From contig CDRNVI010000148.1 of the NCBI GenBank assembly GCA_977017575.1, positions 124,001 to 188,000 on the forward strand: DNA of 64,000 bases. Direction: 5' to 3'. The position numbers and the translations under genes were made by a program. Positions 1 to 64,000 of the stretch are shown piece after piece. The DNA comes from Paramoeba atlantica (taxonomy: Eukaryota; Protista; Discosea). The number at the start of each line of letters is the position of its first letter. The stretch's first letter is position 1. A model generated the notes under the pieces. It ran no database searches, was not told the DNA's origin, and saw nothing but the letters and a program-made list of their open reading frames with translations.

Positions 1-177
1 GATGATTGGGCAATGAAAGATACATTGGTCGAGAAACTTCGTTTGGAAGAAAAAAATTGTGAGTGGTGTTGGGATTATGTTAGACGTGATGAGAAAGACA
101 ATGCTATTCACCTTCGATTATGTAAATTTTTTGAAGAGAACACCCAACAATGTCAAATCAAACCAGCAAAGAGGTGA
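1..177 (+). CDS. 3' end of an unknown protein (partial; ends ...CQIKPAKR*)
   Basis: Frame 1 is open from base 1 to TGA at 175-177 (DDWAMKDTLVEKLRLEEKNCEWCWDYVRRDEKDNAIHLRLCKFFEENTQQCQIKPAKR). Composition is coding-like, and the IKPAK motif is shared with two ankyrin proteins in the window. Confidence 0.45.
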   Translation, partial: DDWAMKDTLVEKLRLEEKNCEWCWDYVRRDEKDNAIHLRLCKFFEENTQQCQIKPAKR

Positions 178-884
178 TGATGAATGGTGATAAAACTTCT
201 TTAAACTCGATTTTTACCCTTTTTACTCTTGAGAATGGACAGACAAAGACAAGGAATCATAAATGAATCCCAACAAAAATGAAAATAACAACGAACTTTT
301 TCTAAGTTGTCAAATTGGCTTCGCGTCTTATAGGGGTGTTTCAAATCTGGTTTTCATTCTTCTCTCTCTTTTTTGGTTTTTGGTTTTTGGTTTTTGGTTT
401 TTGGTTTTTGGTTTTGAAGATGAAGATGAAGATCGTTAAATCCATTCAAATGAAGAACTTTTCGATTATACGAAGCAGAATCGGAAACAAGAAAGTCGAG
501 AGCAACAAACAGAATTCCTCCAATCAACTGATGAAGAAAATTGGCCAAAGGATCAAACCCATAATAATAGGGAAAACATGTACTCTCTACTGAATAGAGA
601 AAGATGGAAAAGGTGTACAACCAATTCACCACTCCCATTTCAGAAAAAGAAGAAGGAAAACGAAAACAAAAACAAAACAATTTTGAGGCTAAAAATAGGG
701 CGTTAAAAATTATTAAAGGTGAGTCAGAAAATTCATTTTTCTTATTTTTTTGGGGTTTTTCCCAGAATGAAAATGATGGAATTGGATGGACTATTGAGCT
801 TCATACGGCGATTGATCTTCAAAAGACACTTCTCTTCTTTTGAAAAAAAAAACAAAAAAAGACAAAACCCCTCTCGTCTTCTTT

Positions 885-3143
885 TTATCTCCTCTGATTA
901 TACACAACTCGGAGACAAACATATCCAGCAAAACGATAAAAGGCGGCCATTCCAATCAAAATAAACAAATTCTCCCAAATACCCAATGCATCAGAACCAA
1001 GGAGACAAGTGGCACCATCTGATTCTGAATCAGAACAAAAAATGTAATTTGTTCCATCACATACGTCTGGGCACTGTTGCAGAAATGAATTCAGTTTCAG
1101 AAATTAATTAATTCATTGAAAAAAAGAGAAAAGAAAAAAGGACAAACCGGAGGTTCCACATCATCACAAATACAATTTCCATCAAATTCATTTTGTAAAA
1201 GTGCAGTGAACGCATAATTAAATGGAGACAAATACCTTCAAAGGGAGTAAAAGATTAAATGGTTTGAAATGTAGAATTTTTTTTGGAGAATTAAAATCAG
1301 AGAAAAGAAGAGAAAAGAAGAGAAAAGAAGAGAAAAGAAGAGAAAAATCAAACTTGAGCCAAGTATAATAATCAGGAATGGTATCGGTATTGATGTAAAA
1401 TCCTCCAAATAACAAAAATATCACTGCAATAAACCATAAGATCAAGAGAAAAAAGAGACAACTCACAAAACCAACAAACCAAACAACAACAAAAAAAGAG
1501 ACACAAAATAATAAATAAGAATAATAATATAAACAAACCAGTAAAAAGAGAAGCAAGCAATTGAGCAATTTGGGGAGTGGCAGTCAAACAACCAAAAAAC
1601 ACAAAAATGGAAGACATTGTTGTAATAAACACAAAAATAATTAACAAAAATTTTAAAAAGTATTGAAATTCCGGTCTAAACCCTATTTTGAAAGAAAAAA
1701 AAAGGTGAATTGAGAGCAATTTTTTAAATAAAACAGACAAAAAATGATCGAATGAAATCAGAATCCCAAAAGAATTAAAATATTAATCATTAAAAAAAAA
1801 AAATAAATAATAAAAATAAATAATAAATAATAAAAATAAATAATAAAAATACAAATAAATAATAATAAAAAAAAAAAATGAAAAAAAAAAAAAAACTCAC
1901 AAACCAACAAACCAATAAGAAACCAAACAAAAGATAATAGGACTGACAAGAAGAGCAGGAACATCAGACATAGTTTTCGCAAAATAATAAGCGGAAACTC
2001 TATATAATCCTGCCGCTTTTTCTTTTAAAAAGAGACCTCTTTCTAGAGTAAATTGTAATAATGCCTGTGTTTTTTTTTTTGAGTTAGAGAATTCATTTTT
2101 ATTTTCTAAATGTTTCTTTTTACAGAATAGAAGAAACAAAATTAAGATAAAAAAAAAATAATTATTCTGAAAAATTCTTCAAACAACAAATAATAGAAAA
2201 AAAATAGAAAAAAATAATTTCAATAATAAAACAAATTTTGTCAGAATAATTCAAAAATAAAAAATACCTGCATTTGGCCAAAAGCGAGAAATGTCATACA
2301 AAAGAATAAAGCGCCTTGGATGTTCAGTACACGAACATCAACTAATGTTAAATTTTATTAATTGGTCGAAGAGAAAGAAAGAAGAAAAGAAAGTAAAAGT
2401 AAAGAAAGAAGAAAACAAAGAAAACAAAGAAATGAAAGAAAAGAAAACAAAAAGAAAACAAAAAGAAAACAAAAAGAAAACAAAAAAGAAAACTAAACCA
2501 GTCCCAATTCCACCATCAAGAGTACCACGATACAAACTTCCGACAAACAACCCCATGAAAGTAGCCTTTAAAATTCAAAAAGAGAGGAAAGAAGAGGGAG
2601 AGAGGAGAGAGAGAAGAGAGAAGAAAGGGGGATTAAAAGGGAAAGATTTAATGGGAGAAAAAATGAAAAAAAAAGAGAAAAAAAGAAAAAAAGAAAAAAG
2701 AGGAAATAAGAAAAAAGAAAAAAGAAAAAGAAAAGAAAAAGAAAAGAAAAAGAAAAGAAAAAGAAAAGAAAAAGAAAAAAAAAAAACAAAAAAAAAACAA
2801 AAAAAAAACAAAAAAAAACTTGGAGGAGAAGAGCAACACTGGCTTGAGGAGTTCGAGAAAGATGTTTGGCTTGTCTTTGCATTAAATATCCAAATTGATA
2901 TGGCCATGATACTATTTTATATGAATTATTTATTTCTTTTCTTTATTTCTTTTCTTTATTTATTTCTTAAATTAATAAAATTATTAGTTGATTCTTATTG
3001 CTCATAATTGTTTATTATTGATTGTTTGAATAATTTCTCTTCTTCAAAAACTGAAGAAAGACATGTTTAAATAAAAGAAAATAAAAGAAAAGAAAAGAAA
3101 AATAAAAATAAAATAAAAATAAAATAAAATAAAATAAAATAAA

Positions 3144-3174
<31 letters not shown>

Positions 3175-6100
3175 TAAAAATAAAATAAAAATAAAATAAA
3201 AATAACCAGCAAAACGAGAAACTTCAGGAACAACAAAACCACCATATTCATCAACCATCTCACCCTCCTCTCCTTCATCTTCAATCCCCGTTCGAATTGG
3301 TTTGCCTTTTTATTATCTTTTTAGAGAAGAGAAGAAAGAGAAAAAAAAAAAAAAAAAAGAGAAGAAAGAGGAAGGAAGAGAGAGGAAGGAAGAGAAAGGA
3401 AAGAAAGAAGAAAGAAAGAAAGAAGAAAGAAAGAAAGAAGAAAGAAAGAAAGGAAAGAAAGAAAGGAAAGAAAGAAAGGAAAGAAAGGAAAGAAAGGAAA
3501 GAAAGAGAAAGAGAAAAGAGAAAAGAGAAAAGAGAAAAGAGAAAAGATACAATCATGAAGAATTTGATCAAGATGAGATTTCTGATGTTCAGCAGAATGA
3601 GATTCATCATACAAAATCGCCAACGATTTGTTTTCTAACTTTGGATTCACCTTTTTAAAAAATTATTTATTAATTAATATTTAATTTTTTTTTTGTTAGT
3701 ATTTAATTTGGATTTTACAAATTAAATATGAAACAAAATCCAAATGAAAATCTTTCTCTTTCTTTTCTCCCTTTCTTTTCTCCCTTTCTTTTCTCTTTCT
3801 TTTCTCTTTCTTTTCTCTTTCTTTTCTCTCTTTCTTTCATACCTTGTAAGAAGGAGGGAGTTCTTTTCGATTCAAAAGAGCAAATCTTCTTTTCTCATCT
3901 TCAAGGGCCAAATCAATAATAAAATCAGCTGGGTTATAAAATTGAGAACAACTATTCATTTTTTCGATTCAATTTTTAAGAAAAGAGGGAAGAAGAGAAG
4001 AAAAGAAGAGAGAAAGAGAAAAGAAAGAGAAAAGAAAGAGAAAGAGAGGAGAAGGAGAAAGAGAAGAGAAAGAGAGGAGAAAGAGAAAAGAAAGAGAAAA
4101 GAAAGAGAAAAAAGAACTTTTGTCCAACTTCAGTCTCAAAATAAGAAATGGCCTCAGAAGCAGGTCCAAAGTAGACAGTTTTCCCTTCGGATAAACAACA
4201 CAAATAATCAAACCTGAATCAAAGAATGAGAAAAGAGAAAAGAGAAAAGAGAAAAGAGAAAAGAGAAAAGAGAAAAGAGAAAAGAGAAAAGAGAAAAGAG
4301 AAAAGAGAAGAGAAAGAAAAGAGAAAAAGAAGAGAAGAGGAAGAGAAGAGAAAGAGAAAAGAGGAAGAGAAAGAAAAAAGAGAAAGAAGAAAAAAAAAAA
4401 AGAAAAAGAAAGAAAAAAAAAAAACATCTCAAAAATAGAAGAACGAGGTTGATGAAGAGTACAAGAGAAAGAGAAAGAAGAGAGAGAAAGAAGAAAAAAA
4501 AGAAAGAAAAAAGAAAAGAAAAAAGAAAAGAAAAAAGAAAAGAAAAAAGAGAAAGAAGAAGAAAAAAAAGAAAGAAAAAGAAAGAAAAAGAAAAAACATC
4601 TCAAAAATAGAAGAACGAGGTTGATGAAGAGTACAAATAACAGTCCTCCCCGCACGAGCCAACTTCTTTAATGTGTAAACCACTTGTTGTGAATTGAAAG
4701 CTGCAAAAAAGAAAAGAGAAGAAGAGAGGAAGAGAGGAAGAGAGGAAGAGAGGAAGAGAGGAAGAGAGAAGAGAGAAGAGAGAAGAGAGAAGAGAGAAGA
4801 GAGAAGAGAGAAGAGAGAAGAGAGAAGAGAAGAGAGAAGAGAGGGGGGGAGAGAAGGGAAAGGGTTTAGAAAATAGAGAAAAGAGGGGAGGAAAAATAAG
4901 AAGAAAGAAGAAAGAGGAGAGAGAGAGAGAGAAAAAAAAAAGACAAACCATCTAAACCGGTTGTGGGCTCATCAAGAAACATCAAACTATTAAAAAATAA
5001 AAAGAAAAAAAATATTAGAAAAGAAAAAAGAAAAAATTCCAAAAAAGAAAACCACCAAATAAACACCAAAAAAAATTTAAAAAAAACAAGAAAAAAAACA
5101 AAAAATAAATTTAAAAAAAATTTAAAAAAAAATTTAAAAAAAATTTAAAAAAAATTTAAAAAAAAATTTAAAAAAAAATAAAAAAAAACACCTAGGATCA
5201 GCAATCATCTCACAACCAATACAAAGACGTTTCTTCTCACCACCAGAAATACCACGAACATTTTCATCTCCAACTCGATCTTGTCTCACTTTTTGGAGAC
5301 CCAATTCTTCAATCATTTCGTCAACTCGCACATCTCTCGTTTTTTCTCTGTTTTGTTTTGCTTTCTGGGTGGGAAGTGTTAATAATTCTTAAATTTAAAA
5401 ATAATGAAAAAAATATTGGAAAAAAATAAAAAATGATAAAAATAATTAAAAAAAATAATTAAAAATAATCAAAAAAATTTAAAAAAAATTTAAAAAAATT
5501 AAAAAAAAGAAAAAAAAAAAGAAAACACAAACATCTCTCTCCAACTTCAATCGAACATTAAACATCAACGTTTCCTCAACAGTCAAAGTTGGCATTAAAA
5601 TATCTTCTTGAGTCACATAAGCCGAAAACCTCTTAAAACTCTTTCCTCTAAAAAGAAAATGAATCAGAGAGAGAGAGAAGAAAAGAAGAGGAGAAACAGA
5701 AAAGAAAAAGAAAGAAAAAGGGATAAGAACAAGAAAAAGAAATATTCGAAAAAAAAGGAAAAAGAGAAATAGAAAAAAGAAAGAAAAGAGAAAGAAAGAA
5801 GAGAAAGAAAGAAGAGAAAGAAGGAGAAAGAAAGAAAGAAGAGAGAAAGAAAGAAAAGAAAGAGAACCTTGGTTGACCATTCATAAGAATATCACCATCA
5901 ATTTTTCCAATATTTTTTCGACCCGACAAAATATCCAAAAGTGTCGATTTTCCTGTTTAAAATTTGATCAAAAGAGGAGAGAAAGAAAGAAGAGAAAGAA
6001 AGAGAAAGAGAGAAAGAGAGATGCGAGAAGAAGAGAGAAAGAAAGAAAGAAAGAAACAGAAACATACCAGCGCCAGAAGAACCAATGATGGCAGTAAGTG

Positions 6101-6980
6101 TCCCTGGTTTTGCAAAACCACTGATGTCCTGGAAAAATAGATTTATAAAAAAAAGAAAGAAAAAAGAGGAAAAAGAAATTGTTATTCTTCTTAATTATTA
6201 ACAATTCATAATTAATAATAATTCGGAATAATCATTAATAATTAATAATTAATAATTATTTAATAATAATCATTTTTCTTTTCTTCATACTCATTTGTTC
6301 TTTTCTTTTTTCTTTTTCTTCTCCAAAAAATCAAACTTCTTTTCCTATTTGCTCAATCTTTTCTCCTCCTCTTTCTTATTCTTTCTTATTCTCTCTTCTC
6401 TTTCATTTGATGAAACTCTCTTTTCTCCAAAAGGTCCCAACTGGCTCACTTTCCTGACTGTCTTCTCGATCATCTTTTCTCTTTCCTTCTTCCTTCTGTT
6501 TTTCTTTAAATTTCTCCCTCACTTTCTTTTCACTTTTTTCTTCTTCTTTTTTCTTATTGTTTCTCTTTTCTTTTTCATCTTTTAACAAAGATAATAACAA
6601 CAACAAAAAAAACTCAAACATGTAAAACTTCTTTATCCTGATGTTCTCTTCTCCAAGGAGGACCAGAAGAATCTCGAATGGTACAAGAAACATTTTTCCA
6701 TGTCAAAAGAACTGGTTCATGTGATGCAGAAATGAAAAGTTTTTTTTCATCTTCTTCTGTGTCTAATCGACCCTGTTTTTTGTTTCGTTATTGTTTGTTT
6801 TTGTTAGTTCTTTTTTTTTTGTTTCTTTCCTTTTGTTCTTTTTCTTTTCCAGTCGTTCTCTTTTTTCTCTCAAGTTTTTTTTTTCCCCCTTTTTTTCCTT
6901 TCTTTTGAATCATTTTTCAACTTCAACCAAAAACTTACAGATGAAGGGTTATCCAATTGTTGATAAGGTTGCTTCGACAT
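885..6980 (-). CDS. ABCG (White-like) half ABC transporter, many exons
   Basis: Spliced exons give Walker A (IIGSSGAG|KSTLLDILSGR), SAYVTQEDILMPTLTVEETL, signature GISGGEKKRL, Walker B LMFLDEPTTGLD, H-loop CTLHQPRSSIF and TMD motifs (ERGLFLKEKAAGLYRVSAYYFAK, FGGFYINTDTIPDYYTWLK|YLSPFNYAF). ATG is at 6980; last exon ends ...VVYNQRR* at 885. Confidence 0.93.
4705..4850 (+). repeat. Intronic (GAGAA/GAGGAA)n microsatellite, representative of many purine/pyrimidine tracts in introns
   Basis: Visible tandem short units filling the intron between two ABCG exons. Confidence 0.9.
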
Positions 6981-7478
6981 GATCAAAACAACAAAAAAAC
7001 AACAAAACAAAACAACAACAAAAAAAAAAGATGAAACGTGGAAAAAGATGAAACGAAAGAAGAAAAACGAGAAGGATGGCAAGACCGCTAAAATAGAGCG
7101 CTAAAATTCTTTCTTTTTCCCTTCTCTTTTCTTGCTCTTTGTTTCCTCGAATCCCGAATGGTCAAAATCGAGAAAACTGCTTGAGGAAGGTGTTTAAATA
7201 AATCTAAGGGTTTTTTTCAAAAGGTTTTATTCTTGAAAACTTTGTTTTGAATCCAAACAAATACGTTCGATGGTTCTGGCGGTGAGATCTTGTTGGGTTT
7301 TTTAACAACATCATTTTTTCTTCCACAAAATTTCACCCACAGTTTTTTCTTTTTGTTCCTTGTGAGAAAATAACCCATTGAATCGTAATTCAGGATGTTT
7401 CATAAGTGTTGGTGGGGGAGTTTTGAGCGAAAATCCGAAAATTCACTCACTCTTTCGAGTTCCAACAAAAAAAAAACT

Positions 7479-8516
7479 CTACACCCCCCAAGTCACAGTC
7501 TCAATAAATCTAGCAATGACAGACCCAAATTCTTGTTGAAAAGTGACATCATTATGACCAGCTCTTTCAAATTCATGAAATAATATTGATCTCGAAGGAG
7601 AAAGCTGCTTTCTCTGCCCTTCAACGTATAAATGTTTCCCTTGGTAAGAATGAACAACCATATCTTGTTTCCCATGGAGAATGGCCACACGAATTTCTCT
7701 TGCAACCAAAGGGAGATGAATCTCTGTTTCAAATCGATCAGGAATGTGATCAAAAAGGAGGTTGAAGAGAGAAGATGGGAGCCATCGAATGGGATACCCA
7801 ACCCAATGATTGAGAGCAGCTTCTCGAACAGAACGAAATGGGGCTTCTAAAATAAGCCCTCTCAAAAGTTGTCGTGGTGGTGGTGGGAAAGCAGGTTGGG
7901 GATCATCAACAAGAATTCTTTTCGCAACTCGAGTAGAAATCCCAGTACCAAGTGAATGGCCCCAAAAGAAAACAGAATCAGCTTTTAGTTGTTCAACAAC
8001 AAACTGGTAGATAGTCATTCCATCTGTGACAACTCCATCTTCGGAGGGTGAACCCTCAGAATCGCCAAATCCTCGATAATCAAATGTAACAAGTTCCAAG
8101 TCAGAAGAAGAAGCAATCGAAGGGGGAAGAGAACGAGAAAAAGATTGAATAATCGCTTGATAGGAATATTGTCTTCGATAGAGAGCTCTTGTATCAGCAT
8201 TCCCATGAAAATAGACGATTACCACTTTCATTTTCTTTTTTTCTTTTCCTTCTTCTCTTGAGTTCTTCTTTACAACCCAAACACCAAGTTCATGATTATC
8301 TGGAGTCGTCAATCGATGTTTCACAACATGTGAATTTGAATGTGGCTCCATCCCATAATACCATGACCAAAGACGAAAACGATGTAAAAAGATGAGAAAA
8401 CGAGGGATTGACGGGTAGATGGTTGCCAGAAAACAGAGGATTAGGATCCCAACCATCATGAACAGAACCCATTTTCCAATTGCCAAGAGAAGTTCAAACA
8501 CCCATTCTGGGTCCAT
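7479..8516 (-). CDS. ABHD12: ABHD12-like alpha/beta hydrolase (lipase), single exon, N-terminal TM anchor
   Basis: YFHGNA, DYRGFGDSEGSPSEDG, nucleophile GHSLG, ILEAPF, LHGKQD and AGHND give an intact Ser-Asp-His triad. ATG at 8516 (MDPEW) is preferred over the upstream non-ATG start at 8639. Confidence 0.85.
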   Translation of the reverse strand: MDPEWVFELLLAIGKWVLFMMVGILILCFLATIYPSIPRFLIFLHRFRLWSWYYGMEPHSNSHVVKHRLTTPDNHELGVWVVKKNSREEGKEKKKMKVVIVYFHGNADTRALYRRQYSYQAIIQSFSRSLPPSIASSSDLELVTFDYRGFGDSEGSPSEDGVVTDGMTIYQFVVEQLKADSVFFWGHSLGTGISTRVAKRILVDDPQPAFPPPPRQLLRGLILEAPFRSVREAALNHWVGYPIRWLPSSLFNLLFDHIPDRFETEIHLPLVAREIRVAILHGKQDMVVHSYQGKHLYVEGQRKQLSPSRSILFHEFERAGHNDVTFQQEFGSVIARFIETVTWGV

Positions 8517-8837
8517 TCTTTCTGTGGGGGTTTTGAATTCAATTATTTGCTCACCACGAATTGTTGAAAAAAGAGCGTCAAGCGTGTGAGGAAAACAAAA
8601 CAAAAACAAGAAAGCAAACAAAAAAAAGAAAGCAAACAAAAAACAAAAAAGAGAAGAAACGTGTCCAACCTTAAAATAGTAATATACTTTAAAAGGAAAA
8701 ATACTTTATAAAGGAAATATTTTTTTTCATTGAACTGTTTTCTTCAATCTCATTCTTTCACGCCAACCAACAATGACACCTTCCTCTTTCTTGTCAACAA
8801 AAAACTTTCTTTCCAAAAGACAAAAAAGTGAACCACA

Positions 8838-9428
8838 ATGCAAGCCATTAAATGTGTTGTTGTTGGAGATGGTGCTGTTGGAAAAACTTGTCTTCTGATC
8901 TCTTACACGACCAACGCTTTCCCTGGCGAATACATCCCAACTGTTTTCGACAACTACTCCGCGAATGTGATGGTGGATGGGAAACCTATTAACTTGGGAT
9001 TATGGGATACTGCTGGCCAAGAAGATTACGATCGTCTTCGTCCCCTCTCGTACCCACAAACTGATGTCTTTCTCATCTGTTTTTCTGTCATCTCTCCTGC
9101 TTCATACGAGAACGTTCGAGCGAAGTGGCATCCCGAAGTCCAACACCATTGCCCAACCACAAAATGCCTTGTTGTTGGAACAAAGATTGATTTGAGAGAT
9201 GATGCTGCCGCTCTCCAAAGATTAAAAGAAAAGAATTTGGAACCCATTTCCTCTCAAATGGGAGATCAATTGGCCAAAGATATTGGTGCTGTGAAGTATA
9301 TGGAATGTTCTGCTTTAACTCAGAAAGGATTGAAAGATGTGTTTGATGAAGGAATTCGAGCTGTCATTGCCCCTGAGAATAAGAAGAAGAGTGGTGGTGG
9401 AAAGAGAGGTGGTTGTATTGTTTTGTAA
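8838..9428 (+). CDS. rac1: Rac1-like Rho GTPase, intronless
   Basis: [51 protein letters not shown], polybasic tail and CAAX (CIVL). Confidence 0.97.
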
Positions 9429-9679
9429 AAACAAAAAAGAGAGAGAAAGAGAGAGAACAAAGAAAAGAGTGATAGGAGTGGGGGTAATTTATTCAAAAAG
9501 AAAAGATAAATAAAAAACAAACCTTTTTTTTGAAAACACTTTTTCGAAACAAAAAACGAAAATCCTTTTAAAGAAAACGAAAACCATTTTCATTGAACCA
9601 TTTTCATCAGGTACATTTTGATTGGTCTCTTTCTTTTTTCTTTTGTCTCCGATCGACAAAACCTGAAACCAAGAAGGCG

Positions 9680-10273
9680 ATGCCTCAAGAGCTCAAATGT
9701 GTTGTTGTTGGAAATGCAGGTGTTGGGAAGACTTGTCTTCTTATCTCATACACGAGCAACACTTTCCCTTCCCCTGACGAATTCATCCCAACCATTTTGG
9801 ATGACTATGCGGCAAATGTGATGGTAGACAACAAAAAAGTCATGTTGTCAGTGTGGGATACACCTTGCCCTGCTTACTCAGGATTTACTCGCATTCGTGT
9901 CTCCGCGTACCCAAACACTGATGTCTTTCTCCTCTGTTTTTCTGTCATCTCTCCTGCTTCATACGAGAACGTTCGAAGGAGGTGGGCTTCAGAAATCCGA
10001 CACTATTGCCCAACCACAAAATGCCTCGTTGTTGGAACAAAGATTGATTTGAGAGATGATGCTGCAACTCTTCAAAGTTTAAAAGAAAAGAATGAGGAAC
10101 CCATTTCCTCTCAAATGGGAGATCAATTGGCCAACGATATTGGTGCTGTGAAGTATATGGAATGTTCTGCTTTAACTCAGAAAGGATTGAAAGATGTGTT
10201 TGATGAAGGAATTCGGGCTGGTCTTAAAAAAAAGAAGAGTGGTGGTAAGAGAGGTGGTTGTATTATTTTGTAA
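9680..10273 (+). CDS. Atypical Rac paralogue with altered P-loop and switch I/II (probable GTPase-deficient form)
   Basis: [46 protein letters not shown] in place of [12 protein letters not shown]. The C-terminal half is nearly identical to 8838-9428. CAAX is CIIL. Confidence 0.9.
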
Positions 10274-10549
10274 AAAGAATGTTTGACAAGGGAATTATTA
10301 AAAAAAAAATATTTATCCTTTCAAAAGAAAAATAAAAATTTTGAATCTTCTTGCACTTGTAAGATCAATTTTTCGATTGGAAAACGAGAATCTTTTCTGT
10401 TTTCTTTTGATTTTGCTGCAATTGGAAAAAAAAAAGGAAGCATAAAATCAAAAAGGAAAAAGAACCAAAAAGCAAACTCGAAATGAAAAGTTTGGACAAA
10501 GACAACAAAGAAGATGGAACAGACTGCATCACAACAGGACCATTCTCTC

Positions 10550-11935
10550 TCAACTGACCTCCAAGCGAGGCTTTTTGTTTGTAATCTCGTTCTGAACAGA
10601 ACCAGTTTGAAAGTTCTTTCTTTTTTTGGTTCCTTCTTCTTCTTCTCCCCCTCGTTTTGCAGGTTTAATTGAACCATCAATGAGAACAAATTCCTTTTTT
10701 TGGGAATGAATATTTGGACATGAGGGATAATAATTTTTTTGAACAGAAAAAACAACCTCGAGAAACTTCTTCAGTGGTTCAGAGGATGCTAAATCAACCG
10801 GGGTCTTTCCCTAATTCTTTTTCTGAGAAATTTTACCACAGAATTTACCAACTAAAAGAACCCATACACACAACCTTTGAATCTTTTGCTTGAGTGTCAG
10901 CACCATATTCACATAAGAGCTTCACAAGAGCAAAATCCTCTCTGAAAGCTGCAAGATGAAGACAGGTTTTACCATCCTGGAGAAAAAGATGTCAAAAATA
11001 GAAATAAAATTATAAAATTTGAAGAGAAAATGAAACCAGATCTGTATGAGTGATATTAGCACCTCTCTTCAATAAAAATTCAGCAACATCTACCCTCTGC
11101 CATGAAGAGCGACTCAGAGCGATCAAAGGTGAAATACCATTACAGATTAGGTTGACATCCACTCCAGATTCAACAAGAGTTTGGACCACAGGTAAAGAGA
11201 GTTCGAAGAACGCACAAAGGTCATGGAGAACACTCCGATTCTGAACAAAAAACGTGAATCTTTGTGTCTTATGTCATGTTCAACAAAATGAGATTGACTG
11301 CTGCAGGAAAAACAAAAAAAAACCTCAAAAGTGTTTTCAGCTCCATTTTCCAAAAGCAATTCAATCATCTCAATCTTTTGAGATTGACAAGCAACAAAAA
11401 GAGGTGTCCGAGGTTGAGAGTCATAAATGGTGGACGTCCCATTAATTGGGCAATTCTTCGATATCAAGAACCTTGCAAACTGAAGATTTCTCTGTCGGCA
11501 AGCATAACAAAGAGGGGCAACTGTTATTTCCTACTCATATTTTTTAGTCTTCAATTTTTTTGGACTCAAAGAAAAGGAAAAATTGAAAAACAAAGAAAAA
11601 CCCCTTCCAATTTTTCAATCATGGAAGTGACAATTTGTGGGTCATACACCGAAAAACCAATGAGCGCCCCATCTTTTCCGTTCACCTCAGATGAGATTCT
11701 CTTAATATCTGCGCCATTTTTAATTAAAATTTCGACCATTTCAACATCACCTCTTTGACAAGCAATTCGCAAGGGATAGTCAAATCGCGGCTGAAGAAAA
11801 AGCTTCAAAAATCGAAATTGGAGAAATTTGGAGTGGAAAGAAAAACCTGTCCTCGAGGAACATCATTGATCCCGTGATTTGTTCGAAGGAGAACTTGGCG
11901 AGCTTTCTCACAATCCCCTTCTCGCACAGCATCAT
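10550..11935 (-). CDS. Ankyrin-repeat protein, multi-exon
   Basis: Exons encode YPLRIACQRGDVEMVEILIKNGAD, TPLFVACQSQKIEMIELLLENGAE, GKTCLHLAAFREDFALVKLLCEYGAD and GKTPVDLA. Last exon reads EFVLIDGSIKPAKRGGEEEE...LEVS*. Start codon is uncertain. Confidence 0.8.
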
Positions 11936-12207
11936 ACAACTCACGCATTTTTGTGGGACCAAAGAAAATGCCACTCGGCAACAGAAGAAAACTGAAAAGA
12001 ACAAAATTTTCTCAAATCTATATTTGGAATATCTATATTTATATTAATACTATATTTGGTTAAATGAAGAGTTTTGTGTTTTTGTCTTCTTTCTTTGCCA
12101 GAGAGAGAGTCATCTCTCTTTTTTTTTTTTCGTTTTTGAAACTCAAAAACGACAACGGCAGTTTTCTTTTTCTCTTTTTTGTTTTGTTTTTTTTCTTTTT
12201 TTTTGAA

Positions 12208-14947
12208 ATGTTTTGTTTGTTTCGTCGAGCGGGTTCCATTTGGGAAAGAAGAGTTTCTTCTCGAGGTTTTTTCTCTCTTTTTTTTTTTTCTCTTTCTCTT
12301 CTTTCTTTTCTTCTTTCTTTTCTCTTGAACTTTTCAAAAAAGGTTTTTCTGGAATCTCTCTTGCATCACACACAAAACAAATTGAAAATGAAGAGAAAAG
12401 AGAGAAAAAGAAAACTGTTTTCCCTTCCAAGAAGAAAGTTGTTGTGATTGGTGGTGGTGTCATTGGTGGGAGGTTTCCTCTCTTTCTTTTTTTTTGCTTT
12501 TGGAAAGAGAGAAAAGAGAGAGGAAAGAAAAAGAGAAAGATAGAAAAAGAGGGAAAAAAGAAAGATTCAAAAAATATTAAAAAATAGTGTGGCTTATCAC
12601 TTGGGAAAGAAAGGATGGGGAGAAGATGTTCTTCTTCTTGAAAGAGCTTCTCTTACAAGCGGAACAACTTGGTTTTTCTTTCATTTTTATTTTTCTCTTT
12701 TTTTCTTGTTGTTATTATTTGGAATTTTTGATACATTTTTCAATTTTGATTTTATTTTATTTTATTTTTGAAATGAATTTTCTTGTTGTAATGTTTTTTG
12801 AGAGTTCTGTTTTATTGTCCAGCAAAGAAAAGATTTATAAAGAAAATGATTTTCTTTTTCTCATTTCTTTTCTCTTTCTTTTTAATGATTTCAAATATTT
12901 ATTGAAAGAAAAGAAAATCAAAAATTGACTTTATTTTTATTTCTTTTCTTGAGGCACGCAGCTGGGTTAATTGGCCAGTTAAGGGGAAGTGAAGAAGAGG
13001 TTCTTTTTGCTTTTCTGTGTGTATTTAATCAAATAATTTTCCTTAAAAAGAGAGAAATATAAAAAAATAAATAACAGTAAATTATAAAAAAGAAGAATAA
13101 GAAGAATAAGAACAAAGAATAAGAATCAGAATGAAAAGAAAATCCAACCAAAATGAATGTTTTTATTAAAAAAAAAAGTATGTTTAAACAAATCTCAATT
13201 TGAATAAAATATTTAATTTTAAAAACTATTTCTTCATTTAATAAAAATAATCAATTAAAAAATCAACAAAACAGACAAGATTAAGTAAATATGGAGCAGA
13301 ATTATATTCTCGTTTGGAAGAAGAAACAGGTTCTGTTTTAATGTTGTTCTTTTTGTTTTTTTTTAATAATTATTGAAAACCATTTTTTTATTTCATTAAA
13401 TAAAAATAATAAAATAAAAGGATTAAAATAAGAATAATAAAATAAAAGAATAAAATAATAATAAAATAAAAATCAACTTTTAAAAGGTTATGCCACCGGT
13501 TTTCGACAGTCTGGAAGTCTTACTGTTGCTCGAACTCCTGGTTTTTTTGTTTTTTCTTCTCCCTCTTCTTCTCTTCTTCTCTTCTTCTTTCTTCTCTTCT
13601 TTTTCTTTTCTCTTTTTCTTTTCTCTTCTTCTTCTCTCTTCTCAATTTTTTATAGAAAGAATGGAACAATTGAAAGTGACTGCTGCGAGAGCGAATAGTT
13701 TTCAAATTCCAAATCAGATTTGGTCACAAGAAGAGGTTCTTTTTTTGATGTGTTTTTTTTCTCTCTTTCTTCTTCAGTTTAGCTTTGTTTCACCTCTTTC
13801 TTTCTCTCTTCTCTCTCTCTCTCTCTTTTTTTAGATTGAAGAACGATATCCTCTTATCAGAACTGATGATCTATGTTCTTTTTTCTCTCTTTTTCTTTTT
13901 TTTTTTCATTTTCTTTTTGTTGATCTTTCTTTTCAAAAAAGTGGGCGGACTTTGGTTACCAGAAGATGGTACAGCGACGAGTTCTGATTGTACAATGGCA
14001 ATGATTTCTGGAGCAAGACAACAAGGCGTCAAAGTCATGGAGGTTTTTTTTCTTCATTTTCTTTTTCTTTTTTTTTTGTTCGACTCTATTTCTCCTTTTG
14101 AGAAGAAGAAGTTGTTAATATTCTCAAAAAAAGGGTTTTGAAGTTGTTGATTTTGAGATCAATAAATCTTCTCTTCCTCCTAAAATCTCAGGTTTCTTCC
14201 TTTTCTTTTTCTTTCTCATTCCTTCACTGATTTCCTTTCTTTTCTTCTTTCTCTTCTTCAGGTGTCTATATCCAACCTCGCGGGACATCTGATCGAATTT
14301 TTATGGAATGTGATGTTGTTGTGAATTGTGCTGGACAGGTACCCCTTTCTTTTTCTTTTCTCTCTTTTCTCTCTTTTCTCTCTTTTCTCTTTTCTTTCTT
14401 TCAAAACTTACAATGATTTAGTGGGCACGTGACCTTTACGCCAAAGCTGGGATATTTGTCCCTCTTTATTCTGCACAACATTATTATATTGTCTCCAAAC
14501 CAATTTCAAAATCTCTCGCTTCTCAAGCACAAGAGAGAGACAAACGCTCTTTTTTGGTGGAGAAGAGAGAAGGAGGAGAGAGAGAGAGAGAAGAAATGGT
14601 GGGAGAGAAGGGGGTTTCGGGTTGGTATCCTTTGTTGAGAGATCCGGATGGTTTTCAATATGCTCGAGAATGGAGTGGTGGTTTGTTGGTTGGTTGTTTT
14701 GAAAATAATGCCTTGTAAGTTATTTTTATTGTTCTTAAAAAAGAGAAGAGAAAATAAAATTAGAAAGAGAGAAGGAGATGAAGGAAGAGAGATTGAAATT
14801 TTGACACAATATTTTTGCAGACCAGCATATCCAGATGGAACTCCTGTTCCGTGTGACACCGAATTTTCTCTTTTTGACTTTGATTGGGATCATTTTTCCC
14901 CAATGATGGAGGTATGTTGTCAACAGACCAAGAAAAGGGGAAAAAAG

Positions 14948-14978
<31 letters not shown>

Positions 14979-17900
14979 AAAACTAATTATATTCTGACAG
15001 CAAGCGCTCCATAGATTTCCTGTGCTGGAAAATGTCGAAATTCGTGATACTGTAAATGGTCCTGAGAGTTTTACTGCTGATAATAGATACATTCTTGGTG
15101 AAGCTCCCAATCTCTCTGGTTTTTATGTTGCTGCTGGTTTGCTCACTTTTTTGAGATTCTACTAATAATATTAACTATTGTTTTTATTCTCTTTTTCTTT
15201 TTTTTTTTGTAAACATGACGATCTAGTTCGAAAATATTCTCATAAAAGAATATTGGTTCTGATTTTTTTAAAAAAAATAGGGTTTAACAGTAGTGGGATA
15301 GCGAGTGCCCCTGGAGCTGGGAAGATGATGGCTGAGTGGATTACTGCTGGTGTTCCTGAAAAGTTTTTTATTTTTTAAGAAAATTATTTTTGTTTTTTGT
15401 TCATTTTTCTTTGCTTTGATCAGTAGAATAATAATATCTTCTTTTTTTTTTGTTTGCAGAGATGTTTGGGCTGTCGATTTGAGGAGATTTTCTGACTTCC
15501 ATTGCAACACCCGATTTCTTCGAGAAAGAGGTTCTCTTTTTTCTCTATTTTCTGGATTTACTCTCTTCTCTTCTCTTACTTTTTTCTTTTTTAGCTGTCG
15601 AGAGTCTGGGGCTCCACTACGCAGTCAATTGGCCACGTCTGGAATCAACTTCTGCGAGAGGAGTGAGAAGAAGTCCCTTTTATAATATTCTAAAAGAGAA
15701 AGGAGCCGTATTTGGAGCGTCGAATGGATGGGAAAGACCTCTTTATTTTGATCAGGAGAATCCAAATATCCAATACAGGTTCTCTTCTCTTCTCTTCTCT
15801 TTTCTATTTGATGGAAAATAATTTGTGAAAAGTGTTTTTTGAATTGTTCTTCTTCTCCTCTCTCTTTCTCCTCTCTGTCTAAGTTTTACTCGCCCTGCCT
15901 GGATCGATAAAGTCGCAAAAGAACACACTCACACTCGCTCTTCTGTCTCCCTCTTTGATCAAAGTTCTCTCTCCAAGGTCCCTCTTTTTCAATTTCTTTT
16001 CTTTTATTTCTATTAGAAACCCCTCCTCTTTCTCTGTTCTCTTTCAATTAAACACAAAAAAAAAATTAGTATCTTATCCAAGGAAAAGGAGCTGAAGAAT
16101 TTTTAGAATATTTGTGTGCAAATCGAGTTGGAGGTCCGGTTGGAAAAGTTGCCTTTAGCCAAATGCTTGATTCACAAGGGAAAATTCAAGGGTTAGTGAG
16201 AAAACAGAAGAAAAGAAAGAGAGAGAGGAAAGTAAAGAATTCAAGAATTTGTTTCTTAATTTTGAATAGGGATTTAACCATCACCAAATTGAGCGATTCC
16301 AAATTTCTAGGTTTTCTTTTTGAATTATTTTCTCCTTTTTTATTATCCTTTTCCCATCTCAGCCAACAAAAGAGAGGATTACATAAGATTTTTTCTCATT
16401 TTCTCTCTCTTTTTCAGCATTCAGTGGATCAACTCAAACAACACGAGATTTACAATGGATGAACTCACATTTGGTTTGTTTTTTGAAAAATTGTTCTCCA
16501 AATCCAAAAGTAACAGGACATTTTTATTCAAGGCGAAGACAAAGTACCAAGAAAATGTGACAATCACCGATTTCTCGTCAGCTTTGTCTGTTTTAAGTGT
16601 TATGGGCCCTCATTCACGGTCACCATTTATTTCAACTTTTCTATTGAAATTTTACCAAATCTCTCTTCCACTTTGAAATAGAAAACTTCTTGAAGCGGGA
16701 AGTCCCTCGGTCGATTTTTCAAACTCTTCGTTTCCTTTTTTTCGCTCAAAAGAAATCGAATTTGGGTTTCTCTTTTTTCTCTTCCTCTCTCTTTCCTATT
16801 CAAACTCTTAATTTCAAATAGATATGGAAGAGTAATTGCAAATAGAATGTCATATGTTGGTGAACTTGGATGGGAACTTTACATCCCTTCTGAAATGGCA
16901 CCTGGTAATTCTTTCCTTCCCCCCTAAAACGAATTTCAAATTTTCATTTTTACACCCACTTGATTTTTCTGATAAACAGGTGTTTATGAGTATTTGTGGG
17001 AAATTTCCAAAAGGGAGAATATTGATCTCTTGGATTCCGGATATTATGCCCTGGATTCTCTTCGAATTGAGAAGGTATCACCACAATACCAAATCTTCCA
17101 CACCAAACAAAACACTTGAATTTGGTGATCTTTTCATCAAATCCCCGATAGTATAGTTGGCAAAATCCCCGCCTGTCACGCGGGAGTCCCGGGTTCGATT
17201 CCCGGTCGGGGAGGATTTTTTTTCTCATTTTTTTTCATTTTTTTCTAAATTCATTTTTCTTTTTCTTTGCAAAGGGTTACACAGCTTGGGGTCGTGATTG
17301 TTCTGCGAATGATACTCCTTTTGAGGTTAAAAAGCTTCTCTTTGTGTTCTTTACATTTTTTTTTTGAATCAAAAAGACAGGTTGGGACGGACAAATTTAT
17401 CAAATGGAACTCAAATCTTGATTTTATTGGAAAAGAAGCTGTTTTGAAACTTCGATCTCAATCACCAGAAAGGTTTCGTCTCTCTCTCTTGTTATGATTC
17501 TTATTCTGCATGGCCTTTGCTTCAGAGGAAAAGAAAGAAAAAGAAAAAGTTTCTTTCCTGATTCGTGTTCACAGACAATTGCTCTCTTTCAAGCTCGAAA
17601 AACCACAATTCTTTCCGCTTGGTTCTGAACCCATTTTTCGGTTTCCATTTTTTTCCATTTCTCTTTTGTGAATTGGAACAATTTTTGATCTCTTTCTTGG
17701 GCAGAAATGGTCTCATGGTTGGGTATTTAACTTCAAGTGCTTGGAGCCCAACTTTTGGTTTCAAAACTTTCTTTCTTTTGAATTTGTTTTCCAAAAATTA
17801 AAATTATGTTTTGTTTCAAAGATGTGGCAATTGCGTTGGGCTCAGTCGATTTCTCTTCTTCTGTCCTTGAAGAAGGAGAAAATGATCATTGGGAAATTCA

Positions 17901-18042
17901 AAGCATTGAAGGAAAGGCAAAGGTATTTTTAAAATTGTAAATTCTTTTGTTAGATATGATGATTAATCAATTCTTAACTCACAAGGTAATTCCATCTCTT
18001 GGACCTCTTTTTGACCCAAAAGGAACAAAATTGAGAGGATAA
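12208..18042 (+). CDS. Dimethylglycine/sarcosine dehydrogenase-like FAD oxidoreductase (GcvT family), probably mitochondrial, >20 exons
   Basis: VVVIGGGVIG, LERASLTSGTTW|HAAGLIGQLR, LRDPDGFQYAREWSGGLL, VNGPESFTADNRYILGE, FGASNGWERPLYF, SLRIEK|GYTAWG and C-terminal PLFDPKGTKLRG*. The Arg-rich N-terminus resembles a presequence. Confidence 0.9.
17142..17213 (+). tRNA. trnD-GTC: tRNA-Asp(GTC), nested in an intron (17075-17274) of the oxidoreductase gene
   Basis: Acceptor stem TCCCCGA/TCGGGGA, anticodon arm CCCGC-CTGTCAC-GCGGG, T arm CCGGG-TTCGATT-CCCGG, discriminator G, followed by an oligo-T Pol III terminator. Confidence 0.95.
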
Positions 18043-18330
18043 AGAAGAAAAAGGTGAAATAGTCAAAATGATAACTCCCACCAAAGGTGGAAAAGGAATT
18101 GATTCCTTGAGAAAACAAAAATCAAAATGACACTAAGAATTTGAAATAAAAAATGGTATCCTGATCTGAAGAATGAACTTTTTAAGGGACAGAGTTATTT
18201 TGCGGTTTGTTAGGCAACTTTCACACAAAGAAGTGGAGATTTAAGTTGTGGGAAAAAAAAAAGAAATCCACTTCAATAATATTTTCCCACAACTCAATTG
18301 TCTCTTTCTTGTTTTTCCTATTTCTCTCAT

Positions 18331-19462
18331 TCATTCTTTTTTGGCTGGTTTGATATTGGCTCCGTTCTGTCAAAAAAAAAAACTTTGAACAAGGAAAAAG
18401 AATATTGAAACAAAAATATCAAACCCTTTCTTGAAATGTTTTTATCAGTTCAACAATTCTTTCATCTCTTGCAACATCAAAGACGGTCCGTCCCTTCTTT
18501 ACAAAAAGAAGTTAAACAACATATCATACAACCATCTCACCCTCCCCATCACATCAAAACAACCAATAACAACCAACAGCAAAGAAAAAATAAAAACAAA
18601 GAAAGAGAAAAAGAAAATCAAAAACATTATCTTGAAGATCAATGTTGGCGCCATGTTCCAAAAGAATTTTCACAATTCCTTCAGAACCTCTGAAAGCAGC
18701 TATGTGAAGAGCAGTCACTCCTTGCTTAACAAAAAGAAATTGTGAAAAGAAAAACCAAAATAAATCTCACAACCATCACACAGCGTAGGCATCCAAGAAT
18801 AAACCACAACAAAGAAAATGGGAAAACAAAGAAGAAGAAAAAGAAAATCAAAACATTCGTTTGAAGATGAACGTTGGATCCATGTCCAAGAAGAATTTTC
18901 ACAATTTCTTCAAAATCTTTTCTAAGAAACTCTTTGGCAGCAGCAAAGTGAAGAGCAGCCCACCCTTCCTTCACAAAAAGAAATTTTAAAAAAAGAACAA
19001 CAATAAATACCAATCACAACAATAAATACCAATCACAACAATAAATACCAATCACAACAATAAATACCAATCACAACCATCACCATCAAAACAAACAATA
19101 CAAAAAAGAAAATCAAAACAGCATCTGGAAGCTCAAGAGCGGCGCCATGTTCAATCAGAATTTTCACAAGATTTTTAAAACCTCTGTTCACAGCTTTGTG
19201 AAGAGCGGTCCGTCCAAAAGGCTGAACAAAAAAGAAACAAACTCAAAAAATAACGAAGAGAAAGAAAGAAAGGGAATCGAAGAAAAAAGGAAAAAGAAAG
19301 AAAAAGAAAAAAAAAAAAAGAGAAAACCTCGAATTTGAAGTTAATATCAAGTTTTTGATTTTTGTTTTCAAGAAGAATTTTGACAGTTGCTTCTAGTCCT
19401 TTCTCAACAGCATCAAAAAGCTTCTTGCTTTCTAATCTCTTTTCTTTTTCTTCTTCTGCCAT
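18331..19462 (-). CDS. Small ankyrin-repeat protein, about one repeat per exon, ends NIKPAKKE*
   Basis: Exons: MAEEEKEKRLESKKLFDAVEKG..., PFGRTALHKAVNRG..., EGWAALHFAAAK..., QGVTALHIAAFRG..., KGRTVFDVA..., NGANIKPAKKE*. All splice in phase 0. Confidence 0.85.
19002..19077 (+). repeat. Intronic minisatellite, 4 x 19 bp (AATAAATACCAATCACAAC)
   Basis: Four perfect head-to-tail copies with no spacers. Confidence 0.95.
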
Positions 19463-19814
19463 CTTTCTTTTCTCGATTTTGTGTGTGGTGTGTTAACCTC
19501 GAGAGCACAGAGCCAACCAAAAGCGGTCAAGATCCCCTCCTCCCTCGAGAGAGAATGCAATTCGACTTTGAGAAAATGTGAAAAAAAACACCTCAAACAA
19601 AAAGATTAGCGCTAAATCTAGCGCAGCAGAATATTTCCCCCAAATTTGGGAATTTCTTGTTTGTTTCCGTTCCTATTTCTTGTTGGGTGCGCTCTCCCTC
19701 TTTCGCAAACCCTGATTGACCGAGCCCCTTGATCTTTGGGTGTTTCCCCACCCTTCCAAACATTTGGTCCTTTTTCCTCCCAAAAACAAAACCCATTTTT
19801 TTTGAGGCGAGAAA

Positions 19815-20921
19815 ATGGCTGACAGAAAGAACTCTCTTCTCTTTTTTCTTCCCTTTCTTTTTCTCCAATTCTCGTTAATTCAATCCAATTCCCCTTTCAA
19901 TCTCACTCGTTGCCGAGCTCGCTATCCAATTCAAAACCCTCTTCTCAGTGTTGTTTTTACAACACAGGGTGGAACTTTCGGAGAACTTACTACTAAGTCC
20001 GCCACTGACGAAGCCAAGCGATCAGGAAGAAACACAATTCGATTCCTTCGTCAAATCTGGTGGCTCACTGAATGTGCCAAGCGATACAATGTCCCAATGG
20101 AAATTGTTGTTGTTGATTGGCCTGTGGAAGACGAGACCCCAGAGCGTGAACGAATTCTGAAAGCTCTTCAAAGGGAGAATGAAACGATTCCCAATTCTGT
20201 TCAACAACTTCGGATTCTCGAAGCTCCTCCCGAGTTTACAAAATTATCTCCTCCCTCTCTCCCAGTTTTGGAGTATGCAGGGAAAAACGTTGCAGCAAAG
20301 AGGTCCTTTGGGAAGTTTATTTTATTGGGTGGGACTGACTCCCTTCCACATGAAGGTATCTTTCAGTTTATTTCACAATATCCAGAGAATATCACAGGAT
20401 GTATTGGCGCATACAGACAAATTTTAATGGAGGGAACATTCCCACCACATCCTTGGGATTTTCGCGAGTTCATTGGCTGGCGAGATTCAAACGAAAGAAA
20501 ATGGAAATCGTCTGAGCCCAACCCAAAACCTACAAAATATAATTCCACAGCCCCTCCTTTTCCAATTCTCTCGGAGACAGGACATTGGAATGCAGGAGGG
20601 GATTTTACATTGTGTACTCGCCCAGCTCTCGAAGCTTTTAAGGGTTACCCAGAGGGACCATTTCGAATGCATGTGGACTCTGCATTATTCAAGCTTGCAA
20701 GAATGTGTTCTGTTCCACTCAAAGTGTTTCATCCCTCTCTTTCATGTTTTCATCAACCACATGGGAAAACAATTTCTCGTCCACATGCAATTTCAATGGC
20801 CAAACTGAAAAACTGTCCAAGCCCTCATCAGTCCTGGGGGTTCCCAAACAAAATTCTCAGTGAATTTCTATTTTCTAATGGGAAGAAACAACACTTTCCA
20901 AATAGCTGTATTCCACAGTAA
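19815..20921 (+). CDS. Secretory-pathway glycosyltransferase-like protein (GT-A/GT2-like), paralogue 1
   Basis: 368-aa intronless ORF with an N-terminal hydrophobic segment, LSVVFTT, EIVVVDW, EYAGKNVAAKRSFGKFILL, WNAGGDFTL and CFHQPHG. These resemble GT2-type nucleotide-sugar binding motifs (inference). Confidence 0.6.
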   Translation: MADRKNSLLFFLPFLFLQFSLIQSNSPFNLTRCRARYPIQNPLLSVVFTTQGGTFGELTTKSATDEAKRSGRNTIRFLRQIWWLTECAKRYNVPMEIVVVDWPVEDETPERERILKALQRENETIPNSVQQLRILEAPPEFTKLSPPSLPVLEYAGKNVAAKRSFGKFILLGGTDSLPHEGIFQFISQYPENITGCIGAYRQILMEGTFPPHPWDFREFIGWRDSNERKWKSSEPNPKPTKYNSTAPPFPILSETGHWNAGGDFTLCTRPALEAFKGYPEGPFRMHVDSALFKLARMCSVPLKVFHPSLSCFHQPHGKTISRPHAISMAKLKNCPSPHQSWGFPNKILSEFLFSNGKKQHFPNSCIPQ

Positions 20922-21084
20922 AAAAAAACAAAAGAAAGAAAAAAGAAAAGAAAACGAAAAAACTGAAATGAAACTGAATTTCAACTGACAACTCTCGAAC
21001 CACCACCAACCAACCACTGATTAATTTTTTCCTCCCCCAAAAAAACGCAATTTCTCTCTCTCTTTCGTTCTTTTTGAAAATTTC

Positions 21085-22239
21085 ATGTCGTTCTTCTGTT
21101 TTTCTCTTTTTCGTTGTTCTCTCCCCCCCTTTTTTTTCTCTCTCCTCTTGTTGAGTGGTTTTCCTCTATTTTCTTCTTCCTTCGAATGTCAATCTCGCTA
21201 TCCAATTCAAAACCCTCTTCTCAGTGTTGTTTTTACAACACAAGGTGGGACTTTCGGAGAACTCCCCTCTGATAAACCTGAGCAACTGAAAGCAGGGAGA
21301 AACACTTTCCGGTTCCTTCGTCAAATTTGGTGGCTCACTGAATGTTCCAAGAGATTTAATGTCCCAATGGAAATTGTTGTTGTTGATTGGCCTGTGGAAA
21401 AAGAGACCCCAGAGCGTGAACGAATTCTAAAAGCGCTGGTCAGAGAAAACGAAACGATTCCCAATTCTGTTCAACAACTTCGGATTCTCGAAGCACCCAA
21501 AGAGTTTACAAAGTTATCTGAAAAATCTCTCCCAGTTTTGGAGTACACAGGAAAAAATGTGGGAGCAAGAAGAGCGTTGGGGAAGTTTATTTTATTGGGT
21601 GGGACTGACTCTCTTCCACATGAAGGTATCTTTCAGTTTATTTCACAACATCCAGAGAATATCACAGGATGTATTGGCGCATACAGACAAGTTTACCATG
21701 AAGGATTTTTTCCATCTCGTCCATGGGACTTTCATCAATTTGTTGAATGGCGAGATTCACCAACAACTCAGTGGATTTCGTCCCAAATGAAAGCTAATCC
21801 TCAAGTCTACGATCCTCAAACACCACCAACACCAATCCTCTCCCAAAAACCTCATTGGAATGCAGCAGGAGATTTCACCCTGTGTACGCGTCCTGCTCTT
21901 GCGAAAATCGGTGGTTATCCTGAAACTCCCAATCGAAATCATGTGGATACTGCGTTGCTCAAATATGCAAAGCACTGTTCAGTCAAGTTACAAGTTTTTC
22001 ATCGCTCTCTTTCATGTTTTCATCAACCACACTCAAAAACAGTTTCATCTCCTCACGGAGTCCGCCCCAATTACATAAAAACTTGCCCAAAACCTCATGT
22101 CTGGGGATTTCCAGAAACAAAAATCAAAGAGATTCTCTTTTCCAATGGGAAGAAAGAATTATTCTCAAAAGACTGTGTCCCAAACAATTTCCTTGAACCC
22201 AACGAAGAAATTACAACCACAACCACAACAACCATATGA
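21085..22239 (+). CDS. Glycosyltransferase-like protein, paralogue 2 (tandem duplicate)
   Basis: 384-aa intronless ORF with long blocks identical to 19815-20921 (RYPIQNPLLSVVFTTQGGTFGEL, LGGTDSLPHEGIFQFISQ) and a Thr-rich C-terminus. Confidence 0.6.
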   Translation: MSFFCFSLFRCSLPPFFFSLLLLSGFPLFSSSFECQSRYPIQNPLLSVVFTTQGGTFGELPSDKPEQLKAGRNTFRFLRQIWWLTECSKRFNVPMEIVVVDWPVEKETPERERILKALVRENETIPNSVQQLRILEAPKEFTKLSEKSLPVLEYTGKNVGARRALGKFILLGGTDSLPHEGIFQFISQHPENITGCIGAYRQVYHEGFFPSRPWDFHQFVEWRDSPTTQWISSQMKANPQVYDPQTPPTPILSQKPHWNAAGDFTLCTRPALAKIGGYPETPNRNHVDTALLKYAKHCSVKLQVFHRSLSCFHQPHSKTVSSPHGVRPNYIKTCPKPHVWGFPETKIKEILFSNGKKELFSKDCVPNNFLEPNEEITTTTTTTI

Positions 22240-22776
22240 TTACCTAAAATTCAAAAAACAAAAACTAAAACTAAAAAAGAAAATTATCTTCGAAAGAAAA
22301 ACTCTTCATTCGAACTTATTCAAAAAGGAATTTTGAGGGGGGTTAGGGGGATGAGGTCATTAGCATTCGGCCACAGCAGCACACCCACTCAAAATGTGGG
22401 GGGATGTGTGCGATTTGGTTCTCGAATGTCCCAATTCAAACTCGGTTCTTCGAATATCCAGGATGGGGTGAATATGAGGGAGTGGAAACAAGAGGTTGAA
22501 CAGGATAGTAATCTCTCAATTCCTCGCGATAGTGAAAAGGTTGGGGTTGATGATGAGACCCACCGGAATCACGGCGCTCACCACCATAACGAGATGATTC
22601 CAGAGTTTGGACTGGGAGACGTGACGGAGCATAAAACAAAGGCATAATAAATCGTTAAGATTATGTGTGTAAACGTAAGCCACACAAAAATCTGAAGTTT
22701 GCAGTAATCCTTCTGCGTTCAACTGGTGAACAACGAAAAAAAGAAAAAGAAAAAGAAACGGATGACGTGGATGGAT

Positions 22777-22788
22777 GATGACGTCATC
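22777..22788. promoter_or_regulatory. Candidate bZIP (CRE-like) site, palindrome GATGACGTCATC
   Basis: Perfect 12-bp palindrome ~75 bp upstream of the UBL ATG. A second GATGACGT half-site is at 22761 and another is in the RhoGAP/RBBP5 divergent gap near 27955. Confidence 0.3.
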
Positions 22789-22862
22789 TTTCTTTCACCG
22801 AAATTTCATTTTTCATTTGCCGTTGCAGTGCATTCAAAAGTTTCGAAAAAAGTCTCTTCCTT

Positions 22863-23117
22863 ATGTTTCGTCTCTTCATCAAAATCCTCACCAATGGTGA
22901 GCAAACAGAAACTCTCATCGTGAGCGTCGATGCTGATAAAAAAATTGAAGCATTAAAAGCGATTATTGAGAAAAACGGGGGTCCTCCGGTCCCTCTCCAG
23001 CGCCTGATCTTTGCTGGAAGAGAGCTTTTGAACGAAGACAAAGTTTCTGACTATCTTATCAAAGAATCGACAATCCATTTAGTAATTCAGCAAGGCCCAA
23101 AATCGGCAGTGAAATAG
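22863..23117 (+). CDS. Ubiquitin-like domain protein without a terminal diglycine (possible second exon 23194-23322)
   Basis: MFRLFIKILT...IEALKAIIEKNGGPPVPLQRLIFAGRELL...DYLIKESTIHLV is a ubiquitin fold signature. A possible phase-0 intron at 23109-23193 would extend it to ...GKKKRCG*. Confidence 0.8.
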   Translation: MFRLFIKILTNGEQTETLIVSVDADKKIEALKAIIEKNGGPPVPLQRLIFAGRELLNEDKVSDYLIKESTIHLVIQQGPKSAVK

Positions 23118-23524
23118 TGACTTTGATCTCTGTGGTTTTGATCTTCTTTTTCTCCCCAAACACCAAACAGTATTTGTTTATTTTTTTTTGCAGGTTTGGC
23201 AGAATCATCTCGTTGTCAAAGTGAACACGAACAAGAGTGACTCTTTTCCAAGGAGAATGAGCGAAGGTCATCTCGTGATCTTTGAAGGTTTGCTGTGGGG
23301 CAAAAAAAAACGTTGTGGTTGAGAATGGTAATCCCCTTTTTTTTTCTTCAATCTTTTGTTTCACTTCATCTCTGGTGAAGCCGATCATCAAACTCCCAAT
23401 CAAAAAATCCCCTCATTCAAAACGAAAAGCCTGATGATTACTTCCCACGCCACAAAATGGCCCCACAAAAGAAAAAAACCAAAACCAAAAATTTTGATCG
23501 TCATTTCTCAATAATAAGAAAGAT

Positions 23525-24448
23525 TTAATTTTGAAATAAATTGAATAAAAATAAATTGGGAAGATAAGAAAACCATAAAGATGAGAGAGAAGATGAGAGA
23601 GAAAACCATAAAGATGAGAGAAAAAAAAGTTTTTCACTCAACCAATCCACTGAACTGAAACCCACACCAACAAACCACCCTTCTTCCCAAACAAAATAGA
23701 GAATAACCAACAAAAAAACCAAGGCAACAAAAGTAAAAAAGAAACGCCGAGGGAAATGTTGCCAAAATGAGTGTTGCTCATCAACTTTCTCATTATTATT
23801 CACAAAACGTTGGACCCATTCTCCACCTGTGTCGCATTCCCAAACCCAAACTTTCCCTTTTTTTTCATTTGTCAAGAGGTGGGAAGCACCCTCAGCCACA
23901 AGAACAACTTCATTTTTTTTCAATGGAGGCAATATTTGAGAGCGTGGATATTGATAACCACAAACAACACCACCGACAATTGATTGGCGAACCAACAAAG
24001 CGAATTTGTTTGGTTCCCGAGGGCAATCGCAGTTCATTGGAGAGAGGAGATTGGGGTGATACAAGAACCACAGCATCCCATGAGCATAATCAGTGATTCT
24101 GAGATATTCATTCTCTTCAGAGAGAAGGGAGAAGCAAATTGAAGTCCCTGCGACATTGGGATGAAAGATCTTATTCCAAAAGGTCAATCGCGGCTTCTCA
24201 GATGGGTATTGTTTCGATAAATTCATCTTGACCTCATAAAACCCATCTTTGTACAAACCATCATTGGGAGTTAAAGTAATCATCAACTCAAACGGATTGT
24301 CGTCAACCATCGAAACTTTGACTTGGTCTTCCGAAAAAGAGTATGAGTTAAACTCTTTCAATTCCCTCATAATATGACGAGCTGCATTTCCTTGTTCGTT
24401 GGGTTTAGGTTCCCTCTTTTTCGTAATTCGCTTGAAACGTCGACCCAT
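23525..24448 (-). CDS. Atypical ubiquitin/UBL-conjugating enzyme (E2, Ubc12-like) with C-terminal extension; 3' end uncertain
   Basis: LTPNDGLYKDGFYEV, YPSEKPRLTFWNKIFHPNV, catalytic ICFSLL and HPNLLSPMN, followed by a Trp-rich segment and a hydrophobic stretch. Confidence 0.8.
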   Translation of the reverse strand: MGRRFKRITKKREPKPNEQGNAARHIMRELKEFNSYSFSEDQVKVSMVDDNPFELMITLTPNDGLYKDGFYEVKMNLSKQYPSEKPRLTFWNKIFHPNVAGTSICFSLLSEENEYLRITDYAHGMLWFLYHPNLLSPMNCDCPREPNKFALLVRQSIVGGVVCGYQYPRSQILPPLKKNEVVLVAEGASHLLTNEKKGKVWVWECDTGGEWVQRFVNNNEKVDEQHSFWQHFPRRFFFTFVALVFLLVILYFVWEEGWFVGVGFSSVDWLSEKLFFLSSLWFSLSSSLSSLWFSYLPNLFLFNLFQN

Positions 24449-24801
24449 TAGGGATGATAAAAAAAGATACCGTTGGTTCCAGAAAAAAAAAAAGAAAAGA
24501 GGAGGAAAACATTGTCTTTGATGCTCTGATTCTCCTTCAACGAAAAGACAAAAGCTCCACGTCTCAAACGTGTTCGACGAAACAAATTAGCACACACAAA
24601 ATCAACTAAACTTTTTATGACCAAATTTAGGGAAAATGTGCATTATTACTTCACTCATTCCCGCCCATTTTCTTTTCACATTTTGAAATTTTTATTCTTA
24701 TTTGACAGTCAAATTTTTTTTTTTGAGGATTCACCACCCCAACACATTCAATTTTAATATTTTTCTCTTCTTATGATTTTTTTTCGTCAATCTTCTCAAT
24801 C

Positions 24802-27796
24802 TTAAGGAGGATCGCATGGTTCAACGTAAGTTCCAGGAATAAATCCCTTGTTATCACCAAGTAGGACCTACAAAAGAAATAACAACAATCAAAATCCAAT
24901 AGATTCAAAGACGAATGACCACTATCTTTTTTCAACAGAAAAAAAAAATCACAAAAAAAAAAAAATGACCTCCATCCATCCACCAGGAAACCTCCTCAAA
25001 ACTCGCATTTGATCACCCTCATTAAAACTCAACTCCGGTGTGTCTGGTGTCTTTGTGAAACTAAACATGGCCAATACCCAGTCCCCTTTCTCTTTATTGC
25101 TTCCCTCTTCTTTCGTTCCCTCTTTTTTCGTTTCCTCTTTTTTCGGTTCTTCTATCTTCGTTTCTTCTTTCTTTGTTTCTTCTTTCTGCTGAACCTCCTC
25201 TTCTTTTTTCGTCTCTGCTGTACTCTCACCACTTAACCTGCTAGCCACCATTTTTTGTTGCACCTCAACCCCATTCTTTTCATCTTGTTGAAATTGGCCA
25301 AATTGTTTCTGATAAAAAGAAATAAATAAATAAATTCTCAAAGGAAACGACGATCAAAGAAAAGAGGGAAAACAAAAAATGTGTCTTACTTGGTAAGCCC
25401 CTGGTTGAATCATTTGACTTGCACGATTTTGTTTTGCGAGTTTCAACATCTTCTCAAATTCAGGATTTGCCGCTTTCCCAGAACCTCTCGGACTCGCTCC
25501 AACTTTTGCCACAGCAATCCCTTTCGCAAGACTGGCGGCCCCCCTCGGGGAAGGAGATTCGCTTCCAGAACTTCCTGCTTCTCCATCCTTCTTCTTCAGA
25601 GGAACATTAAAAACTTCTGTATACGAAACAGGGAAATGTCCATATTTCCCATTTAACTTCCCAGTCCACCATCCTCCTTCTTTTCCTTTCTTCCATACAA
25701 CAATGACCTCTCCTCTTTTAAAAGAAAGGACATTCTGTTTCTCTGGTGGTGGTTTGAAATCCCATTTTGCTCGACAGACTAATCTTGTTGCCCCTTCCCC
25801 TGATGATCTCTGCCAAAGTAAAAAAATAATATTAAAAGAAGGAAAAAATGAATGAGATTCTTTTTGAGAAAAACCACCAACAATAAATAAAAAAAACACA
25901 TCCAAAAAAAGACTTCAAAAATTTGGGGAGAAAAAAAGAGGAAATAAAAAATCACCTGTGATGGAATCGAACTCTCCCCACCAAGAGGCTGAGTTGCATT
26001 TCGAGCCAAAGGACTTGAATTCCTTAGTTGTTGTTGTTGTTGTTGTTGTGAATCTGAAGGTGTTGATGAAGCTGATGGGAGCGATGGCGGCAACGATTGT
26101 GGAATGTGCGACATATTTCGAGGAATAGTTTTCTCTGAAGGGGGGATAGAAGTGGGTGATAAAGATGCTGAGTGTCGGGATGCAGTTGTTGGTTGAGAAG
26201 CTGAAAGTGTTAACAAATTTGGCGGAGGTATTGTTGGCTGTTGTGGAAGAACAGGCTGTGGTAATTGCTGAACTGGTGATGATGAGGGTTGTTCTGGAGG
26301 AGGAGGTTGTTCTGTTAGTTCTGAGGGGGAAGGTTGTTCACGTTGTGATTGTTGGGATAATTCAGGTGATAGAGATTGAGATGATTCTTGTGTTGTTTCA
26401 TCTTGCTCATTTTGTGTTTTCTCTTGATATTCTTGAGCACCTTCCACTTGACTAGCATCAAACTCAATTTCTTCCGCATAATCACTTTGAAACCAACCCC
26501 ATCGCCGATTATTCAACAGTATTGTCGGAACAGGAGATGATTCAGTATTTTTTGCATCTACATAATATTCTCCAAACCAAAAACCTTCCTTATCTCCTTC
26601 CCTTTGGAGGACACCAAGAATCATTCCAGCAGAGAAAGAGATTTCATCAAAGAGTTCAGCTTCAAAGTCCCAAAGACCACGAACATAGAACAACGCTTCC
26701 TGTCTTGGTGGTTCCACTAATTGGGGGTGTTGTTGAACCGCCATCTCACTACTACTTTGTAATGTTTGTGTTCCTCCTGTTGTATCAACCGTGGTGGTGG
26801 TGGTGGTGGTGGTGGGTGTTGTTCCTGAGGGGGGAGGAAGATCAAAAGTCGCTGGGGGTTGACTAGTAGTGTTATCATTCGCTCCCCCTTCTTCCCTCAT
26901 TTCATCTTCTACATCTTTTCCTTCAAAAATTTCGTCATAATCAATGATAATCAGCTCTACGAGGCTATTTGTCTGATTCATATCTGTCATCATCGATTCG
27001 TGATTCTCTGACTTTGCTCGAAGGAGTGTGGGAGAAAACACAATCGAAAGGTTCGATGCTTTCATCATATTCACTTCGCGTTGGTCATGAATTAGCTTCA
27101 ACAAATGAACAAAAGCTTTCAGGAGAGCGTAATTTCCAGGAGGGAGCAATTCAATCACTTTTCGAAGACACGAGATCCGGTTTGATCGAAGTGGAACAGA
27201 TCCACCAGCAAGAAAACAATCATAAAGCTCGAACGTACATACAGGGTCAGATAACTCACGAAGGAATAACTTTAAACAACCGCTGACACAATGCGGTTCA
27301 AGAATTTCGAAAATATTGACATCTTCACCTAAAGATTCATTTTCAAGAGAATCAATTTTTTTTTGTCTTTTCAAAAAAAAAAAAAAAGAAAAAAGCAAAA
27401 AAGGATTCAAACCTCGGTCAAATCGCTCTTTTAGTGCTTTCACACGAGCAACAGAACCCGAAACTCGAAAAATACCCTCTAAATCCAAGGCTGTAAATTG
27501 AAAAATTATGAGAAAACTTTTTTTTTCCTTCTTTGGAGAGATATCTTTTTGTCTTTTTCCCTTTTTTGAGATATTTTTTTGAATCTTTCTCCCTCTTTTG
27601 TAATTTCTACTCGACCCTCTCGTTTCTGTGTGATGTGAGCCTTTTTCAAAAAAAAAAAAAAAAGAAAACCTTTTTCCTCCAAATAAGCACAGCATTTTGT
27701 AAAGAGAGGAGGAAGGTGTTCATTTTCAGGATTAAAGATAGCTTCCTCAACTGGAAACTTACCTTTCTTTTTCTTTCCTCCTTTTCCTTTAAACAT
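24802..27796 (-). CDS. RhoGAP with three SH3 domains, multi-exon
   Basis: Arg finger LEGIFRVSG, LKLFLRELSDP and NMMKASNLSIVFSPTLL. SH3-1 VRGLWDFEAELFDEISF, SH3-2 RAKWDFK...WWTGKLNGKYGHFPVSY, SH3-3 LAMFSF...GGWME|VLLGDNKGFIPGTYVE. Pro/Ser/Gln linkers. Confidence 0.88.
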
Positions 27797-28056
27797 GTTT
27801 ACGGAATCTCTTTTCTTTCTCTCTTCTTCTCTTCTCTTCTCCCCCTCTTCACCACGAAAAAAAACAAAACCAAAAAAACAAAAAACAGTAAAAATAGCCC
27901 CGACCAAAAGCCCAAAAAACTACGAAAAAAACCATACCTGATTTTTAAAGCAAACGTCATCAAATGTACCCAAACATGGATTTCCTTTTTTTGTCATTTT
28001 TCTGTTCTTAATTTTTTTCTTCGTTCGCTTTTTTTTTTTTTTCTTTGTCTTGCCAA

Positions 28057-29814
28057 ATGACAAGCGTTCTGTCCATTTGCCCCGAGGTCATTGACCGGCG
28101 CTTGACCGAGGGACATGCAGTCTGCTCTTCATTTAATAGTCGAGGAACCCTTCTTTCTGGTTCTTCTTTTTTCTTTAATTTTTATCGAGAGAAAAATGCA
28201 AAAAAAAACACCTCGCCCCACAACAACACACAATTAAATGATCAAATTTCTTTGGACTGAGTTTTTCAATATTTGGAACAGTTGGTTGTCTTGATGGACG
28301 AATTATGATTTGGGACTTTGTGGTAATGGGAATGATGCGTGTTCTCATGGCTCATGTTCGTCCTATTACTTCTCTCTGTTGGTCCCGGAATAGTCGGAAG
28401 CTTCTTTCTTCTTCTGTTGATTGGAATGTTCTTGTTTGGGATGTTGAATCTGGTCAGGTTCTTCTTTATAAATCTATTTTTTGTGTGGTTTATTTTGTGA
28501 GTCGATATTTGTTCTCTTTTTTTGGTTATTCAACAGCAACCCTTCTCTATTCTCTGTTTGTTTTTTCATTTGGTTGATTTGTTTCTTGTTTTTTTTTTCA
28601 CTTAGGTCGAAAGAAAGTTCTGTTTTGATTCTCCTGTGTTATCAGCCGATTTTCACTCTCTTGGTCATTGTGCTCTTGTTTCTTCTTTTATGGAGGTTCT
28701 TTTTTACTTGCCAATTTTATCAGTCAAAAAAAAAGCACCCACTAATTCTTATTCTATCAGCCAGTACATATTCTCAATATCGAAAAAGGAGATAGAATTC
28801 AAGTTCCAATCATCCCAAAAGAAATTCCGAATTTTGATCCCACGATTGGTGTCCCTCTTTCTGATCTCCAATCGAACAAATGCGTAACCAATTTGATTTC
28901 CGCTTCTTTTAACCTGACTTGTGATCGAATTGTGACTGGAAATGGCAATGGGATTCTTGCTGTGTTTGAATTTGAGACGCTCAAGTTAGTTCATGTGTCA
29001 AAAATACCTGGAGGTGGGCCGATCAAAGCCATCCGGTTTAGTCCTCGAGGAAATTATTTTCTCCTAAACTCTGACAAAACAATGAAACTCTATCGTTCTG
29101 ATACTTATCAGTATATTAGAGACTTTAAAGTAAGAGATTTCAAATGGATTAATTATCTTTTTATTTTGTATTTTTTTTTTATGGCGGTGGGGGTGTGTGT
29201 GTGTGTGTTATTCTCGTAATAATGGTGTTTTTGTCTTACCATCAAAGAGAACAGGATCCAATTTACCACTTCCATTGGAGATCAGGAAACTTTAGTAATG
29301 ATGAAGAATTCGTGATTGCAGGATCGGCAGAGAAACCACTCCACAATATCTATGTTTGGAATATTGAAGGAATTCTCGAAAAAACATTGGAGGGTCCGCC
29401 TGAGGTTTGTCGTGTTTCTTTGAATAATTATTTTTTAAAGGGGATAAAAAAAACTAATAAAATTATTTTTGTTATGTTTTTATAATTTAGGGTGTGATGG
29501 ATTTAAAATGGCATCCAAAACGTCCTGTGATTGCTTCTTCTTCTGCGATGGGTGCTGTTTATATCTGGACTGTCCAACAAACTGAGAATTGGAGCGCTTT
29601 TGCCCCAGACTTTCAGGAACTTGAGGAAAATCAAATTTATATTGAAAAGGAAGATGAGTTTGATCTTGTGGATGAAAAGGAGAGCCTTTCTTCCAAAAAA
29701 GGGAAGGATGAGGTTGAGTATGAAAGTTTAGAAGAAGACGACGAAGATGGGGAGAATCCAGATGACGAGTTGTGGTTCCTTCCTCCGACGATCCCGAAAA
29801 TTTCTTTGACTTGA
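28057..29814 (+). CDS. RBBP5: RBBP5/Swd1 WD40 subunit of COMPASS/Set1
   Basis: [52 protein letters not shown] and the diagnostic [27 protein letters not shown]. Confidence 0.93.
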
Positions 29815-29966
29815 GAGAAAAATTCTTTTTTTTTGGTGTTTTTGGTTTCTTTGGTGTGGATGAGTTTTCTTCTCGCTTTTTTTTTTGGGGGGGGGTGATG
29901 ATAGAACTCTCGCGAACCAATCTCTCTCTCTCTCTCGATGCCCGTTAGCTCGACTTTCTTCTCGTT

Positions 29967-31346
29967 TTAGTTTTCGTCGTCATCGTCGGATGGTAAGAGA
30001 TAGAAATCAACGAAACAAGTCTTTTTATCGTCCGTTGTTAACCTATTTCCAAACTTGTTAAAAAAGTGAGAGTCCAGAAGAAGAAGATGGGTGTTGTTTC
30101 ACTTACATGTGTTGAACACAAAGCATTCCTTTTTCATTCATTCGGATTTGAGTTTGGGTTGCTAATGTTCCCGCAGCTTTCACAGCAGGTTGAAAATGTT
30201 GGAGGCGGTATGTAAATTGTTGCGACTGTCGACAATCAAACTCTACGAACGCTTCTGAAGAGCTGGGAAACTGGATCTGTGGTGTATTTGTGTGAAGATA
30301 AAATTATTTTGAGAACAAAAAACAGAGGATTAAATTTTTTTGTGTAATCATTTAAGAAAGAGGAGTCGAAAAACTTTGAAGTAAAACCAACCTCAAAACT
30401 CCCATAAGCGCCACCAGTTGAAAATTGAAAGTGGGGATGATCAGGGGACATATAAACAGTTAACGTATCATTTGACCAATCCTGTTGTGTTGTGGGGTGT
30501 GTGAGAAAAGTTTCTTGTTGGTGGGGGGAGAGGGGGTTGTTCAAGAAAAAAGAGAGGAAATTACCAATTCCATGAGAGCTTCCTTTAAGATGTTGGCCTG
30601 TTTTTGGGAAAAAGAGATCAATCAAACAAACAAAAACTCAAAAAAAAAATTCAAGAATTAAAGGTTCAAACATGAAGGATGACTTTGTTATAAATTTCGA
30701 ATCTTCGAAAATCGGTCGAAAAAAACATCAAATCTTCACAATCAAACGTTCTCAAAGAGATTTCAGAGAGGACAGAATCTTCAGTCACTCTATTTTTTTT
30801 GGATAAGAAGAAAAAAAAAAAGGAAAAAAGAAAGACCTCTCGATCAAAAATAAATAAACGGAGAGATCAACATACGAGACTTTGAGGGGTTGACCATAAC
30901 CCTGGTAGTCCATGGAAATCATACCACTCGAGTGGGGTCCATAGATATTCAAACATGTCAACAAAATGGAAAGAGGAACTAAAAAAAAACCATCAATCTC
31001 TTTCATCCATCAGATTCTTTGTCAAAAAAGATTTTTCAAAAAAAAAGTACAAACTTTTGAATGGTCGAACTGTATCAGTAGCACGAAAAGAGGAGAAGAT
31101 TTCTTCACTCAAAGACAAGGAAGCTTGCCAAATGTGAGATTCTTCAACCACAAACCGAACCGTCTTGACACAAACATTTACGATGGCGATTTGATGTTTC
31201 TTGGCAAAGTGAAGATGTTGTAAAACTCCCTGAAGAATGCTCACTTTTTCCATTTGAAAAGCAAAAGAATCTTCATCTTCAAATTGAGAAGATGAGAGGG
31301 ACAAATAACTTTCGTCAGTGTCTCGAAAACTTTGTGAGGAAGACAT
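29967..31346 (-). CDS. RAD1: RAD1 subunit of the 9-1-1 checkpoint clamp
   Basis: LLTCLNIYG...MDYQGYGQPL, DWSNDTLTVYMSPDHPHFQFSTGGAYGS and QIRMNEKGMLCVQHM match the Rad1/Rec1 family. Ends ...FYLLPSDDDDEN*. Confidence 0.85.
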
Positions 31347-31587
31347 AAATTAAAACAAAAAAAAAGGAAAAAACAAAAACAAAAAACAAAAACGAAAAAA
31401 AAAAAAGGCAAGTGGACACCTTGAAAATTAAAATAATCCGAAACTATTCAAAAATCAGGATTTTTATCCGCGGGAGTCTTCTGTTTTTTCAGATATAAGA
31501 TAATTCAATTTTCTATTTTTTACAATTAAATAAAATCAGAGAGATTTTGTTGTGTGTTTTGTTTTCCATTCTTCTGAGCGAGGAGCC

Positions 31588-32635
31588 ATGGCTGATTCTT
31601 CCCTCGTTGAAAAATATCATGTCGATCAATGGTGTGAGAAACATAAGGATTCGTTTGATCCCCCTGTTTGCAACAAACTGATGCACAAAAAACAATTGAC
31701 GGTCATGTTTGTTGGTGGACCCAATTCTCGAGAAGACTTTCACATCGAGGAAGGGGGCGAGTTCTTTTATCAGATGAAAGGGAATATGGAACTCCCAACA
31801 GTTCAAGCTGGCAAAAGAAAACTTGTGAAAATCTCAGAGGGTGAGGTCTCTCTCTTCCAATATTCCTTTCTTTTTTTCTCTTTCCCCCCTGATTCTTTCG
31901 TCCCATTCCACAGGTTTTCTTACTTCCTTCTCGAATTCCTCACTCTCCCCAACGTCCAGAAAAAGGATCTCTTGGATTAGTTGTTGAAAGAGAGCGTGAT
32001 AAAAGTGAGCTCGATTGTTTGAGATACTATGTTGATTTCGCAACCTGTAATGATGTTCTCTGGGAAAGCTACTTTCATTGCAGTGATCTTGGAACTGATC
32101 TTGTTCCCCAAGTGAAGGTTTTGCTTTTTGTTTGGTCAAAAAAAATGAATACCCTATTTTTTTAATAATAATTTCTCTTTTATAGGCATATCAAGCTTCA
32201 GAAGAATTTAAAACACGGAAACCCACTTCAACAAGTGTCTGTGCCAATCCTCCGTTTGAACAGGACACCAAGACTGTGGTCCCCGATCCCTTCAATCTGA
32301 AAAATTGGATCCAATCCCACCAAGAACAACTAAACCAAGGACTTGCTCTGGATTTATTTCAGAACCATCCAGATACCGAATTTTCGATTCAAGTGGTCGG
32401 TGGAGGGAAAACATTCGACCTGCCAGCATTAACTGTGGAAACTGTTTTTTTTCAATTGAAAGGGAAAATTACAATTACCGAACAAGGTTCTCAGTCATCA
32501 ACGACCCAACTGTTGGAACGTGAATGTTCAATCTTAAAACCAGGAACAAAAGTGACGGTTGAAAGGGAACCAGAATCGATTGGATTGGTTATCTCCCAAA
32601 GCCCGAAAGGCGCTTCTCGTGAACTTTCTTCTTGA
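31588..32635 (+). CDS. HAAO: 3-hydroxyanthranilate 3,4-dioxygenase (metazoan-type, two-domain length)
   Basis: PPVCNKLMH, VGGPNSREDFHIEEGGEFFYQMKG, FLLPSRIPHSPQR, GLVVERER and YFHCSDLGTDL across three exons. Confidence 0.95.
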
Positions 32636-32968
32636 AAAGGTTGAAAAAAATGAAAAAAGCAAAAAAAAAAATTACTTTTTCACCAAAAAGCAAAATTGGG
32701 GACCATCTTTGAAGAATATGGTCGAACAAATTCCCTTGCGACAACATTTTCCACCCATCCAAGAATGATTGCGAGGGAGTGGGATGTTTTTCATCTCTTT
32801 CTAAGATTTGTTTTCAGGACTTTAAAAATTCGATTTTTTCATTTTCTTGGGTTTGAAAAGATCGGTTTCGGCGTTTTTGTCGCGGTCGTTTTATTTCTCG
32901 TTTATTTCATTTTTCCTTTTCCCAGAACGAAAACTTGACCATACACCTCCAGAAGTTGCATCGCCGAT

Positions 32969-33589
32969 ATGGATACTTTTTTTGCTGTACCCCCTGCAAA
33001 GATGAGACGACTCTCTCTTGTGGAACCAAAATCCCACCAAACTCCTGCCCAACAACAACAAATGGAAACGATTCATTTAATGGCATCAGAGCCCTCTCTT
33101 CCTTCATTTCACAATTTTCTGTCAGCAGCAGCACCACCAACCCCAACAACCCAAACCTTCGAACAAATGGACAACAGGGATATCTTTCAAACCTCAAACC
33201 AACCAAATGTCTGGACTTCTTCCCCTTCTTCTCAATGGGAAACTCGTCAATGGAACGCATCCCCCTCATTTTTCCCGATTGTTCAAGATACAACGACCCC
33301 TCAATATCAGGAGACTCCAACAAGAAATCTCCTGGAAGAGAAAAACCAACCACTTTCTCAACTCAAAGAAATTTCAAAAAACCGAACCTCCCCACAAAAC
33401 GGACGTGCTTGTTCGCGATGTGGAACCTCTCGAACTCCAAGGTGGCGACGAGGACCAAAAGGTCGACAAACTTTATGCAATTCTTGTGGTCTAAAATACA
33501 TGGGAGAAGCTCGAAAGCGACATTATGATTATTTGGTTTCGATTTGTCTCAAACACAACGAACCCCTTTATCCTCCTGAAGAAGAATAA
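32969..33589 (+). CDS. GATA-type zinc-finger transcription factor
   Basis: CSRC-X18-CNSC (CGTSRTPRWRRGPKGRQTLCNSCGLKY) after a Ser/Gln/Pro-rich region. Confidence 0.92.
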   Translation: MDTFFAVPPAKMRRLSLVEPKSHQTPAQQQQMETIHLMASEPSLPSFHNFLSAAAPPTPTTQTFEQMDNRDIFQTSNQPNVWTSSPSSQWETRQWNASPSFFPIVQDTTTPQYQETPTRNLLEEKNQPLSQLKEISKNRTSPQNGRACSRCGTSRTPRWRRGPKGRQTLCNSCGLKYMGEARKRHYDYLVSICLKHNEPLYPPEEE

Positions 33590-33741
33590 TTAATTTTTGT
33601 ATTATTTGTTGATGTAAAAAGATTTTGTGTAAATAGTAAAGATTATTGACCTGTTTGATCAATTGTTTTCGTAAATTCGTCTTTTTGATTCTTGTCACTG
33701 GGATTCCATTCTTTCTTTACTTAATTCTCAGTCTCCCATTT

Positions 33742-36700
33742 TCAGATGATCTTTATTCCCGTCCCTTCTTTTGGAGGACCCCACAAATCCTCATTTTCCC
33801 CTTCAATTTTTGTCGAAGTACTGCTTCGTCGTCTACTGGAAGAAGTTTCACTCAACCCCGGTTGGAAAAATGCTGAGTAGTTGAATTGGAGTTGTAAGAA
33901 GAAGAGAAGGAAGACTTCAGTGATCATCAAAGTAATAAACATATAAACCGAAGATACAAATTCAATTGCCAAAATAAGAATAAATAGAAGACATCGAATG
34001 AAGAAAGAAAAAACAATTACACCTCCAATTACCATCACAAACCGTTTGGGTCGGCTCACTCTCTTTGACAATATGATCAAAGTGTACGAATAAAAACAAA
34101 AGATAGCTCCCAAAACAAACGTCACAGAAATGATCAACGATTGATAAATAATGGACAATGTTCGTGTGCTTTCTTCTTGTTTGTCATAAGAAGGCGCAAC
34201 TCGTCCAGGACAAGGTGATTCTCCTCCTTCTTCTTTCAAGATCACTTCAGAGTAAACAATCGTCACAATTACCCAAAGAGACCACACAAAGATTAATCCC
34301 CAAATGACTACCCCTTCTAATTTGTCAGAATCACGCATAAATGTCTTTTGAGATGCAATCTTTTGCCAAAAAAAGATGGATGTAATCACCACACTGAATA
34401 ACAAAAAAGTTGGAATCTCAAAAACAATAAACTCAGCAAGTTCATTTCCATCAAAAACCTCATTTGGATATCCAAACATGAAAACAACTCGAAACACACA
34501 CAAAATAATCAACAAAAACGAGATGATTCCCAACATTTGTGAACTGTTACGATGTTGAAGGAAATAAACGAAATAGATCAACAACAGAGCAAAACAAATA
34601 CAATAACAAACTCCCAATGTGTACATCAAAGCACGTGTCTCTCGAGAAGTATACCCTTCTTCCCTCTCTTCATAATCCTCAAATCGGGAAATTGGATACA
34701 AACGAATTGTATTTTCAATCACTTCAGGAACATCTTCAACAACAATTGTACCACACCAAAACTGAGAACCAAAAACAAAAGATGTGTTAAGATCTGATAT
34801 CCCAAGAGGATAAATTGTTCCCACAGCTTTCTTTGAGTATCCAATATCTGGTACTGGGTATTTTAAAATCTCTGTTGTTAAATGTTTTTTGTCACTCACC
34901 AAAAGACAAACCAAAAAAGATTTCACATTCACCAAATTTCGAAAGGAAATAACACTCCCATCTCCACAAAGAACACCAACTGTTGCAGATTTTTGATTCA
35001 ACACAATCCCAAGTTGAAGTTTCTTTTCAAATTCAAATGAAATACTTGGGCGAGGTGGAGGAACAACAAACCAAGCTTCAGAGACAATTGATAAATTCAA
35101 CAAAGTACATCCTTCACTAATACTATCCAATGCAAAAGAAACTCTTGAAGATGGTCCTTTCACAAAAGAGGTTTCACCCACACAAACACGTTTCACTCCA
35201 ACTAATTCTTCTACCTCCTGATTTCCAACTTTTTGATTGTAACATTGGGGGGGATTGTTGTTATCTCCATCATCCCCCTCAACAACTGTCTCATTTGAAT
35301 TGGAGAAACAATCACAGACTAACAAATTCAGTGAAGAGGAAACATAATTGTTTTCACAAATCACTTCAGATTTCACCGCAAAAGAAAATCGTTGTTCTTC
35401 TGTTGCTTCCAACCATTTTTGTAAAAGTTCAAAAGAGAGAGAAGGAGTCCATTGATATTTAACAACAGGTTGAATTTCTCTCCAATGAAGTGTTCGCGAA
35501 ACACCATGACTCCAAACACCTTGAAACCATTCCCATGGATACTCATTGATTCCACCACGACAATCACAATCTTCATCATCAAGCCAAAGTAATTGATGTT
35601 GAATTAATGGTAGTTGACATCCATATCGACCATGATTTTTGTTTCTACATTCTGTTTCGCTCATTGCTGGAGTTAACCACGTTCGCCAAGTTCCTGTGAT
35701 TGGATCTGAAATACAACTCTCAGGAGATTGAACATAAGCCTCTCGACATCCACTCACAAGGCGATCTGTTGCATCTGGACAAAAAGCATATCTGATTGTT
35801 GGTGTATAAATTCCAGATGTGAAACAAGCTCCAAACTGAACATCAATTTGATGGTCAGCATCAGATCGAATGATTGTTGTTGAAGGTCGATCAGTACAGT
35901 ACCCAGAGTTTTCACACTCTTCTTGTGATTCACATTGATGCCATAAATCCACAAAACACTTCAAATATCGTTGGAATGTGGTTTTCCCATTACATGATGT
36001 TGTTTCCACAGATTCACATGTTTCCCAATTTGTGGAAGCATCAATCAATAAAGACAACTGCAAATTTTGTGGAGTGTTTTGTTTTAGAATATGTGGAAAA
36101 CACACAAAAAGAGAGGAAAAGAGAAAAAAAAAGAGAGAGGAAAAGAGAAAAAAAAAAAGAGGAAAAGAAGGGGCAATAAAAAGAGAAAAAGAACCTCAAT
36201 ACAACTCTCCAAAGTATTAGCATTTACAACACAAATCGAATCTTCATACCAAACAGCTTCAACATTAGAAATCTTGTTGAAACCTTCACAAAGACTTTCA
36301 GAATCAACAGCCACCAAACAAACACCACGAAGTCCATCCAAAGATCGACAACTTTCTCCAGGACAATCAGTTGAGCAATGCCCAGTTTGTGCATAGCAAT
36401 TTTCTGCAGACAATCCAAAAATAATATCGCCATCTCCCAACTCACAAGCAACTGTATTCTCACAAAAATCTTGATCACCAGGAACATAGATACATTCTTC
36501 ATCTTCTCCTCCAGGACAATAAACACAATAATTCCCTTCTTTACATTTATCATCATCAGCATCATCACTACCACCACCACCATCACTCTCAGGAAGTCCA
36601 GTCACTGGACAAACAATTGAAGATGAGGAACACTCAACTTCAGATGATGCATGAAACACATAAAGAGGAAGACATCGCGTGTAACATTGTGCTCCACTCT

Positions 36701-39700
36701 GTTTACAAGAAGTTCCAAGACAATAACCAGGAGGACAAATCTCATTCACACTTTCAATATCATCAACAGGAAGACCAAGAACCTCTGCTTTGCAAGTTAA
36801 AGATTCTAAAGCAGTCCAAACATAACGAGATCGTAAAAAGATATCTAATGGTTCATTGGTTGCAATACAATCATCCACTAAAGCAACAGATTTTAATCCA
36901 AGAAAGAATATTTCAGAATCACGAGACGCAAAGGAAGCTTCTTTAGGTAGAATATTCGATCGTAAATAGTCTTCCAGTGAAGGACTCATTTTCGAGATAT
37001 AACATCGAAGGAATCCATCTTCAACCTCTGATGTTGTTCCTAACACACACTTTTTGGTTTGATGATTGCACTTTCCAGACCATTGTTCACACTGAAAATC
37101 AGCCACACAATCAATTCCCTTGAAATCGTCTGTTTGTTATGTTGTTTAGAGAAAAAGAAAAGATAATAAAAAGGAGGGGAGGGGGAGAGGGGGAGAGGGG
37201 GTGGTGAGAAGACTCTATCAATTTTCTTTTTTTCGAATTCACAAAAACAAAAACAAAAACATTGGAGAAAGAAAAAGAGAAAGAAAAGGAGAAAGAAAAG
37301 GAGAAAGAAAAATAGAACCTCGAAGGCCTGCTTGATTCAGACAATCACGCACAACACGATTCAGTTCTTTATCAAGAACATATCCCAACTCATATTGAAA
37401 ATTCTGTGAAAAAAAAATAAAGTGTCAATCTATCTCAACAATAAAAAGCCTTGAATAGTTCTATCAAAAAAATCTCAAAAAGAAAAAAAGAAGAAAAGGA
37501 AAGACCTTAATACCAGAGGAACATCCTTGAACAAGATCTTTCACATGATTCAAAGAATGTGCCAAATCTTCAAAATAGGTATTGGCACATTCAGATACCC
37601 CACAAGTTGAAGAATCTGCTGTTGTAAACTGTTCTTGATTTTGTGCGATTGTGAAAGGAATACAACAATCAATTGCTTGCACTGGAACAGCACAACAAGG
37701 ACTCTTCTCATACTCTTCTGTTCCAAGTTCATATTGACAGAAACTTTGATTAACTAAAGTTACATTCTCAACTTGGGTATTCATCACTTCAATTGCAGCT
37801 TCTTTACAAGAAGAACTCGCAACCCCAGCACCTAATATGTCTACCACATACTTTGTTTTTTTTGGAGGGTGGGGGTGTGGAGGGGAGGAAAGAGAGAAGA
37901 TTGAAAGATCAGTAAAAGAAATTAACAAAAAAACAAAAAAACAAAAACAAAGAAACTACAAACTTTGTGAAATTCAATTGTTTCTAATGAATCTGATTCG
38001 AGGACTTCAGATAGCTCATCGTTCACAATAATTTGGAGTCTCTCATAACTTGTTTGATCACACAATTCCGAAAGATTGATTTGAGTGAATGAAGATAGAG
38101 GGATTGTTGCCAAGTATTGACTGGGAGAAGCTGGAGTCTTCTCATTGAGATCAAATGCGTTATTAGGAAGCTCTGGAACCTCCCCAAGTTCATTGGTGAT
38201 CGAGAGAAGTGCAAGAGAAACTTGTTCTAATTGATTATGAGGAAAGACCACAGAAGAATCAATCGCAAGAAGAATCACTGCAGTCAATGTGTTTTTGAGA
38301 GGTTGAGCGCCAATCACGTTGTAATATTGTTTATACACATTAATCCCTTCAGTGTCAAACTTGGGTAACTGTGGAGAAGGAGGCCAGAAGATCAAAGGAT
38401 CAGAAGTTGAAGGTACCATCCAAGCTTGACAAAAAGTTGGGAAGAAATCTCCACAATTCATCCCTGGAATTCCAAAGAGAGCAGGAGACATTGCAGACAA
38501 AGCTTCTTGGTAACTAAAACTCGCTGAAGGAGTGTTTGCACTTGGAGGAGCTAATGGAATTAAAAGAGGAATCGAAACTGTTGAAAAAATAACATGTGTT
38601 CGTCCTGGATTCCAGAAAGTTATCCCACATCGAACATATGAAACAACATCAGAACACATTGAGAATGAAACTCGATTCTCTCCTCGACTATATCGCGAGA
38701 TTAGAGAATTAGTAAATTGCGTGGTCTGATTGGTATCTTTGGGCATGCAATGAGCGTCGACATATGGACCTTTCTCTTCTAAAGTCCCAGAAAACGAAAC
38801 TTGGTGGCATCCTGCAAGTACAAAAAGAGATCTATCAATAGAATGCAAAAGATTTTGAGAAAGAAAGAAAATCAGGTAATTAAATTACCTGGTGGAATTG
38901 GTAAAACAAATCCAGCAACTTGTGCAGAAAAAGCTCTGCCAAAATCGACTGTGAGGGTTTCTGTATCTTGGAGACAAAAAGTCGGTTGATCAGTTCCTGC
39001 TTGTGCTCCAATTATCTCACTTTCAGGAACATCTTTACAAAGAATTCTTCCAGGAGGAGGAATCAATGGATATTCTTGAGGAGAAACTTCGATTTTGACA
39101 TCAAAAGATGAACTAAAAAAAGAATAAACTGCAAGAGAATACGTTCCTAATTGATAGTCAATGTGAGCATTTGGACAAACAACTAGGAGGTTATTTAATG
39201 CCCACCCAAAGCCTGGTGGAATGTTGCCTCTTCTCCATTGTGTCTTTTCTGCAGTTGGAACAGCGTACAAATTCGAGAGATAGACCAGAGGCACGCCATA
39301 GAGTGGACGTAGAGAAAGTTTAAATGGTTTGCAAGCGTATTCTTCTGAAACAAAAAACCGGAAGTAAACAGTTTCATCAGGTTCAAGAGTGAAGACTTTT
39401 GATCGTTTGTTAAGATTCAAAGTGTGATAAGGAGGAATAGAATCAGGTTCACACCATTCATTGACTTGATCCCAAGAATCATGATCACCTTTTTGAGCTG
39501 GACCACAGCACCGAACATCTTCACAATCTGTTGGCTTTGGAAGGTGGGGGTGGGGGTGGGGATGGGGATGGGGGGGGCTTTAATGTCAGTCATGTATTCT
39601 CACAAGATGAAAAACAAAAAGTAAAGAACAGAAAAAACCTGTTGTGATGACCAATCACAAGGAACACAATTTGTTTCTGGACAATCCTTCTCAGATAACC

Positions 39701-39902
39701 CACAAATGAAAGATTCCCCTCTCAGATAAAGCTCTTGATCAAATTCCATTTGAACCACAGCTGCTTCATACTCGATATTTAAAACAGTTTGATTGATAAA
39801 CCAAAGTTTTTCATCAACAAGACGAGGGCGAATTGCAAAGACTTCAACAAACACAAAACCCAAAAATAATACCCAACCAAACGATTGTACAACGGCACCC
39901 AT
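33742..39902 (-). CDS. Giant Cys-rich ectodomain + 7TM receptor-like protein, copy 1 (~7 exons, ~1,800 aa)
   Basis: Signal-peptide-like N-terminus (MGAVVQSFGWVLFLGFVFVEVFA), long open exons (787, 340, 308, 182 and 154 aa ORFs) rich in Cys, and seven hydrophobic segments in the last exon (YTLGVCYCICFALLL... to ...VYMFITLMITEVFLL). Confidence 0.85.
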
Positions 39903-40519
39903 TCCCTTCACCGCTTCGCACCAAACCGCCCCGTGAGTTCCCCCGAAAAAGTTCGGTTCTGTTTTTTCGACACCCTAAAAATCTTTAAGGAAGAAGTCGT
40001 ACCTGCCCAAAAAGGGAAGGAAGAAGCGGAGCCGTTCTCATCGGCCCACAATGCCGTTGTGGCAAAAAAAAAAAATGTAGAAAGGTTTGAGGGTTCTTCT
40101 CTTTTGTACTCTTTGAGCCACCAAGAGAGAGTTGGAGAAAATGATTGAAGGCTGTTGGTGGAAAACTTTCGTGCTTCTTGGGAATGTTTTTGGGGGACTG
40201 AGTTTTGGGATCTTTTTTGGGAGGAGAAAAAAGGAAACGGTCGATCAAGATTCCTGGCCCAGATGGTTGGTCCCGCGGAACAGATTCAAGTTGAAAAAAA
40301 CTTAAAAAACGGAAGGAAAAGGGCGCAACACACTAAAACCAAATAAAGAGAGCATGTGGAGGGAACAACCACCAAGGACCATAAAAAGGAAAATTCCGAG
40401 ACAAACTTTTTTTTTCTGTTTTTGTCTGAGGTTTTGTTTTTGTTGGGGAAAAGTTGGAGGGGAGTGTTCCAATGATCCGAGTTTATTTCTCAGTTTCGTC
40501 TCCGCACCATTTTCCCGTT

Positions 40520-42830
40520 TGTTCGATAAAGAGTCTCGTGACTCTACCACTGTAGCATCACTGATGAACAAAACACTTGTAAAAGTGCCGAAGTTGACCG
40601 AGAGCAACTCTGACATGTGGACTGAGATGATGTCTTACTTGTTTCATTCCAATGGTGGTCACAAGTATATCAATGAGCTGATTCCAATTGAAGACATTGA
40701 GGACCAGACCGAGAAGGAGATCTTTACGAACACTGCCATGCTTTTTGCGCACGTTCAATTGAAGCGTTTGTCCTCCGGATCATATGATATATCCTCTCCT
40801 TCTCGACCTACTTCTTCTGCTCTTTCTTCTTATTCTACTCCTTTGGTTCCATGCCCCCCATGAGTAAGCTGGAACGAGACCAAGATCCAGCCGATTCGAA
40901 ACGCTGGGATTGTGTCTGATGACGACAAGCTGTCCAAAGCCAACTATGAGGTTTTGTGCAACCATCTTGTGGGTCGTGAGGATTTATCGTTTAAGTTGTA
41001 AGCTGAAAAAGAATTCGAACAATATTTTTCTTTACGCTTTTGGAGACAAGAAAGAGACCACTTCTCCTTCTTCTGATCGCTTGACTTGCCAGTTGATTTG
41101 GAGAGTGGTTGTTCGCGCCAGATTGTTTTCAAAGAAGTTATTTTTCAATTTGTTCATCTCTATCAGTCAGTTAGCAAGGAAGGGTTTAACCTCGATCTTC
41201 AAGGGTGATGTTTTCCCAAATTCGCTATCAGAATGATATTCCATTACTGCGAAACACACGGGTGGTTTGTATCGTCTCGAAACTTTCAAAGTTGAAGCTG
41301 ATTCCCTTCTTTGTTCAGATAGCAAGCCTACACCAACTGAGAAGGAGACTGAAAGCATTATGGATATTCATTCCAATCTTGGTCATGTCTCATTGTCAGT
41401 CGCAGAATGGCCTTGCTGAGCATACAATTGGTACCTTTCAGATATGGCAAACTGCATGTTGGTTGAGAGTGGTCTTGAGAGAAAGTACTGGTGTTATGCG
41501 ATTAAGTATGCTGCCAAAGTTTCCAATGTCACTTCAACATCTGCTTTGAATGGCTTGATACCTCTGAGCTATTTTATGGACGCCCTCCGAAGGTTACTGT
41601 GTACCACACCTTTGGTTGCCTCTGCTTTCGCCAAGTACATAAGAAGTTTACACCCAAGTCTGAGCGTTGTTTGTTCCTTGGTTTCTGACAATCATGAAGC
41701 TTTTATTGTTTTACGGCTTCATGATAGTCGCGTGATGATTTCGCGTGATGTCAATTTTATTGACGATTCCTTCCCTCTTACCTCGAAAACGGTTCCGTGT
41801 CTGACGATGATGATGACAGTGATGAAGTTGGTGTTTATCCTTGTTTCTAAAGAATTAGAGAAAGAAGAGGAAGACGATGAAGATGATGATAACTTGACTA
41901 TTCAAATTACTCCTGGATTACCAAGTTGAATTACTTACTTTGTGAATCTTTTTCTTTCTTGAAATTTGAAGCTGATGTTGAAGATTACGGAAGAAAAAGA
42001 GAGAGCCCATACCCAATACTATGTATGCTAAGGACACATGCTGCTGCTATGAAAAGTGAGGATGCTGAAGCAAGCTCCCTGTGAGGAGATTGATGCTCTA
42101 CACCGTAATGGCACTTCGGAAGTTGTTCTGATTCAGGATGTCCCGCTGGCACTCGAGTTCACAACCCAGTTTGGAGATTCAAAAGGAAATTGAATGATCT
42201 TTACAAAGCACGAATGTGTTTTGATGGTTTTTAACGCGTTTTTACATGCTGAAGTGGATGTCCCTGGTTTTCCTGGGCCTCCTGTGTAAGATTAAAAAGG
42301 GTTTTGATCTTAACACAGTGCAAGAAAAGGCGCATGATACTTTTGTTTTTATGGGGTTTGTACGTTCCAAGAAGTCTAAATGTGTTTAGATGTACGAGCA
42401 CAATGGCGATTGGTGCCTGATTCTTATCTATGTGGATGACCTTTTGATGGCTTCAAGTCACCCACCTGGTTAAACATTGGTTCGATATCTTATGGGGACC
42501 CCACATTTGGGAATTACCATCAACAAAGCAAATAGTTCTAAATTTGTTGCGATCTTTGATGCAAGTCATGCTGATGTACAACTGCAAAGAAAATCTGTTT
42601 CTGCAAATAAGCAGAAATGCACTGTGCTGACTTCTGCTGAGGCTGAGTATGTATCCATGACATGAGTGATGGAATGAAGAAAGTTGCTTGGATTGCTGAT
42701 CTCCTTGCTGAATTGAACCGAAACCTGGGGTTTAACTATCCTTTTATTCCGAAAGTTTGGACTGATTCTCAACCCGTGATTGCTTTGTTGGACACAAAGC
42801 TTCTACATTATTTTTCTTCACTGTGTACCG
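40520..42830 (+). mobile_element. Degenerate Ty1/copia LTR retrotransposon (gag-IN-RT-RNaseH remnants)
   Basis: Gag-like VPKLTESNSDMW, integrase MLVESGLERKYWCYAIKYAA and VMISRDVNFID, RT LIYVDDLL (42429-42440), RNase H KQKCTVLTSAEAEYVS. Copia domain order; many stops and frameshifts; LTRs not found. Confidence 0.88.
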
Positions 42831-43219
42831 GAATTTGATTCAATCAAGTTCAATACACAGCAAAAACATTTGTTCTTGGAACGAAATGAGAGCGGAAGGG
42901 GAGGACCAAAGATCCAAGATCCAAGAATTGAAATCTTTTTCTCAAAACCCAATTTTTAGAACAGGCTCTTTGGAACAATCCTTTTGCCCTGCCAGATGAT
43001 TTTGTTGGTTTTTTTTTTTTCAGTTTTCTTGTTTTTGTTGGTTTGCACCTCCAATGTTGTTTGGAAATACAACATTTTTTTCGTTCTGGATCTCTATGTT
43101 TTTTTTGATTTTTCTTTTCCTTTTTCCTTTCTCTCTTATTTTTGTTTTATTTTTCATTTTCTTCTTTTCTTCTCTCTTCTTTTCTCTTTTTAATTGAAAA
43201 TCTCTCATCACCCTTTATT

Positions 43220-43715
43220 TTGTAGATATTAGCTTGGATGAGGAATGTGTTTTTTTAAAGTTCTTTTCTTTTCCCTCTCCCTTTACCTTTACCTTTTCCC
43301 TTTCTCTTTCCTTTTCCTTATCCTTTTTTTCTTTTTTTCTCCTTTTTTTCTCTTTTTTTAAAAAAAGTTAATTTTACAAATATTTGACAATTTTGGATTG
43401 GATATTCTGAAATGCTTTAGACTTCAAACGTTATCACCAAAGGTTTTCTTTTTTCTTTTTCTTCAATGTTTGTTCAAAGGTTTTTTTGATTTATTTATTT
43501 ATTTCTTTTTTCTTTTCTTTTTTGTAGATATTATCTTGGATGAGCAATTGAGATTCATTGGTAGCCCTTTTCCTTTCCCTTCCCTTCTCCCTTTGCTCGA
43601 TCATCACCAATCCAAATGACATATTATGATTCTCTTGATGGTTACGGTTTTTTATTCTTCTTTTTTCATTTTGATGGTTTATTTCTTCAAGAAATGGAAT
43701 CTTGAAAACATGGAG
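43220..43715 (+). pseudogene. Decayed exon fragments of an unknown intron-rich gene (also present inverted at 55.5-55.85 kb)
   Basis: TAGATATTATCTTGGATGAGCAATTGAGAT (43525) and TCATCACCAATCCAAAT..TATTATGATTCTCTTGA (43602) match the minus strand at 55800-55835 and 55515-55555. Confidence 0.45.
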
Positions 43716-43796
43716 GTGCAAACACAAAAGCAGAAACATCGAGGGGCAAACGAATTTTCCTCGATTAACTTGAGGAAAATGGTCTTTTTTTTAGCG

Positions 43797-46700
43797 GATT
43801 AGTTGGTTTCGATTTGTCTCAAACACAACAACCCCCTTTTATCCTCCCAAAAAAGATGAATAATTAATTTTTTATTATTTACAATAAATGTTCTATCCAA
43901 TCTGATTTTCTTAATCTTCAACTTTTTTCGTAAATTTGTCACTGGGATTCCATTCTTTCTTTCCTTGATCCTCAGTCTCCCATTTTCGGATGATCTTTAA
44001 TTGTCGAACTCCTCTTTGAGAACCCCACAAATCCTCATTTTCCCCTTCATTTTGTGTTGAGTGAACCGGAGTATTGCTCTGTCGTGTACTGGAAGAAGTT
44101 TCACCCAACTCTGATTGGAAAAATGCTGAATAGTTGAATTGGAGTTGTAAGAAGAAGAGAAGGAAGACTTCAGTGATCATCAAAGTAATAAACATATAAA
44201 CCGAAGATACAAATTCAATTGCCAAAATAAGAATAAATAGAAGACATCGAATGAAGAAAGAAAGAACAATTACACCCCCAATCACCATCACAAACCGTTT
44301 TGGTCGGCTCACTCTCTTTGACAATTTGATTAAAGTGTACGAATAAAAACAAAAGATAGCTCCCAAAACAAACGTCACAGAAATGATCAACGATTGATAA
44401 ATAATGGACAATGTTCGTGTGCTTTCTTCTTGTTTGTCATAAGAAGGCGCAACTCGTCCAGGACAAGGTGATTCTCCTCCTTCTTCTTTCAAGATCACTT
44501 CAGAGTAAACAATCGTCACAATTACCCAAAGAGACCACACAAAGATTAATCCCCAAATGACTACTCCTTCTAATTTGTCAGAATCACGCATAAATGTCTT
44601 TTGAGATGCAACCTTTTGCCAAAAAAAGATGGATGTAATCACCACACTGAATAACAAAAAAGTTGGAATCTCAAAAACAATAAACTCAGCAAGTTCATTT
44701 CCATCAAAAACCTCATTTGGATATCCAAACATGAAAACAACTCGAAACACACACAAAATAATCAACAAAAACGAGATGATTCCCAACATTTGTGAACTGT
44801 TACGATGTTGAAGGAAGTAAACGAAATAGATTAACAACAGAGCAAAACAAATACAATAACAAACTCCCAATGTGTACATCAAAGCACGTGTCTCTCGAGA
44901 AGTATACCCTTCTTCCCTCTCTTCATAATCTTCAAATCGGGAAATTGGATACAAACGAATTGTATTTTCAATCACTTCAGGAACATCTTCAACAACAATC
45001 GTACCACACCAAAACCGAGAACCAAAAACAAAAGATGTGTTAAGATCTGATATCCCAAGAGGATAAATTGTTCCCACAGCTTTCTTTGAGTATCCAATAT
45101 CTGGTACTGGGTATTTTAAAATCTCTGTTGTTAAATGTTTTTTGTCACTCACCAAAAGACAAACCAAAAAAGATTTCACATTCACCAAATTTCGAAAGGA
45201 AATAACACTCCCATCTCCACGAAGAACACCAACTGTTGCAGATTTTTGATTCAACACAATCCCAAGTTGAAGTTTCTTTTCAAATTCAAATGAAATACTT
45301 GGGCGAGGTGGAGGAACAACAAACCAAGCTTCAGAGACAATTGATAAATTCAACAAAGTACATCCTTCACTAATACTATCCAATGCAAAAGAAACTCTTG
45401 AAGATGGTCCTTTCACAAAAGATGTTTCACCCACACAAACACGTTTCACTCCAACTAATTCTTCCACCTCCTGATTTCCAACTTTTTGATTGTAACATTG
45501 GGGGGGATTGTTGTTATCTCCATCATCCCCCTCAACAACTGTCTCATTTGAATTGGAGAAACAATCACAGACTAACAAATTCAATGAAGAGGAAACATAA
45601 TTGTTTTCACAAATCACTTCAGATTTCACTGCAAAAGAAAATCGTTGTTCTTCTGTTGCTTCCAACCATTTTTGCAAAAGTTCAAAAGAGAGAGAAGGAG
45701 TCCATTGATATTTAACAACAGGTTGAATTTCTCTCCAATGAAGTGTTCGCGAAACACCATGACTCCAAACACCTTGAAACCATTCCCATGGATACTCATT
45801 GATTCCACCACGACAATCACAATCTTCATCATCAAGCCAAAGTAATTGATGTTGAATTAATGGTAGTTGACATCCATATCGACCATGATTTTTGTTTCTA
45901 CATTCTGTTTCGCTCATTGCTGGAGTTAACCACGTTCGCGCAGTTCCTGTGACTGGATCTGAAATACAACTCTCAGGAGATTGAACATAAGCCTCTCGAC
46001 ATCCACTCACAAGGCGATCTGTTACATCTGGACAAAAAGTATATCTGAGTGTTGATACATAAATTCCAGATGTGAAACAAGCTCCAAACTGAACATCAAT
46101 TTGATGGTCAGCATCAGATCGAATAATTGTTGTTGAAGGTCGATCAGTACAGTACCCAGAGTTTTCACACTCTTCTTGTGATTCACATTGATGCCATAAA
46201 TCCACAAAACACTTCAAATATCGTTGGAATGTGGTTTTCCCATTACATGATGTTGTTTCCACAGATTCACATGTTTCCCAATTTGTGGAAGCATCAATCA
46301 ATAAAGACAACTGCAAATTTTGTGGAGTGTTTTGTTTTAGAATATGTGGAAAACACACAAAAAGAGAGGAAAAGAGAAAAAAAAAGAGAGAGGAAAAGAG
46401 AAAAAAAAAAAGAGGAAAAGAAGGGGCAATAAAAAGAGAAAAAGAACCTCAATACAACTCTCCAAAGTATTAGCATTTACAACACAAATCGAATCTTCAT
46501 ACCAAACAGCTTCAACATTAGAAATCTTGTTGAAACCTTCACAAAGACTTTCAGAATCAACAGCCACCAAACAAACACCACGAAGTCCATCCAAAGATCG
46601 ACAACTTTCTCCAGGACAATCAGTTGAGCAATGCCCAGTTTGTGCATAGCAATTTTCTGCAGACAATCCAAAAATAATATCGCCATCTCCCAACTCACAA

Positions 46701-49700
46701 GCAACTGTATTCTCACAAAAATCTTGATCACCAGGAACATAGATACATTCTTCATCTTCTCCTCCAGGACAATAAACACAATAATTCCCTTCTTTACATT
46801 TATCATCATCAGCATCATCACTACCACCACCACCATCACTCTCAGGAAGTCCAGTCACTGGACAAACAATTGAAGATGAGGAACACTCAGCTTCAGATGA
46901 TGCATGAAACACATAAAGAGGAAGACATCGCGTGTAACATTGTGCTCCACTCTGTTTACAAGAAGTTCCAAGACAATAACCAGGAGGACAAATCTCATTC
47001 ACACTTTCAATATCATCAACAGGAAGACCAAGAACCTCTGCTTTGCAAGTTAAAGATTCTAAAGCAGTCCAAACATAACGAGATCGTAAAAAGATATCTA
47101 ATGGTTCATTGGTTGCAATACAATCATCCACCAAAGCAGCAGATTTTAATCCAAGAAAGAATATTTCAGAATCACGAGATGCAAAGGAAGCTTCTTTAGG
47201 TAGAATATTCAATCGTAAATAGTCTTCCAGTGAAGGACTCATTTTCGAGATGTAACATCGAAGGAATCCATCTTCAACCTCTGATGTTGTTCCTAACACA
47301 CACTTTTTGGTTTGATGATTGCACTTTCCAGACCATTGTTCACACTGAAAATCAGCCACACAATCAATTCCCTTGAAATCGTCTGTTTGTTATGTTGTTT
47401 AGAGAAAAAGAAAAGATAATAAAAAGGAGGGGAGGGGGAGAGGGGGAGAGGGGGTGGTGAGAAGACTCTATCAATTTTCTTTTTTTCGAATTCACAAAAA
47501 CAAAAACAAAAACATTGGAGAAAGAAAAGGAGAAAGAAAAATAGAACCTCGAAGGCCTGCTTGATTCAAACAACCACGCACAACACGATTCAGTTCTTTA
47601 TCAAGAACATATCCCAACTCATTTCGAAAGTTCTGTGAAAAAAAAACAAAACAAAAATAAAGTGTCAATCTATCTCAACAATAAAAACCACTGAATAAAG
47701 AAGAAAAGGAAAGACCTTAATACCAGAGGAACATCCTTGAACAAGATCTTTCACATGATTCAAAGAATGTGCCAAATCTTCAAAATAGGTATTGGCACAT
47801 TCAGATACCCCACAAGTTGAAGAATCTGCTGTTGTAAACTGTTCTTGATTTTGTACGATTGTGAAAGGAATACAACAATCAATTGCCTCCGCTGTAACAG
47901 CACAACAAGGACTTTTCTCATACTCTTCTGTTCCAAGTTCATATTGACAGAAACTTTGATCAACTAAAGTTACATTCTCAACTTGGGTATTCATCGCTTC
48001 AATTGCAGCTTCTTTACAAGAAGAACTCGCAATCCCAGCACCTAATATGTCTACCACATACTTTGTTTTTTTTGGAGGGTGGGGGTGTGGAGGGGAGGAA
48101 AGAGAGAAGATTGAAAGATCAGTAAAAGAAATTAACAAAAAAAACAAAAACAAAAAACAAAAAAACAAAAACAAAGAAACTACAAACTTTGTGAAATTCA
48201 ATTGTTTCTAATGAATCTGATTCGAGGACTTCAGATAGCTCATCGTTCACAATAATTTGGAGTCTCTCATAACTTGTTTGATCACACAATTCCGAAAGAT
48301 TGATTTGAGTGAATGAAGATAGAGGGATTGTTGCCAAGTATTGACTGGGAGAAGCTGGAGTCTTCTCATTGAGATCAAATGCGTTATTAGGAAGCTCTGG
48401 AACCTCCCCAAGCTCATTGGTGATTGAGAGAAGTGCAAGAGAAACTTGTTCTAATTGATTACGAGGAAAGACCACAGAAGAATCAATCGCAAGAAGAATC
48501 ACTGCAGTCAATGTGTTTTTGAGAGGTTGAGCGCCAATCACGTTGTAATATTGTTCATACACATTAATCCCTTCAGTGTCAAACTTGGGTAACTGTGGAG
48601 AAGGAGGCCAGAAGATCAAAGGATCAGAAGTTGAAGGTACCATCCAAGCTTGACAAAAAGCTGGGAAGAAATCTCCACAATTCATCCCTGGAATTCCAAA
48701 GAGAGCAGGAGACATTGCAGACAAAGCTTCTTGGTAACTAAAACTCGCTGAAGGAGTGTTTGCACTTGGAGGAGCTAATGGAATTAAAAGAGGAATCGAA
48801 ACTGTTGAAAAAATAACATGTGTTCGTCCTGGAATCCAGAAAGTTATCCCACATCGAACATACGAAACAACATCAGAACACATTGAGAATGAAACTCGAT
48901 TCTCTCCTCGACTATATCGCGAGATTAGAGAATTACTCAAGAACGTTTTCTGATTGGTATCTTTGGGCATGCAATGAACGTCTACAAAGGGACCTTTCTC
49001 TTCTAAAGTCCCAGAAAACGAAACTTGGTGGCATCCTGCAAGTACAAAAAGAGATCTATCAATAGAATGCAAAAGATTTTGAGAAAGAAAGAAAATCAGG
49101 TAATTAAATTACCTGGTGGAATTGGTAAAACAAATCCAGCAACTGAAGAAAAAGATCTGCCAAAATCGACTGTGAGGGTTTCTGTATCTTGGAGACAAAA
49201 AGTTGGTTGATCAGTTCCTGCTTGCGCTCCAATTATCTCACTTTCAGGAACATCTTTACAAAGAATTCTTCCAGGAGGAGGAATCAATGGATATTCTTGA
49301 GGAGAAACTTCGATTTTGACATCAAAAGATGAACTAAAAAAAGAATAAACTGCAAGAGAATACGTTCCTAATTGATAGTCAATGTGAGCATTTGGACAAA
49401 CAACTAGGAGGTTATTTAATGCCCACCCAAGCCCTGGTGGAATGTCGCCTTCTCTCCATTGTGTCTTTTCTGCAGTTGGAACAGCGTACAAATTCGAGAG
49501 ATAGACCAGAGGCACACCATAGAGTGGACGTAGAGAAAGTTTAAATGGTTTGCAAGTGTATTCTTCTGAAACAAAAAACCGGAAGTAAACAGTTTCATCA
49601 GGTTCAAGAGTGAAGACTTTTGATCGTTCGTTAAGATTTAAAGTGTGATAAGGAGGAATAGAATCAGGTTCACACCATTCATTGACTTGATCCCAAGAAT

Positions 49701-50700
49701 CATGATCACCTTTTTGAGCTGGACCACAGCACCGAACATCTTCACAATCTGTTGGCTTTGGAAGGTGGGGGTGGGGGTGGGGATGGGGATGGGGATGGGG
49801 TTTTAATGTCAGTCATGTATTCTCGCAAGATGAAAAACAAAAAGTAAAGAACAGAAAAAACCTGTTGTGATGACCAATCACAAGGAACACAATTTGTTTC
49901 TGGACAATCCTTCTCAGATAACCCACAAATGAAAGATTCCCCTCTCAGATAAAGCTCTTGATCAAATTCCATTTGAACCACAGCTGCTTCATACTCGATA
50001 TTTAAAACAGTTTGATTGATAAACCAAAGTTTTTCATCAACAAGACGAGGGCGAATTGCAAAGACTTCAACAAACACAAAACCCAAAAATAACACCCAAC
50101 CAAACGATTTTACAACAGCACCCATTCCCTTCACCGCTTCGCACCAAACCGCCCCGTGAGTTCCCCCGAAAACTATTCAATGGTTTCCAAACCAAACAAA
50201 CCAAATCCTGAACGAAGGAAGGAAGTTGTTGTTCGCACTGGCCCACCACACCACAAGAGGAGAGGAAGTGTTCACGAGAACAGAGTGAGAGGGCCGAATC
50301 CCAACGGTTTTTCTGCGCTCGCTCAAGGTTTTTCCCGCTTTCCTTTCGGCGATTTTGAGAAAAAAATTCTCGTTTTTTGAGATACCAGTTTTTGTTTCAC
50401 AAAGAGGGAGTTTTTGGAGAAAGAGATTGTTTACGACAATTGGTGAGCGACAAGATGAAATCTGGAAAACAACAGCGGACGGAGCAAAAAAGGTTTTGCC
50501 AAATAAGGAATTTCAAGTAAGATACCTAAAGACTCTCAAAAAGACCCTCTTTGAAACCCTTGCTCTAGGATGCCAAAAGAGAAAAGAACACAAGAAAGAT
50601 ATCTCTTTGATTTAAAATGTATTTCTCCCAATTCTGACTCTTTTGCCGATTCATTTACAATTCTCAGAAAGAGGAAAAAGGGAGAAAAGTGAAAAAAAAA
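43797..50700. repeat. Segmental duplication: 43797-50170 matches 33530-39950; 49065-50690 matches 56096-57700
   Basis: Near-identical exons and introns. The left edge carries the last codons of the GATA gene (TTGGTTTCGATTTGTCTCAAACACAAC). Confidence 0.95.
43911..50125 (-). CDS. Giant Cys-rich ectodomain + 7TM receptor-like protein, copy 2 (longer C-tail)
   Basis: Same exon set as copy 1, all open (815, 340, 317 aa ORFs etc.). C-terminus ...KIIRKWETEDQGKKEWNPSDKFTKKVED*. Confidence 0.85.
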
Positions 50701-52610
50701 AAAGGGATATCCTTAATTAGGGAATTTCTTGTTCGTTTCCGTTTGGTCTCTTTTTTGTGTTCGGTTTTGGTTCAGAAAGCTCGAGAGCAAGGTGTTTTCG
50801 AGATTTCCTTCTTTACACCTCCCCCTTTTTGAAAATCAAGTGTCCCCATCTTTTGAAGATCCTCGTTGCAGGGCGTCTGAGCTTCATCATAAAGGAAGAG
50901 CTACTCTTATCAACAGTCTCCTTTTTTCTTGGTTCCATTTGACCAAGACACTTCTTAAAGGAAACGTTTATCGATGTTGGTAGATATATCCGTCGATTTC
51001 TTTGTGTTCTTTTCCAAGATCATTTTGGTCTCTTGCTGATTCTCTCTTCTCTGGAATGGTCTTGAAGAGACCCGCTCATTCCTCTTCTTGCATTTTCTTT
51101 TTCCAAGAGATAATCTTTCAAAAGTTCAGAGTCCTCTGAATTCATGACTCACTTTTCCTCTCTTGCAGTGGTATACCTGGCTAAGACATCCAGCCTTGTT
51201 CACAGAAAGTACTTCTTTTCTGCTGTGCCTTGGCAGCTTCTCGTTCTAATTCAGGCAGTTTGCCATTCAAGATCAGGTTTCTTAAAGTTTATTATCGATA
51301 CTCGAAGAATATTGGTGGCTATAATCCACAGTTTTGGCCTCCTGTTGCCAGTAAAATGATGCCCTTTCTTTGGCTGACAGTATGTTTGTTGTGTTGAGAG
51401 TTCTTCGTCAGACCACATGCAGCGACCAGTGGTGGTGAGCATTGTGCCCTCATTTCGATATCAATATCGGCTTGAGGCATGCAGTCAAAAGCATCACCGG
51501 AAGTCTCAACCGAAGGCAACTGAAGCTGACCCATCAGAGCACAAATTGTGTCAAAATTGTGATGAAAACTTGCTGACCATCCGTTGAATTTTGATCAGTC
51601 ATTCATGTACTGCCTCTTTTGTGGCTTTCTCACAAGCCTGGGATAGTTGCCTAGCAGAGCCCTGCCATTAGGCAACACATTTTTCCGGGTTGCAAGCTGA
51701 CCCACGCCAACTGTGGCATCAAATTTCTCTCCTGCGGGTGACTGGGCAAAGGTCTGATCCTCAGTATTGTCCATGTGATCAGACCTCATTGGAGTCTTAC
51801 CAAGCTGAGAAGCAGATTTGGTCATATTGGTACTTGCTCCATTACAGCATGGAATTCCCAGATTCTCAAGTATCTGCTCTATTGAGGATTGTTGTTGATC
51901 TTGTTTTTCGTAGATGGGATGTCCTTTGCGAGGAGTTATGGATGAATCTTCTGCACCGACTCACCAATCCCAAGAATGATTTCAATTCTCTGTGGTTTGC
52001 TGGTACCGGAAAGTTTTTGATGCAGAAAAGACAAGTAATTCGCGAATTTTGGTTGGCAAAGTCGGACTTTATCAAGGTAAATTCTTAAATTATTTTCTCT
52101 GAGTCTATTCAGTACTTTTTCTAAAGACTGACGGTGTTCCTCAAAGGTTTTCGAAAAGATTACAATATCATCAGCATAGTTTATGCATATGTGCCATTGC
52201 AACCCTGCCAAAACTGTGTCCATGAAATGTTGTTGTGTTGCGGGAGCAGTTGATAATCCAAAAGGTATTCAATTTCTCCTTGTCTTCCTCTTTGATAGGA
52301 ATTGACCAAATTCCTTCTGTCATGTCAAGAGTTGAGTAATATGAAGATCCAGCAAAATAATTCAGGACATCATTAATCTTTGGTAGTGGGTAACTCCATT
52401 TCTCTGTTCTTTGGTTCAATTCTCGATAATCGACGCAAAATCGAACTTTTCAGCCACCAGCATAATCACCCTTCTGTTTGCCATCTTCTGAATATGCTTT
52501 TCTTCGATTTTTTGTTTAACTCAATCGCGACCTCGATAATTTCGCTTAAAAGATTCCTCACAACCTTTCCTGAGTTTGATTTCGAATTAGGTGGCATTCG
52601 CATGCCCTAA
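50700..52610 (-). mobile_element. Degenerate Ty3/gypsy retrotransposon (RT-RH remnants, PPT and start of 3' LTR)
   Basis: VRFCVDYRELNQRTEKWSYPLPKINDVL, YYSTLDMTEGIWSIPIKEEDKEK, MDTVLAGLQWHICINYADDIVIFSKTFEEH (YADD 52167-52178) and LKSFLGLVS. PPT AAAAAGGGGGAGG (50830-50818) is followed directly by TGT. Confidence 0.88.
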
Positions 52611-52639
52611 TATCTTGAAATTTTTCAAAAAGTTTGCAA

Positions 52640-54010
52640 CATTACGAGGTTTGTTCTGTTAAGATTTCAAAGTTATGAAGACCCGTCTTTTTAATGAAAT
52701 TTTCGTATTTCTTTAGGGCTTCCTCATCCTTCTCCTCTTTTTCGGAAGTTGGTGCATCTTGCACGAAAAGGTTTTGGAGGGAGCAAAGAGCACAAAGCGA
52801 TACCTCCTGCGAAAACTCTTTTCCATCTTCCCCCCTATTTCTTAATTGTCTTCTCATATCGTTCAGAGATAGATGACAATCTTCTTGAGTGTGATTCGGT
52901 TGGGAAGGTCGAGAGTTTGGTTGATTTAACTTTTTCGAAAGTTCTACAAAGCTTCCAGCAATTGGTCTCCTTTCCAAAACTTGGATTTCAGTGTTTTGTG
53001 CGTCTTCTTTGGTCACAAAGATGTGTCTTGCCATTGAGGATCCTTCTCGTGGTGCTTGTGAAATATTCATTACTTCAATAGAGCATGTACATCGATCTTT
53101 AATGTGATTTTTCCTCAGGTGTACCAAACTGGGATATCCGATCAATTCTGCATTCCACCTTGAAATGCCTTTGACATATCCCATCGCCACAATCGATCAC
53201 CGATCCTGCTTTGTTCTCCAACCAGCACATTTGATCCTCCTTCAACACAAGAGGTCGACCATGTGTTTTACGCAGCAACTGAGCATTGCTTGGGGTGAAG
53301 TCGAATCCTTCTCTCACCAACCTTATCAAGAAATTGGAAGCTCCCACCACTTTCCATACCTTCCATTTTTTCGCAAGAGCTCCTACTACCCTCAATTGTT
53401 GCTTCTGAGCACCTGAAACCTCTCCACATTTTCTCTTCTTCTCAGAAACAACAAGAAGAGGATTTCTTTGTCTCTTCACTTGTTACCCTGCCCTCCTGAC
53501 TGAGGGCAGTTTCGAGCAATGTGACCCACACTTCTGCAGGCATAACAAACGGTCAAGCTGTGCTTGTTTTGATTGTTGGGCTGTGTCTGTTGCGGTGCTG
53601 GGTAGGAGGTAAAACGGTATTTTCAGAAAAGTGTTGGAGGGGGGCCTACATTACAATAATTCGGTTTTTTCTTCTTCTCAACTTTCTTCTTAGCAGACAT
53701 TCCCCACTGCTGACTTCTGTGCCACCTTCACCCTCTTTGTAAATTCGAACTTCCTCTAGTGGTTCGACACTTGATTTGTCCGCCAGAGTGACACCCATCT
53801 TTGCCAGAGAAGTCTCTGGTGTCATCCTTTCTGACATAAAACGAAGATTGATATGAAACCTTTGAACCACTTGTTCCCAGGTCATGATCCTTCCAGACTC
53901 CTTAAACTTTGCCTTGTAGGCAGAATCATGTTCAAATTTCTCGAGGAATGCGTCAATATTACATGACTTCCAAAGCTGGAATTCGGCGTATCTAGCAGAG
54001 TCTCTCATTT
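52640..54010 (-). mobile_element. DIRS/Ngaro-like (tyrosine-recombinase retroelement) gag and pol-start fragment
   Basis: CCHC knuckle CYACRSVGHIARNC (53506-53547) ends a gag-like ORF. The adjacent frame reads VVGALAKKWKVWKVVGASNFLIRLVREGF, resembling the pre-RT motif of DIRS elements. No RT or YR core remains. Confidence 0.5.
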
Positions 54011-54539
54011 AGGATTTTTCTCAGATTTTAAAAAAGCAAGACAGGTTAAATAAGTTCTTTCTTTTTTATTTTGATTTGAAAAAATTGTTTGAATAGGGTC
54101 TTTATGGCTCATTTAACTCGTCGTCTTCAAAATGCCAAGTAAAGTTGGTGTCTGAGCAGAAATATCAAATTACTCTTTCCATGTTATATTGATGGGAACC
54201 AATGGGTTTTAGTTGTTTTAGAGAAGGCCTTTGAAACAATAGATTTGTATTACTATTCTCTTCAATACAATGGAGATGCTTTCGTGAAGGTTACTTTTAA
54301 ATTTCTTCTCACTCTCTAATCAGAAAGTGGAATCAATTTAGAAGGGAGAATGGGATTTTTTTGAAAGTGTACATGAACTTCAATTTTAGAATTTGTTTTT
54401 CATATTGAAGAAACTCCAACCCAATATGTAAACTTTTTTTCCCTTGATTTATCCTTTTTGTTATTGCTTTTTTGTTGGAATTCCTGTGGCTCTTTTTCAA
54501 ACTCTAAGTGTTTAATTTTTCATGGGAAAGTGTTTGTTG

Positions 54540-54800
54540 ATGAAACATTGAGAGGTAGAAATGAAACATGAGAGGTAGAAATGAAACATACAAATGAAAC
54601 ATCCAAGGCAGAAATGAAACGTCCAAAGGTAGAAATGAAGTTTCTAACATGGCGACAACTGGTGTGTTCGTTATCAATAAGAGAGAACTATGTTTGCACC
54701 TATGACGATTCCATTTGCCCCAAAATGTTTACATTTGCACCTATGATGTTTACGGTTGCACCAAAATGTTTCAAATTTGTGTTTACACCTCTATGTTTCT
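54540..54800 (+). repeat. Imperfect ~20-21 bp arrays (GAGAGGTAGAAATGAAACAT; then TTTGCACC units)
   Basis: About five AGAAATGAAAC units at 54540-54640, then TTTGCACC-type units at ~21-bp spacing at 54690-54790. Confidence 0.7.
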
Positions 54801-55199
54801 GATTTTGTGGATGCACTTGAAAGGACTCGAGTGGGAACCTGAGTGTTTATTCCAAAAGAAACAATCAACTAAGGGAACAACAACACACTCAAAACCAGAG
54901 ACAAAAATCAAAAATCAAAAAAAGACAAGAAAGAATCCAAGGGAAGGAAAACAGAAACAAAGAGACAATGACTCGAGAGAAAAGAGCAGGAAGGAATCCA
55001 AAGCACCCAGGTCAAGAGATGGAGGAGAGAACAAAGAGAGATCCAAAGCAGACAAAAAGGGGAAGGAACAAAAGCCACAAAGCTCAAAGGGAACCACACC
55101 AAGCGGCCTCATTCTTGATTTGGACCTTCAATTGTCTGGGCAAACAAATACTTTTCTTATAAAGAGTGCAGCATCAGCAAAACAAAAGGAATCCAAAGG

Positions 55200-55850
55200 A
55201 ATCTCAATGAATCAATAGCGAAATGCCTTTTTGACAAAAACTCCACACTCAATTGACCCCTATTTGTTGTACTGTGTTAGACCGAAATGAAGGACGACAA
55301 AAAAGAAAACAACCTCTTGTTGAGGAGTTATCTCATCTTGAATAAATTGGAAGGTAACAGTTTCAGGAAAGGATTTCTTATGAAACTCCACCCACTCTTC
55401 TATGGAATACTTTTCTAGGAAAAAAATAAATCATCAAATGAAAAAAAAGGTCTTTTTTTGAAAGAAAAAAAAGAGAGAATAAAAATCTAACCTCCATGAC
55501 AACTCTTCCATTCCATTCAAGAGAATCATAATAAGTTATTTGGATTGGTGATGACGTTGCATTTAAAGAAACCAAACTCCAGTGGAACTACCCACAAGAC
55601 CAGAAAAAAGAGTTTGCTTTCTTTCAAAAAAAAAGCTTTTCCAAAGAGAAAAAAAGGATGTAAATAAAAACTAATTTCTTAACATGAAATGAAGAAAAAT
55701 TGGGAGGAAAGGGAAAGGAAAGGAAGAAGGAAAGGGAAAGGGAAAAGAAAGAAAAGAAAAGAGTTACCAGCGAAATTTCAAAAGAACTAATCAAAAATAA
55801 TGGATCTCAATTGCTCATCCAAGATAACATCTGCAAAATTCTTGTCGAAA
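55200..55850 (-). pseudogene. Decayed exons of an unknown gene (DVILDEQLR; SSPIQITYYDSLEWNGRVVME; PETVTFQFIQDEITPQQE)
   Basis: Short exon-like segments with GT/AG borders, homologous to 43220-43715. Downstream frames contain stops. Confidence 0.4.
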
Positions 55851-55949
55851 GGAAAATTTGCTTGAGAAAAAAGCAGGAGATAGAAAAAGAAAAAGGAGAG
55901 AGAACAAACTTTTCTTTTGTTTGGGACAACTTTGGGGCAAAAAAGCGTT

Positions 55950-56045
55950 CGGAGGTGCAAATGAAAACATTGGAGATGCAAACGAAAACAAAGAGGTGCA
56001 AACGAAAATGTTGGAGGTGCAAATGAAGAAGAGAGGTGCAAAAAA
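55950..56045 (+). repeat. Imperfect 20-21 bp array GGAGGTGCAAA(T/C)GAAAACATT x5
   Basis: Five visible units; reverse complement of the TTTGCACC units at 54690-54790 and 43041-43053. Confidence 0.8.
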
Positions 56046-56095
56046 AATTTGATCGGTCTTCCTGTATTGTTTGTGTTTGTGTGGCTCTTGTTCAC

Positions 56096-57147
56096 GCAAA
56101 AGATTTTGAGAAAGAAAGAAAATCAGGTCATTAAATTACCTGGTGGAATTGGTAAAACAAATCCAGCAACTGAAGAAAAAGATCTGCCAAAATCTAATGT
56201 GAGGGTTTCTGTATCTTGGAGACAAAAAGTTGGTTGATCAGTTCCTGCTTGCGCTCCAATTATCTCACTTTCAGGAACATCTTTACAAAGAATTCTTCCA
56301 GGAGGAGGAATCAATGGATATTCTTGAGGAGAAACTTCGATTTTGACATCAAAAGATGAACTAAAAAAAGAATAAACTGCAAGAGAATACGTTCCTAATT
56401 GATAGTCAATGTGAGCATTTGGACAAACAACTAGGAGGTTATTTAATGCCCACCCAAGCCCTGGTGGAATGTCGCCTTCTCTCCATTGTGTCTTTTCTGC
56501 AGTTGGAACAGCATACAAATTCGAGAGATAGACCAGAGGCACGCCATAGAGTGGACGTAGAGAAAGTTTAAATGGTTTGCAAGTGTATTCTTCTGAAACA
56601 AAAAACCGGAAGTAAACAGTTTCATCAGGTTCAAGAGTGAAGATTTTTGATCGTTCGTTAAGATTTAAAGTGTGATAAGGAGGAATAGAATCAGGTTCAC
56701 ACCATTCATTGACTTGATCCCAAGAATCATGATCACCTTTTTGAGCTGGACCACAGCACCGAACATCTTCACAATCTGTTGGCTTTGGAAGGTGGGGGTG
56801 GGGGTGGGGATGGGGGTGGGGTTTTTAATGTCAGTCATGTATTCTCACAAGATGAAAAACAAAAAGTAAAGAACAGAAAAAACCTGTTGTGATGACCAAT
56901 CACAAGGAACACAATTCGTTTCTGGACAATCCTTCTCAGATAACCCACAAATAAAAGATTCTCCTCTCAGATAAAGCTCTTGATCAAATTCCATTTGAAC
57001 CACAGCTGCTTCATACTCGATATTTAAAATAGTTTGATTGATAAACCAAAGTTTTTCATCAACAAGACGAGGGCGAATTGCAAAGACTTCAACAAACACA
57101 AAACCCAAAAATAACACCCAACCAAACGATTTTACAACAGCACCCAT
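56096..57147 (-). pseudogene. Third, 3'-truncated copy of the 7TM receptor gene (exons 1-2 only)
   Basis: ATG at 57147; exons 1-2 are near-identical to copies 1 and 2. Homology stops inside intron 2 at ~56096 (GCAAAAGATTTTGAG). Confidence 0.85.
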
Positions 57148-57719
57148 TCCCTTCACCGCTTCGCACCAAACCGCCCGTGAGTTCCTCATCCGAAAAAATC
57201 CTGAACGAGGAAGGAAGTTGTCGTTCGCACCAGCCCACCACAAGAGGAGAGGAAGTGTTCACAAGAACAGAGCGAGAGGGCCGAATCCCAACGGTTTTTC
57301 TGCGCTCGCTCAAGGTTTTTCCCGCTTTCCTTTCGGTGAGGTTTTGAGCAAAAAATTCTCGTTTTTTGAGATACCAGTTTTTGTTTCACAAAAAGGGAGT
57401 TTTTGGAGAAAGAGATTGTTTACAACAACAGCTTCAAGAATCAAACAACGGCGTTTTGATAGCCGAAATCTGGAAACAAGAGCGGACGGAAGATTAATAT
57501 TTTACCAAATAAGGATTTCGAGTGACACACAAAGACCCTCAAAAAGACCCTCTTTGAAACCCTCCCCCCCCCAAAAAAAAAGAGAAAAGAACACAAGAAA
57601 GATATCTCTTTTATTTTAAATGTATTTCTCCCAATTCTGACTCTTTTGCCTATTCATTTACATTTCTCAGAAAAAGAAAAAAAAGTGAAAAAAGTGAAAA
57701 AAAAAGATAAAAAACCTTT

Positions 57720-60700
57720 CGGATTGTTTCTGACAAAAGAGAAAGCCATTCATCACATTCAGAAGATTCAGTAAAATAGAGAGATAACTTTTTCACTTTT
57801 TCATCAGACGAATTTCCTCCTCCTCCCTATTTTGATTCTTTTATGAGTGATTTATTCTCTTGAATCTCTTAAATAAGAGAATCTTCTTCTTCTTCTTCTT
57901 GCCTTTCCTTTTGAAAAAACAAAAATACCTTTGTTGTTACTTGAGTCAGAGCGTCACTCCAACGTAACATTTCATACTATTAATAATATATTAGACAATC
58001 AAAAAACTCTTCTGTTTTTCTTTAATAAAACGTTCGAAATGAACCTCTGATTTCGTTTTGAGACTAAATTTCTGTTCTCCCTTTTCGGCGTTTCGACACA
58101 CAATCGAAAAAGCAAACGCTTTTGGATCTAAAAAAGCATAAAATCAGATTCAAACGGGATGATAGAAGGGACTGAGAAAGAAAAGAAAAAGAAAAAAAAA
58201 ATGAACCATCAATAGAAAATGAAGTAACATAAAGAGAATCAGCTGTTGCGGATAGTTTTTTATCTTTCTCGTAACTCAGTTTCCCATCTTTTTGTAACGC
58301 AAACCATCTCTCCTGTGAAAAAAAAGATTATTAGAAAAGGTCAATTTTTTTTTCGTAATTTCTTTCTCTTCTTTTCTTCTGTTTTTCTTTCCCCATACAA
58401 AAAGAACGACCTTGTATGTTCTCATCATCACCCCCTTTTTTAAAACCCAGCCAGAAAAAAGAGCGTCCAGTGGACCCGATTTAGGAGTCCCTGACTCTTT
58501 TGTACTCGATTGGAATTTTGATTTTCCAGAGATACTTTAACGATTAATTTTAGTCACAATTTTCTTCTTCTTGAAAAGAATAAGACAAAAAAAAAACCTT
58601 CGGTTAATTTTTTCAAGATTTTGAGTATCTTTCGTATCAGCCAGAAAGGTGTCACGCAATTCAGGTCGATACACCAACAATATCTGATAATAAACTCGTC
58701 CTCTCTCCTTTTCGTCTTTCTTTTCTCCCTGTTTTTCTCCTTCCTCTCGCTCAGCCTTCTCTTGCTCCTTTTTGTCTTCCTTTTTCTCCTCTTCCTTGTT
58801 TTTCTCCTCTTCCTTGTTTTTCTCCTCCTTTTTCTCCTCCTCTTTTCTTCCCTTTTCTTCCTCTTCTCCCTTCTCTCTCTTCTTCCCTTCTTTTTCGTTT
58901 TTCTTTTCTCTTCCCTTCTCTTTTTGAGCAGAACGCTTTGAAGGAGGAGAAGAAGTTCTTGTTCTTGTTCGTAAAATAGTCGGAGGAGAGAGAGAAGATA
59001 ACGCAGTAGATTTTGAGAGAGGCGAAGAAGGAGCAAAGGCAAGAGAAAGATCAAGTTTTCCAGAGGTTGAGAGAGATTGAGAAGAAGGAGGGGGAGAGAC
59101 ACAAGGGCGAGGAGAATAATGAGGGAGTAGTTGCGAACTGTTTCTTGGAGGAGTAAGCGGGCCAGAGAAAGTTGGAGAGAGAGCACGACCAAAAGAGGGA
59201 GGTAAAAGAGGAGGAGTAATTCTCGAAAAATCTTCAATACTTCCATCATGCGATCCACTTTGTGGCTGGCTATCTGACGATCGACGTCCAACAGTCGTCG
59301 TACTCCCACGGGATCTACTAGACGCTTCCAGAGTTGAATGAGGAGATTCTCTTTTCTTCCTTTTGACCTCTTTTTTCTTCTCTTTGCCCCCACCGGACCC
59401 TTTTACGACTTCATCAGCGAGAGCCAGTTGTGCTGTCTCTTTAAAAAAAGAAGAAGTGTGCATTTCACTACTGACGCGGGATTGTCTTCGATGTGCAAGT
59501 GTCCTGAGTTCTCTGGGGATTTCGTTGCGGATTTTCTTTTGTTGGGTTTTCTTTTCTTCGTTCTGTGGATTTGAAAAGAATGTTTGAATAAAAGATAGCA
59601 AAAAGAAAATAATTGAAGAGATTATCTTAACCAGTTCGTCAAGAAAACTGTGTTCACCTATCCCCTTCTTTGGTGTTGAGAACTGTTCGACCAGCTTTTT
59701 CACTTCCAAATATCGTAACCAAAAAAAACCCTGAACCTAAAAACAAAGTGTTAGAAAAGAGACAATTAGAGTTTAAAAAAAAAAATAAACATCTCAAAAT
59801 AAAAACAAACCTTCCTTTTGTTCAACAAAGCAGCCCCTCCTTCGACAGCGAAGAGAAACGCATCATTAAACAAAAAAACAGACAACATTTTCTCTCTCTC
59901 TCTTTCTCTCTCTTCTTTCTCTGAATCAGAGTTAGTTTCCTCTGCACGACGTGAGGGACTAACTTTCTGTTTGAAAGGAGTTAATTACCCAGAGAAACAA
60001 CAACAAAAAAAACGTTAATAAAAATGTTTAAAACTACAAACCAAAAAAAGAGGCATGTCGTCAGCAGAATGACAGGCAAGCTCAGAAGAAGCAAGAATCT
60101 TATTCTTATTCACTTTCCCACTTGGCATCACAGCCGCTGACATTGCCGTCGTTGTATTTATATTTGGTGAATTTGAATTTGTTAAATTTGTTCTTGGAAT
60201 TGTATTTGGAGTTGTATCTGGAGTTGATGAGTCTGATGAGTCTGTATTTAGGGTTATTGGTGATGATGTCATTGAGGGAATCTTTCTTATTTTTCCTTCT
60301 TTTAATAACTTTCTTGTATGTTTTCCTTTCAAGTTAAGAGATTTTCTGTCATTAGAAGAATAAGTTTTTGAAATAAAACAAGAGAAATAACATGAAGTTT
60401 TTTTTGTAATTGCAAAAATATCATTAAAAAAAAAAAACCTTTCATCTTGATCTGGCCAAAAAAGTTGATCATCGATTAATAAAACATGCTTAAATTGATT
60501 TGCTTCTTCCATTTTGTCATCCAGCATCTTTTTGTCCCAAATCAACGACAAATTCCAAAAGAAACTTTATGATCCTCTCTTTCTCTCGTTCTCCCTATCA
60601 CACTCTCTTATTTATTCAGTTTAAAAAATCAACCTGAGCAACATCTCCAATTTTATCAACCGCTTCTTTGAGATTTTTATAGTCAGCATGTGATTCATCT

Positions 60701-63178
60701 GTGTGTCTATTTTCGTTCATTAATTCCAATTTATGAACAAGACAAGAAAATTTCTTCCAACAAAAACAGTCGAGTAACAGAAGAGAATTAAAGAAAACAT
60801 CAAACTTGAGAATATCTGAAAGGAGAAGGGAATATCGCGGAATTCTTTGGACTGGCATGATTAGAAATGAAGATAGCTATTTCCAGAAGATTAAAACCAC
60901 CGTGATTGGTTTTGCAAGATTAACAAAAAATAACAATCTAAGTACAATTCACCAAACCAAACACAAGAACAAAGAATAACAAGACAAGTAACAATTCACA
61001 CAGGAGTATCCACAACAATTCAAAACAAAATAAAACCTGTTGACGACAAACAAGTGGATCAGAGACACAATCCTATTTATCAAACCAGTGTAAGAAAACT
61101 AAGTCAGAGAATCTTCGGAGAGAAATAAAAGAAAAAAAGAAAGGACTTGATAAAAGCTCATGAAAGTTGGGTTTGTTTTCTTTAAGTTATTCACCAATTT
61201 CAAAGACTCAGTATAATTTTGTACATATAATTTGTAAACCTATTAGAATAGTCGAGTCAGAGCAGGGAAGAAGTCGAAAAGAGAGAAAAAAGAGAGAAAA
61301 ACCTTTAAATAATGGAGAAATCCAAGAAAAATATCTGCAATACAAGAATCACAAGTCCAAGAAGAAACTCTCTCTTTAATATCATTTAACAAAACAGAAT
61401 GGAACATGTGAATTGATCGAAGACTCGCAAAAATAACTGTTGTTTAATTTAACTTTTTTTCTCTCTTTAGCTCTCAGCTCCCTTATGAATGATTATTCCT
61501 CTCTCTTTCCCTTCTCTCTTATTTCTATTTATTCTCTAAACATACCTTTCATGTCATCTTGGGAGATAATCGGTTTACCACGTTTGATAGCAGCCTCAAG
61601 AGGATCCATCCACACCTTTTCAGGGAACATCAACATCCAAACACCAAACCAAGAAACAATCAAATAAATAAAATAAATAAATAAGATAATAATAAGATAA
61701 ATAAATAAAAACAAAGAATTATGTTCGATTGAAAATAACCTGAATACAAATCCCAATTGAACGAAGATAAGATTCTTCAGTTGAAAGAAGTTCTGAAGCA
61801 ATCCTCTTTTTCTCTCCTTCGATGTCTTTTATCGGTTTTGAAAATCTCTTGCCAGCTCTGTGGCCTTTGTGCTCTCTGGAACTTTGTGACTAGCAAAACA
61901 GATGAGCCAATAAAAGAGGAAAGAGAAAAAAAGAAAAAACAAACAAACAACAGAACAACAGTAACAACAATAACAACAATAACAGCAAGAACAACAATAA
62001 CAACAACAACAATAAACCAACCAACCAACAACTAACTAAACAAACAAACAAACCTTTTTTGATTTCAAGAAAGCAGGGTCACTGGGATCAGAATCAGCCA
62101 ATTGAGATGCACTATCGGACATACTTTGAAAAGAATTTGATTTTTTCACCCGTGGCTTTTCATTCTCTTTCTCTGTTTCCTCATTTTTCTCTGTTTCCTC
62201 ATTCATGTCATTTCCTTCAGCATCTTTTTTCTCTTCTTCTTCTTCGCCCTTGATTTTCTCTTCCTTTTTCTTTCCTTTCTTTCCAAGCAGATTAGACTCT
62301 TGATCAAAAGATCTTTGCCGAACAAGTGGCCTTTTTTGTCGTTTCATTCCAAGAGGGGTCAGCTCCTCTTTCTCTCCTGTTCTTTTCAACTGAATGATCG
62401 ATCCCTGTTTTCGAGATGTTCCCATCAGTTCCTGTTTTCGAAGATTGAATTAAATAACTTAATAAGTTAACAAAAACAAAAAAACAATTATTTCTCTAAC
62501 AGAGATAAAAATAATTACCCTCTTTGGTTTTTTTGTCTGTGGTCTGGCGATATCAAAACTCCCGCCAGTCCAATGATCCTTTTGAGACAACGGGAGCGTG
62601 CTTGGTTCCACCTCGAATTTGTCTGTAAGTTCTCCGTTCCAGCTTTTACCCAGAGTGGCAACACCAAACACACCACTCTCTCTTGTTCTTTTCGCTAGAA
62701 TATCATCTTCAACTTCGATGTCTCCTCTGGTGATTGGATCTCTTGCGGTTTTTGGAGGGCTTTGGTCTGACTTGGAGACATTTCGATTGATTTTGAGGGG
62801 GGAAAGAGACCTTTTTTTCTGTAGGCTTCTCGGGTTTTTCCTCTTTTTTCGGGAAGGAGAAGAAGGGGAAGAATAAAGGGATCTTGGGGAAGAAGGAGTT
62901 CTTGGGGAAGAAGGAGATTTAGGGGAAGAAAGAGATCTAGGGGAAGAGGGTTCGAGAACAGGGGAATGGCTATCGGCTGAATCAAAAGGAGGATCAGCAC
63001 AAACAGGAGAAGCACGAGCGGGAGAAGAATGAATTGAGTGAGGAGAGGGAAGAGGAGGAGAACTTCGCAATTGGAGAAAACTTTCTCTCAGACTTCCTTG
63101 TTCGATTTGGAAGAGATCACTTTCATCACTTGACGAGTTTTCCTCATCATAAATCTCGTCTTCCCCATCATCGCTCAT
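57720..63178 (-). CDS. DH-PH RhoGEF (FGD-like) with a further C-terminal PH domain; multi-exon, 3' end approximate
   Basis: Ser/Pro-rich N-terminus (MSDDGEDE...), DH motifs TEESYLRSI and MPVQRIPRYSLLLSDILK|HTDESHADY, PH-like FFFFNDIFAIT, and C-terminal PH SGWVLKKGVMMRTYK|ERWFALQKDGKLSYEK...ECDEWLSLLSETIRK. Confidence 0.75.
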
Positions 63179-63543
63179 CACTTCCGAACCAAAAAAAATA
63201 GAAAAGAAGAAGTGAGAAAAAGAAAACCAAGCGACTTGGGGGGGGAATGAAGACAACCACTGAACCACCGAACGAACGATCAAGAAGTGGAGATCAAGCA
63301 AAAGAAGAAGTGGCTTCCAAAGCTGAAAACAGAAAAAAAGCCTTAGAAAAAAAAGGGGTGACAAAAAAAAGGCGTTTGGTTTTTCGATGTCTCATAAAAT
63401 TCCTCGTCAATTTTTCTTTCTTCCATTTCGTTTTGGTTCTTAGAATTAGTTTTTTGGTGGAAAGTCACTTCTTTTCTTTCAATCCCCTCCTCATCTCAAT
63501 TATTCGAAACAAAAATATTTTCAAAGTTATTATTATTTTTTTT

Positions 63544-64000
63544 TTATAATGGTTGGATCGTTTCGGGTGTTTCTACAAGAAGTCGTTCTCGAACTTCCTT
63601 TGGAAGGAGTGAATTTTCATCAAAGGTTTTCATTGTAACAATTTCGGCAAGGGTGTCCTTGGAACCGGCTATATGTGTTTGTTGAAAAAAAAATTCGAGA
63701 TTAGATTTCTTGCTTTTTCTCATTTCCTTTTGAAAATAAGAGAAAAAAAAAAACAAACGTTCTCCTCTCTTGGCTCTTCGAAGTGTTTTTAAAATTGCAG
63801 GTTTTTCGATGATGGCACCAGTCCTCTTTGAAACCCTCACTCTTTCGTTTTCATGAAGATGCCATTTAACTCTTGTTGGTTTTCTTTGGAAAGAGAGAAC
63901 AAATTTAGTGAATGAAAAAAAAAACAAATCGAAAAAAATTGTGAGGGTGTGGGGGAGTGAAGGGAAAAGAGAGAAAGAATCTTTCAACCCGTCAGTTGGA
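63544..64000 (-). CDS. MRPL24: Mitochondrial ribosomal protein uL24m, 3' part (5' end outside window)
   Basis: KPTRVKWHLHENERVRVSKRTGAIIEKP|...KDTLAEIVTMKTF resembles the eukaryote-specific C-terminal half of MRPL24. Confidence 0.75.
   Translation of the reverse strand, partial: PTDGLKDSFSLFPSLPHTLTIFFDLFFFSFTKFVLSFQRKPTRVKWHLHENERVRVSKRTGAIIEKPAILKTLRRAKRGERLFFFFSYFQKEMRKSKKSNLEFFFQQTHIAGSKDTLAEIVTMKTFDENSLLPKEVRERLLVETPETIQPL

Follow-up and report, generated by a model that had tools for sequence, protein, structure and literature searches.

Within the window analysed here, a 64,000-nucleotide stretch of Paramoeba atlantica DNA with a G+C content of 36.6%, two Rac genes, RacA and RacB, lie between an upstream hydrolase gene and an ankyrin-repeat gene on the opposite strand (Table 1). 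The RacB frame is taken from the ATG at 9680; the enclosing mechanical open reading frame begins at a TTG at 9593. Both products match the Pfam Ras family (PF00071), RacA at E = 1e-51 and RacB at E = 4e-40. RacA falls in a 90% identity cluster with other Paramoeba Racs, and the ENA assembly that contains the Rac pair (ERZ24900291) also encodes a second canonical Rac (L004), identical to the EukProt Paramoeba atlantica protein P013956. RacA and L004 differ by a dN of only 0.01 at a dS of 1.0-1.7, which places the canonical Racs of this genome under extreme constraint.

Table 1. Features of the Rac locus and of the RacB gene, in positions of the window
Feature	Position	Strand	Description
RacA	8838-9428	+	Canonical Rac; 196 aa; intronless ORF
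RacB	9680-10273	+	Rac paralogue, P-loop and both switches remodelled; 197 aa; intronless ORF
P-loop of RacB (GNAGVGKT)	9710-9733	+	D11N, G12A, A13G; Walker A Lys/Thr kept
Switch I of RacB	9755-9808	+	2-aa insertion, Y32F, V36I, F37L, N39D; T35 and Y40 kept; from codon alignment with RacA and L044
Switch II of RacB	9857-9907	+	Rewritten; DxxG glycine and catalytic Gln61 gone; 2 aa inserted
RacA-like block of RacB	9908-10218	+	92.9% identical to RacA 9051-9361 over 311 nt, no gaps; mosaic of conversion tracts
Polybasic tail and CAAX box of RacB	10226-10270	+	From the translation; box CIIL
Introns of the ankyrin-repeat gene	10693-10755, 10810-10873, 10976-11035	-	GT..AG; skipped in X1 contigs

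The closest solved structures to RacB are those of human Rac1, Rac2, and Rac3 (E about 1e-70). The alignment to Rac1 runs end to end (residues 2-195, E = 1.6e-70), with gaps confined to the two switches, and includes the Rho insert between β5 and α4: residues 117-140 align to Rac1 without gaps, and the AlphaFold model of RacB places a helix at 128-136. The model has a Rac fold, with Foldseek TM scores of 0.81-0.86 against Rac1 and Rac3. RacA was modeled alongside as a control. Confidence in switches I and II is equally low in the two proteins (pLDDT about 48-49 and 56-64), while both cores are confidently predicted. Because the control shows the same drop, the models say nothing about disorder in the RacB switches, or about switch II having been "destroyed", as the first-pass annotation of this DNA had put it. 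By descent and fold, RacB is a member of the Rho/Rac family, yet not a canonical switch enzyme.

The residue changes that the first-pass annotation had listed for RacB relative to RacA are all present, namely G12A, A13G, a two-residue insertion in switch I, Y32F, F37L, A59P, G60C, and Q61P. Further changes accompany them that the annotation did not list: D11N, V36I, N39D, L55V, P69V, L70S, and S71A. In the P-loop, the three changed codons read AAT GCA GGT in RacB and in a paralogue on contig L001 (described below), whereas L044 and L002, which are of canonical type here, have GAT GGA GCT. In switch I, FPGEY becomes FPSPDEF, and the insertion resembles a near-tandem duplication, TTCCCT having become TTCCCT-TCCCCT (FP to FPSP). 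In switch II, a stretch of 12 residues is replaced by 14, so that the G3 region reads DTPC followed by a proline. A compensated frameshift was considered as the source of this replacement and rejected; codon alignment by eye shows that the downstream G-Y/F-T-R-I-R consists of in-frame variants of the E-G-Y-A-R-I-R found in a related Paramoeba Rac (P0019, described below), and no frameshift is needed to explain the change.

The G3 motif, DxxG with Gln61, is thus lost from RacB; positions 60 and 61 are Gly and Gln in 55 of 56 canonical Racs. The remaining nucleotide-pocket motifs are retained, as had been claimed, including G1 (GxxxxGK[ST], as GKT), Thr35, D57, G4 ([NT]KxD, as TKID), and G5 (SA[KL], as CSAL), together with the membrane-targeting signal formed by the polybasic tail and the CAAX box. 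The final leucine of the box implies geranylgeranylation under the general CAAX rules. Across 97 alignment columns that are at least 90% conserved among the 56 canonical Racs, RacB deviates at 22, and these deviations fall mainly on the P-loop, switch I, and switch II (17 of 38 columns, compared with 5 of 59 elsewhere; Fisher p = 5e-5). The clustering is not due to chance, and the concentration of change on the functional elements described from the first reading therefore holds. Both substitutions by which atypical GTPase-deficient Rho proteins are recognized, those at the G12 and Q61 equivalents, occur in RacB as G12A and Q61P (criteria as in PMC13236570).

The RacB sequence is matched without differences by contigs of independent runs from 2015 and from 2023-24, and is not an assembly error. 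In the 2015 run (X1), a 323-nt contig is identical to RacB over 9731-10053, spanning both switches, and carries the T at 10004 that separates the window copy from L001 and from a further copy, L002. A 237-nt contig of the same run is identical to RacA over 8838-9074. The X1 record is labelled "RNA?" and is stored as contigs, so that levels of RacA and RacB are not comparable. Three features of the run identify it as RNA: contigs of the ankyrin-repeat neighbor, which was searched as separate open reading frame pieces, are spliced; the spacers between the Rac genes (9171-9671) and just after RacB (10173-10339) have no cover in X1 contigs; and neither does the upstream hydrolase gene. RacB is therefore transcribed. 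The first-pass annotation had named an absence of transcripts as grounds for abandoning its reading, and on this point it stands.

That annotation had taken RacB for a young duplicate of its neighbor, and the near-identity in the C-terminal part on which it relied is real. The RacA-like block opens at the Y72-P73 codons, closes at the GGAATTCG run, and contains an identical stretch of 80 nt (9279-9358 in RacA, 10136-10215 in RacB); the 56-nt run that had been quoted from it occurs exactly twice, at 9303 and 10160. On this basis, and because the two genes adjoin in the same orientation, RacB could be a recent whole-gene tandem duplicate of RacA in which the N-terminal functional residues were selectively changed, the rest being too young to have diverged. 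Nei-Gojobori estimates taken apart for codons 1-80 and 81-182 argue strongly against this. Between RacA and RacB, dS is 0.57 (dN 0.31) in the first part and 0.095 (dN 0.075) in the second, a sixfold difference in synonymous divergence (21 of 52 synonymous sites changed as compared with 6 of 67; Fisher p = 6e-5). The N-terminal third of RacB, which lies at a dS of 0.57 from RacA, lies at a dS of only 0.06 from another Rac of the organism (L044c). In addition, homology between RacA and RacB ends at the start and stop codons, with unrelated 5' and 3' flanks, and tracts of two ancestries alternate through RacB. We consider a tandem origin from RacA very improbable, and the claim that RacB is a young twin of its neighbor does not survive.

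The second ancestry is that of P0019, a transcript-derived Rac of Paramoeba atlantica (MMETSP0151). P0019 has the N-terminus MPQELK, as in RacB, together with an ordinary switch II (DTAGQEGYARIR), Y32, F37, and no insertions. Its DNA type was taken from the cluster member P0138 on contig L044; over codons 1-27, this type equals the RacB-type copies except in the P-loop, and it shares with RacB the RIR motif and a 12-residue signature. Of the 46 sites that separate RacA from P0019, 21 are of P0019 type in RacB, 11 are of RacA type, and 14 match neither protein. Sites of RacA type are grouped as tracts, at residues 31-33, 87-91, 110, and 137-175, and of these, 87-91 retains the P0019 state in the L001 protein (P0018) and 137-175 retains it in the L002 protein (P0017). 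The comparison of RacB with L001 likewise marks a conversion tract at 9949-9970, where RacB equals RacA. RacB is thus a P0019/L044-type backbone overwritten by patchy gene conversion from RacA-like genes, and these patches account for its resemblance to a twin. The P0019/L044-type Rac, at a dS of 0.06, is the canonical-switch parent lineage. The exact P0019 protein was absent from assemblies on look-up, so that the canonical parent is known from transcriptome-type contigs only, and a scan of metagenome contigs with P0019 gave no match closer than 65%.

RacB is not the only copy of its kind. A word-based protein search with RacB residues 1-85 returned three close relatives, with all other matches being ordinary Racs at no more than 60% identity: RacB itself (P0016), P0018 on contig L001 of the same assembly (89%), and P0019 (69%). 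The same search found no orthologue with the RacB switch II outside the source organism. Counting P0017 on L002, there are at least three remodelled versions, and a full-length open reading frame, K16/T17, T35, D57, G4, G5, and the CAAX box are kept in three or more copies. The remodelled copies on genome contigs are RacB and L001 only; some of the transcript contigs may be chimeras of near-identical copies. RacB is part of a young group of Rac paralogues confined to this one species.

The overlap between contig L001 and the window is limited to about 1.8 kb, made up of fragments of the 3' end of RacA, the spacer, the RacB-type gene, and some 700 nt downstream of it. The flanks differ on both sides, and an allelic relation between L001 and the window locus was rejected; L001 is a paralogous locus in the same assembly. 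The two loci are 1.2-1.9% diverged in their downstream non-coding flanks and 4.7% diverged in the coding sequence, with 20 of the 28 coding mismatches falling in 9851-10016. Within the 55 nt of switch II at 9851-9905, nine differences are nonsynonymous and none synonymous (flanks 1.6% diverged; Poisson p = 4e-7). At most of these nine, L001 agrees with RacA and P0019, which makes RacB appear the derived form.

Taken together, the copies form a series that runs from canonical proteins (P0019, P0138), through one with remodelled switches and a canonical P-loop (P0017), to those in which the P-loop is changed too (P0018, RacB). A contig of the DNA-type runs X3 and X4, covering 9680-9962, likewise joins a canonical GDGAVGKT P-loop to a remodelled switch II, and one further protein (P0137) shows the reverse combination, a changed P-loop with normal switches.

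The remodelling had been described as evolutionarily young, and the low dS to L044c confirms that it is recent. Over codons 1-80, where RacB and L044c differ by a dN of 0.157, the changes from the P0019/L044 type amount to 3 synonymous and 25 nonsynonymous substitutions plus two in-frame 6-nt insertions; over the remaining codons, dN is 0.03-0.04 and dS about 0.05. The contrast is sharpest between L044 and L002, two contigs from the same JGI sample that are identical in both flanks and in the coding sequence save for one nonsynonymous difference and the stretch of codons 28-80. That cassette alone accounts for 3 synonymous and 22 nonsynonymous differences and two indels of 6 nt. With dS much the same inside and outside, the nonsynonymous rate is about five times as high in the cassette as elsewhere in the gene (Fisher p = 2.5e-6), and the cassette dN is also higher than the pooled synonymous rate (p = 0.0025). 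Omega for the cassette is 2.3-2.6, not significantly above 1 within the cassette alone (p = 0.09-0.16), and scoring the switch II replacement as a single complex event lowers it to about 1.3, again not significant. Omega is about 0.7 for the rest of the gene and about 0.7-1.1 among the remodelled copies overall; all of these estimates are confounded by gene conversion. The selection tests are mixed, suggestive without being decisive, and are compatible with neutral evolution of the cassette.

These values bear directly on whether RacB is a working gene or a transcribed, functionless young duplicate, that is, an unprocessed pseudogene in early decay whose remaining parts are kept tidy by conversion. 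An omega of about 1 among the remodelled copies, a cassette omega statistically indistinguishable from 1, the extreme youth of a lineage limited to one organism, and the conversion tracts documented in RacB would all be expected of such a gene. The density of amino acid changes in codons 28-80 and their excess over the pooled synonymous rate speak against it, since uniform decay predicts otherwise. The indels point the same way: all three that separate RacB from RacA, the two insertions and a deletion in the tail (6, 6, and 12 nt), are in frame, whereas in the non-coding flanks of the L001 duplicate the indel lengths are for the most part not divisible by three. Neither of the usual signs of a pseudogene is found, as the 197-residue frame of RacB is intact, like those of its sister copies with their retained motifs, and an identical contig occurs in a run of spliced RNA. 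The lineage is, however, so young that intact frames weigh little, and a dead gene could owe the healthy look of its other parts to conversion from functional paralogues. We regard decay as unlikely, though well short of negligible. Were it correct, the locus would show clearly how gene conversion can give an unrelated or decaying paralogue the look of a fresh twin, and would warn against judging tandem duplicates by their sequence alone.

We infer instead that the RacB protein is functional. In our preferred reading, to which we give about an even chance, RacB would be an expressed Rac that is anchored in the membrane, does not cycle, and is deficient in hydrolysis. It would be an analogue of Rnd and RhoH, independent of them in origin and more radical in its changes, because the DxxG glycine itself has been lost. 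Rnd and RhoH retain this glycine and are not known to have switch insertions; RacB differs in its DTPC and in the 2-aa insertions in both switches. The likeness lies in the Rho-family G domain that is without the G12-equivalent glycine and has an altered switch II or Gln61. Rnd1-3 (RhoE among them) and RhoH are constitutively GTP-bound, GTPase-deficient, GAP-insensitive, and prenylated, owing to loss of G12 or an altered G3/switch II, and are controlled by expression and turnover (PMC13236570). The nearest relatives of RacB are the Rac paralogues of its own genome (69-100% identity), and RacB is an analogue of Rnd and RhoH, rather than an orthologue or a member of either group.

The ancestor was a P0019/L044-type Rac with normal switches, rather than the neighboring RacA. 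The stretch from the P-loop to switch II gained about 25 amino acid-changing substitutions and the two in-frame insertions within a dS of about 0.06, while the rest of the gene was overwritten in patches from RacA-like genes. The retained GxxxxGKT, T35, D57, TKID, and CSAL motifs predict binding of guanine nucleotide and Mg2+, which the CAAX box and polybasic tail would place at the membrane. The loss of G12, Y32, the DxxG glycine, and Gln61, together with the two residues inserted in switch II, predicts very poor hydrolysis, both intrinsic and GAP-stimulated, and no normal switch II transition. Such a protein would escape cycling by GAPs and GEFs and, like Rnd and RhoH, would be controlled through its expression and turnover.

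Two engineered or spliced systems are also close to RacB. In Ras, Y32F, T35S, and G60A are "state 1" mutants, and RacB naturally pairs Y32F with loss of G60. In H-Ras, Y32F and changes at G60 favor this open, effector-incompetent state, with drastically impaired GTPase activity and low effector affinity (PMC4867591), which makes a simple "constitutively active" reading of RacB doubtful. The constitutive loading, decoy role, and new effector specificity that the first-pass annotation had put forward are conjectural. The Ras mutants are, however, single laboratory changes; RacB adds Q61P, the insertions, and G12A, and a Rac scaffold may behave differently. The second system is Rac1b, a splice variant of human Rac1, which is likewise a Rac with an in-frame insertion beside switch II and altered cycling (PDB 1ryf is titled "self-activating GTPase"). 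There, 19 residues are inserted after an intact switch II and G12, G60, and Q61 are kept, whereas in RacB the 2-aa insertion is part of the rewritten switch II itself.

Most of what is known of atypical, non-cycling Rho GTPases comes from animals, in which they arose long ago and by steps that are difficult to retrace. The present genome seems to contain a canonical parent alongside several very recent derivatives; in these, the machinery of hydrolysis and switching is rewritten, whereas the nucleotide pocket and the lipid anchor persist. If functional, the family would amount to a natural experiment in turning a molecular switch into a constitutive or pseudo-GTPase, with intermediates available for biochemistry.

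A different kind of function is also conceivable, in which RacB-type proteins act as a trap or decoy: either a dominant-negative-like binder of exchange factors, or a Rac that is insensitive to toxins or diverts them, shaped by conflict with bacterial effectors. This is speculative, and we think it improbable. The loss of the DxxG glycine would suit a trap, since Ras G60A is described as a dominant negative (Ford et al. 2005, as cited in PMC4722452 and PMC4867591), whereas the rewriting of switch II, itself the main contact of exchange factors, argues against tight GEF binding. A decoy would be consistent with the continuing change in switch II between RacB and L001, and with the intracellular vibrios that P. 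atlantica stably carries (PMC12173713); conversion from a copy outside the present sample could explain the clustered changes just as well. Slimmer still is the chance that the remodelled Racs as a whole are a young, expanding family under positive selection in host-microbe conflict, comprising toxin-insensitive or decoy membrane-anchored Racs in which Y32, Q61, and the switch II surface have been replaced. The replaced residues would then be those recognized by bacterial Rho-modifying effectors and by the GAPs and GEFs of the cell itself. The amoeba is a permanent host of vibrios and of a kinetoplastid endosymbiont, and its genome would preserve the successive steps from a canonical Rac, to one with remodelled switches, to one with a remodelled P-loop as well.

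A second canonical Rac gene in the same assembly retains 97% protein identity to RacA, the canonical Rac gene of the window, with dN at 0.01 even though synonymous sites are saturated (dS 1.0-1.7). Judged by sequence divergence, this shows strong constraint on canonical Rac in this genome.

The paralogous locus L001, on another contig of this assembly, carries two overlapping fragments matching the RacA 3' end and 3' UTR (L001:3142-3484, upstream of its RacB-type gene), which correspond to window positions 9304-9468 and 9404-9569. From this arrangement, the segmental duplication began within RacA, and part of it was duplicated again later.

Two contigs of ~1.1 kb from JGI sample 3300017035, L002 and L044, are indistinguishable in their 429-nt 5' flank and in their 3' flank, and their coding sequences differ only by one nonsynonymous change and in codons 28-80, which hold the remodelled switch cassette in L002 and the canonical one in L044. 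These contigs represent either two real near-identical loci, alleles differing in the cassette, or assembly chimeras of paralogues.

Features flanking the Rac pair, and the second canonical Rac
Feature	Position	Strand	Remarks
Alpha/beta-hydrolase gene	7479-8639	-	Pfam Abhydrolase_1/6, Hydrolase_4
A-rich low-complexity stretch	8503-8669		Lies upstream of RacA; motifs caaaac, gaaagcaaac
Ankyrin-repeat gene	10690-11470	-	Pfam Ank
Ankyrin-gene intron	10693-10755	-	GT..AG, very short
Ankyrin-gene intron	10810-10873	-	GT..AG, very short
Ankyrin-gene intron	10976-11035	-	GT..AG, very short
Second canonical Rac	L004:3001-3591

The immediate upstream neighbor of RacA is the hydrolase gene, on whose side (7000-8500) X1, an RNA run of 2015, yielded no contigs. 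X3 and X4, both DNA-type runs, cover the A-rich stretch at 50-100 times the depth of the sequence around it, which marks it as a dispersed or simple repeat. Contigs of X3, X4, and a further run, X2, join position 8650 to 11308 with 13 additional letters in between, a junction that, taken literally, would leave out both Rac genes. These contigs may represent a haplotype without the Rac pair; because the anchoring side spans just 21 nt inside the A-rich repeat, however, the junction is probably a repeat artefact.

Downstream of the Rac pair, Pfam Ank matches fall on two ORF pieces of the ankyrin-repeat gene (11010-11186 and 11147-11464), and all three of its introns have been removed by splicing in X1 contigs.
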